This document shows positions 1 to 64,000 of a stretch of 64,000 bases of DNA, piece by piece (position 1 is the first letter of the stretch; every line of letters begins with the position of its first letter). A program made the translations under genes and the position numbers. The stretch is from Octopus sinensis (taxonomy: Eukaryota). Below the pieces are notes generated by a model. It worked only from the letters and a program-made list of their open reading frames with translations, was not told the origin of the DNA and searched no databases. The DNA lies in NCBI RefSeq assembly GCF_006345805.1, contig NC_043012.1, positions 20,398,001 through 20,462,000 on the forward strand, in the 5' to 3' direction.

Positions 1-412
1 AAGAAAAAACGTATAATATTAGAGACAGAACAAAGCAATTAATAATATATGTATACAAGTATTAGTATTATTGGGCCGTAGCTATTCTAAATTTAGTTAT
101 GAATAGAGGATAGTTTGAAATACTTCATTAAAAAATTCAAAACTCAAATGAAGTTGCTGTTAACCATTAAAGATATTTATTGACTTATATAATATCTGTT
201 GTTGTGCCAAATCTGACACACGATTGATTAATAATATCAACATGTTATTCAAGAGAAGGAAAGATGATAATGACAATTATAACACTAAAGGCATGGTGCT
301 TTATAGGAAGAAAAAAAAGAATGATAACTGCAATAATGAACTAAATTATAATTAATATGATTAATAAAAGGAAAAAATAGCTCGAAACAAACAAGATATA
401 AATAGTATTATT

Positions 413-615
413 ATTTCTTTATTACCCACAGGGGGCTCACATAGAGGAGACAAGCAAGGACAGACAAAAGGGATTAATTCAATTACATCGACTCCAGTGT
501 GTAACTGGTACTTATTTAATCAACGACGAAAGGATGAAAGGCAAAGTCGACCTCAGCGGATTTTGAACTCAGAACGGCATTTCGCCCGGTTTGGTAACGT
601 TTCAGCCAGCTCAAC
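413..615 (-). mobile_element. tRNA-derived SINE, family A, with 16-bp TSD
   Basis: Reverse complement has a tRNA-like head (GTTCAAAATCC B-box-like) and the core GTCGACTTTGCCTTTCATCCTTTCG shared with many copies in the window. TATAAATAGTATTATT flanks both sides (397-412, 616-631). Confidence 0.85.
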
Positions 616-867
616 TATAAATAGTATTATTGCAATATTAACGCCATTATTATTACAATAATACTTTTTCAGTGTTACACAATGGATAAAGCATATACGT
701 AAATAGTACATAGATATCTATCATTTACATGAATGAGTTGATATATCTTTCTTGACGTGAAACGTGCAACTAGCGTAAGAAAGGAAAGAAAATCATAGGA
801 CTGAGTTGTGTGTTATATAATCTTGGGCAAAGAACATAGGGTGGTTCCAATTTTTATCTAGCCGTTA

Positions 868-1050
868 TGTGTGTGTCTGTGTTTGTGTGCGTCAATGTGT
901 TTGTTTCTCTGTGCGTGTCTCTCTGTGCGTGTCTCTCTGTGTGTCTGTGTATGTGTGTCTGTGTATGTGCTTGTGTGTGTGTGTGTGCATGTGATTGTTT
1001 CTGTGTGTGTGTGTGTCTATGTTTGTCTGTGTATGTCTATGCTTTGTGTG
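868..1050. repeat. degenerate (TG)n microsatellite
   Basis: Seen directly. Confidence 0.9.
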
Positions 1051-1404
1051 GACGGTGGGGAAAGTGTGTATAGTTGCGGAAATATGCACATATGGTGCAG
1101 ACTTTACGCGGAAAATACTCGTAAACACAAATACCAAGACACTTGAAAATACTGAAGGAGAGAATATTGCACATGATTCACTCAAATTTCAGTAACGAAA
1201 TATCAAAATTCAACCCAATTACGTGGCGAATATCACCTGTGAACGTAATTAATTAAACCGAAAAGTGGTTTTAGCTTCTTAGTTGATAATGATTGCATAA
1301 AATAAAAGCAAGTACTGCGTTCGTGGTTGATAGTGTGATTGCTATGGTGAGAATTAGCTTCACGCGAGTCTAGTGAACATCATTAATGGACGATTTACAG
1401 CTAT

Positions 1405-1492
1405 AAAATAATAATAATGATAATAATAATAATGATAATAATAATAGTAATAATAATAGTAATAATAATAATAATAATATGAATAATAATAA

Positions 1493-1543
<51 letters not shown>

Positions 1544-1570
1544 TGATGATGATGATGATGATAATAATAT
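1405..1570. repeat. (AAT)n/(GAT)n microsatellite
   Basis: Seen directly. Confidence 0.95.
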
Positions 1571-1752
1571 ATACACATTTAATATAGAACAGTGAGAACG
1601 AGTGCTCAACACAGCGTTAGTAGATTAGCATTTTTTATTTGTGTGATAAGAAGGCTAGAGAAATCTCTCAACAATTTTTCGAGATGTTTTTTCTCTACCT
1701 AAGACCATTCGTAGCCATGATAACCTACAGATAATACATGTTTGAGCGTGTA

Positions 1753-1794
<42 letters not shown>

Positions 1795-1838
1795 CGTGTG
1801 CGTGTCTGTGTGTCTGTGTAAGTGCATATATAAATTAG

Positions 1839-1887
<49 letters not shown>

Positions 1888-2089
1888 TATGCATAGTGTT
1901 TCAAGATGTGTATGTATAGATGCATGAGTTTATCTATATATGCTTTACTATTAATATACTTCGAGCAGTCTTTCAGCTAAATGAACCACAAGGCACTTGA
2001 AATTCTTTCTTACAAACGATGTAAACTCTAATGTAAAGTAGGAAAGAATATAAAATATAACATGATGCAAACGTGCTTAATAAGAAATA

Positions 2090-2649
2090 CGAGGCTGAGT
2101 CAAAAAGTAATGCCATTTTGTTTTAGGAGAGGTATAATTACCGACACAGGAACATGTATCATACATCAGAATGAAGCTGGTCATCTGTGGATCATATTAT
2201 TGCTCCTCAACATAGTCGCCGTTTCTCTCAATAGCAATGTTCCACCTTTGAATGAGAGCATGTATCCTTGCCCCGTAAAATTTTGCTGACTGTTCTTTGA
2301 GCCACTTCTTCACTACAGTTTTCACTTCCTCATCACTGGAATAACGTTTACCTCTCAAACCCTCTTTCACGGGGCCGAAGTGATGATAGTCTGATGGCGC
2401 TAAATCTGGTGAGTGCAGGTATTGACCATGTCAGCAACAAGCAATTCAGTAACTGCTCTTTTGAACGTAACTCTAAGGGGGCAGCCATTTTGAATTTTCC
2501 TTACCAGTATAAAAGCCTGAAAAGGAAGAAACAAAATATTTCAGAACGTAAATGATATAATCATTTATAACTGGGAAAATTTTCAGTTATTTTTATCAAA
2601 AACTTCACATGAAATAAAGAAAATGTTATTACTTTTTGACTCACCCTCG
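2090..2649 (-). mobile_element. internally deleted mariner transposon
   Basis: TIRs CGAGGCTGAGTCAAAAAGTAAT / ATTACTTTTTGACTCACCCTCG with TA on both sides. Minus strand reads HSPDLAPSDYHHFGPVKEGLRGKRYSSDEEVKTVVKKWL...IQRWNIAIERNGDYVE, a mariner transposase C-terminus, joined to a short N-terminal remnant. Confidence 0.9.
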
Positions 2650-3445
2650 TACATGTTGTGATGGCTGATGCTGTGAGGCTAAATTTAATACTTAATCCCC
2701 CTCCTATCACATCCTTTTTCTTAGAAAAGATTTAAAAAGGAAGACATTTGATCGTGTGTTTCTGATCAGCTATAATGTGGGCTGGTTATGTTTCGGTCTT
2801 CTTTTTCGATTAATCTGAAAAATGAAGGCTTCCCAGCAGACAAATGTTAACATTAACTGAGAATGACCTCCGGGCAATATTGCAATACAAACCTGTAATC
2901 ATCAAATGAAGCCTCACCACACATCCGCAATATTTATGGTTATAAGACACATTGGAGAATGATATTTGCTGTTTTCTATTTATGCACAAAGTACAGAATA
3001 TCCGTAATTTGCACAACTTCAGTCATAAGTCTACCCATTCAGACGCTAAACAACATTGACAAATCTCTATGACCAAAAGTTATGTTTGGTTTCTGTATAT
3101 ATTCTCACGAGACGAAATGTATATTATCGTATTACATTTTTAATTTCTTTGTAATTTATATAACATGTGGTAACGGCATTGCGATGTGATGAGCATGTCT
3201 TGAATTACGATATCATCGGGACTGTTCTGCGTGCTGTATTGTTTTTGGTATGATAACATCTCTTAGGAAAACATACCAGTTACAAAATTGCGTCATAATC
3301 CGGGATTGGGGGAAGGCCTTTATATTCTTGTCTTTGCTATGGTTGTTACTATCATAACTTTCAACACAATATAGTTACAAGAGCAACGTAAACGTAGAAA
3401 TTGTTCACGATCTCTTCAGTTCAAATCAATATCCAATGCATGAAA

Positions 3446-3660
3446 GGCGGCGAACTGGCAGAAAATTTAGCACGCCGGGCGAAGTGCTTAGCAGTATTTC
3501 GTCTGTCTTTACCTTCTGAGTTCAAATTCCGCCGAGGTCGATTTTGCCTGTCATCATTTCGGTGTCGATAAATTAAGTACCAATTGCATACTGGCGCCGA
3601 TCTAAATGACTAGCCCCCTACCCCGAAATTTCGGGACTTGTACCTAGAGTAGAAAATAAT
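3446..3660 (+). mobile_element. SINE family A
   Basis: GGCGGCGAACTGGCAGAA head, GAGTTCAAATTCC B-box and the shared core. Confidence 0.85.
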
Positions 3661-3949
3661 ATGCAATACGTGGCTATCTTCCATGCAATAAATTTTGCCA
3701 GACGAGACGCTTCTTTCAAGGAGATGAACATTATAAGAATATGCAGTCTTGCATTTTAAAATGAAAATGAGAAGCATTTCTCTATGATTGTCTGAGAACA
3801 TGTTTCCCATGCAATCCACAAAAAAATGTCATAATCACCAATGGAATAGAACGAAAATCATACTGAATCAAGCAAAATAGAATTTACCTCGGCCATCTAC
3901 AACCATGCCCACATCATCATTACAAATACTTATTTCTTCATAGTCTGAG

Positions 3950-4145
3950 TGTCTCTTTTATCACGGTTCACCTATCGCTCACTCAATACATCGCGGATTT
4001 TTCTGGCTAATATATGTAATTTTATATCTCGGACTCCTCAGTATTTCGCGGGTTTCTGCGAGCGTAGGTATTTATAATTTTAGATTTTAATTATTTCTAT
4101 GGGAGGTTTTGAGACGTAACACCCGCGATAGTCGGAGGATTACTG
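3950..4145. mobile_element. possible pogo/Tigger-like MITE remnant
   Basis: Ends in CGCGATAGTCGGAGGATTACTG. The left part has TCACGGTTCACCTATCGC...ATCGCGGATTTTT, resembling Tigger-type subterminal sequence. Left boundary is unclear. Confidence 0.35.
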
Positions 4146-4874
4146 TGTAAATTTTGTTATGTTTGATCGTATTTCTAAACATTGCTTCATTTATATATCC
4201 ATATCTTGGGAAATTCAAACAATTTACTTATTATTTTTCTGTAATATTTATTCGTGAATTTAGTGAGCATAAGCCGGATTCGCTCTCGATTTAGAAGCTT
4301 TAAATATTGTTTTCAATTCAGCAAGTAGTGAACAAGTGTATAAACACTGAGTCTGAGACGTATCAAAATTTAAAGTGTAACAATCAAAATGGTTGATTGA
4401 CTGTGAAGAACAAAGACACGCGCACAAAAAACAAAGAGAAAAAAATGAAATTTGTTTGAAGTCCAGGATTCTAGACGCCAGCAGAATTTACTTTGATATT
4501 GTGGCGAAAACTGATAACATTTGATAATGACTTTTCACACATAATTTATAATTTTTATTATAAACAAGTTTTATTTACTTTGTAACTTTTCAAGAGATAC
4601 AATTAAAGACACTCTAGTTCTTTCATGATAGAAGAGGCGGCAAATCCTTATAAGGACTGACAGCTTTGTTTATTTCATAGCAAATGATTCAAATTGTAGA
4701 TATTTTATAGAATTAAAATGCACCTTTTTAAAATTTTGATTAAGAGAAATACGTCCATGTCGTAAATAAAGAATTAAGAATACAGAAGGAATTAAAAACT
4801 GAAAGGATGTATAGAAAAAGTGACCTCGGCGAAATTTGAAATCAGAACACAAAGATGGGAGATTCTAATAGTAG

Positions 4875-5085
4875 TTTCAAATTTTCCCACAAGTGCAGCC
4901 ATTTTGGGGAAGGGGATCAGGCTATGACATCGACCCCAGTGTTTTAATTGTACTTAATTTATCAACCCTGAAAGGATGAAAGGTAAAGTCGACCTCGACG
5001 GAAATTGAACTCAGAACGTAGCGACGGGCGAAATACCGCTACGCATTTAAGCCCGGCGCGTTAACGAGTCTGCCAGCTCGCCGCC
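4875..5085 (-). mobile_element. SINE family A
   Basis: Reverse complement of the family A head and core, ending TGCCAGCTCGCCGCC. Confidence 0.85.
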
Positions 5086-5115
5086 TTATCGACGATTGTA
5101 ATAATACTAATAATT

Positions 5116-5340
5116 ATAATCCTTTGTACTGTAGGCAGAAGGCCTAATAATAATAAAAATAATACTTTCTACTAAAGGTACAAGGCCTGACATTCTGAGG
5201 CACGGCACTAGTCAATTACAAGGACCCCGGTATTTTACTGGTACTAAATTTATCAACCTCAAAAGATGAAAAGCAAAGTCTACCTCGGCGGAATTTGATC
5301 TCAGAATATGCAGACGGACGAAATTCCGCTAAGTTTTGCC
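5116..5340 (-). mobile_element. SINE family A, 5'-truncated, duplicated 3' tail
   Basis: Core GATGAAAAGCAAAGTCTACCTCGGCGGAATTTGA. The tail segment ending AAGGCCT occurs twice. Confidence 0.75.
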
Positions 5341-6000
5341 ATTATTAAAAAAATACGTGAGCCGGTGCCGTCAAAAATGACGGCTAATTGTAGTCTTTTA
5401 TTTACAAATAAGGTATAAAATAAGGTACATAATAATCACACATACAAACATTCGCATACTTCCCTTGTACAAGCACACACGTACAGACATATACTCAAAA
5501 AGTGTTGAAACGCTGTTTGATTTTTCTTTTAAGCGTTGAACGAGCACCATCCCATTCCCATTGCAAATACACACTCGCACATACACACACACACACACAT
5601 AAACATTCACATAGCTCCTTTTTACATACACACACATATACTCACACAGAATTGAAACGCTGCTCTTTTCACCCCTTCCTTTGTTATTTCTCTATCACCC
5701 TTTCTTTTCTCTATTGCTGTTACTTTCACTCTCTCTGTGTCAAGGTTATTACTCTCACTACTTCTCCTTCAATGAATTCCTATTTTCTCCCCCTTTTCCT
5801 TCAATTATGCTACTCTTTCTCTTACTCCTCCGTAAATCTGGACTAAGTTATATATATATATAAATATCCATATCCATATCCATATACATATATATATATA
5901 TATATATAAAATATTATTCGAGACAAAACCACTATTTTGCAAAACAAACAAGGAAAGACTTAATCAATACATAAATTTTAATAAATAGTCAAAAAAACCG

Positions 6001-6043
6001 CCACTACAATCGTTTCTTGTCTTGATCGACAATCTTCAGGTGG
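6001..6043 (-). ncRNA. type I hammerhead ribozyme (inverted copy)
   Basis: Exact reverse complement of 6090-6132. Confidence 0.8.
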
Positions 6044-6089
6044 ACTCCAATAATTCAGTGTCATAATTTGACACTGAATTATTGGAAGT

Positions 6090-6132
6090 CCACCTGAAGA
6101 TTGTCGATCAAGACAAGAAACGATTGTAGTGG
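6090..6132 (+). ncRNA. type I hammerhead ribozyme
   Basis: Helix I CCAC/GTGG; core CTGAAGA (6094-6100); helix II TTGTC-gatcaa-GACAA; GAAA; helix III AC-gatt-GT; GUA triplet, predicted cleavage after 6128. Confidence 0.8.
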
Positions 6133-6304
6133 CGGTTTTTTTGACTATTTATTAAAATTTATGTATTGATTAAGTCTTTCCTTGTTTGTTTTGCAAAATA
6201 GTGGTTTTGTCTCGAATAATATTTTATAATATTTTACTATAAAATCGATTTAATCCTAAATCTGATTTTTTCCCTGTAAATTTGGATTTATTCCCTAATA
6301 TTTA

Positions 6305-6397
<93 letters not shown>

Positions 6398-6454
6398 GTA
6401 TACAGGCAAATATATAAAAACACTTCACTCATTTCTGTATTAGGAGATACCTAA

Positions 6455-6612
6455 GGCGGCGAACTGGCAGAATCGTTAGCACGCCGGGCAAAACGCATCG
6501 ACGTGTTTCGTCCGTCTTAACGTTCTCAGTTCAAATTCTACCAAGGTCCACTTTACCTTTCATCCTTTCGGGGGTCGATAAATTAAGTACCAGTGAAATA
6601 CTGAGGTCGATG
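6455..6612 (+). mobile_element. SINE family A, 3'-truncated
   Basis: Head, B-box and core CCTTTCATCCTTTCGGGGGTCGATAAATTAAGTACCAG. Confidence 0.85.
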
Positions 6613-6649
6613 GTGGAAGGGTTAGTAGAAGCAAGAGCAGGAGCAGGTT

Positions 6650-6760
6650 AACAAGAAGAAGTAGAAGAAAAAGAAGAAGAAGAAGAAGAAGAAGAAGAAG
6701 AACAACAACAACAACAACAACAACACCAACAACTACAAGAATGATGATGATGATGATGAT
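6650..6760. repeat. compound (GAA)n(CAA)n(GAT)n microsatellite
   Basis: Seen directly. Confidence 0.9.
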
Positions 6761-7690
6761 TCAAAGAGACTCCCTGTCACCCTACGTTTCTGCTTTGCTA
6801 TGACCCCGCTAACACACTTGCTCAATGAAATGACCATGTGTTATAGATGCTGTAGATATACAATCAACCATCTACTATGCATGAATGATTTAAACATTTT
6901 CATTAAATATACCACAGAACAGAGAAGCCTTCTGAAAATTATTCATAGTGTAAACAAGGACATTGGGATGAGCATGGAACTGGACTAATGTGCCCAAGGG
7001 TCAACGAGAAGAGACAAATTAAGAAGCACTGCAAACACTGCATTCGACACAGACATCAGTAAATTAGACCAAAGTCGTTCATACGTATATCTAGGAATAG
7101 AAGAAACATCTAAAACGAAAGAAAAATATTAGGAGAAACATAAAGGAGGGTTACACTAATATTAAGCACTAAACTCAATGCTAAATGTAAGATAATAGGA
7201 ATAAACACGCTAGCCATACAAGTCATAACATTTCAGCTTCAACAAAATAAATTGGAAGATCAGTGAATTGAGAAACTTAGAAAAAACAGAAAACTATTAA
7301 AAACAAACCGAAGTCACCACACTAAAGCAGACACAGGTCGAATAAATCTACTCGGACCAGAAGGAGGTTGCGGCCTGATACAGATAGAGAGCTACTACAA
7401 ATAACAACAGTCAGGCAAGAAAAATACTTAGAAACTGGATGACTACTGTATGTAATAAAGTAACACGAAAAAAAAAGGTAATTTTTTCTCTATACACAAG
7501 TAGGTGATCTCAGATGCCAGCATATTAGAAATGGTCAAAGAACAAAAAAAAACAATATAAAAACAAAACTACAAAACGGAAATACAAAAAAAAATCAAGA
7601 GATAAATCTTTCTATGGCCAATAGCCTGCAAGGTTTGACAGAGAAGAAATGAGATAGACAAGTAAAAGCCAACATTAGTTAAAAAAAACT
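6760..7690 (+). mobile_element. decayed non-LTR retrotransposon RT/thumb fragment (R4/Dong-like)
   Basis: Broken frames give QRDSLSP (QGDSLSP motif), NHLLCMNDL (HLLYMDDL motif), DIGMSMELD, YLGIEE, GINTLAI and HHTKADTGRINLLGPEGGCGLIQIE. Many stops and frameshifts. Confidence 0.75.
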
Positions 7691-8032
7691 CTGCGCCAAA
7701 GCAACATTCAAAATAGGAAAACTAGTTAAGTGTAACAACATTACACCAGATAAAGCAAATGAAATAAGAGAATTAGACCCAAACCATACATACAAATACT
7801 TAGGAATCAATGAACTAGTTACCATACAACACGCAAATAAAAGGGAAGATAAAGATAAGAATGCTACGGACGAGTTGGTTTGATACTGAGACTAGAGCTC
7901 AATGTGAAAAACGAGATAATATGTATAAACACTCTAGCTGTCCCAGTTATAAGTTACAGCTACAATATTCTTAACTGGACTCTAAATGAACAAATCAAAA
8001 TAGACAGGAAAACAAGAAAAATATTGACAGGA
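7691..8032 (+). mobile_element. second, related LINE RT fragment, interrupted at 8033
   Basis: YKYLGINE ... LELNVKNEIICINTLAVPVISYSYNILNWTLNEQIKIDRKTRKILTG repeats the same RT region as the preceding fragment, with a different sequence. Confidence 0.75.
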
Positions 8033-8997
8033 TTTGCGTCCTTAAAAGATGGCCCATGTGTGTACAGTTGCTTCAAGTTGATGAATGAAGCAGTGAGTGG
8101 GAAAATGACCAGTTGACCGGTGGTGTTAGTTGAAAGATTTATACCTGGTAGTTATATCCAGTATCATAATTCATAACAAATAACGCTATTTGAGTCCGCT
8201 AGATAAGTCCCTTTGATTACAAATAAGGCCCTAGTTAAAAATTAAGGAGGCTCTTAAAAGTTTAAGTGCGATATACGATATAAATTTGGGTTACGTATAT
8301 AGGTATAATAATAAGTAAAGTGTTGTTATGTGTGACCAGGATTTACGACCCGTTAATATAGTTGATTACATTCTTAGTTTTACATTTATTTGTGAATTTA
8401 AAATACTTTATTAGCTGAATCGTCTAACCTCTGATTACCTCCTTTTGACCGCCCCTTACCAAATAGCACGATATAATATCATAGACTAAAAATATATTCA
8501 ATTTACTTCGACTAACTGAATTATTAATCTTAGATGCACGATGTACAACCGGAGCTACAATTCTCTTTAATATATTCACATTGAAGTTCGATCACTGACT
8601 AATATACTAATTGCTAGTGTTACCATTAGCACATATATGATTAAGCGGGTGATTTACCCTATTCTAGCCGAGTTGATTTGTTCTAATTATATTAGCGGGT
8701 TGTAAACACTGGCCACACATAACACCACTTTATTATACCGATTTACGTAACGGTACATCGCACTTAAACTTTTAAGAGGGTCCGTAATTTTTAACTATGG
8801 CATTATTTGTAATCATAGGGACTTATCTAACAGACTCACATAGCGTTATTTGTTATCATTAATGATACTGGATATTACTACCAGGTACAACTCTTTCAAA
8901 TAACACCGCCGGTTAACTGGTCATTTCCCCCTCTCACTGCTCCATACATCTACTTGAGGCAACTGTACACACACGTGACATCTTTAAAGGACGCAAA
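8033..8997. mobile_element. long-TIR fold-back (non-autonomous DNA transposon-like) element
   Basis: Arms ~8033-8363 and ~8685-8997 are imperfect reverse complements, starting TTTGCGTCC and ending GGACGCAAA. The ~320-bp spacer is non-coding and no TSD is seen. Confidence 0.7.
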
Positions 8998-9125
8998 AAT
9001 GTAAGCCTACATATCTAACGAACCTTTTCCTTTTCCTTTCTTCCCATTTTCCCTTTTTCACTTTTCGTTACCTTTTCTTTTCCACTTTTCTCCTGCCAAC
9101 CTTCGATCGCCTGTCTTTATTCTTC

Positions 9126-9492
9126 TGGTTAGGGCAGCGGACACGCGGTCGTATGATCGCGATTTCGATTCCCAGACCGGGCGTTGTGTAAGTGTTTATT
9201 GAGCGAAAACACCTAAAGCTCCACGAGGCTCCGGCAGGGATGGTGGTGATCCCTGCTGTACTCTTTCACCACAACTTTCTCTCACTATTACTTCCTGTTT
9301 CTGTTGTACCTGTATTTCAAAGGGCCGGCCTTGTCACACTGTGTCACGCTGAATATCCTCGAGAACTACGTTAAGGGTACACGTGTCTGTGAAGTGCTCA
9401 GCCACTTACACGTTAATATCACGAGCAGGCTGTTCCCTTGATCGGATCAACCGGAACCCTCTTCGTCGTAACCGACGGAGTGCTTCCATTCC
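9126..9492 (+). mobile_element. tRNA-derived SINE, family C, slightly 5'-truncated
   Basis: Near-identical to 35426-35800; B-box-like TTTCGATTCCC. ATTCTTCTGG is duplicated at 9119-9128 and 9493-9502. Confidence 0.9.
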
Positions 9493-10265
9493 ATTCTTCT
9501 GGCAAAGTTCAAATCATTCTGGTGGCATTTGTTACATGGAACGAGATAAACACAAGTTTACCTCAAAAATAATAAATTTAAACAGCTGTAAATGTTATCT
9601 TAAACATAACTAAACTATGATCATTCAATACTAATGATCAACTTCTAATTGTTATATGTTGTTCCATTTCTTCTCTGATCTTATATATATATATATATGT
9701 ATGTATGTATATATATTCGGGAGAAGGAGAAGAAAGTGATGTGTTAATATAACTTAAAGAACACCCTTTTAAAAATATTTCGTGTATACATTTACATGTA
9801 ATATTAATTCAAAATTTACTTTTGTCTGTATGCCTGTCCATATCTAGTCATAATTTAAAGTTGATACCAATGTAAATAAGTCGAGTAGATTCTAACAGAG
9901 TTCAATATATTTAAGTCATTAGAGTAATTGCGAAACGATGTAATGTATTATGAGCTGGGGCAAAATGCTAATTTCAAATTTAAATTATGTTGAACAAAAA
10001 TCAATAATAAATTTAATACTTAAATTGAAATAATTATCTCACTGAAAAATATGATGAAAAAAATGAAGTTTGATAATAATTTTTCAGGCAAGCTTGCTTT
10101 AAAAAATAGCAAATTTCTCAATTATTAATTGCTCACCAGACGATTTAATTACTTTCTGTAAATATTAAATTTTGTTACAGTGAGGCGTTGACCCGTTTTC
10201 TCGAGAAAAATGCCTCATGCTATAATACGATATGAATATATATATATATATATCTACACATAATA

Positions 10266-10450
10266 TTTTACTTGTTTCAGTAATTAGACTGCGACGACGA
10301 CATGGACCACCTTGAAGAGTTTAGTTAAACATATCCACAACCGTACCACATTAAAGTCCAGTATTTATTTTATCTTTTCGACGAACCGCCAGAGTATGAA
10401 GAGTAAACAACCAAATACCCCTTGACAAGTAGCGGTGGGGAACAAACCCG
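10266..10450 (-). mobile_element. SINE family B, degenerate 3' half
   Basis: TTTTACTTGTTTCAGT...GACTGCG matches the reverse complement of the family B 3' end. Confidence 0.65.
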
Positions 10451-10477
10451 ACCGAAAAGACACGCACATACACACAC

Positions 10478-10508
<31 letters not shown>

Positions 10509-10691
10509 TAGGGTAAATCACTTCTTACCCTCGCCCATTTATTAAACTTAATAGTGAAATTGCCACGCAATAACCAGCACTTGAGTATTAATATCTGGGT
10601 ACACTACCGGCAGTATATTGGACAGTTACTATCCCTTAGTTGGTTGGAATTACAACCTCCATCTCTCACTGAATGATATATATATATATAT

Positions 10692-10980
10692 ATAATTTCA
10701 ACAATTGAGGGTAAAATTAATTAGTTATTAATCAATTTCACCAAGTATTCAGTATGTAAAGGGACCATTTAAGGCGAATTCAAAATATTACATTGTATAA
10801 AAGGGCTTAGTAAAATAAATTACTTTGCCACATACTGAACTCATTAGAAATAGCAGCCAAAACAAAGAAGGATTTTTTAGCCATTTCTAATACTTAAAGA
10901 AAATTTCTCTCAGATAGTGTTTACTCAAAATAACCCACGAAGGTATGGGGGGTAAAAACATTAAAAAATCACAAGTACAT
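10692..10980 (-). mobile_element. unclassified insertion between (TA)n tracts
   Basis: Unique ~290 bp bounded by TA runs. The minus-strand end TTTTACCCTCAATTGTTGAAATT loosely resembles the tail end at 33165-33190. Confidence 0.35.
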
Positions 10981-11016
10981 ATATTATATATAAATATATT
11001 TATATATACACATATT

Positions 11017-11047
<31 letters not shown>

Positions 11048-11407
11048 TATATATATAACTGTGTGTATATATAAATATGATGCTATTCTATATCAGATTA
11101 TGCAAAAAATAACATAACGAGTATATCTGAAAGTAATCTCGTGGTATCTTTATACACATCAAGAAATAATACTTTAAAGATAAAACCAGTACACCAGCAA
11201 GATATGAAAAGTATACTTCCTTAATTATCATTAATTTCTATTATATATTTTGAATATGTCTAGATAAATATATATGCAATTATATGATAATCAGGACCCC
11301 AAGGCACGATATATAGAAGCATGTAATGCTAATGGTTTGTACGTGATTCATTTGAAAATTCGTTCTCCCACATTACATATATACATACATATATGTATGT
11401 ATATATA

Positions 11408-11452
<45 letters not shown>

Positions 11453-11680
11453 AATATATATATATATATTATATATATATATATATGTGTGTGTAACTGA
11501 AAACTTAGATAAATACGTCTAATTAGATCACTGTGTTTAAATGTTGTTTAGAGCTCTAGCAGAGTTTAAGCTACCTGTTGTCATCCGTAGTTGTGGTACA
11601 CTTCCGCTGGATTTGCTTTAGAAAACACACGTTCTACCTAATAAAAGTCAATACGAAATCCAGCACCTACTATTAATGTG

Positions 11681-11713
<33 letters not shown>

Positions 11714-11767
11714 ATGTGTGTGTGTGTTCGTGTGTGTGTGCGTGTGTGTGTATGTGTGTGTATACAT

Positions 11768-12157
11768 ATACAACGGGCTTATTTCCGTATACCAAATCCA
11801 AGTTTTACTCGGCTCAAGACTATATCAGACACAATGGCAGAGTGTACATCTGCGTGGAGATTAATTTGGATGCAAAATTCTTACCACACAACCACGGCTG
11901 CTCCTTATATATACATTCATGCAGTAAAAGAAATAAGAATGTGGTAATATTTTCCGGATATCTTGATAGAGACACAGCAAACGGAAAATTGTCTGAGTTC
12001 AATAGGATTTCTATCCACCATATTCTCTCCCCAGTTATTAGTCGGTCCATAGCAATAGGTGAAAACATTTGTTCAATATATGGAACAACAGCACTGAAGT
12101 CCGAAGTACATGGCTGCATAGCAAGTCTCTTAATCACACGCTCATATCTGCGCCTAC
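11768..12157 (-). mobile_element. two old SINE family B 5' halves (11768-11903, 12008-12157)
   Basis: Minus strand GGCGCAGATATGAGCGTGTGATTAAGAGACTTGCT... aligns by eye to the head of 53881-54040. Confidence 0.6.
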
Positions 12158-14379
12158 CTGAGAAGTATTGTTTTAACTTTCTAGGTAATTATGTGCTTGT
12201 GTATGTATATGTGTGCGAGTGCGTGTGGAAACTAGTCTATACAGTATTTTTCTCTAGTAGGAAGTAGTATGCAGTTATATTTATAAATCCGAATTACAAT
12301 ATATGGTGAATGTGTATGAATTCTAGTTTGCAATTTTCTTTACAAATAAAATTATTCAATGCCGTTAGAAGCTTCTTAAATAAGTAATGTATATTTTAAT
12401 TAAAATCTAAAAAACATACATCAGAGTAATTAGTGAAAACGATCAAATATATAACAGGAATTGTTTTACTTGCAAATGGTTGGGTTGTAACATGTAACAC
12501 AGAAGGAATGGCAAAATGTAAAAAGCGTATGGAACGAGTATATCACACACGTATATGGTAACTGCAAAGCTTGGAAATTACTTATATTTTCACTCGTAAA
12601 AAAATGAAGAATTCTAAAATAGGGGTTTTAATTAAACTAATTAACAAGTTAAATAAATGGGATTGTATTTTGATTATGTGATAATTTGGTTCAGGACTGT
12701 GTAATGAGCCACATAGAGAGGATAATAAAATATAAAGTTCTAACGATGTTGGATTATTTCAGCATGAAGATAATATACCTGTAAGAACAAAGGAAGAATG
12801 GAGGTGCTTGCAAGCGCAAGCTCATATATAGAAGGAATAGTAAATAACTGCGGTAATAATAATACTTGGGTTTGAAGATACAAGTCGATAGCGATGGATG
12901 TACACGTGTAAAACGATATATCTACATATATACTTGCTAGAGTGAAAATTCCATACGAAAGAAATAATTTATTGTCTACTGTTTATGTTACTTCGTTTTC
13001 TTTAAGCACAGTTGAAATAGATATAGTTATTTCATTTATTCATAAGATTTCATCTCATAGCTTACGTGGTAAATTCTTATGACATAAACGTGCGCTTGGT
13101 GACTTTGGAGTTATAAAATATTAACAAAAGGCATAAAATCGCTTCCAAACACAAACGCATTACACATATGCACGCACATATAACCCATACGATGATAGGA
13201 ATGTATACACGTACAAATAACGTAAACTGTACATATTTTAAAATGTACATACATACACACAAACATACATATATATATGTGTGTGTGTATGTGTGTGTGT
13301 GTGTGTGTATACATAGATATCAAATGGATGTCTTATAAAACTATTCAGCACATGCAATACCAGCCATACCAACGAACCAACGCACCTCCATCATCAGCTG
13401 CCCCACTGATATCATTATGCTTTCGACACCTGTGCAGTACCATTCAATCCTGGAGTGTCAAATAGGGGTTGTTTGGGGACAAACGTACCTTAGATATCGA
13501 TATCATCACATTCATTCAATCTTAATTCTAGAAACAGAGAGTCTATGAGGATTGCTTAATACAGTTTTTGAAATGTAAAGGTGATTTTTAAATAATTTTT
13601 TTTTTATATTATGAAAAACTTTATGAGGATGTTACTAACCTTTTTAGGGAAGAAGCTATTTTCTAGATTGTAAGCGCTTTCATTAAAACTTTTCACACAC
13701 ACTTGCATTTAAAGAAGGGATTGTTATTTTTACATTTTTAAGTTATGTATGCAGTATGCGCAATAACCATGGCGTAACAAAGTAACAAAGTCACTTCATT
13801 TAATTATTTCGTATAAACAGTGACAGTGCAGAGCTGGCAAACATTTTGTTATGAAATTATGTCCATGTGAATTAAACAAACAGACAAACAAAGTTATACC
13901 TCTAAATACTCCACGTGATAGAAAAATATTATACAATTAGCACAATTTTTCTCCTTGCACCACTATGTAATCCGCTGTGTATTACATCTTCCGATTCCCA
14001 AAATTAATAGTAGTTATTCCACGGCATATAAAGCCGCTGTGCACAGCATAAAAAGGTTTATTTTTATATCACTTTACTTTACTTGTTTCAGCCAATGGAT
14101 AGCGATCATGCAGGACATTGCGTAGAATGGTTTAGTCGAACAAATCAGTCGCACCATTTATATATCTAGTACATATTGTATCATTTATCCTCGGCCGAAC
14201 AGCTACTCGAAGATATAAAAAGAGCAACATGTGTTACTAATTGGTAGTGGGGGCCAAACACAGTCACTCACACACATGCACACATACACACTCACACACG
14301 CTCACAAACATATACACACGTAGCTATAAACACACGTGCAGAAAGACGCAGACGCACGCACAAATATATGTATGTATAT

Positions 14380-14425
<46 letters not shown>

Positions 14426-14438
14426 ATATATGTATATA

Positions 14439-14797
14439 GGCGCAGGAATGACTGTGCGGTAAGTAGCTTGCTTACCAACCACATCGTCGAGGGTTCAGTC
14501 CCACTGTGTGGAACCTTGGACAAGTATCTTCGACTATGGCCTCGGGTCGACCAAACCTTGTGAGTGGTGTGAGCGGATTTGGAAGAAGTGAGTGGAAGAA
14601 GCCCGTCGGATATGTATATATATGTATATGTGTATGTTTGTGTGATTTTGTCCCCCCCCCTCCACAACATCGCTTGACAACTGATGGTGGTGTGTTTACG
14701 TCCCTGTAACATTAGCGGTTCGGCAAAAGAGACTGATAGAATAAGTCCTGGATCCATTTGTTCGACTGAAGGCGGTGCTCCAGCATGGCCGCAGTCA
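14439..14797 (+). mobile_element. tRNA-derived SINE, family B (CORE-like CCTTGGACAAGT)
   Basis: Head GGCGCAGGAATGACTGTGCGGTAAG, GGTTCAGTCCC B-box, internal TA/TG tract and 3' GGCGGTGCTCCAGCATGGCCGCAGTC. Colinear with 53881-54310. Confidence 0.9.
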
Positions 14798-14884
14798 TGT
14801 ATATATACATATACATACATATATGTATATATACATAAATGTATGTATATATGCATATACATACATATATACATATATACATAT

Positions 14885-14956
<72 letters not shown>

Positions 14957-15555
14957 CATATATATATGTGTGTGTGTGTGTGTGTATTGACCAAATTCAC
15001 TCTCGAGCTAATTATCGGCGTGCAGCTATGACAGACGACGCTTGTTCAATCTGCCACTCTTTCGGGCGAACCGTATCTGTCGCATTATATGTAATGCAAA
15101 GAAATTTAACTGTTTTAGAAAGGTAGTGAACAAATCATTGACTAAATTTTGCTGAGAACTTAAGGCTTGAGGTATGTAGAAGTTATATATACCAGCTGAG
15201 CTCGTATAAAACCGGGCAGTAAAATATTAGTTCGTCCAATCAAAATATTTAATCATGGCGATTAGTTTTAGTTCATTTAATTGAAAGGAAAAATCAATAT
15301 ATAGGAGTTATTCCCAAACGGTTGTAAGACTTCAAGTTAAATTATTCTAAATAACTTGAGATACTCGTTCTGCCTTAGTTTTGATTTTTCCTGTAATATA
15401 ATATAATATGATATGATACCAAGCATACCGTATCAACGTATCGGTTTAAATCTATATGATTAAGATTCCTAGATTCAGTGGGTTTTCGCAAGCCTTTGTC
15501 GACAAACTACAAGTGTTAAGTTCTTCTATTGAATATTTTCATTGTAAAATAATAA

Positions 15556-15643
15556 AGAAAAGAAGGAGAAGAAGAAGAAGAAGAAGAAGAAGAAGAAAAA
15601 GAAGAGAAGAAGAAGAAGAAGAAGAAGAAGAAGAAGAAGAAGA
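15556..15643. repeat. (GAA)n microsatellite
   Basis: Seen directly. Confidence 0.95.
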
Positions 15644-16369
15644 ATACAGCATTGCAAATATTAGTATACTATATTATTATTATTCATCACTTGGTAATAC
15701 AAGTATTTTTATTAATATTGTTATTATGATATGTGACATCGTTATATAAAAAATCAATATTAGTATTAGAATTATATTACAGCTACGTAAATCACATCTA
15801 ACAAAATAACATCATATTTTCTTGGTTCTTTGTCACGTGACTCTTTTCGTGGCCAGTGTGTCATATCAAAGATGTTTATGCAATTAAATCCTAATCCTCT
15901 CTGACTCAACAAACCTACAATGAATGAACTTCGGGCCATGATATTTTCTACTTTAGTTTTCACAGAAAGTATATCTTGGACTTCCTTATCCAATGTGACC
16001 TTCTACTAATATAAGAATGGTGTGATTTTAGAGCGATATGCTTCTTATTTCTAGATCAATATCCCGAATCCAGAAACCCCTGTTAGCTAAGCGTACTTTT
16101 GTCATGTCTCCCCTTTACTTTTGATCTCTCTGTCTCTCTCTCTCTCTCCATCTCTTTCTCCTCTTTGACTGTGCTTTTCAATCTCCCTAACTCTGTTCCC
16201 TACGTAACTTGACTTGTATTATTCTTCCATATAGGCTTGACCACCAAGTCCGCAACCAATTCACATAATATGCAAGGCCAGTTCACATTGCCGTAGCGAG
16301 AGACTATTCTCTCTCGAAAGCACACCCGCCTCTCTTGCGGTTTGACCAGTTTTCTCATTTTGTTGGAAC

Positions 16370-16763
16370 CATGTGTGAGGTCTACTTTGAATGGCCTTCA
16401 CGTTCCCCTGACGTGACTAGCCCGGATTTTTTTCTTGTAGAGATACCTGAAAGAGAGGCCTTACGTCAACAACTGGAGAACCTGGTGCAACTGAAGGAGA
16501 ACATAAGGAAATCAGAGACGTGGAGTCTGATACTCTTGAGGGTTTTATGGTGCAAGTTTTGGAAAGAACATAGGCGTGCGTAGCCGAAAATGGCCTCCAT
16601 TTAAGCGATGTCATTTTTCATATGTAACAGTGTTGCGAAATTTGGCATGTGCATATTAATGTCCATTATGTTCTTTTTGTATCAAAATGTCATGCATTTA
16701 CTTGGAAAGGTAAGGAAGTTACTAAAAATTGAAACCCATCAGTGACTTTAGGGACAGCCTTTA
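16370..16763 (+). mobile_element. Tc1/mariner-superfamily transposase 3' fragment
   Basis: WPSRSPDVTSPDFFL matches the WPxRSPDLxPxDFFLW motif, followed by frameshifted YLKER and LKENIR. Ends in a degenerate TIR-like sequence. Confidence 0.7.
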
Positions 16764-17109
16764 CTTATGCCAATTACACTAGGAAAATTGGAACAATTCC
16801 TAGAAAGAAACGTGAATGAAAACAATTTCCATAACATAATCCTTCGTTTATTTTCTTTGATATTCCTTATAGGATTTGTATGAAATACGTACTCTAGCTC
16901 ATGGCCTTCGCGGGAAATAGTGAGATTTACGTAGCCATGCATTTACTTGCAAAGTCGACACTGCTGCAAGGAAAAAAATCCTGCCCAGGCACAAAAGCAT
17001 GTTGGCAATACAAGATGCAGGTAAATCGGAACGATGCGAAAAGATGTTGCACGGGATCCGACAACTTGGAGTAGTGGAATGTAATGTAGTAGAAATAGAT
17101 AATTAGTAA

Positions 17110-17340
17110 GGCGGCGAGCTGGCAGAAACGTTAGCACACCGGGCGAAATGCTTGGCAGTATTTCGTCTGGCGTTACGTTCTGACCGAGTTTGACTTTGCC
17201 TTTCATCCTTTCGGGATCGATAAATTAAGTACCAATTACGCACTGAGCTCGATGTAATCGACTTAATCCCTTTGTCTGTCCTTGTTTGTACCCTCTATGT
17301 TTATTCCCTTGTGGGCAATAAAGAAATAAGAAATAAATAA
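17110..17340 (+). mobile_element. SINE family A
   Basis: GGCGGCGAGCTGGCAGAAACGTTAGC head, core, and tail CCCTTTGTCTGTCCTTGTTTG...AATAAAGAAATAA. Confidence 0.9.
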
Positions 17341-19499
17341 TGCTGAAAGAGGATACAGCGCAACAGTAGAGCATTCGCTGATGTATATTGACTGGTCTGT
17401 ATTTGGATGAGACAAAGGGTTTTTGTGCGCTTAGGAGCATCACCATCCAATATAAGAACCATATTTCATTATAGGACTCATCAAAGCTTTATTTGGATAG
17501 TGGTTGTTGAAGATTAGAATATTTTCTGTCCCTGAAGGCGGAGATGCAAAGTAATAATTATTTTATAATTCATTAATTACCCAGTAGAAGCAGCAAGCTG
17601 ATAGACTCGTTTGTGCGTCGAACAAAACGCTTCATGACATTTCTTCTTGTTCTTTATATTCTGATTTCAAATTTCACCGAAGTCGACTTAGAATCGCTTT
17701 TTATTTTTCCAGAATCGCTAAAATAAGAATCAGTAAAGCAGTGGATTCAATGTAATTGCCTAGCATCCTACTCTAAATTTTAAGCATTGTCCATATAGGG
17801 CAAAAATTGAATTACGTACTAAACCAGTAACAGCTTCTTCAACGGCAAAAGTATGTGATATCTGCCCATAGTTTTGATACAGAAGACATACTGCAATATA
17901 TTTTTCTTAATAATTTGTTATATTTCTTATTTTATACTTTCTTATAAAATATATATATTAAAATTGAATTATGAAACTTTCTGGAATGATTTCTATTTTG
18001 TAATTTATTTTCACTCTTCTAGACATACTGCTAGTCTTTATATAAATACACGTTCTGACTTATAACATTCTAATTACGTTGCGGTAAATAATTATGTTTT
18101 TGTTATAGTCTATCAAAACATCATTATATTAATATACGCTTTGGCATGTTTTTTGATAAAATAAGTAGAAACATTACCATGATGCAATATTATGTTATTT
18201 AAACAAGGAAGACTTTAATAGAATATACTCTTTTAATATCATAAAAATACTTTCATTCCAAAAATGGCTGTGGAATTAAATTCCATATGATCATAATATT
18301 GCCTACAAATTATATTACAAGACCTCCAATGGATTTGTATGAAAAAACTCTTTCCGAAACTAGACAAGAGCTTGCTGAGTTTGTGAACGATAACTTTATT
18401 TCTTAAAATATCTACTATTCTTGATATATTTGGGGGACTGTAATTCAGTCTTGACATGCTGTATCTAAATGTTATTTATCAGACGTGTGGGTGATTTTAT
18501 TACCGATTTTATGAGTAAGAAGATTTACTGATAGTTTGATCGGTTACTCACACGCTATATTTTCGGGAAACTAGGGGCATAATGAAGAAGTAAAAAAGGC
18601 ATGTGTCACTGAGAAATGACAAATGAGTTCTTCTGCGGAAGCGAACACTCCAAGAAATTTGGTAATGTATTATTACATTTGCAATGTTAAAAAAAATGGT
18701 GTAACAACTCTCAAAAATAAATAATGAATATGCAATAGAGATCTTTAAATTTAAAGGAAAAGCAGGAGTGCAAAAGAAAATAACAGTAAAGAACGAAAAT
18801 AAAATCACGTACATAACATTAGAAGCCTAATAATTTTCTGACACTATTTGTCACGTTCTTGTAATCTCTGTTTTCATTTTCTATTACCATTGTACATTTC
18901 TATAAAAAAGAAAAAAAAGGAATGAAAAACCTTTTCCTCTTTCTCCTCTTGGATGGTGATAAATGTTTATTTCCTTCAGTATGAGCAATCAAGCCTTAAA
19001 CAGAGACCTAGGACTGTATAATTATAATATAAAAAAGCGTACGATGCGTTGTAATTAAACGTATAATGGCAAAAGTTGATACACAAATCTTAACAAAAGT
19101 CGTATAATGAAATTTAATATAAAAATCGAAATGAAATAACTAATTTGATATGGAAATACAAAATAAAAATAATGGAAGTGAAGTAGACGCGCATTTGTCT
19201 TTTCGTAATTATAAACAAACCGCATATCGATAATAATTAATGAAATTATAACGAGACAGCAACGTAGTTTATGCTTTTCTTTATACGAGGTTAGAAGTAC
19301 CTTCATTCAAGTGTTTTATTTAGGTCTTGTTCTCGGTGTCTGTTTATTTTGATATACATATTTACAAGCGCACACAAGTACACAGAAACAAAGACACAAG
19401 TAGATAGACATATAGCTAAGTAAATATGTACATATGTAGTATTCACTTATATATAGATATATACACATACATATATATACATCTATATACGTATATATG

Positions 19500-19550
<51 letters not shown>

Positions 19551-22471
19551 TTATATATATATATACATTTATATATATATATACATGTGTCTATATATAT
19601 ACATGTATATATACATATATAAATATATATATATGCACGTCTATATATATATATATATATAAACTTACTTGGAGGAAACGAAACGAAACGACGCGAGGGC
19701 GCTTAGTCATACAATAGTGTAATAAATAAAATATATGCATACATACATACATATATGTACGTATCTACATCTACATGTATATATACATGCATATATAAAT
19801 ATATGTATACGTGAGTACAGGACACCACAAATAGACGTAGAACTCAAGAGAAACGAAAACGTAAAAACCAACATTGAAACGGACCTTTTTTTAACAACGA
19901 AAAAACAGAGTACAAGACAAACAACACAAGGAAAATTCCCCTACATCAGCTGTCCCTAGTATGACTCCATGCGTGTTTCGAAGGTGAGGACAGAACACGA
20001 CTCGTCGAACTAACCCTTCCTGCGAAAGAATTAAATAAAATTACTTCGCAGAGGGGTAAAAACAAGGAAAGAAAAAATGTGACAAAAACAGGACGTAAAA
20101 ACGATACAAATAAAATTACAAATTAAAATACAAAATAAAATACAAAATAAAATACAAAATAAAAATACAATTACAAAAAAAAACAGTACAAGAAATAAAA
20201 ACAAACAAGAAAACAAACAATGAGGGCCTTTTTTGGCCTAGACGAGGAAAGATTCTTAAGAGCGCAGGAAGAACGTGTCTTCACTGTAAGGAGGCCGCAA
20301 GCGATAGGAAGTAGTCGCCCGGCTGTGAGAGAGATGAGGATGAGTGAGAGAGAGAGAGATAGAGGAAGACAAGGAAGGAAGGGAAGGTCAAGCAATGGGT
20401 TATAGAGTTTCGCGTCATAATATATATAAATGTATATACGAATATATATAAATATATATATATATATACACACATATATATATATATATACACACACAAA
20501 CACATGCGCACACATATGTATCTATACATGTATATTTGAGTGTGTGTGTACGTGTGAGCGTGTGTGTGTGCGCGCGCAGAATGTATAATTCTTGCTTAAT
20601 GAGTGCATTACTATTGAAGCCTCTTACACTCACCTAGCGTTCACTAATTATTACATATCGTGCGCCATTTCGTTTCTCATCTGCTGTATGCACAAGTTTT
20701 AAGGCATTACAAATCAACCTTTGTACTATATATATTTAAGCCTATTAATTCTATCTTTAAAAATTCTTTAAAAATAAAGTGTTAGATGCATAAAAATATA
20801 TATATGAAAAATAATGCATGTAGCTGCAAGTAGTATCTTAATGACACGATGTTTATAAAAGTTTGCTTCAAAAGCATATTTGCTGGTCGATCGTCGATAG
20901 CTTGTACAAGTGTTATGTTCAGTAAACTCAGACTGACATAACTTATGAATGAATTTTGGGAGGAAGCATTAAACAAGAAAGAATTGTGCAGTGTATCTGT
21001 GATTTAAAAGCTGCAGTTTTGTAACGTTGATGTTACTTGAGACTTACCATGTTTGCACGGTCGTTGGAATGCTTAGTAACACGTATATTCAGAAGCAGGT
21101 ATCAACGTTGAATTCTCATCATCATATGGATATATACAGTATTTGAAGCTCACTGTGAATAGTAACTTGGGGGAACTTATTCTTCTACAATATTTATTGA
21201 AAATGTAATCAGGATGCTGGAGATAAACACCAGAAGAGAAAAGTAACAGTTAAAAAGTTCTTAAAATGTGTACGTTGTTTGGTACATTCAACTACACATA
21301 TGATGATACATGAAATTATGTGTGTTAACCTGCAATTTACTATACAATATGTTAAAATTTTGCTCCAGCTGTTGCAAGTCGAAAAATACAAGAACGATAT
21401 ATAAAAGGGAGAAGGTCCTAGCGATGCAACGTTTTGGGGATTAAAGTCAACGAATAGCGGTTAATGACAGCCAAACGTATTGCACACAACACGATTTTGT
21501 GTAATGAGTATGCATCAAAGAGGTAACTGACAGCCCAGCAACCATTAACAAATGCCATTATAGTAGTATGAGAAGAGAGAGTGAGAGAGATAGAGAGAGA
21601 TAATGTGTGTGAGTGCGAGGAAAGGAGGATAGCTTATCTGTGTCTTAGAGTAGGAGTGTTCTGTGATCAATTTTATGTTAATCACTCGTGTGAATTGTCA
21701 CTGGATGCGAACTAGAATGACCAAGCACGTAGGTATAATCCACATCAAGATGTGGAGCAATACTTCATTGCAGATATTGTTCTTACAAAAACCTATGTTC
21801 TCCTTTTCTTCTTCAAACCAAACGTTTTAGACTATACATTCATGTAGTGATCTAATGAGTTTGAAACCAACCCGAATTTATTGCAGCAGATACTAAAATT
21901 AAGATTTAGTTTCCATAGCACATATCTATTCAATAATATTCAATTTAAATTTGGAGTTCACTTCTTCTCTTTCCTCACCTGCCTTTATAATAATAACCAT
22001 TAGCGCGGAGAGTATATTTTCGCTCACAACATACTTGTTACCCTGTACTTTAACTAAATGGTTTGGTTCGTTGGGTGTTCCATTTCTTCAATCCCAGACA
22101 GCTCATAGCGCAAAGACAGCATGTAAACAACTATCCCTGTCTTTACAATTGTGCCAAGCTGATTCGAATATATATTTAGTTGGTGAAATAAGACGCAAAC
22201 AATATTTAGAAAGTTGGTATAGTAGATTTTTTTGTTAAAATTGGAATAGTTGCCGTTAGTGAAAAATCAACGATCACGTGTAGAGATAAATTGAATGAGA
22301 TGTCCTATGAGTAGCGATACGATAATAATAAAATATGGAGAGCTCTTTCCATTTTGTAAAGAAATACTGCTAGCAGTTAGTGATATCATACAGTTAACAA
22401 CGAAATTTTATGAGCAGATTTACCCATCATGCAATCCTTCATATTGTTGTAATTCATAATAACAGCAGCAA

Positions 22472-22472
22472 A

Positions 22473-22528
<56 letters not shown>

Positions 22529-22676
22529 TTTTAATAATAATAATAATAATGGGGAGGAGGAGGGGGAAAAGGAGAAATTAGGGGTAGTAGAGAGGGAGGG
22601 GATAATAATGATAGTAATACTAAACGTATTGCTATTACTATTATCATCATCATTATTACTATTATTATTAGTAGTA

Positions 22677-22710
<34 letters not shown>

Positions 22711-22772
22711 CAGCAGCAGCAGCAGTAGTAGTCGTCGTCGTCGTCGTCGTCGTCGTAGTAGTAGTAGTAGTA

Positions 22773-22803
<31 letters not shown>

Positions 22804-22825
22804 TGTTGTTGTTGTTGTTGTTATT
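22472..22825. repeat. compound (AAT)n/(GTA)n/(GCA)n/(GTC)n/(GTT)n trinucleotide array
   Basis: Seen directly. Confidence 0.95.
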
Positions 22826-23543
22826 AGCATTAGCGTTAGTATATTATATTTTTATAGTTTTTAAGCTAATAATATCTATATAATATATTACAATAATCTC
22901 TGAAATGACAAAGGAGATATTTTGATAAATTTATTTCCGTAGGACGAGGAGAACATTACTTTCAGTGAAAATTCACATTTGGCATTTACTGGAAAATATG
23001 AATGCTTAATCACTCGTCGTTCACCGACTGGAAAAATAAATAGTTAATGTCCCTAACATTTATATTTGAGTGGATTTAATGCTTGTAAGAACGCGAAAGA
23101 CTTTCTCTGTCCTTTGCAGTAATCTATCTGCATTAAGATGTTGATTTCATGTTACAGGAACCGCATGCGTTATGCAGTTCTATTCTTCAAGCATCACAGT
23201 TTTCTTTCGTAAAAGTTTCAGCCACTAATATATGTATGTATATGTGTATATATATACATACATATATATATATATATAATATATATATATATACATATAT
23301 ATATATGTGTATGTATATATATATGTATATATATATACATACATATATATGTATATGTATATATATATATGTATATATATATACATATATATATATATGT
23401 ATATATATATATGAGAATTGTTGCACACGCTCATACATACTTTAAGAAATATAATGAAATAATGGTAAGCTGCCAAGTAAATTATGACTTCGTAAGTAAA
23501 TAAGTTCAATGCATTATGTTTTCATGAGTGCGTGGACACTCCC

Positions 23544-23580
<37 letters not shown>

Positions 23581-25104
23581 TATTCTCACTCAACACATAC
23601 ACAGACACACTCACACACACATGTATGAGTGCGTAGTAATTTTATATTCGGGTAGACACTTTATAGATTGCTGTTTCAAGCCATTCTACAATATTCGGCT
23701 AACTAATATCAACAACAGCTTTGAGGTATATATCACAGGGTGTAGAAATTCCTTTGTATCCGTAGGGTGTATATAAGGAGATGAGAAACAGAAAATGGTG
23801 TTCTTGTGACTCCTTATACAAAACCACCACAATCATTTGCACTCATCGTACAGATGAGATGCTGTACAATCAATTTTAGGTGAAGGTGCATTATAAGTAC
23901 AGAGGCGTTTCCTCAGCTAACTTTTCAAATAAGTACGTCATTTTATACTTGCCATTTCGCGTATTTCTATAACAACACATTTTAATTAGTGTAGCGTTCA
24001 ATCCGTCTCGTTAATGAAGAAAGTCAATACATATTCGAAACAAGAAATCCAAGAAAACACTGAAAAATCTCCGCAGCAGAGGAATACACACACTACATAG
24101 AAACACATTCTTATGTCCACACATGGCAAGCATTTACACTGGCCACAAATACGAAAGTCTCCGATCTTAAATATAAATGCACATATTCAGGCGTTTTTAT
24201 ACTGACAATATATATACTAGTTCTTCATTACCAGACGTTTTATCCAAAAGGTATATATTCATAATTTAAAGAAAGGTAACGAAATACATTGCAATGTTTT
24301 CCATAGGGTCACTCAACCGAATCTGCAATCCACTAAATTTTCTTAATATAATTTCATACGTAGATACAGGACAACGAATTTGTGGTGAATATTATGCAGT
24401 CATAGGTTTATGGAAGGAGCTACACTCGATTAAACCTAAATTTATATTGGATGTTTCATATTTTGTTTATTCTGGAACTCTGTAAATCACAATCGGAAAT
24501 GGCCAAGGAATTTTATTACGTATAAAATCAAACAATTCTGATACCTTTCCAAACACAAAAAAAAAAATCTGAGGGGGATAATAGAAACTACTTCCGGTAA
24601 ATTCAAACTGAGAAGATATTGGTAAAAGAACGATATATAATACGAATTTTTACTAGTGAATCAATAGATACATGGAATCTATGGTATTGATTTTCAAGTT
24701 AAAATTCATACAGAGATGTACTTGAGCATAACAATTTTACAGTAAAGAGGAACTGAAAATAAAATGGATAAAATATAAACATCTATCGATTCAAGTACCA
24801 TTAATTTGCTTTGTGTATGAGTTGAGAAAATAGTTACGAGACTACATATTTTAGGTTCTAAAATTTTAAGGAGAGTTTACTGCAACTGTGAAGTAACCAG
24901 TACTGAGGAGGGACGTTTATGTTAATTATTCGATAATAATACTAGATTATATCAAAAAATCAATGGCTGGTTTTGATTTCTTTCAAATAAAAAAGCTGTC
25001 CATACATTTATAGTTATTATAGTATATTCGTGAAATATTACTCTAAAAGGAGATTGCTGTATGTGTCACTGTAATTTATTAATAACATGATATCTCTAAT
25101 AATT

Positions 25105-25595
25105 TATATATGTTTCAGTTATTTGACGTCGGTCATGTTGACCAAACGGCCTGGAAGAATTTTTAATCGAATGAACACTTTTTCTTTTAATCCTTTTAAT
25201 TCTTTTAATGTACACATTTTCTTTTAATCCTGGTAATAATCGCATCGGTTTTTTTGTCTCACTGCTAAGATACGGGGACGTAAACACACCAACACCAATT
25301 GTCAAGTGGTGGTTGAGCACGAATATAGATACAAACACACTACACACACGTATTCATTCATACATAGATATATATTTATATGTGTGTGTGGTGTGTGCGT
25401 GTGTGTGTGTATATATATATGTATGTATAACTACAATGGGCTTCTGTCAGTTTCCATTTACCAAATCCGCTCAGAAGGCTTTGATCGGCCAGAGGCTATA
25501 GTAGGAAAAGTTGCTCAAGTTGCCACGTAGTGGAAGTGAACACGGAATCGTGTCGTAAGGGAACAAGCTTCTTACCATACTGTTGTGCCTGTACC
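25105..25595 (-). mobile_element. SINE family B, diverged
   Basis: Colinear with the reverse complement of 53881-54310, including the internal microsatellite. Confidence 0.8.
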
Positions 25596-25609
25596 TATAT
25601 ATAAGTGTT

Positions 25610-25933
25610 AAAGATACCCATCGGTATGACCATGCGAAAATTATCCTCCGAAGTACAAGCCTGTGCAAGTGTGTTTATGGAAGACAAGCAGTTGCCCATG
25701 CATACCGGCCTTCCCTCTCCACACTACTGGTGTTACCCAAAGGAAAGACAAAAGCAAATACAGCCTGGTACCAGCCAGTGACATCGCAACTCATTTCTAC
25801 AGCTGAATGAACTGGAATAACGGGATAAAAAGTGTCTTGCTGAAGTACACGACACACAGCCTGATCCGGAATCGAACTCAATACAATATGATTGTGAGAC
25901 CAACGCTCTCACCAGCGAACCATGTGCCTTCAC
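25610..25933 (-). mobile_element. tRNA-derived CORE-type SINE, family D
   Basis: Minus strand reads GTGAAGGCACATGG...GAGTTCGATTCC, then CTTCAGCAAGACACTTT...CAGCTGTAGAAATGAG (CORE-like). Confidence 0.7.
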
Positions 25934-25940
25934 CCATATG

Positions 25941-25973
<33 letters not shown>

Positions 25974-26361
25974 GTGTTTGTTTGTGTATGTGTGCTTGCA
26001 TGCGTATGTGTGTGTATCAGTTGATAAAGTTAAAACATAGTCTGGTTTTCACGTTTTTATTATGGTATATTAACAAAATTAGCGCTTTCTTACATAGTGT
26101 ACTCATATGACAACTTTAGTACCGCTTAGAACACTCCAACCAGTTCAGTTTTTAGAATACCCTTCTGATCAATCCGCATGCTCTTAAACATCACTCTTTG
26201 CCAAGCGTACCGATATTGTGTAGGTTGTCTATATTTATATATCCATATCATTAACTTTATTCTACTGATATATTATACTATACACATTCACACAAATTCG
26301 AAACTATGAACGCCACGCATCCACTTCCAAGTAAGTTTTATCTTAATATATACACACATAT

Positions 26362-26424
<63 letters not shown>

Positions 26425-26515
26425 TCATGTGCATGTACATATATATATGTATGTGTGTGTGTGTGTTTGTGTGTGTACATGGATATATATATACATATAC
26501 ATACATATATACATG

Positions 26516-26554
<39 letters not shown>

Positions 26555-27329
26555 GAACTTTAGATTTTCTCATATGGCAAAAGCTGTAAAAACATCCTAT
26601 ATGTCCAGTACTTCCGTGTATCGGTTTCCCAGTAGCGTGTTTCACTTTAGCCCTCCTGAAAGGGAAATACGGAAGAGAGATAACCATGGGCAGATTCAAA
26701 ATCTCAGATCGTCTTCTAAGATAAAAGTTACAAAAACGTCGCTCTCTCTTTCTCTCTCTCTCTCTCTCTCACCCTTGGCCTCTTTCCTCTCTCCCTGCTG
26801 CTGTCACATGACACGTGGCCAGCTCTGTTTTCTTTTTCTACCCTTCTTACACAGGTCACGTAACTGACCAGTCCTAAATTCTCGGTTTCCCACAGGTATA
26901 TGTCTTTTTATTTCTATCCTTTAGGTTGTCACTCTAAACGTTACTCACAATTCCTGTCAAAATATAACCTCAGGGCTATATTTTGCTCGTTTCTTATTTC
27001 GCATTTGTCTTATTTCGTATTTGTCCTTCGACTGTCATCATAAAATTACGTTTATTCACTTTCATATGTCTACTCTGTATCAGTTCTAATCCATGTACCG
27101 TTTGCTCTCGACTCAATATTCTCCGCAAATTTTGCGGGCACCGCCCGCATGTGTTGCCTGTCATTCTCATTATTAATGGTACGAAACTGAGAAGTATTAG
27201 GTACCTTCTGTATCTGTCTTCCCTCCATTTATGCATTGAATATACGTCATACGATTTTTACTTGTTTGTATATTTCCAAAACATTTTCAATTTATCAAGT
27301 AACGGAGCACAAGGCACCCTGGCCTCTAT

Positions 27330-27409
<80 letters not shown>

Positions 27410-27450
27410 CATACATACATACTACATACATACATACATACATACATATA

Positions 27451-27644
27451 AACATATACATTGGTGCACGTACCTCCATATCGTTATAGACAAATATAAA
27501 CACATATATCTAAGTATATATACCTACATGCATATATATATATATATATATATGTATGTATATGCATGTATGTATATGTAGTTAGATATAAGTGTCTGTA
27601 TTTGTCTATATTGATATGGAGGTACGTGCACCAATGTATATGTT
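27451..27644. repeat. inverted repeat centred on (TA)n
   Basis: 27451-27482 is the exact reverse complement of 27613-27644. Imperfect pairing continues inward to the TA centre. Confidence 0.9.
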
Positions 27645-28017
27645 CATGTTTCCTTGCTGTAAAAAGATTACAGGCTTAGGTCACATCAATTATTCCGTCA
27701 AGGAACGCCATAATCAACATGTCATTAGGTCAAGAATTATTTCTGTAGGTATTACGTTTGATTCCATTCTGATACAATAGCTACGCATAAACATCTGCAG
27801 ATGAAAGTAACAAAACTTCAACTAACATCATGGTAGTTAGAGGTTGTGACTCTGAGAAACACATGTCTCTGGCTACCGCAAACTTGATCTGGTTGAATAG
27901 AAATAGCTCACACACAAAGTTGATGACAAAGTATATGCATGCACTTAAATACGTGTATATATATGTATGTATGCATGTATGTATGTATGTATGTATGTAT
28001 GTATGCGTGTATGCATG

Positions 28018-28048
<31 letters not shown>

Positions 28049-28944
28049 CAAATATGTTTCGTTTTACTTAAGTAGCTGGTGTTATTGCAATACTTCGTGG
28101 CGTCACAGTTCTTCTGAAACCAATCTTTAGTATAATAAAGCTGTTGACCTATTAAAGAAAATGTGTGCATCACGAAAGTTCAAGAAATGGACACAATATT
28201 ATGGCTTTATAGCATTTGATACATATGCATACTGCTCTTCTATAGTTTCATTTGTGGTATTGGATTATTTTCAATAAATACAAATTCTCTACATTATAAT
28301 AACACTGGAAATAGGAGATCTGGCACCTCGTGCTAGTTCCAATAACTCAAGCGTGTCAAGTTTATTGATTTGTATTTAACCGATATTTGAAATTGATATT
28401 CTGGGGATTTAACGTCTGTTAACCGAATTTGTCACTTTTTTTATGTTTTGAAAGTTAATTCTATTAGAATTTATGTTTGACAGACATAAATTTTCCTAGA
28501 CGACAGGCGTATAATGTTTTTGAAAACATATCATCAATATTTTAAGCAAACTATTGGCGATGTATCATCGAGAGGTGTTGTATTGAAGGATAAACAACAT
28601 CAATAGAGAAAGCATTTTTTCATGGTTTCAGTTGTTAAAATTAAGACCAGTGTATTTAGAGAACTTATCATTACGGAAGATGAATAGCATTTTCCTTTTG
28701 ATATCATATTCTATCTCAAGTATTAACTTTCTGTAATGCAAACCTACAAACACTAACATTATTGTCTGTAGATAAAGAATAGGGTAACTTGTGATCTATC
28801 ATCACGTAGTAAGCAAAATGTCCAAAGCCTGACAGAGTATGAGCAGACTGTGTAGTCAATGAATTATTTCCACATTCAAACAGTATACTGCTCAAAATTA
28901 TTTCCTCGGCCTATAACTGCGACGATGTTTAGACAAGGAGTGAT

Positions 28945-29125
28945 TGGTTTCCAATTTTGATACAAAGCTAGTAATTTCGAGTGAGAGAGATTGTGGATTA
29001 CAGCGATCCCACTACTGACCACGTAAGGATGAAAGGTACAGTTGATCTCGACGGAATAGAACTCAGAAAGTATAGGCGGCCGAAATACTCCGAACTGTTA
29101 ACGATTCTGCCAGATTACTGCCTTA
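28945..29125 (-). mobile_element. SINE family A, old and degenerate
   Basis: AAGGATGAAAGGTACAGTTGATCTCGACGGAATAGAACTCAGAA and AACGATTCTGCCAG match family A. Confidence 0.65.
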
Positions 29126-29746
29126 TGTACGCCCGAGATATTAATATGAATATAGATATAAACATTCGCAAATACATGGCCATACGTGAGTATGTTTAAA
29201 ACAAAAAGGGAAAGAAAGAGGGGAAGAAACGAAAATCGTTCAACCAGTTTGGCTTCAGCATGTCAGCATAAGCATATACACACAAAATCAAAGTTGCATT
29301 ACAATGTATACTAGCAACTGTTAACTGGACATGTTATAGTTTGTTTGGGAGTTTAATTGTAACGTACCTGGACTCAAGTTACTCCATGCTGGACTTGAAA
29401 CTAGATGGATCTAATCTTATCTTTTCTATTCTGGATGGGTGCAGCTCCACCGGTTCTCCAATTTCTTTTTTTTTTAATCTGATTTGACTCTCTATCGCTC
29501 TTGCTTTCTGTTTATAACGATATTTCTTTTTACTCTCTTTTATTCCTTCCCTTCATTTCTTTTAATCCTCCCCCCCGCCCCGTGTTATTTCGTTTTCCAC
29601 GCGAAACTTGAGCAATATCGGTAGCGATGAGGATTTCGGAATACCGAGGGTTGAAAACAGTGTAGTGTTTAATATATGGATAGAAGAAATTAGCCAAGCC
29701 GTTTATTTAAAGTGTTTAGTATTATCCTTTGGAGATGATATTATAG

Positions 29747-29780
<34 letters not shown>

Positions 29781-30891
29781 CTTTGCCGTTGTCGCTGCCC
29801 TCTGCAGACACGGTAACACTGTTGATGTGTTGTTTTTATCGCTAGCAAGGCTACATTATATAGCTGCAGAGAAAAAGGGTTGGCATTGGCAGATTCTAGT
29901 TAACGTTGTCGTTGTTGTTACTTGGTGTGTTATTCGTGGGTTTTGTCGTAATTGGTGTTGTTTTTATGTTTGTCTGAGATCCCTTCTGAAGCTTACTGCT
30001 GCCACTAAGAGCCCAGAGGTAAGTGGCTGTTTGCGGAATTAACAAAGTTAAGGTATAAGCTGGGGGGAAGGAAAAAAGACAGGTTCGCTGATATACAGCT
30101 AGATATCATTTGTCTATGAATAAATTCAATAGACGGAACCAGCGAACGAGTTCTTGCACCGATATGGTCAGAAAAGAAGAAGATGTTGTATTAGAGAAGT
30201 ACAAGTTACTAACTCTATGATTAATGAGAGTGTAGTTTTTGTGAAGCGATTTACTTCGTTGTGTCTGAATTGCAGTTGACTTTATTTTTTTCTAGTAATA
30301 AATGAAGTTTTAATGAGCTTACAGTTTTCGTAGTGGAGCAGTTTGTTTAGTATGTCAATTGCTTATCTTCTAAGTTTTTTGTCAGTCGTGGAAAATGTTC
30401 TGAGTTTTGAATTTTGGAGGCGCCTCGGTTTGTCAGAAAATTGTAGATTTTCAATTTGCTTTACTAGATTTTTGTATGAAAGGAATGTTTGCGTGTTCGG
30501 ACATACACCATACGTTAAGAAATTATGTCCTTGAAAGGAGCCGCTTATTTTGAAATTGCTTAAGTCAGAAATCTGCCAGTGTTTAAAAGTCTTTTTGTGG
30601 TAGAAGAAATGAGTACATATTAGAAAAATCAGAAAAAAACACTGAAATATTCATACAAAATTGAAAATATTCAGATTTTAGATTGGGTTGTAATTGTATT
30701 TCTGTGTCATCGGCTGTCGACTGGGCACACACCCACCCCCTAGCACCTAACTATTACAACGGCCATTAATATTTTGGGTTTCCATAGTTGAATTCAAATT
30801 TTCATAAATGGTAATTTAAAATTCTCCAGCATTAACGCCTCCGAGACGATGTTTATAACCATTTAAAGGTATATTATATATATATATATAC

Positions 30892-30941
<50 letters not shown>

Positions 30942-32110
30942 ATATATATATATGTGTGTATGTATATATATACATACACACACACATGCACATTATTTTT
31001 ATGCGCGTAAAATATATATGACGCATATCCTCAGCTAGATTTGAAATATTACAGTTTTTCCTAACCTCCCATCCCCGTCATCAGCCATTGTAAGAAAGTA
31101 CATCTAGATATTTTTTCCCTCGCGTAGCTGAAATAGGAAAGAAACGGATTACTGGAACAATAGTTTCCGATTGCATTAGGAGGGCAATTAACGGCAAAAC
31201 TAGTAGCTAGTAGTCCCTTAACTATTCATTCATTGTCAAAGGACTTTCAGCATTATTCAAAGTTACAAAGAAACGCGTGTGTGCGTGTGTGTCTGTGTCT
31301 CTGTATGTCTTTGTGGGCGGTGAAACACAAATATGTACTTCTGAGCAAATTAATTTTTTTTTATATTTAGAATAAAATATATAATTCGAAAGCTTTGTTG
31401 TGAAGTATTTGTTATCTGTGCATTTTATGCGTTTGTAATCAACAATTTTGCTGAATCATCTATTGCTATTATTTTGAAGAAGAATACCAATTTTATAACA
31501 GTGTTTCAGTCATATTGGATAAAATTCAATAACAATTTTTATTTGAATTTCATAGCAGCCCGCATTCTTCTCATCAATACTATTGTTCCTTTTCCAAATA
31601 TTTATATTTTATTGTGTTATTTTCGATAGAAATCACCAACAATATGTCATTATAATATACTTCGGTACACTTCCGGTATCTTTGATTTGTTCCGACGCGA
31701 GGAAAATATAAGCGATTTTGGTATCCAAATATTTCTTTTAAGGAGACAAAAAGCGTTAATATTGAAAAAGATAATGTCAGTGTAACAATGATTTGCTATC
31801 TGAGATATATGAGATGTAAAGAAAGAAAATTGAATTATAGACATAAAATCATTAATGATAGATGGAGGATGTGATACAGTCTGTCAATGTAACAATAGCA
31901 TAACTATATATTAGGGTATATTAATACATACACTCACACGTATCTCCACAAATATATATGAATTAGTATATTGAAATATATATGCATGTGTCTGTGTAAT
32001 ATTGCATACAAAAGTGATACTACTTAATATATAGTTAATATCAGCGAGCAATATGTCCATATATAATGTGTATAATTGTTTTTTATCGTATGTATATATA
32101 TATATATATA

Positions 32111-32427
32111 TATATAGTGGTCGTATACTGTCAACATATATAATATATATATATATATTACTTATATTAAGGGCATTACTATACATAAATGCCTCAAACT
32201 AGGAGGGACTCTTAAAGTAAAAAACAACCATAATATGTTTATTATGGTAGATTTTGATTTTAAGAGTCCCTCCTAGCATGAGGCATTTATGTAAAGTAAT
32301 GCCCTTAATATAAATAAATATATTTAAAGGGAATAATTAATAATTTTTTTCTTTATGAAATGTTTCACACTAACTACTTGATAATTTCTTATAAAGATTT
32401 TATCCTATTTTTAAACATATATATATA

Positions 32428-32518
<91 letters not shown>

Positions 32519-32554
32519 TATATATATAGATATATATAATATATATATAATATA

Positions 32555-32602
<48 letters not shown>

Positions 32603-33186
32603 TATATATATGTATATATGTTTAAAAATAGGATAAAATCTTTATAAGAATTTATCAAGTAGTTAGTGTGAAACATTTCATAAAGAAAAAATTATTAATT
32701 ATTCCCTTTAAATATATTTATTTATATTAAGGGCATTACTTTACATAAATGCTTCATGCTAGGAGGGACTCGTAAAATCAAAATCTACCATAATAAACAT
32801 ATGGTTGTATTTTACTTTAAGAGTCCCTCTTAGTTTGAGGGATTTATGTATAGTAATGCCCTTAATATAAGTAATATATATACATATATATGTTGACAGT
32901 ATACGAACGCTATATATATATATGTCGTTATTCTACAGTTTATATAAGTTATGGTTATTATTTGGGTAGGGGTTTACTTAATCTTTGACAGTTTATTGTT
33001 ATTTTAATGTTAATATTTTTAATATAGGTAATTTTTGGGATGGTGTAATTTAATTGTTCATTTTGAATTAATAAAATGTGTTTTTTTTTCTAATTTTCTA
33101 TATATATATTATATTGTGTGAAATTTGATTTAATTTCATTGATTTTTTTCCGTGTAAGTTTTGGATTTTATTCCCTCAAATATTAA

Positions 33187-33190
<4 letters not shown>
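32111..33190 (+). mobile_element. nested inverted-repeat element in (TA)n with the conserved 3' tail
   Basis: Arms ~32111-32420 and ~32616-32916 are reverse complements around a TA tract. Each arm contains its own ~150-bp hairpin (32162-32313, 32722-32870). Tail TTTGATTTAAT...GTAAGTTTTGGATTTTATTCCCTCAAATATT is related to 6240-6310. Confidence 0.7.
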
Positions 33191-33267
<77 letters not shown>

Positions 33268-33336
33268 ATATATATCAAACATACCTGGCCATTCATAAAA
33301 TTTTTTCCCGAAAAAATGTTATCCTACATTAGTTAA

Positions 33337-33413
<77 letters not shown>

Positions 33414-33601
33414 TCAATGAGACACGAAAGTTTTAAACATACTATTAAGCAATATTTAGCGCTACATCAATATAGTAGTTCGACATTACTAGTTTTAGTC
33501 CCAGGCAGATCCCACACAAGTTAGTTACCGGTGCAGTCTGCAGTCTGTATATATTGCGAGCAGGGGACCGAACCCCTACCTTCCTCTAGCAGACGACGAA
33601 A

Positions 33602-33650
33602 TCGCAAGACCGAATGTTTTCGGGCGAATTGTGCCCATCTTCAGTTGTGA
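33602..33650 (-). ncRNA. variant type I hammerhead ribozyme
   Basis: Minus strand: TCACAA-CTGAAGA-T-GGGC acaattc GCCC-GAAA-AC attcg GT-C-TTGCGA. Helix I pairs at 5 of 6 positions, with a GUC site and extra U and A next to the core. Confidence 0.55.
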
Positions 33651-33788
33651 ACACTCGGTCGCTACGAAAATAACTACCTTGCTTGTTGCAATACACCCAA
33701 ACACACACACACAACCACACACGCACACATACACACACACACACACACGTATATATATATATATATATATATGTATTCATTACTATTC

Positions 33789-34132
33789 CTTACTTGTTTC
33801 ACTCATCTTGACTGCTGCCATGCGGGAGCACCACCTTAGAGGGTTCTTAGTCGAAGTAATCGATCACAGAACTTATTCTTTGTAAGCTTAGTATTTATTC
33901 TATCGGTCTTTCTGCCGAACCACTAATTTACAGGAATGTAAACACACCAACATCGATTATCAAGCGATGGTGGTGAGGAAAACACAGACAGAAAGGCACA
34001 CAGGCATATATATATATATGATCAGCCTTTTTCAGTATCTCTCTATCAAATACACTCTCACGGATTTAGTCGACCCGAGGTTATAGATGTAAAGCAGACT
34101 CCCAATTTGATACGCAAGTGGTTGCGAAGCAA
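33789..34132 (-). mobile_element. SINE family B, diverged
   Basis: GACTGCTGCCATGCGGGAGCACCACC and TATTCTATCGGTCTT match the reverse complement of family B. Confidence 0.8.
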
Positions 34133-35425
34133 CTGTTGTGCATAATGTATTTATATATATATATATGTGTGTGTGTGTGTGAGAATATGTGTGTGTGTAC
34201 GCATGTATGTATATATGCATACATAAATAAGGACAAACACATGCACACACACATATATACACACACATACTTGCTAATATGCATATACGTACATACATAT
34301 ATGTCTTCTGTGCCGTACAACCTCCCTCAGATATAACCTGATGAACAACAACAGCAAAGATAGATACATTAAGTCGATAACTTAAAAAGCGAAAAGATTA
34401 CCACCCTAAATGTCTCATATGCGCTACTTTGGAAGGAGTTTTTTCCTGACGATTTCCCATAGTTCCCAAAAGAGCTGGACAAAGATAAACCCGCAAAATA
34501 CCTCAGAATATAAAATAAAGATGACGCTTGGTTAAGTTTCCTGAAAACGTGAAAACGTTAGTAATATCATCATTAAGAGCGGCTTCTCTCGGACATGTCA
34601 CTGCAAAATTCGAATATTTTTCATTTGCAATACAAGAACAGGATATACTTAGCCCTAGGACACCCAGGATGCAATTACGTATTCAGCATACACGTATTCA
34701 GCTATTGCCCGAAAATGTTATGAACACGATGAATCTTTATGTAGCATAACGTTGTCGCTAAAATGATTTAGAAAGCCATTCGGAAAAAAATTACAGTCTG
34801 TCCTAGAATAAATTTAGAGTATCTCTTTATGAAGTGTATACATAAATATCAGCAGCAGGTATATTTTTAGGCACATGCCCATCAAAAACCTACTAAGTGC
34901 AAATAGTCATATGCTGTTGTGAGAGACAGATAGAAATGCATATGCAGCGTCATAGAGGTCGGCTTTCCTAATGATGCAAATATTTCTTCGAGACCCAAAG
35001 AGAAAGACGATGAGGACATACATAAAACCTTTTCTAGAATTTTTTTGTAAATTATAGAATGTAAAAAAAAAATGTTATGAGGGGTTTATATGGCGTGCGT
35101 AACGCAGAATTCTGCCAATATTTCATTTGTTCAGAGTTGACAACACATGCAATCGCGCTCAAAAAGACAGCTTCCGAATCTTTTTGGGAAAATGCGTTTG
35201 GGAAAAGTGAATTAGCACCTGAGATTCTGCGTGGCAGAGTACATCAATACACCATATTTTAAAATTTTCACAAAACTTAATTTCTACAGGTGAGGCCAAA
35301 CAGAAAAGATCCGTTTCTTAAAATGTAAATAAATAAATATTCAAGTCCTTATCTTGTAGAAGTTTTATTATCAGTAAGACTGGTGGTTGTTGATTTGATA
35401 GTATACCGCATTCCGTAGTATTAAT

Positions 35426-35800
35426 GGCTCAGTGGTTAGGGCAGCGGACTCGCGGTCATAGGATTGCGGTTTCGATTCCCAGACCGGGCGTTGTGAGTGT
35501 TTTTTGAGCGAAAACACCTAAAAGCTCCACGAGGCTCCGGCAGGGAATGTAGGTGATCCCTGCTGTACTCTTTCACCACAACTTTCTCTCACTCCTACTT
35601 CCTGTTTCTGTTGTACCTGTATTTCAAAGGGCCGGTCTTGTCACTCTCTGTGTCAGGCTGAATATCCCCGAGAACTACGTTAAGGGTACACGTGTCTGTG
35701 GAGTGCTCAGCCACTTACACGTTAATTTCACGAGCAGGCTGTTCCGTTGATTCGGATCAACCGGAACCCTCATCGTCGTAACCGACGGAGTGCTTCCTCC
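35426..35800 (+). mobile_element. tRNA-derived SINE, family C, with 38-bp TSD
   Basis: A-box-like GGCTCAGTGG and B-box-like GTTTCGATTCCC. Flanking direct repeats 35388-35425 and 35801-35838 differ at one base. Confidence 0.92.
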
Positions 35801-36825
35801 TGTTGATTTGATAGTATACCGCATTCCATAGTATTAATCGGAATGCTTCTATTGATATGGGCAATATCATTACTAGCGGTAGTTGTAGTTAAGTTGATAG
35901 TAATTCTGAGTAAAGTAGAAGCCTCAGCAGGCACTGATGACGCGACACCATTAGTAAGGCTCGTAGCAACGGCGGAACAATCAACAGCGATAATAGTTAT
36001 GTTAGTAATAACAGTAATGTCTGTAGAAACAGCGTTGACAGCTATGGCAACGACAGAGGTGGTAGATTGCTTATATCAGGCTTTGGTATCAACCAAACTG
36101 ATCCTTAAACTTGGTTTAGCATTTTCGAAAGAGAATGTTTTCTTTCATTGGCAAATTGACGTCTCATTTCTTGGCAAGTTTAGTTGTGGATAAATTAATT
36201 TCCTTGCTAGCATATTTCAGGTTTTTTTCGGTAGGACCACGTGTTTTGACCACGTGTTGTGAATGTGAAGTGGTCCTGTTTCTGTTGAAAGTCTTGAGAG
36301 ATCAGCGGTTCCTCTTTCTTTAAAGTGTGGCATCTCCAGGAGAAAATCAGTAGTGGATTTGTGGGAGATCAGCTGATTATAGAAAATGTATTTCCGTGAT
36401 TTCAGGGGCCCTACGGATTTGCTTGGAATGGGACATTTGGTTCATTGTACTACTGAGCCTATCTTTCATCGGGTTTGTTTACTTTTATATGTATAATAAT
36501 GATTTGTCATTGACGGGAAGGTGCCGATTTGATGTGTTCGAGGGAATCACTGAATCGCATTTCCAGTAGAATTCCGTTCTGACTTTTATTTATCACCTTA
36601 TCCGATACAAAAGCTACAAATAATCTTTTCACAAAAGAAAACGGGGAGGCATCGCTTGTAGCTATTGTAACTCAGAGGGTTCTCATTCAGTAACTGCGTT
36701 TCCACTGAAGTACTTAAAATAGAATGCGACCTACTGTAAAAAATACATCACATATACCACGTTTTCTCGGATAAGGATCGTGCGATAAGCAATGAGACTT
36801 TCATTGAAGTGTGTTAACTTTTGTG

Positions 36826-37333
36826 GTTGCGGCATCGATGACCCGGTGGGCTCGGCCGACGCAAGCCCTATGGCGGCACGGCGTCGCGTCCGGGCCTGTC
36901 GGTTGGCGAACGCAACGCTTCTTAGAAAGACATGCGGCAAAAAGCCGCATGAGGCGGAGCGATAACAGATCTGTGATTCCCTTAAATCTCCGGAGCCGCA
37001 AGCGCGCTACACTGGAGGTATCAGCGGGCGAGTCTTCCCCGGCCCGAGAGGCTCGGGAAACCTCCAAACCACCTCCCGTGTTAGGGATCGGGGCCTGGAA
37101 CTAACCACGTGAACGTGTAGTTCCCGGTAGGCGCGAGTCATCAGCCCGCATTGACCATGTTCCTGTCCTTTGTACACACCGCCAGTCGCTACTACCGATC
37201 CATGGGTCCTGTGAGGTCCTCGGACCTGGCCAACGAGTTCGCTTACGCGCGGCGGCATTTCGCGTCGCCGTCGGCGGGTTCTCTGATGGCCCAGAGAAGA
37301 CGACCGAACCCGGTCGCTTAGAGGAAGTAAAAG
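36826..37333 (+). rRNA. isolated 3' fragment of 18S rRNA (pseudogene)
   Basis: CTTCTTAGA..., ATAACAGATCTGTGATTCCCTTA, GCGCGCTACACT, TTTGTACACACCGCCAGTCGCTACTACCGAT and TTAGAGGAAGTAAAAG occur in canonical order. Normally invariant sites are substituted, the fragment stops before TCGTAACAAGG, and there is no ITS. The 5' boundary is approximate. Confidence 0.92.
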
Positions 37334-37337
37334 ATTA

Positions 37338-37347
37338 AGTAGTAGTG

Positions 37348-37403
<56 letters not shown>
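37338..37403. repeat. (TAG)n microsatellite
   Basis: Seen directly. Confidence 0.95.
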
Positions 37404-37405
<2 letters not shown>

Positions 37406-37406
37406 G

Positions 37407-37550
37407 GGAGATGAGGAGGTGGAGGGAGATGAGGAGGTGGAGGGAGATGAGGAGGTGGAGGGAGATGAGGAGGTGGAGGGAGATGAGGAGGTGGAGGGAG
37501 ATGAGGAGGTGGATGGAGATGAGGAGGTGGAGGGAGATGAGGAGGTGGAG
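37407..37550. repeat. 18-bp minisatellite (GGAGATGAGGAGGTGGAG) x8
   Basis: Eight tandem units with one variant base. Confidence 0.95.
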
Positions 37551-38876
37551 AAAAGAGGGACGAGGCAGGGGAGACAGGGAGGGGAGGTAGGGAGGATGGG
37601 GAGGAGGTGAAGGAGATGAGGGGAGGGGAGAGGAAGCGGAATGAACAGCGTTCAATTACTTGCTGTAATGTCCCGTTTAGTCTCAATGCGAGTACATTAA
37701 TTTCGTTAATTTATTAGATAAATGTCGTTTGGAAAACTATAGATATTATCAGATTTTGAAGAGGAATAATATTAAGTTTTAGTTGAAAACACACTTATGA
37801 AAACAGAACTGAAATTAAAAATCTTAAACAGATATCTACGTGTCTTTCTCTCGTTCCTCTTCTTATTTATGTTAACGTTGTAAAGTGTCCATTACATCAA
37901 AGATATCTTTAGAAAACTGTCGTTCTGTGACATGATGGAAAGCACTTCTATAGATTCGGAGAATTTTAACCTGCTTACTGAAAATATCCTGATGCTAATA
38001 TTTAGTCCACATAGGAATATTCTTATGTATTCAAATATATTTTACGCAACAGAGTAACATAAAACTATAACAATATTTAAAATAGAATAGGCCAAACATT
38101 CTATTCAGGGTAACAACAGTCGCGAGACTAGTTTAGCTAACAAAATTAGCGCATATTTTTATAGCGATTGCTTTCAAGACACATCATTTTGCTGTGGTAT
38201 TCCTGTCAACGGATTTATGTCTTGTCACCTTCAAACTTTCAACGAAATTCGCTTGTCAAACAAATCTAAAAGAAGGAATCGAAAATAAATGTTGTCATTT
38301 GGTCCGTGTGTTGTGTGTTTGTGTATGTATGCATGTTCGTATGTATGTATGTCTGCATGTATGCATGTGTGTCTATAGGTGTTTGTGTGTGTCTGTATGT
38401 GCCTGATGATATGAATATATTTCAAAATTTATGGCAATGCATGTCTTATAGCAATATATGTCTTACAGAGAAGCTCCATATCGTATAACAACACGCTTCT
38501 ATCTTATATAAAATGTCTGAACTTGCATCAACGTAACAAAGGGCAAATTTTCTACATATTGATGGTTAATGAAAATGATTTAAGAAATCACCCACGTGAC
38601 CAATCATTGTCGTTCTCCACTTTCCAGTATTTCATAGAACATTGTATTTTCCATTATTTTAGTTTCACAATGTAGTATGTGAACAGCACCAAATATTTAT
38701 GTCCCTTAGCAATGTAAATATCGCTGTTGTATCATTTTCGTTTGGTTCGGTTATAGTTTTCGTTTTTCACGTTTTACGTTCGTAGGAGTTAATACTCCAT
38801 GGCGATTGTGGCATGTAAGATTTCTAAGATGAATGTTTTCAATCGTGATATACATAGTGCTCTTTCTCTCTCTCTC

Positions 38877-39680
<804 letters not shown>

Positions 39681-39694
<14 letters not shown>

Positions 39695-39818
39695 ATTATA
39701 TTACGTTATATTATATTATATTATATTATATTATATTATATTATATTATATTATATTATATTATATTATATTATATTATATTATATTATATTATATTATA
39801 TTATATTATATTATATTA
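39681..39818. repeat. (TTATA)n pentanucleotide repeat
   Basis: Seen directly. Confidence 0.95.
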
Positions 39819-40904
39819 TGTATATATGATTTGATTATATTCATTTCATAACATTTGATCCTTAAGACTAAGGCCGATTCGCAGACTTCTTCAAATAATA
39901 ATTTCAGTTTATAATCAATTATGTTTATACGTATATGCTATGATGCCTGCTACGTGTTATACAATAGTTTTACATATGATAGAATGTCTGAAGATGGTTA
40001 ACCAATGTAAGGAATTACAAATTTAGATGTTGTGGACTCTGTGAATTTCAGGCGTTCCATAGAAATAAAATAAAATAAAATAAAATAATATTAATTAACG
40101 TAATGAATTGTTCGTAATACGCCAGCACCTTAAATGTAAATCATTCCTATATGCTAATTATACATAACCTTACGCATAATTATTATACATACACAAATAA
40201 GCTTTATTAATTATACGAATGCAATTGAATAATTCTCTTGTTAACTATAATTTCTTCTCGGTTTAGCGATAGATAACTTATTAGGCCATATCCTGAATTA
40301 TTCTATTTGTACAAATACATAATATTTATAGCTCAAGTAAAAATCATTCGAATATGCTAACTACACCTAACCTTATTCTTGATTATTAAACCTATACTAA
40401 TAAATTCCCTAATCTAGATCAAAGCAAATGATTTATTCCCTACCGAATTTAACCATAATTTGATCTCACCATTCTAACAGAGAATTATTCATTTATCCTG
40501 ATATTTATAAATATGTGTTTAACCTATTGATGTATAACCTTCCATTCTATTAAATCTATGTTTAAAGACTGAACTATATTGCATGTATTATTGAAGTTAC
40601 CTTCTAATGACCGCGTGGTTCTGCACTTTTAGACTCGAAATGTCTCTGCCTTCTTGCGTTGTCTCTATCTTGGAGATGATTTATTTTTGAGAATTATACA
40701 TGATTCATGAAATACAATCTTTAAATTCACTTGGCCAATTCAGTCTAATGGAATTCTTTAGCTTTTGACCGGCTACATCTTTGTACCTATATGCTTCTAT
40801 ACCATTCCGTAAAGTTACTTGGTATATTAAGATATGTGTATGTACATTCATATATCTGTGCGTATGGGTAAGTCTATACGTTTACATGTGTGCATGTATA
40901 TATA

Positions 40905-40947
<43 letters not shown>

Positions 40948-41203
40948 CGTACATATATATATTTATATGTGTGCATATATATACATACACATATATATCC
41001 ATATATATATATATATAGCTGTATCCTTACACTTCTGTACATATGCACATATACGTTTCCATATCTGTCTAAGTGTATACCTGTATATTTCATTTTTTAA
41101 ATTAGTTTATTTAAATAGGCACGTGAATTTGCATTTATATTGTTCTTTGTACATGTGTTCATTTATATAAAAAATCTATACATATCTAAGAGGGTATGAC
41201 AAT

Positions 41204-41241
<38 letters not shown>

Positions 41242-41245
41242 TATA

Positions 41246-41296
<51 letters not shown>

Positions 41297-42724
41297 CATA
41301 TATATATACACATATATATATATACATATATGTGTGTAAATGTATATATGTATAGATGTATATATGTATAGATGTATATATATATGGATGTATATGTGCG
41401 TGTGCATATGTGTATATATTTATATATGTATACGCAGAAGTGCTTATATATGTGAGTATATGTATATATTTGCATTGTGTTTTTATACATGCGTATATAA
41501 GGGTATCTCTTCATATTTGCGTATATTGGTAGGTTTGCAGCTGAATGTGCTTGCATATGATGTACTATGCATATATGTGCGTGCATATATCTATATCTGT
41601 ATGAATGTTTATGTGTCTATAGGTACATATATGTTTGTGTGTGCGTGTATGTGTCTGCTACTTTTGTCTCCGTGTGGTGTTTCAGTATATTAATGTTATT
41701 CGAGTATTCAGGTGTATGGTTGTGGTTATGTACTTTAAAGAATACTAATTATGATTTGCTTATGCTTCTATGTATGCGTGGGCAGTGTTTTGATTTCTCA
41801 AGTGTTCATTAAAATAGAAATTATTCTGAGGTGTGGTTAGATAAGGTAATTAAAATTAAAGTCCATAATCTTTTACGTGTGGTATTTTGGTCTTTTAACG
41901 CTATTTCAAAATCATCCCTGTTCATTACTATCGCATGTTCATTTCTATATTTCCAGTTGTATGTTCTTTTTTGGATTAATTCATATTATATTTCATTAAA
42001 CGTAGACGTACGCTTTTTAATCTATTTTATAGATATTTTTATTTTTACTATACATAGTTTACTTCCTCTCTTTACCACTTCTTGTTTTCTTGTTAACATT
42101 AAGGGTGGCCACTTTCCCTAAACTTAGATGAAGCACCTTAATTGATATGAAACAATACAGCTTTATTTATACTAACTATGCCTAGCTAATTTCATCTAGT
42201 ATCGGTCTTCCAGACATAGTGTGTATGAAACAAAAAAGTTGTATGTATACTTATGATAGAATCATTGATGTAAGTATGATATTCTGGTTATTCGATGAGC
42301 TAGATTTCTTTATCAGCATAAATTTGTGAATAAACAATTATTCTGTATAACACGTAACATAAATATCAACAAGACATGTAAATATAATTTATTATACACG
42401 GAAATTATTGTTACAAGAAGAAGACTGCGTAACGGCTGTAATCTTAAGGGTTGCAAGTGGTTGAATAAATATATTTACCTATCATATATCCTGATTTTAT
42501 GTTTTATACACCACTCATGAAATAATTTCATCTCCTGGATTTGAACGGCATAGAACTCTGCAATAAACAGTTCTTTATTGCATTACTATGTGATCTGTTA
42601 GTTGAGTCTTCTAGAGGAGATTTCTTTGATAACCACACGATTCTATTAATTCATATATTATATTACATTATGCACACACACACACACGCATATATTTTGA
42701 TATATATTTAAAATAATATAAAGT

Positions 42725-42895
42725 AATTAATTTTATGTATTGGCTTATGTTTTTCATTGTTTGATTTGCCTAATAGCGGTTTTATCTCTAATTTAATATA
42801 ATATAATATATTTATACTATAAAATTGAATTTAATCCTAAATCTGATTTTTCCCTATAAGTTTGGATTTATTCCCTAATATTTTATTATTAATTA
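42725..42895 (+). mobile_element. 5'-truncated copy of the 6-kb element (tail only, no ribozyme)
   Basis: Colinear with 6150-6310 (TTTATGTATTG...TTTAATCCTAAATCTGATTTTTCCCT...TTTGGATTTATTCCCTAATA), followed by (TA)n. Confidence 0.8.
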
Positions 42896-42921
42896 TATAT
42901 ATATAGATATATATATATATA

Positions 42922-43433
42922 CCGGATGCACTGAATGAATTATCGTCTAAATTATGCAAAAATAAAAATATCACTAACAACTTATTTTAATAGATATATT
43001 TACCAAAATTACATAAAAATATCTTGAAATGTTCAAAAATAAATTTATTCAGTTATATCGCCATTGGCTTCAACTACGGCCGCCAAACGATTTCGGAATC
43101 TCCTGTAGCTCTCCTGGACGGTCTCCTTGTTTAAGCTGTTGAATACTGCCATAATCCGTTCCTTCAGTTAATCTTTGGTGTTACAAGGAATTTTGTTAGT
43201 CTCTCGCTCAACTGCACCTGACACATAATAATCAAGGGCATTGTAGTCTGGCGAGTTAGGTGGCTACTTGTTAGTAGTGAAGAGGTCACAGAGATTATCT
43301 GACGGCCATGACTGGGTTCCCCTACTTGTGTGGCATGATGTAGAGTCACAAAGCGTCTTCGAGCAACCACCCTCTTGACCCTGGACAGCGCTATCTCCTC
43401 CACGAACTTGATGTATATCTCCGTGTTGAGTCA
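42922..43433 (-). mobile_element. maT/DD37D-like transposon, 3' half
   Basis: Minus strand PPNSPDYNALDYYVSGAVERETNK...RRFRNRLAAVVEANGDITE*. Homologous to 52733-53586. Confidence 0.85.
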
Positions 43434-43438
43434 TGACT

Positions 43439-44281
43439 CACGGCTTGAGTAACGAACACTTGCTGATGGCATTCAGGCTGATTGTTGCATCTTCTGACTG
43501 ACTGCCTGATAGTAATGTCACATCTGGTACAGCAGAGGGGACGGTTCTCCTCAGGGCTGAGACTGTAGCCGAAGCATTCTGCTCAAAGTTGAATCGCTTT
43601 GCGCAGTTGTGTCAAGCTATGCACATATTGTGTTTCAACAAAGTACCATCCAGATAGATGTAGTGGTCAGCAACGGCTTTATAAGTGAAAGCCAGCACTA
43701 CTTCTGTGACGTCTCCAAGTCACGTTCTCCGCCAGACAAGATTACTGGTTCAACAATTGGCACTACACCATTATGTTCAAAAGATCATGGCGTAACGAGA
43801 CAGGACATTGGCATTCTCCATCATGGTGTGATATGAGGTAGTGTTAGATCTAATTTTCAATACACAGCGCCATTTGGAAAACTAGGTAGCATCTCTTTTG
43901 TATTCAGCAAAGCGCTCAGACATACCGCTAAATACCTTGCGTAGTGCATTCATTGAAGGATCCCATAATAGGCACAACACCTTTGTTGACCTTGAATTCG
44001 GGATTGATACCCTTATCTTGAAGCACTTTCACCAAATGAATCCCAGCACTAATATTCTGGTAGAACGTCTCGTGGAACATAGTAGCGCCGCAGATGTATT
44101 TGACACATTCTTGGTTGACCGTAAACGTATAGGATTCTCCTCGGTATTCTCAAAATTGTCAGCCGTGAGCCTCTTTTCCATTGAACCAGTAGACTCCCTT
44201 GCCATGGGATTCAATAGCCGCACCAATCTGCTTCAGTTTATATTCCTGTCCAGGAGTGAGGTAAGGAGCGAAGACTGCCAT
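43439..44281 (-). pseudogene. ALDO: processed pseudogene of class I fructose-bisphosphate aldolase
   Basis: From ATG at 44281: MAVFAPYLTPGQEYKLKQIGAAIESHGKG / STGSMEKRL / ENTEEN / MFHETFYQ / KVNKGVVPIMG / ECTTQG / [10 protein letters not shown] / [10 protein letters not shown] / GVVPIVEP / [11 protein letters not shown] / [11 protein letters not shown] / LSGSQSED / LNAISKC..KP. No introns, several stops, frameshifts and deletions; the C-terminal part is missing. Confidence 0.93.
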
Positions 44282-44442
44282 GTTTGAGAAAGTGCGAAAC
44301 GATGAGGAATGGAACCTAGTTTTGCATCTGTGGGTAGGAGTATGCGCTGCCTTGCCTTACATTTACTCCTGTACCTGCTCAAGTTCAAATGTGTTGAATA
44401 CTACGAAATATATTCTATACAGAGAATTCCTCTCTCTTTAAT

Positions 44443-44518
<76 letters not shown>

Positions 44519-44560
44519 TGTGTGTGTGTGTGTATGTGTGTGTGTGTGTGTGTTTGTATG

Positions 44561-44603
<43 letters not shown>

Positions 44604-45490
44604 GTTACCTACAACACTAGCAGTACTAATTTAAAATAGGATGTGTATTGAACTTATCAAGACGGCTGAAATGTAGTTTAATGCGTATGAAATAATAAAC
44701 CATATATTTACTTAATCTCGTTATGTTTTATGTTGAAAATCTTTTCGAAAACATCATGGTTGAATTTTATCATCAACGAATGAAAATAGAATTCTAGACA
44801 CTCTTAGAAATAGCTTTGTCGTCAAGCGGTCGCTAGATCAAGAGATGTAAAAAAACTTATACGGATTATATAATACTGTTTCACAACATATTTTGTAGCA
44901 AAAATTAAATATTTCTTGCATGTATATATTTTTGAAAGCTGTTTTGGAAAAGATTATTGAGATTTGAATCTGATCACGTGTAGAAGCTGCAAGAAGCTAA
45001 CTTAAATATTAAAATGCACAGTTCAAAATATTTTTGTGAATGAAAGTTATATTTATTTCTCGACGTGTAGCTTCAGATGGCGGATGCTGATCGATAATTT
45101 TTGGGCTTGTTTTTTGTCTCATATTTCGATTAAGTGATATCTGGAGGATAAAGAGATTTCCAAGAAAGTTCATCATTTCAATATTCGTACTGCTTAGAGT
45201 ACACTTCAAAGAATGCATTAATTTTCGCAACTTTCTATCTGACTAAGCATAAGATTTTCGAATCAAAATATCACATTAGGTAAAATGAGATATTATTTTC
45301 TAAAAATAAATGTATACACATTAAACTGCTCACTTGTTTTATACTTAAGACCAGACTATCCCCAAGGACATTAATACATACATACGCACATATATAGTAT
45401 ATATATATATATATACACACATTCATATATATATATAGAGAGACACACACAAACATATATATACATATATGCATACATACACATACACAT

Positions 45491-45762
45491 TCTTTCTTTT
45501 TATTTTCTTTTATTCTTTTACTTTTTTCAGTCATTTCACTGCGGCCATGCTGCAGCACGTCATTTTGTCGAGCAAATCGACCAAAACAGAATATGTTACG
45601 AAACAGATTATATAATCCAAATAAGTTTTTATTCTTTATAAGCCTGGTACTTATTCTATCGCCGGTCGTTTTCGCCGAATCGCTAAGTTACATGGACGTA
45701 AACTTACCAGCATTGGTTGTTAAGCTATGTCTGGGGAACAACACAGACACCTATACACACCT

Positions 45763-45810
<48 letters not shown>

Positions 45811-45985
45811 TATATATGTATATATACATATACGACGGGCTTCTTCCAGTTTCCCTCTACCATATCCACTCACATGGCTTTAGTCGGCCCGAGGCTATAG
45901 AAGAAGACACTTGCTCAAGGTGCCATGCAGTGAGATGAACTCGAGACCATGTGGTTAGCTAGCAAGCTACTTACTAGGCAGCCAC
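45491..45985 (-). mobile_element. SINE family B
   Basis: Colinear with the reverse complement of 53881-54310; expanded internal TA tract. Confidence 0.85.
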
Positions 45986-46011
45986 GCAAACACGCGCGCA
46001 CACGCACACAG

Positions 46012-46074
<63 letters not shown>

Positions 46075-46104
46075 TACATGCACACAAACACACACGCGTG
46101 CACA

Positions 46105-46179
<75 letters not shown>

Positions 46180-46465
46180 ATACCAATGTGTGTATACCAA
46201 TAACCTATTGCATTTGGAAATGTTTGTGAATTATTTGTTCCTTGCATTTCTTATATTTCTGATACATGCATATTTAGAATTTAGAAGCTCACACAAAATT
46301 TCGTCCGCACACTGAATTAAAAATAAATCGTTTCTAAACCTACTACCTCGGATGGCCTGCATAGGTCATAGTAATTTTAAATTTACCGCCTAAATAATAC
46401 TTATCTTATTTCCCTTCAACTTCGAACTCTATGCTTTGTAATAAACGCTCTAGAGAAACAGCCCT

Positions 46466-47041
46466 CATACCACGCGGAGTTTTTGCTGCTGAGTTGCCAG
46501 CACTTTGATGACGAATTTCGATGGTACTCTCCCCATGTACAAATTCTCAGCTAAAATGGAAGGAACTGATGCTGAACTTATTTCCATTTTACGAACAGTT
46601 TCATGGATTGTTACCCGACGCGTTTCCATGATTATTCGCCGAAACTTCTCGACTGGCTCCTCACTTCGGCCAGTGGATTTCTAGCTTAGATATATCTCGC
46701 TCAATGCTGAGGTTTGTCCTAGTTGAAAGCGCCTGTACCACTCATTGGTCGGGATCTTACCACCGCCAAAGGCCTGCTGAATCTTCTGAGTATCACAATC
46801 TCTTGATAAATCCTGATGTCATATTTCTTCTCAATGTGTTAGGTGAAAACGAAAATCCGACGAGCTCGCACTCACGTCTGTACTATGGGCGCAACAGCCG
46901 GGAACTGACGTAACATTCCGTGGCAAAAGTTTTCACGCATGCGCAGGAAGATTGGCGTCACTTCCCACTCAAGGGTTTTTGTTCAGGCGTCATTAGGTTT
47001 AGCGGGAAACAATAAATCACATACTTTCTGAAAGCACCTCT
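46466..47041 (-). mobile_element. mariner 5' fragment (HTH region)
   Basis: Minus strand QKIQQAFG...EWYRRFQLGQTS...RRVTIHE...ISSASVPSILAENLYMGRVPSKFVIKVL, a mariner N-terminus with a degenerate WVP-like linker. TIR-like TACTTTCTGAAAGCACCTC at the right end. Confidence 0.75.
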
Positions 47042-47791
47042 TACTTGTGGCCAAGAAAAAATATCTCCTGCAATTTGTGTAAAAAATTAAAACAAAATAG
47101 AAAGATTCCTACTCATTTAAATTTCACCAAATCGTCAATATTCTCCAAGGTATAACTTGAGTCTTGAGACGAATTCATTTATCCATGTTTGCTTTGAATA
47201 TTTGCCAAGGAATAAACGTCTCCATTGTTTAATTCCTTTTCTTTTTTCAAATATAATTTTTTTTCTCAAACTGACCAGAAAAATAGAATCATTTTGTAAG
47301 ACAGGTTTTTCCGCTTAATTACACTTGATACTTTTCAGTTTTTAAGACGAAATCATGTTTTACACTGTAAATAACGTACTGTAGTTTTGCAGTGAAATAT
47401 ATCGATACAAAATTTATAACTTGCGGTTGTTTGAAATTCACACAGACAAATAACAACTTTTATGAGATGCTGTATACTTTTCTACATTGATGTAAAGAAA
47501 TAATTGGTAGAGTTCGGAGAAGTTAATTTCACAGTAGCAAATGATTCGCTTCTTGCAAATGATGTAGTTCTTGTTCTTCACACACACACATATAAACACA
47601 CATATAACGAACACACATATAAACACACACATATAAACAAAACAATCAATAATAAATGTGCAAACAAGCAGATGCATGAACGAACAAAAGCAGATACATA
47701 AACACAAACATACATACCGACACACACTAGAACATTTAGACACACACATGTAAATGTCTATATGTATGCATATATATATATAGAGGGTGGT

Positions 47792-47853
<62 letters not shown>

Positions 47854-48808
47854 CTATATTATAATACATATATACATATATATATACATATATATACATA
47901 TATATATACATATGCATATATATATAGAGAGAGAGAGTGAGAGAGAGAGAGATTCATATATATACATGTGTGTGCACGTGTATACTGTTTATATATATTC
48001 GTATACAAATACACAACGACATAGACATTTTTACACACACGTGCACATACACACATATATCTTTTGGATATATATGTATGTATGTGTGTGTGTGTGTGTG
48101 TGTGGTGTGTGTTTCACTTCACAAACAAAATTAAAATTACTAAACATATATAGATAAACACACATATAATTTTTTTTTAATCTGTTTCAAACACACACAC
48201 GCACACACATATGCACATACTATTTATATATAATATATACGTATACATATGCACATTAATATTAACATTTAGAAGCACGGGTGCGTGTGCGCGTGCATGT
48301 ATGCTTTTGTGTGTGTATATTTAACATGAAATATGCAATTATATACTGCTCTCTTGTCTGTGTAGATACATAATTTGAAACCTGTTTGGGCATAATTATT
48401 CTGTTAAGCCTCTTTGGTTTATATATATTTTTAGTCAAGATTGTTTTAAGGTTAATAATTCTGACAAGCTATCCAATTATATTTTATTTATTACTTCGAA
48501 ACTTCAAATCTGTTCGGTCCGTCATGCGTGCGTGATTGGTTAGGACGTTATTATAAGACATATTTTTGTGAAGCAATTCGAGAAAACTTAAAATTTTGAA
48601 TAGAAAATGTATACATTCGCAATAGACGGAAAATGTAGAGATGCTAATAAAAATCCACTCATTATATCGGATTGAAAAAAAGAATTTCAGTTTATATAAC
48701 CATTTCAATTTAAACAAATTAATGTAAGGATTCGAAATAAGTTCAACGTATATATATGTGTGTGTGTGCGTGCGTGCGTATACATATGTACATACACACA
48801 CACACATG

Positions 48809-48893
<85 letters not shown>

Positions 48894-49157
48894 TATTATG
48901 CTAAAGTGTCGTAAGTCGAAAATGTTGCTTTTTCAGAAAACGAAAAGATAATTTTACCATTCCATAGCAAAACCGTTGTACTACACTTTGACAATCTTTG
49001 AGACCGTAGCATTTGAGCAGCTGGAGATACGATAACTTGACCGAAAGTACCAGCTATTGCAAGTAAATATAAACATAGTAAACAACACAGTTGGCCCAAT
49101 TGGGACGTACAATAGTTTAATATAATGGCAAGGATATATAATATATTATATATATAT

Positions 49158-49222
<65 letters not shown>

Positions 49223-49356
49223 TTCAGCAACAATTTAGATTCAAATGAATATGGTACTTAATTTAGATGCACCAGAATTTTGATGGTGGTACCCATAAAA
49301 AAAATGCGGGGTGATTATAATCAAAGAATAAAAAGCAACAAGATTGAATCCGGTAC

Positions 49357-49444
49357 TTTAGTACAATTGTTTCATACTACAACATTTTATTAAAAGCTGT
49401 AAATATTACAGCAGATTTAAGATGCTGAGTAATCTTCAGCTAAA
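49357..49444 (-). ncRNA. type I hammerhead ribozyme (inverted copy)
   Basis: Reverse complement of the 49.7-kb motif; helix I TTTAG/CTAAA. Confidence 0.75.
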
Positions 49445-49657
49445 TTTTATATAGGTTTTCCAATAATATAAAGTTTTCAAATCAATTAATAACATCTTAG
49501 GGAAGGTAAATATACAGATAAAGATGTAGACATGAGTTGTAACCGAGGTTTTGGTCAGTTAGCATCTGAACTACACGACCTCATGTTCCTAACATTCATA
49601 TCTACATCTTTATCTGTATATTTACCTTCCCTAAGATGTTATTAGTTCATTTGATAA

Positions 49658-49749
49658 AATTTAGCTGAAGATTACTCAGCATCTTAAATCTGCTGTAATA
49701 TTTACAGCTTTTAATAAAATGTTGTAGTATGAAACAATTGTACTAAATT
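49658..49749 (+). ncRNA. type I hammerhead ribozyme with extended helix II
   Basis: Helix I AATTTAG/CTAAATT; CTGAAGA (49665-49671); helix II TACT/AGTA, CAGCAT/ATGTTG and GCTGTAA/TTACAGC; GAAA (49731-49734); palindromic ACAATTGT; GUA, predicted cleavage after 49742. The first helix II pair is U-U. Confidence 0.8.
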
Positions 49750-49779
49750 ACCGGATCTATTCTTGTTGCTTATTATTCT

Positions 49780-49812
<33 letters not shown>

Positions 49813-49813
<1 letters not shown>

Positions 49814-50183
49814 TAGCAGTATCGCCCGGCGTTGCTCGGGTTTGTAAGGGAAATAACTATATAAACATATTTACTGATGTAAAGTATAATAGCCATCTCA
49901 ATATGGCTAACCACAAAGGGGGTGTTATTGTAGCTTTTTACGTTCTGAAATTTAATAATACATTTTTAGAGAGTTACTTCCCTTATATGATAGCAAAAAA
50001 ATGCATTAAAAATGGGAAAAAATGATGGTAATTTTTTTTTTAAATCGTAGAGCCAGAAGGGCTCGATATGAATCACGACTATAAGATACCCGCTTTTGGT
50101 TACACTGCACCGCAAAATGTGGGAGTAGTTAGGAATCTAAATCGTAGGAGACAGATACACAACTTCACTTTTATATATAAAGA
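49813..50183 (-). mobile_element. non-autonomous Helitron
   Basis: Minus strand starts TC (TCTTTATATATAAAAG) and ends with hairpin CCCGAGCAACGCCGGG, then CTAG. Inserted between A and T, with no TSD. Confidence 0.85.
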
Positions 50184-50209
50184 TATATATACCACACACA
50201 CACACACAC

Positions 50210-50328
<119 letters not shown>

Positions 50329-50352
50329 CATACATACATGCATACATACATA

Positions 50353-50807
50353 TTAGGTTTTCATATTTGAAACGTTGCATTTTAATTACTTATATCACTC
50401 ATTTAAAAACTGGAAGCTAGTGAGTGGAGGTGACTCAACTTTGTCCCACGACAATGCAACCCTTACACTTCTCAAGCTACGGTCCAAAATGATGCAACAC
50501 CTGAGTTATGAAATTTTGAAACATCCCCCCTATTCCCCTGATATCTCTTCTACTGATTGTCACTTATTTAAGCATTTGGAGCTTTTCATACGCAAGAAAT
50601 CATGTTTAAATAGAGAAGAGCTAATTGAAGCATACGGACAGTTTATCACAGCAAAAGATGAATCTTGATTTTAAAGATGGAATATATGACTTAGAGAAAT
50701 GTTAAGTAAATGTCATAAAAGAATTTAGATCACACTTGGATAAAATAAATCAGTTCTCTAACACGTCTGAATCATTTTATTGCTACCTTCCAAATATGAC
50801 AACCTAA
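50353..50807 (+). mobile_element. internally deleted mariner transposon
   Basis: TIRs TTAGGTTTTCATATTTG / CAAATATGACAACCTAA with flanking TA. Translation includes HDNA...HPPYSPDISSTDCHLF. Confidence 0.88.
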
Positions 50808-50836
50808 TATATATAATAAAAATAATATCCGCACAT

Positions 50837-50878
50837 ATATTCACGCATAAATATATATATATATTTATGCGTGAATAT
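50837..50878. repeat. perfect 42-bp palindrome centred on (TA)n
   Basis: ATATTCACGCATAAATATATA|TATATATTTATGCGTGAATAT, with imperfect extension to 50819-50896. Confidence 0.9.
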
Positions 50879-52134
50879 TTGTGAACATATTATTTTCATT
50901 TTTGCGTTTTACCATAGCAGAGGAAACACCACAATACCCAGTTGCTAGAACCAAATTACAATTATGTGAAATATTTCTCAGCATAGGCAGTAACTTAACC
51001 GTTCCAATGACTTCAAATCATTCGCTAGTACTTCAATAATCTACGATAACTGGAGATCTACACATGCTTCCTCGGGGCATCAGTTGTGGTACATAGTGTT
51101 TCTGATATTGCACATGGTATGCAACTACTTTCTATTTTAATAGGCAATTACTTTATCAACCGTTATTGCCGAAGTAGTGATGACCTGTGATGTTTACTTT
51201 AGCTGCTAGGGGAAATTTCCAAGATAGACCTGTTAATTCATTATTCGATGTAACATCTACACTGAAAACAAAGTGATATTCAGACTGCACACCCCCAGAA
51301 ACACTCTGCAATCTGCTTAAGACTAGCGAATGTCTTCAAAGCAATGATAAAGAAAAATGATATTTTCTGTAGCTGTTGAAATAGCTTCTATCCAATACAT
51401 ACACACACGCATATACACACATAGATATGTATGTACACACACACATATAGACATGTGCGTATGTGTGTTCTCTAGTATTTATTAATAATATTGATATATG
51501 GGGTAACGCCACACACCGATATAATCAGATGTCCTTTAATAAATGTCCATGAGCATTTCCGTTATGTATTCGCTGAAATGATCCGATGTAATAATATCTG
51601 AAGCAACCGGACAGTTGCCAGGTGTGCCAAATATTTAATGCTGTATCGTTACTGTTCACATATGTGAATATATACGTATATTCATGCAGACATTTGATTA
51701 TATGCACAAGAGTGTTATCATTCCACATAGCACTATCTGCAAACTATACATATTTATCGTTTTCGAGACACGATATCATAATAAATTACAAATACATGAA
51801 ATGATAGGAATACTAAACCAGACAAAAACAAAAGAAATTCTGATAAGAAAACAATAGCATTCATGTTTTCTTTTTTTATCTGACACCAGAATTCTTGCAC
51901 ACCTTGGAAGAAACAGACACACTTACAAACTTACAAATATACATACAGAAGAACACATGAATGTATATTCATATACACATAACAACATAGAAGAATATTT
52001 GGCAAAACTTAACAGTTGAATAACAAGGAAGCGACAAGCCAAATGGTATTCATGCATGTGATTACTGCTAAACTAGAAATAAGTAGCCTAAATATTGAAA
52101 TGCTTGCTGGTCTCTACATGTCTCTCCCCCTCTC

Positions 52135-52545
52135 GGGCGTGGTTGTGTGGAAGGAAGTTTGCTTCCCAACTGCATGCTCCCGTGCTCAGGCCCAAGGTGT
52201 GACAACATGGGCAAGTATCGTCGACTATAGCCCCGGGCGGAGCGAAGCTTTTGAGTGGATTTCTTAGACAGAAACTGAAAGACACACATCGTGTGTACAT
52301 GTGTGTGTGTTTGTGTGTGCCTGCGTGTATGGGTGTCATGTATCTCTAAATATCTTTCGCAACGATTGAGAACCCGTTTTGGCATGATAACATCCATACA
52401 ACTCAGCGGTTCGGTAGAAGAGTTGCATAGCATAATTACCAGGTTTCAGGAAAACTAACTACTTGGGTTGATTCATTTGACGAAGAATTCATTTAAGGCG
52501 GGGCAACAGCGCAGATGCAAACTGATGACTGAGATAAATAAAAAA
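52135..52545 (+). mobile_element. SINE family B, old
   Basis: Degenerate but colinear head, GGGCAAGT core and AGCGGTTCGG. Confidence 0.7.
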
Positions 52546-52732
52546 TAAAATTCAAAGATAAAAGATGTATACATGTATAAATATATATAACGGGAAGCTT
52601 TATGAAAATAGACAAAAGACGAAGGCAGGTTTACGGAAATAAACAAAAGACGAAGGCAGGTGGAATACAAACAAACAATTGTATTAGTATGGCGCTCAGG
52701 AAATATAAATAAAACATACATTTATATATAAA

Positions 52733-53586
52733 CAGGATACGGTGAATAGACTGTCGTCTAAAATAAAAATAACACTGACATCTCATCTTAACATATATAT
52801 TTACCAAATTACATAAAAGCATCTTGAAATAGTAAAGAATAAATCTATTCAATAAAATCCCCATTTTCTTCAATCACGGCCTCCAGATGACTTCGGAATC
52901 TGCTGCAACTCTTCTGGACTGTCTCTTCGTTTTTGTTCGTGAACGCTGCCATAATCCGTGCCTTCAATTGATCTTTGGTGTTACAAGGAATTTTGTTGGT
53001 CTCCGCTCATCTGCGACCCACGCGTAATAATCAAGCAGTATGTGGAGTTTGTTGGGCAGATATTTGTGATAATGCGGTCACATAAATTGTCTGACGGCCA
53101 CGACTGAGTTCTCCAACTTGTGTAGCATGATGCAAAATCCTGTTTCCTGACATAGAGTCTTCCAGCAGCCACACACTTCACCCAGAGCAGCACTACCTCT
53201 ATCAAGCACTTGTTGTAGGCCACCTTGTTGAGTGTGAAGCCGTGTGAAAAGGTGAATGTATGCATAACGTTGCGATCATTAGTGATCACTCCAATAACCA
53301 TGATTGCTAGATGTTTGATTTTTATCACTCTCTGTACATGTCCTCAGTTTGACAACCAAACACTCTGAAAAGTTCTGCTGGAGCTTCCGACGCGGTGGCT
53401 AAGCAGTACAGCATGTCGTTTCCAGACTTCTGGCAGAATAAATTGTCTCATAGCGCTGTATTTTCTCACAGACAGTTGCTAACTGACCCTACTATACTTT
53501 GCAGTTGACAAATTAAAAAAACAAAAGCAATGTGCATGTGCTGCATAAAAAATATAAAATGGCGACAATTTACGCACCGCACCCTG
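52733..53586 (-). mobile_element. internally deleted maT/DD37D-like transposon with both TIRs
   Basis: TIRs CAGGATACGGTGAATAGACTGTCG / CGACAATTTACGCACCGCACCCTG. Translation includes IMVIGVITND...VAAGRLYVRKQDFASCYTS. Confidence 0.85.
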
Positions 53587-53812
53587 TTGCTGCGGTATTT
53601 CGTCATTTGTTGATGTGTTGTGCCAAAATCACAATAAATATCCCACGAAGAGAAAACATCGTTCCAGCAGCGGTCAATACCATGCATCTAGTCAGAGATG
53701 TAAACTCAGAATAGACACCACGGTAACTGTTTGACAACAGTGCGTATACATTACACATAACGTATAGCTGGGTATATAGGTATGTTCGTGAGTATGTCTG
53801 CATATACCCCGC

Positions 53813-53880
<68 letters not shown>

Positions 53881-53882
<2 letters not shown>

Positions 53883-54310
53883 CTCAGGAGTGGCTGCGTA
53901 GTAAGTAGCTTGCTCACCAGCCACATGGTTCCCGGTTCAGTCCCACTGCGTGGCACCTTGAGCAAGTGTCTTCTGCTATAGCCTCGGGCCGACCAATGCT
54001 TTGTGAGTGGATTTGGTAGACGGAAACTGAAAAAAGCCTGTCGGATATATGTATATATATATGTATGTATGTGTGTGTATGTTTGTGTGTCTGTGTTTGT
54101 CTCCCTAGCATTGCTTGACAACCGATGCTGGTGTGTTAATGTCCCCGTCACATAGCTGTTCGGCAAAAAGAGACCGATAGAATAAGTACTGGGCTTACAA
54201 AGAATAAGTCCCGGGGTCGAGTTGCTCGATTAAAGGCGGTGCTCCAGCATGGTCGCAGTCAAATGACTGAAACAAGTAAAAGACAAAAAGAGAAAAAGAG
54301 TAAAAGAGAA
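53881..54310 (+). mobile_element. SINE family B, best-preserved copy
   Basis: Head, GGTTCAGTCCC, GGCACCTTGAGCAAGTGTCTT, internal microsatellite, 3' GACTGAAACAAGTAAAAG and an A-rich tail. Confidence 0.92.
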
Positions 54311-56304
54311 TATATATATATATGCATGTACATATTTATTTACCCGTGCATGTATATGCATACACACACATACACATATATATACACATATTATATATGT
54401 GTTAGTGTATATATACTTTCAGCTGTTCTTTGCCATCAGTGAGATTCTTTGCATGTTTATCATGGTCAATATAAAGAATTATATTTTTGCGTTCCTGCTG
54501 ATTTCATTGTGTCCTTCCTGATTGCAAATGAAATGTCCCGGCACTAATTATTCCAAATAACATATTTTAATCGAGCCGTAAATCGATTTCTACTAGATAT
54601 CGTGCTGTTAAGTATAGTAGCTAAATATCACTCAACCATTTTAAAGGAAAATGTATATTATTTTGATTTTATGTGGCGCTGCATGTAGCATCTGTTAGAA
54701 TAAATGGCATGACCACAGCTGAAATGTCCCTGCATAGATCCGCGCTTGCACGGAACCAAATATGCACAAAATACCTATCAATTAATGAATTATTGACAAC
54801 TGATAAAACTGGAAAATAATTTATAAAAGGGATTTCTTTCCTTGCTTGCAAAATTATTTATTTTTACCGTCTTTTTTTATAAATTGTAAATGGAAGTCGC
54901 TTTCTTCTTAGAATTTAGTACAATTGGTTTACTGGTAATAATCAAATTTCAAACACTTATAACTGAATATATTCGGTCTGTTGTTGATATAATTTCCAAA
55001 CTCAGTTGCCTAATCTGATTTCATATTTAATTTTAAGATAAGTAAAGAATGAATAAGTTTATCAGAGTTTAATCTTTGAAACATGGCAGAGGGAAAAGAA
55101 AAAATATAAGTTAATCAATGTATATATATTCACACATAAACATCTGAATTACACTTTACTCGAATTTTAAGATAAGCATATTATATATGGAAAGCGAAAA
55201 TCAAATTTAAAGACATGGTGTGCAGCGACACACTGTTGTTCAAACAATGTTTCTAGCCAAAATATTCTCATGTCATTGCTATTTTTAAACGTTCTGGAAA
55301 ATATCTAATGATAGCTAATACGAAACAACGACTAACAGCTTAACGATTTCATGAAGGAGCATCTACACAGTTCCTTGGCATTCTAGAACTAATGCAAAAT
55401 ACTCTTCATATCACATTTAATTGTTGAAAACCAGGAAAGTACATGTTACGTGATGCACTACGCAGTACTCGTCGTGTGATAAACAGCCGAAAAGAAGAAT
55501 CATAGCTGGACGACGGTTGGCTTGATGCTAATTAGCCATACAACAAATACATAATGACAGTGCCTGGACACTGGTTCTCGACGTGATAGAAGCAGTAGCC
55601 AAAATTCCTCCTTTTTATCACATTTCATAAGGAATGGAATGGGCAAATAATCTTAATATAGTAAAAACAGAATGGTTAAAATAGGAATATGTTTTATTAT
55701 AGGTTTGGCTTGATTACATCTAGCTTGAAACTGAACGCAAGATTTATTATCCCAAATCACATCTAAGTAATATTTTGACATTTCCCTTGGATAATTCCCA
55801 GTTACCTAATGTCTTTCAGCAAATAGATATTGCATTCACCTTATATATACGAATTACAGATAAATTTTGCTAATCTGCTTGTAATACTTTCTACAATATT
55901 TGTCTCTCTCTATATTCTCCAGACACATTACGCAAGAAAAACATATTTATACATTGATATTTCCATATTATCATAGATATTCTCTTAATGTTAAAATGCA
56001 AAGGTTATCTAAATGATTATCTGCATGAGCTAGCTTCTTATAGATTTTTTTTTCTTATTAACGGAATTCTGCTTTTGCTTCGACATTGTGTAGAAAAATT
56101 ATTCATAGAGCAGATTGCAGATGACCGAGTGGATAAGACTTGGAACCTGCCTGTTCAAAGATTCTGACTTCGTTTTCGTCTCCTCAGCATTTACTTCAGT
56201 GTGGTTCTTCGTAGAATATTTTATTTTGAGATGTACAATTTGTAGGATAGGAAATCGTATTAACTATTTTCTTTGCAATGCAAGAGCAGTGACATGTCCA
56301 TGAA

Positions 56305-56330
56305 GATATCTATATCTATATCTATGTCTA

Positions 56331-56405
<75 letters not shown>

Positions 56406-56440
56406 ACATATATAGATATGTGTGTGTGTGTGTGTGTGTA
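56305..56440. repeat. (TATC)n/(TG)n microsatellite
   Basis: Seen directly. Confidence 0.95.
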
Positions 56441-56602
56441 TCATCTGTTTGCCGTTATAAAACTATATGTACCAACAAAGCAATTAGAAAGCAATTAAAA
56501 ACCTCCAACATCGGTTTTGTTTTCATTCCGGTGTAAAGACTGAACAACATCGCATTCAAATATTCCGTGTATTAGCTGGAATCCAAACTACTGCAGCTGC
56601 TG

Positions 56603-56664
<62 letters not shown>
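56603..56664. repeat. (GTA)n microsatellite
   Basis: Seen directly. Confidence 0.95.
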
Positions 56665-56665
<1 letters not shown>

Positions 56666-57715
56666 CCACCACAATTACTAATTACTTCTGCTGCTGCTGC
56701 TGCTGCTTTCACATGCGCTACTGCCCCTATAGTTATCACAAGGTCTACTACCATTTTCACAATTACAAACGATAGATTTTGATACGGTAGTCAGCGCTCA
56801 TAGGAAGTAAGATAACATTAACTTATAACTACCACCCAAGGAATATTTGAAGTCTATTTTACCCTAGAACCCAGTAAACTAAATAAAATTACAAATTATT
56901 TAGAGGTTGTGTGAAGTTGAAGTAATCTCAGATCAGCACTTAGGCTTACACTTGAATGAAGCGATTTGTATTCAGTCAATAGATGATCTTTCGTTCTTTT
57001 TCTTAGATCTGGCTTGTCACATGCTACTATCATCCAAGCACTAGCATCTATCGTAACTCAACATGAAGTTTGCGTTTACACTTACTAGCATAGCGCTGAC
57101 CCGTTTTTCATAGTTCTTTCATCACAGAAATTATACAAAATCCACATGATATTTGCCGTACTTAGGTAATAGAGATAACGTTATTTACTCCCGCTCTTAA
57201 CCATCAATACCTACTTTATAAGGTCTATCATGAGCTCTAGGTCTCCTTTAGCTGGTATTTAACATAATGACATAATATTACTGGGATTACAAAATTCCTC
57301 GCCGACTGTGACGATACTCTTTCACAGATTTACCGTCTCAGCTAATTCTGGAACTGAATTACTGCGAACTTAACACGAGGTGGGTGAAATACGTACCGAT
57401 TTTAGGCACAACCACACGCGTTTACACCAACCATAGTACTTGTATTTTACAGGATCCAAGTCTGAGGCTAAATGATTTTTCATTTCCTCTCTTCGAGTAC
57501 TCAAATACTAAAAATGGTAAGCGACACTTCCTAAATCCTTCGTATTCAGGTAGTGGTGTCTGACCGCTCATAGATGTAGATACACAATAATATTCAATTC
57601 AGAAGAAATCATTTTATAAAAATTATCTGAAAGAGGTTTCATCAAGAACATGATGACTACTATTCGCTTGATGATATGTGTTTTGTATGTATGTATGTAT
57701 ACATGTATGTATATG

Positions 57716-58051
57716 TGTGTCAAGTCCTCATTAAAGCCCTATGATATACAGGAGACAGATTGGGAGGGCAATGCTTGTGATCACCACAGATGGAGGAAGC
57801 AGGTTAAGGAGGGGGTCGACACTTTGAGAGAGCACGTATTCTGCACGAAGAACTTACACGTGTTGCTCGAAAGCGCACTGATGGTGTAGTAAATTGGTCT
57901 GCAATGTTTGCACTTGTGTACTCTTGTCAAGAGCAGGGCTCATTAGCCATCAACGGAGCCGCAAATTCAAAATATAAGTTAGTCCTAGAGTGCTCAATGT
58001 TCCTGAAGGTCAGCAATGGTCTTCCTCGGTCATGAGTGGACGGCCATCATC
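57716..58051 (+). mobile_element. RTE-clade LINE 3' end
   Basis: CVKSSLKPYDIQETDWEGNACDHHRWRKQVKEGV (WE..A.DR..WR motif), then CNVC...SRAGLISHQRS (C2H2-like), a short 3' UTR and a CATCATC end. Confidence 0.8.
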
Positions 58052-58084
58052 TATGCATATATATTTGTACGTAAGTATGGGTGT

Positions 58085-58331
58085 TGAGACTTCGCCAAAT
58101 GGCCTGCACAAATGGTTCGTTTATAGTGTTCAATTGCTCGTGCCACACATTAGCTCACTTTCTCCATCAAATCGACGTTGTCTGAACAGGAGCACGGTGT
58201 GTCATGCCCTAGGTGTCGAGATCGCGGAGCCACCTGAGAGTAAGTGTTTGGCTCAAAAACACAACACGCCATCCGGGCTAGGAATTGAAATCACGATCGC
58301 TAGATCGTAAGTGTAACAACCTGACCACTAC
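58085..58331 (-). mobile_element. tRNA-derived SINE, degenerate
   Basis: Minus strand TAGTGGTCAGG...ATTTCAATTCC...GTGTTTTTGAGCCAAACACTT. Confidence 0.6.
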
Positions 58332-58382
58332 CTTGAATACATATATATAAATTCTTACATTCATATACACACATATATACGT

Positions 58383-58523
<141 letters not shown>

Positions 58524-58889
58524 TACATATATTTGTAGAGTTTACAATTTAAAGGAAAAATCCAGGGGAATAATTACAAGGTACCGATATATTGCTTTGT
58601 GTGTGTGTACGTCTGTGTGCATCTGAATGTAAGTACGTTGCATTTCTGTTAACACGTCTGTTTGTTATTATATCCTTCCTGATGAGATTGATGCCTTGGT
58701 GACCAGAATTTATGCTGTCAGACATTTTTGAATGCATTCGTCGAAACATATGTAGAAGAATTCAAGATATAAACGGTTTAACAACATTACGAGAGTTAGT
58801 CTCCTTGTTCAATTACCCTATGTACATATATGTGAATGTGTGACTGTGTGTTTGTGTATATTTGTTTGATTGTTTGTGTGTGTGTGTGT

Positions 58890-58920
<31 letters not shown>

Positions 58921-59074
58921 ATTCGGCTATCTGAACCTGACCAAGTAGGTTTCCGTAAGAAACCCTGTAATCTTTATTTTGAACGGGGCCGCATCAAAGT
59001 GCTTTAAATAATATATGTAACTCCTACTAAATATCTTCAGTGCCTCTTTCTTTCGTTCACTCACCAGTCTGTAT

Positions 59075-59105
<31 letters not shown>

Positions 59106-59153
59106 ATATATATATATATATATTATATTATATATATATTATATATATATATC

Positions 59154-59185
<32 letters not shown>

Positions 59186-59262
59186 TTTTGTATATATATA
59201 TATGTATGTATATATATATATGTATGTATATATATATATATAATATATATATATATACTTAC

Positions 59263-59296
<34 letters not shown>

Positions 59297-60196
59297 CATA
59301 CATATATATATATATATATATATTATTATGTGTGTGTGTGTGTGTGTGTGTGTGGTGTATACACAGAAACATAGATATACACACACATGAATGTATACGC
59401 ATGTATGTTTGTAATTATTTATATGTATTTATTGCTGAAAACTTATTGCTCTGCGGTACAGTTGCACGTCATAAATGAAATGTTTATCTGCTGGAGACAT
59501 AATGATAACAGTGGAGTAATCACATTAAATACCAGGGATATGTAGAAGTATTACATATTTATCGTATAGTTTTGGGCAATAGTCAATTAGGGAAATTCAC
59601 ATTACGGTAAAATGTTGTAACAGCGTAGCTAAAAAAAGGATGTAGTATAGCATATTAAATTTGTTATGAAATACCAAAATGTAAAAATAAAAGATAAGCC
59701 ACTGATGAGTTTGAAAGATTTTATTTCATATCAAATATTTTCAACGTGAATTTTAGATTTCTAGCGATAACTGCCAGTGATAAATTTAGCGTAATTTTAT
59801 ACCCTTTTAATTTATAGATCTGCTATGAATATTCTTTCAGGAATTGATAGCATGTCACATGCTACCTATACTCAGGCGACCGCATCATTTTTCATCTCGT
59901 CATTCATATTCTCGCACACTAAATATGTATTGCAGTAATTTTTCATAGATTTTATAACCTCGAAAAGACTACAAAAAGCAAAAAAAAATAAATAAATAAA
60001 ATAACATGGCCAATACAATTCCTAAAGACCTACTATTCAGAAAGCATGTCAATATGTCTAGCTATGTAAATATAATACCTCAAATTTAACCATAATTATT
60101 CCGCTGGCATTTTCAATTATATCTAAATGCAGTTCTGTGTAATTAGCATACTGCATGTTCCACTTTCACACACTATATATGACGTTACGTTCAAAA

Positions 60197-60262
<66 letters not shown>

Positions 60263-60832
60263 TTGTGTGTATAATAAATACAAATATACGTACATGTGTG
60301 TGTTTGCAGGTGTGTGTGCGTGTCTGCGTGTGGTGTTTGTATATATATATATATGTCGATATCGTTAAAAAGTATGGGTAATTTTATATAATGATATTTA
60401 ATTTACTTCTCGTGTAATGTTACCTGGAATTCGCAAAAATCAATACCCGTATGCCATCAGATAACGATAAATGTTAATCGCGTTGAAAAAGGATAAATAA
60501 CAATTCTACGTGAAATGATAATTTTCGAAAAATTACAAATTTATATTCCTAACCTTTCTAGTTTCAGAGTTCTCTAAGTTTACAAGTGGTTTACTAAGTT
60601 TGGTTTACTAAGCTGGTTTACTAAGTTTGAGCATCAGCTACTTCCCGCCAGTTTTGCCTGGAAAGCATGTTACGAAAATATCCTAGGAAAGAAATTTGCC
60701 TTCCAGGTTAAGTTTTATTGTTTAGACTAGGTTCATGATCCACATGGTGTGGTGTGTGAAATTTTCGTTGTTGTTATTCTACCCCTTTTCTATTCCTCCT
60801 TCTATTTCTTGTTAGTTTTTCTACTAATGCCA

Positions 60833-60833
60833 G

Positions 60834-60864
<31 letters not shown>

Positions 60865-61070
60865 GCTACTACTTCTGCTGCTGCTACTACTACTACTACT
60901 GGTACTGCTGCTGCTGCATGCTCTACTACGCGGGTTACTGCAACTACAACTACGAGAACAACAACCATTACTACTGCTACTACTAATACACCTAAAACTC
61001 CACCATCTTCTCCTCCTCCTGCTACTACTACTAATGCTGCTTCCGCTACCGCTACTACTATTACTAATAC
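60833..61070. repeat. degenerate (CTA)n/(CTG)n array
   Basis: Seen directly. Confidence 0.9.
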
Positions 61071-61441
61071 TATATTTAACTTTATTACAACACAATAAAT
61101 ATTTCTGGTGTAAAGAATATGAAGAATCACAAAATTCGGTTTCAGATTTTATTTTTGTTCTTTTTACATTAAATCAGTTTGCATTGAGTTTCTGGATTTG
61201 TTCCCGCCGCGATGATTACGTAAATTTTTTAATCACACACGTGAAGAAGAGTCAGAGCGGTTTAGAAGGGGAAAATTTCTGTTATATTAGTAGGTCTTAC
61301 GACATTGAATAGATTCCGTGTTTCCATTGTACATTAAGAATATTGGATACTTATTTCAATATTTGAATAAATATGGATATATATATATATATATATATCT
61401 ATATATATGTGTATGTATGTATGTATATATATGTTTATGAG

Positions 61442-61474
<33 letters not shown>

Positions 61475-61528
61475 TTATATATGTATATTTATATATGTAT
61501 ATTTATATATGTATATTTATATATATAT

Positions 61529-61592
<64 letters not shown>

Positions 61593-62009
61593 TATATATA
61601 TATGTAAATATATATATGTGTGTGTGTGTGTGTGTTTAAGACGTTGTTTTGATGTCTCTTTATGATTACATTTCAATTTTCTTTAGAATTAAATAATTTT
61701 AAATTAAATTATTTTCCATTGATGTAAGTTCACCGATTCCATGGGAATACTTCACATATGAACATAATTATTTGAAATCAATAGAGAAAAATTATATCGT
61801 TGTTCATACACCTGCATTAATACTCTCTCACACACACTCACACACACACATACACACAACACACGCACGTGCATAACAAATTCATGATGATCTTCAGTCG
61901 ACAGCTTATAAAGGAAATGTTCTTTATAAACAACCGAACAAAAACATTCTATATATGCATAGACATACTCACACACGCCAATGTATGTATGTATGCTAGA
62001 GCACCGCCT

Positions 62010-62194
62010 AGAAACGTTAGGACGCCGGGTGAAATGTGTAGCCGTATTTCGTCTGTTGTTACGTTCCGAGTTCAAATTCCGCCGAGGTCGACTTTGCCTT
62101 TCATCCTTTCGAGGTCGATGTAATCGACTTAATCCCTTTGTCTGTCCTTGTTTGTCCCCTCTGTGTTTAGTCCCTTGTGGGTTGTAAAGAAATA
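62010..62194 (+). mobile_element. SINE family A with internal deletion
   Basis: GAGTTCAAATTCCGCCGAGGTCGACTTTGCCTTTCATCCTTTCG, with the same tail as 17110-17340. Confidence 0.85.
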
Positions 62195-62200
62195 TATATA

Positions 62201-62365
62201 TACGACAGGCTTCTTTCTGTTTCCGTCTACCAATTTATCTCACAAGGTTTTGATCGGGCCAGATGCTACAGTACAAGACACTTGCCCAAGGTGCCACGTA
62301 GTCGGATTGAGCCCAGAACCATGTAGTTGGGGAGCAAGCTTTTTGTAACGCTTCCACTCCTGCGC
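62201..62365 (-). mobile_element. SINE family B, 5' half
   Basis: AAGACACTTGCCCAAGGTGCCACG...CACTCCTGCGC. Confidence 0.8.
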
Positions 62366-62972
62366 TTACTAAATGATGTGCCCCAGGTAAGGATGTATGG
62401 ATGTAAATACATGCATCGTATTGCAAGCACGATTGCTAGATCACGGTTTCTTCTTTGAAGGCTTCCACGTCCACACTTCGCAAATCACTGAGGTTTTTTG
62501 GCAGAATGTTGAACGATTGTGAACCCTTGAAATCAAATCTATTACAGTACTGAGTCTCTATTATACATGGAGAAGAGGGTATATTTACTCTCATGCAGTG
62601 TTTCCAGTTTGGTAGTTTGTATAGCTTCGAGTTTCAAAATTCGGAACGAGACGTTCTAGGATTTTTCATATGTATATCACCGCATGTGTTAGCTACAATC
62701 ACTTTAAGACGTAGAGATTATGTTTTTTCAGCAAATCTGTTTCAACGAGTCAATGTGCTTCGTGTTACGGCGTTAGATTGCCTCAAGTTCAGTCACCAGT
62801 CTGGTGCTTTGTAGGAACCACAGATGAGAGCAGTAATCCTGGCTAAAATCTCCGTAGGAGTAGCATAGCATCTTTTTTGATGGTTCTGAAAAAATATAGA
62901 TACATACATACAGAGAGAGATAGAGAGACAGAAAGATTGACAGACACACATGCAGACAAACAGAGTGAAAGC

Positions 62973-63079
<107 letters not shown>

Positions 63080-63722
63080 AAAGAAAGCGGGAGAGAGTCA
63101 GAGGGAGGGGAAAAAGAGAAAGAGTCAGTTGTAAATTGTGGAAGAGATAAATTGAGAAATGATAAATGCTTAACATTTTAGTGATTCCACCAAGTAATAG
63201 GTAATACAGTTATACAGTGATCATTTGCATTCCTATATCTATAGTAACATAATATTGATTTTTTATTTATTGATAGACAAAAATTAAAGTTCCTTTGAAT
63301 TGTCTATTGTTGAATCATTCATATGTCCTTGCTTTCTAGAATCCACACTCAATATCAAATCTTCGCTAGAACTATTGGCTTAGGTAGGAAAATCAATAAC
63401 CATTAATATGGATATTTCAAATGTAAAACATTAGTAAATGAAACGTTAATTGGCTTGCAAATACTGCTTGGTATTCGCATCAAACGTTGGAAAATGATGA
63501 ATATTTTTTTTTTATACACACACTCACATCTAGACACATACACGCTTAAACACACAATATAAATGTATTATATATATATATATATATATATATCTGCGTG
63601 TGTATGTATGCTCCTATAACTGTAAGTGTATATACGTACATAGATACATATATACACTTGCATGCATCGCCGCATACATATAATACATACCTAGCTACGT
63701 ATGTACATACTTACAAAACTTC

Positions 63723-63726
<4 letters not shown>

Positions 63727-63819
<93 letters not shown>

Positions 63820-63828
63820 TGTGTGTGC
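63727..63828. repeat. (TG)n microsatellite
   Basis: Seen directly. Confidence 0.95.
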
Positions 63829-64000
63829 CTGTTATCGTTTGCAGCTTTGTTGCTATATTCCAATCTGAAGATAGTTATGTGCTTGAATAAATGTATTTTA
63901 GCACTGTAAAACATTTGTGACGTAGGAAAGTGAGATTTCGTTTTCAAAACGACATATTATTGCAATATAAATATTGTTATTTTATCTAAACCATCTGATG

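Follow-up and report, generated by a model that had tools for sequence, protein, structure and literature searches.

A complete type I hammerhead ribozyme core is present in two copies, on the plus strand at 49658-49749 and on the minus strand at 49357-49444, in the stretch of Octopus sinensis DNA analyzed here (the window; 64 kb of contig NC_043012.1). The two copies, which share a 59-nt helix II, form the opposing arms of a single fold-back inserted in (TA)n. This fold-back of two repeat copies is probably a 5'-truncated pLTR of a Penelope-like element (PLE) of the Hydra-clade type, with hammerheads predicted to cleave mainly as dimers. The system is not of a new kind: published work already covers this class of ribozyme, cleavage as a dimer, a U·U pair at the base of helix II, and the inverted layout. 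The novelty lies in a helix II of 59 nt carried by a high-copy family, in a second family of the window with a long helix II, and in an unrelated case on a metagenome contig (L027). The coordinates are collected in Table 1.

Table 1. Features of the two hammerhead-bearing fold-back insertions and of the single hammerhead in the window
Feature	Position	Strand	Basis
(TA)n tract bordering the left arm at its 3' end (likely target)	49134-49220	.	Sequence; one run-X5 contig joins (TA)n here
3' tail, ~100 nt, left arm only	49221-49322	-	Arm alignment; three diverged contigs
Left arm, 5'-truncated element end; 27 nt of it missing from the right arm	49323-49551	-	Inverted-repeat analysis
Left hammerhead copy, 5-bp helix I, predicted cut after 49362	49357-49444	-	Descriptor scan
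Fold-back center, junction of two truncated 5' ends	49552-49574	.	Arm alignment, folding
Right arm, 5'-truncated element end	49575-49782	+	Inverted-repeat analysis
Right hammerhead copy, helix I 5' strand	49658-49664	+	Descriptor scan; 7 bp with 49743-49749
Right copy, core C3-A9, CUGAAGA (DNA CTGAAGA)	49665-49671	+	Descriptor scan, copy variants
Right copy, long helix II, 59 nt	49672-49730	+	Descriptor scan and fold prediction
Right copy, GAA; palindrome; A17	49731-49733; 49734-49741; 49742	+	Descriptor scan, folding
Right copy, helix I 3' strand	49743-49749	+	Descriptor scan
(TA)n tract bordering the right arm at its 3' end	49783-49812	.	Sequence
Second fold-back in (TA)n, 98% perfect, one-sided tail of ~80 nt	5907-6310	.	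Inverted-repeat analysis
Short-helix-II (16 nt) hammerheads of the second fold-back	6001-6043; 6090-6132	-; +	Descriptor scan
Single unrelated hammerhead, 57-nt helix II, G-C base, palindrome ACATATGT	58675-58758	+	Descriptor scan

The plus-strand copy has the type I form, in which the CUGANGA core, GAAA, and NUH are joined by three helices and helix I is open. Its helix III is the perfect 8-nt palindrome ACAATTGT, and cleavage is predicted after position 49742, at the triplet GUA. The left and right copies are identical in core and helix II. The 7-bp helix I given in the preliminary description of this locus holds for the right copy; the left copy has 5 bp only, because of one substitution at 49356, where the base that re-extends the helix accounts for 67 to 89% of depth in related contigs. 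With the complete core found in both copies, the proposed hammerhead pair with a very long helix II and a palindromic helix III was confirmed, with the qualification that the members of the "pair" are inverted duplicates, one on each strand, and not two ribozymes on one RNA. Because the copies lie on opposite strands, they form no dimer in cis, and a cis dimer of the two was accordingly ruled out.

Helix II of the right copy is predicted to comprise a U·U base, 4 bp, a bulged U, 6 bp, a weak middle, and a 7-bp hairpin. Folded over 57 nt, the helix II hairpin reaches -14.6 kcal/mol (z = -3.63; 3 of 200 shuffles were as good), with pair probabilities of 0.88 to 1.0 in the outer (4 + 6 bp) and inner (7 bp) stems and of 0.56 at the loop-closing pair. 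The outer (TACT/AGTA and CAGCAT/ATGTTG) and inner (GCTGTAA/TTACAGC) segments of the stacked stem drawn earlier are thus retained, but its middle segment, TTAAA/TTTAA, is absent from the best fold, and the earlier pairing comes to -14.8 kcal/mol versus -16.0 kcal/mol for the best one. The U·U pair had been suspected of lowering activity, a view that we do not share: it is the commonest form in Hydra-clade PLEs, where, of the 25 families for which Craig et al. (2021, PMC8557442) give a hammerhead row, 14 by our own count have a U·U mismatch at the helix II base; an axolotl hammerhead with U·U cleaves; and U·U is described as the best-tolerated mismatch at this position (PMC3088659). Two further structures were considered and rejected. 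A kissing contact between AAUAUU palindromes at the helix II tip is not supported, given a loop variant at 49403 that breaks AAUAUU and reaches 25 to 71% of depth; nor is a conserved switch between two competing hairpins supported, given variants at 49425 and 49360 that, as read by eye, would disrupt both hairpins.

A descriptor scan of both strands of the window returned 5 matches belonging to 3 independent families, against a mean of 0.03 and a maximum of 1 in 100 shuffles; a relaxed descriptor returned the same 5 matches, with a shuffle mean of 0.08. In addition, a general core pattern (fixed core with a 45- to 75-nt gap) was combined with a filter demanding at least 4 bp in helix I and at least 3 bp at the base of helix II. 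All three window matches of this pattern passed the filter; among the background matches listed (at least 120 loci in each set), 1 of 121 from metagenomes passed and none of 120 from viruses. That the hammerhead is a chance match in AT-rich DNA is hardly conceivable given 5 matches versus 0.03 expected, the single pass among 241 background matches listed, and a core spared by the variants described below (40 of 64 substitution rows listed). What speaks for chance is the composition of the window, which is AT-rich (~33% G+C) with many microsatellites, the modest folding z-scores of the whole motif (-1.3 to -2.2), and the lack of a hammerhead match in Rfam. Rfam gave no match at the gathering score over the 64 kb and, at the hammerhead loci with E values up to 10, only generic hairpin matches and no hammerhead. 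The short-helix hammerhead pair at 6001/6090 is missed by Rfam as well, and its silence is therefore not specific to a long helix II. The exact 20-nt pattern of the 49357-49749 family had no match in metagenomes.

It had further been suggested that a helix II of this length would escape length-limited motif searches. The descriptor of Cervera and de la Pena (PMC4209133), with a stem II of 3 to 7 bp and a loop of 3 to 10 nt, would indeed not return a motif with a 59-nt helix II, and the search described by Craig et al. (PMC8557442) uses spacers of 7 to 17 nt, with 35 to 50 nt noted, so that both published limits fall short of the present length. Length is not the sole cause of a miss, however, because the Cervera descriptor also fails on helix III and Rfam misses a pair with a short helix.

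The arms of the fold-back pair 49316-49450 with 49654-49788 and 49474-49535 with 49596-49657, each at 94% complementarity, and meet near 49563. The predicted cut lies 40 nt from the arm end in the right arm and 141 nt from it in the left arm. The tail that extends the left arm is assigned to the element because three diverged contigs bridge tail and hammerhead. One part of the tail, 49235-49286, has roughly 50 to 800 times the contig depth of the tail middle (49287-49338), with different continuations on either side; these ~50 nt are common to a far more abundant repeat. In one run-X5 contig, the same part runs on the plus strand into another CUGAAGA; such contig joints rest on single contigs and were not used as evidence. 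An RNA reading through the fold-back is predicted to form a hairpin of ~200 bp (-292 kcal/mol), and the locus would possibly be a source of double-stranded RNA.

Long inverted arms and a TA-rich target are also what a MITE-like fold-back DNA element with long terminal inverted repeats would present, the hammerhead being a passenger gained once and no longer selected, and inverted repeats free of hammerheads are likewise found in the window (8033-8997 and 32104-32923). We nevertheless regard a DNA element as very unlikely: the ends are unequal, with the tail on one side; the unrelated hammerhead family at 5907-6310 has the same layout; and the listed variants avoid the core (40 of 64 rows listed), consistent with selection at the RNA level. 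The layout instead matches that of EN+ PLEs, with a hammerhead near the 3' end, 5' truncation, an inverted truncated copy, and a one-sided tail. For PLEs, Craig et al. (PMC8557442) report copies truncated at the 5' end, truncated copies in inverted orientation, and a tail on one side only, and opposite-strand PLE hammerhead pairs lying 100 to 700 bp apart are described by Cervera and de la Pena (2014, PMC4209133). The tail is longer here, ~100 nt as opposed to the 30 to 40 bp given for PLEs (PMC8557442).

Within the PLEs, the (TA)n target, the U·U base, and the distance to the end match traits of the Hydra clade that are typical of it and not exclusive to it. In the supplement of Craig et al. 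(PMC8557442), (TA)n is the target in 25 of 27 listed Hydra-clade families, and the distance from cut to end ranges from 29 to 354 nt, with a median of 78 nt, in 24 families (one 5' row left out); in most families, tens to ~150 nt separate the cut from the 3' end. The Hydra-clade hammerheads described there are also of type I and have a short self-complementary helix III, and an inverted truncated copy is noted in one family. Neptune and Naiad elements likewise favor microsatellites (PMC8557442). Where the present motif departs from the clade is in the span of helix II, ~11 to 25 nt in the listed Hydra-clade rows versus 59 nt. Short motifs of the element are absent from the text of the same supplement, in which line breaks could hide a match. 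PLE membership and clade were assigned from the layout and the form of the motif, because no reverse transcriptase (RT) or GIY-YIG frame adjoins: none lies ~110 to 200 nt upstream of the hammerheads of the truncated copies, and none was seen by eye among 89 frames. With no ORF found, the clade of the element is one that we infer.

No coding frame was recognized by eye beside any of the three hammerhead families in the window. This and the high copy number of the 49357-49749 repeat would also suit a short non-autonomous element derived from a pLTR (retrozyme-like or SINE-like) that spreads through self-cut RNA, as opposed to a truncated protein-coding PLE; retrozymes of animals have been described as derived from pLTRs and as frequently occurring in monomeric form (bioRxiv 10.64898/2026.07.22.740005). 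We consider such an element unlikely, since the locus contains no head-to-tail repeat, the motif is without the canonical 4-bp helix II with a short loop, and the pattern of truncated copies in inverted orientation with a tail on one side is that of PLE insertions (PMC8557442).

The closest published hammerheads differ from the present one in helix II, among other features. The PLE hammerheads of Cervera and de la Pena (PMC4209133) are similar in their palindromic helix III, their predicted activity as dimers, and their occurrence mostly as single or truncated copies, but in the 56-row alignment of that study helix II does not exceed 8 bp and its loop ~10 nt, as opposed to a span of 59 nt here, and the consensus has G10.1-C11.1 where the octopus element has the U·U of the Hydra clade. 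PLE-X1_sMoe of spike moss has a helix II span of 54 nt, composed of a 9-bp stem and a 35-nt loop (File S2, PMC8557442). It is marked there as deviating from the canonical form, belongs to a plant PLE without endonuclease in rDNA, and has a row without a palindromic helix III, whereas the palindrome is present in the octopus motif. HHR_Amex2, from the axolotl non-LTR retrozymes (PMC7229834), shares the type I form, the U·U base, and better activity as a dimer; it has a 2-bp helix III with a tetraloop, and 22% of the monomer cleaves and more of the dimer. In contrast to the octopus element, it is described as arranged in tandem repeats of ~350 bp, with a loop 1-loop 2 contact and a short helix II (PMC7229834). 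Among viral hammerheads, the term "long helix II" is used for 6 to 8 bp (PMC13725137). No metazoan family with a comparably long helix II appeared in the literature searched; PLE surveys beyond that search could contain cases.

A Naiad origin was rejected, because the 3' ends of the octopus Naiad elements in the supplement of Craig et al. (PMC8557442) are by eye unlike this element, and 11 short motifs of the window elements had no relevant match in that text, although line breaks may hide one. In the 3' ends of Naiad_Obim and Naiad_Ovul (PMC8557442), hammerhead parts can be made out by eye in a shuffled order, with a helix II of ~2 bp: the cleavage triplet and one helix I strand come first, GAAAC follows, and the other helix I strand with CUGAUGA comes last. 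Judging by this order, these ends are possibly a non-circular permutation.

The 49357-49749 repeat belongs to a multi-copy family, because hundreds of diverged contigs match it in each of three large runs. Part of the stretch is contained in 20 of 24 sequencing runs, from three organisms, and positions 49222-49595 are matched by 1361, 1055, 723, and 57 contigs in four runs of the three organisms (80 to 100% alike, at a matching threshold of 80% likeness, depth not being equal to copy number). The variants analyzed are the 40 of 64 substitution rows listed, 15 of them inside the hammerhead; the variants are unlinked, and indels were excluded. None of these 15 substitutions falls at the 17 core or palindrome positions (P = 0.02 to 0.03), and N7 is the single core position with a listed variant, varying in 2 to 65% of depth. 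Three of the 15 listed substitutions break a pair, and the other twelve are tolerated (permutation P = 0.001). Two pairs change in both partners, one in helix I (A-U to G-C) and one in the distal part of helix II (C-G to U-A). For helix II taken by itself, 8 of 11 listed variants are tolerated (P = 0.10), and the one pair changed on both sides has a P value of 0.40, again with unlinked variants; a pair-breaking helix II change at 49382 makes up 51 to 76% of depth in three of the four runs. In a subfamily represented by 5 contigs each in runs X4 and X9, three adjacent changes in the 5' strand can, by eye, still pair with the 3' strand of the 49357-49749 copy. The expectation that related copies would preserve the core and the pairing was thus upheld for the core and palindrome, which are free of listed variants, while compensatory change in the long helix is suggestive, short of significance for helix II by itself. 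On this pattern of substitutions, the hammerhead core looks to be under selection, and it is plausible that the long helix II is a conserved structure.

The 8-nt palindrome gives a monomer a helix III of only 2 bp. The active fold of the monomer was computed at -15.8 kcal/mol versus -17.6 kcal/mol for the best fold, which hides the core in two hairpins. The active dimer reaches -42.8 kcal/mol versus -35.2 kcal/mol for two best monomers and -31.6 kcal/mol for two active monomers, and an inactive dimer is predicted at -43.3 kcal/mol; these computed energies exclude the tertiary contacts of the core. The palindrome and the favorable predicted dimer energy support the earlier assignment to the minimal hammerheads that cleave as dimers through a palindromic helix III. 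It is nonetheless a tentative possibility deserving some weight that the core is real and the long helix II a neutral expansion through which the ribozyme of this family has lost all or nearly all of its activity. The competing hairpins of the best monomer fold, the nonsignificant covariation of helix II by itself, and the U·U at its base are in keeping with such an expansion. The active fold, however, is a mere 1.8 kcal/mol away in the monomer and 0.5 kcal/mol in the dimer, no listed variant falls in the core or palindrome (40 of 64 rows listed), and long helices occur in two unrelated sequences, the hammerhead at 58675 and that of L027. A neutral expansion concerns activity and is compatible with a PLE origin.

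For a truncated PLE, the locus could have formed as follows. Two hammerheads on the same strand of the parent element, either in tandem copies or on two separate RNAs, would pair their palindromes into an 8-bp helix III and, so paired, would cut the parent transcript after GUA; the long helix II would extend loop 2 without disturbing the core. Reverse transcription primed at (TA)n would have begun at either of two sites, lying 40 nt and 141 nt beyond the cut, and its early stop would have left two truncated copies joined at their 5' ends. In an anole PLE, the tail has been tied to two start sites of reverse transcription by Frangione et al. (PMC11167929), who also describe a PLE hammerhead that requires the protein of the element for cutting and a cut that is dispensable for insertion in vitro. 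PLE hammerheads are reported to be slow, with low activity in vitro (PMC4209133). The octopus locus itself is likely a relic, because its copies face opposite ways and the read-through hairpin buries the ribozyme.

The second fold-back of the window, at 5907-6310, belongs to a family unrelated to that at 49357-49749 and repeats its layout of a fold-back in (TA)n with a one-sided tail. A piece of the 3' end of this element recurs at 42729-42921 (85%). The single hammerhead at 58675-58758 is the more weakly folded of the two long-helix families, its long stem reaching -7.4 kcal/mol versus -8.1 kcal/mol for the best fold; it is perhaps a decayed copy. It lies ~150 nt after a (GATA)n tract. The metagenome contig L027 (393 bases) contains, at 296-383 on the minus strand, a complete hammerhead with a 59-nt helix II (-20.6 kcal/mol), a 5-bp helix I, an extra U followed by G-C, and a palindromic helix III; it is unrelated to the 49357-49749 family.

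Several other repeats were noted in the window. Inverted repeats without a hammerhead match lie at 8033-8997, 32104-32923, and 50815-50900, and in the second of these (TA)n both flanks the repeat and occupies its center, while each arm contains an inner hairpin. A dispersed repeat of 100 to 200 nt, with copies 72 to 85% alike at 408-612, 3444-3662, 4889-5331, 6452-6612, 17107-17332, and 62010-62194, is SINE-like in size and spread. A near-tandem duplication of ~490 nt (95% identity) occupies 38877-39806. Finally, frames at 50357-50668 (+) and 16269-16583 (+) contain YSPD-like motifs and are reminiscent of Tc1/mariner transposase remnants.

Two of the three hammerhead families in the window have a helix II longer than either of the two published searches checked would allow, which marks a blind spot of such searches. 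We think it doubtful, but worth stating, that hammerheads with a long helix II make up a recurring class of active retroelement ribozymes that has stayed hidden, the extra 40 nt being a selected domain. If they are, a long helix II would have arisen more than once (in the 49357-49749 family, at 58675, in L027, and in PLE-X1_sMoe), and the extra 40 nt might be, for example, a docking stem for the reverse transcriptase of the element or a switch between an inactive monomer and an active dimer. Hammerhead counts in animal genomes, and some statements that a hammerhead is absent, would then be too low, because the search patterns cap helix II. A high-copy family that keeps the core while bearing 40 extra structured bases offers a natural test of why PLEs retain the ribozyme.
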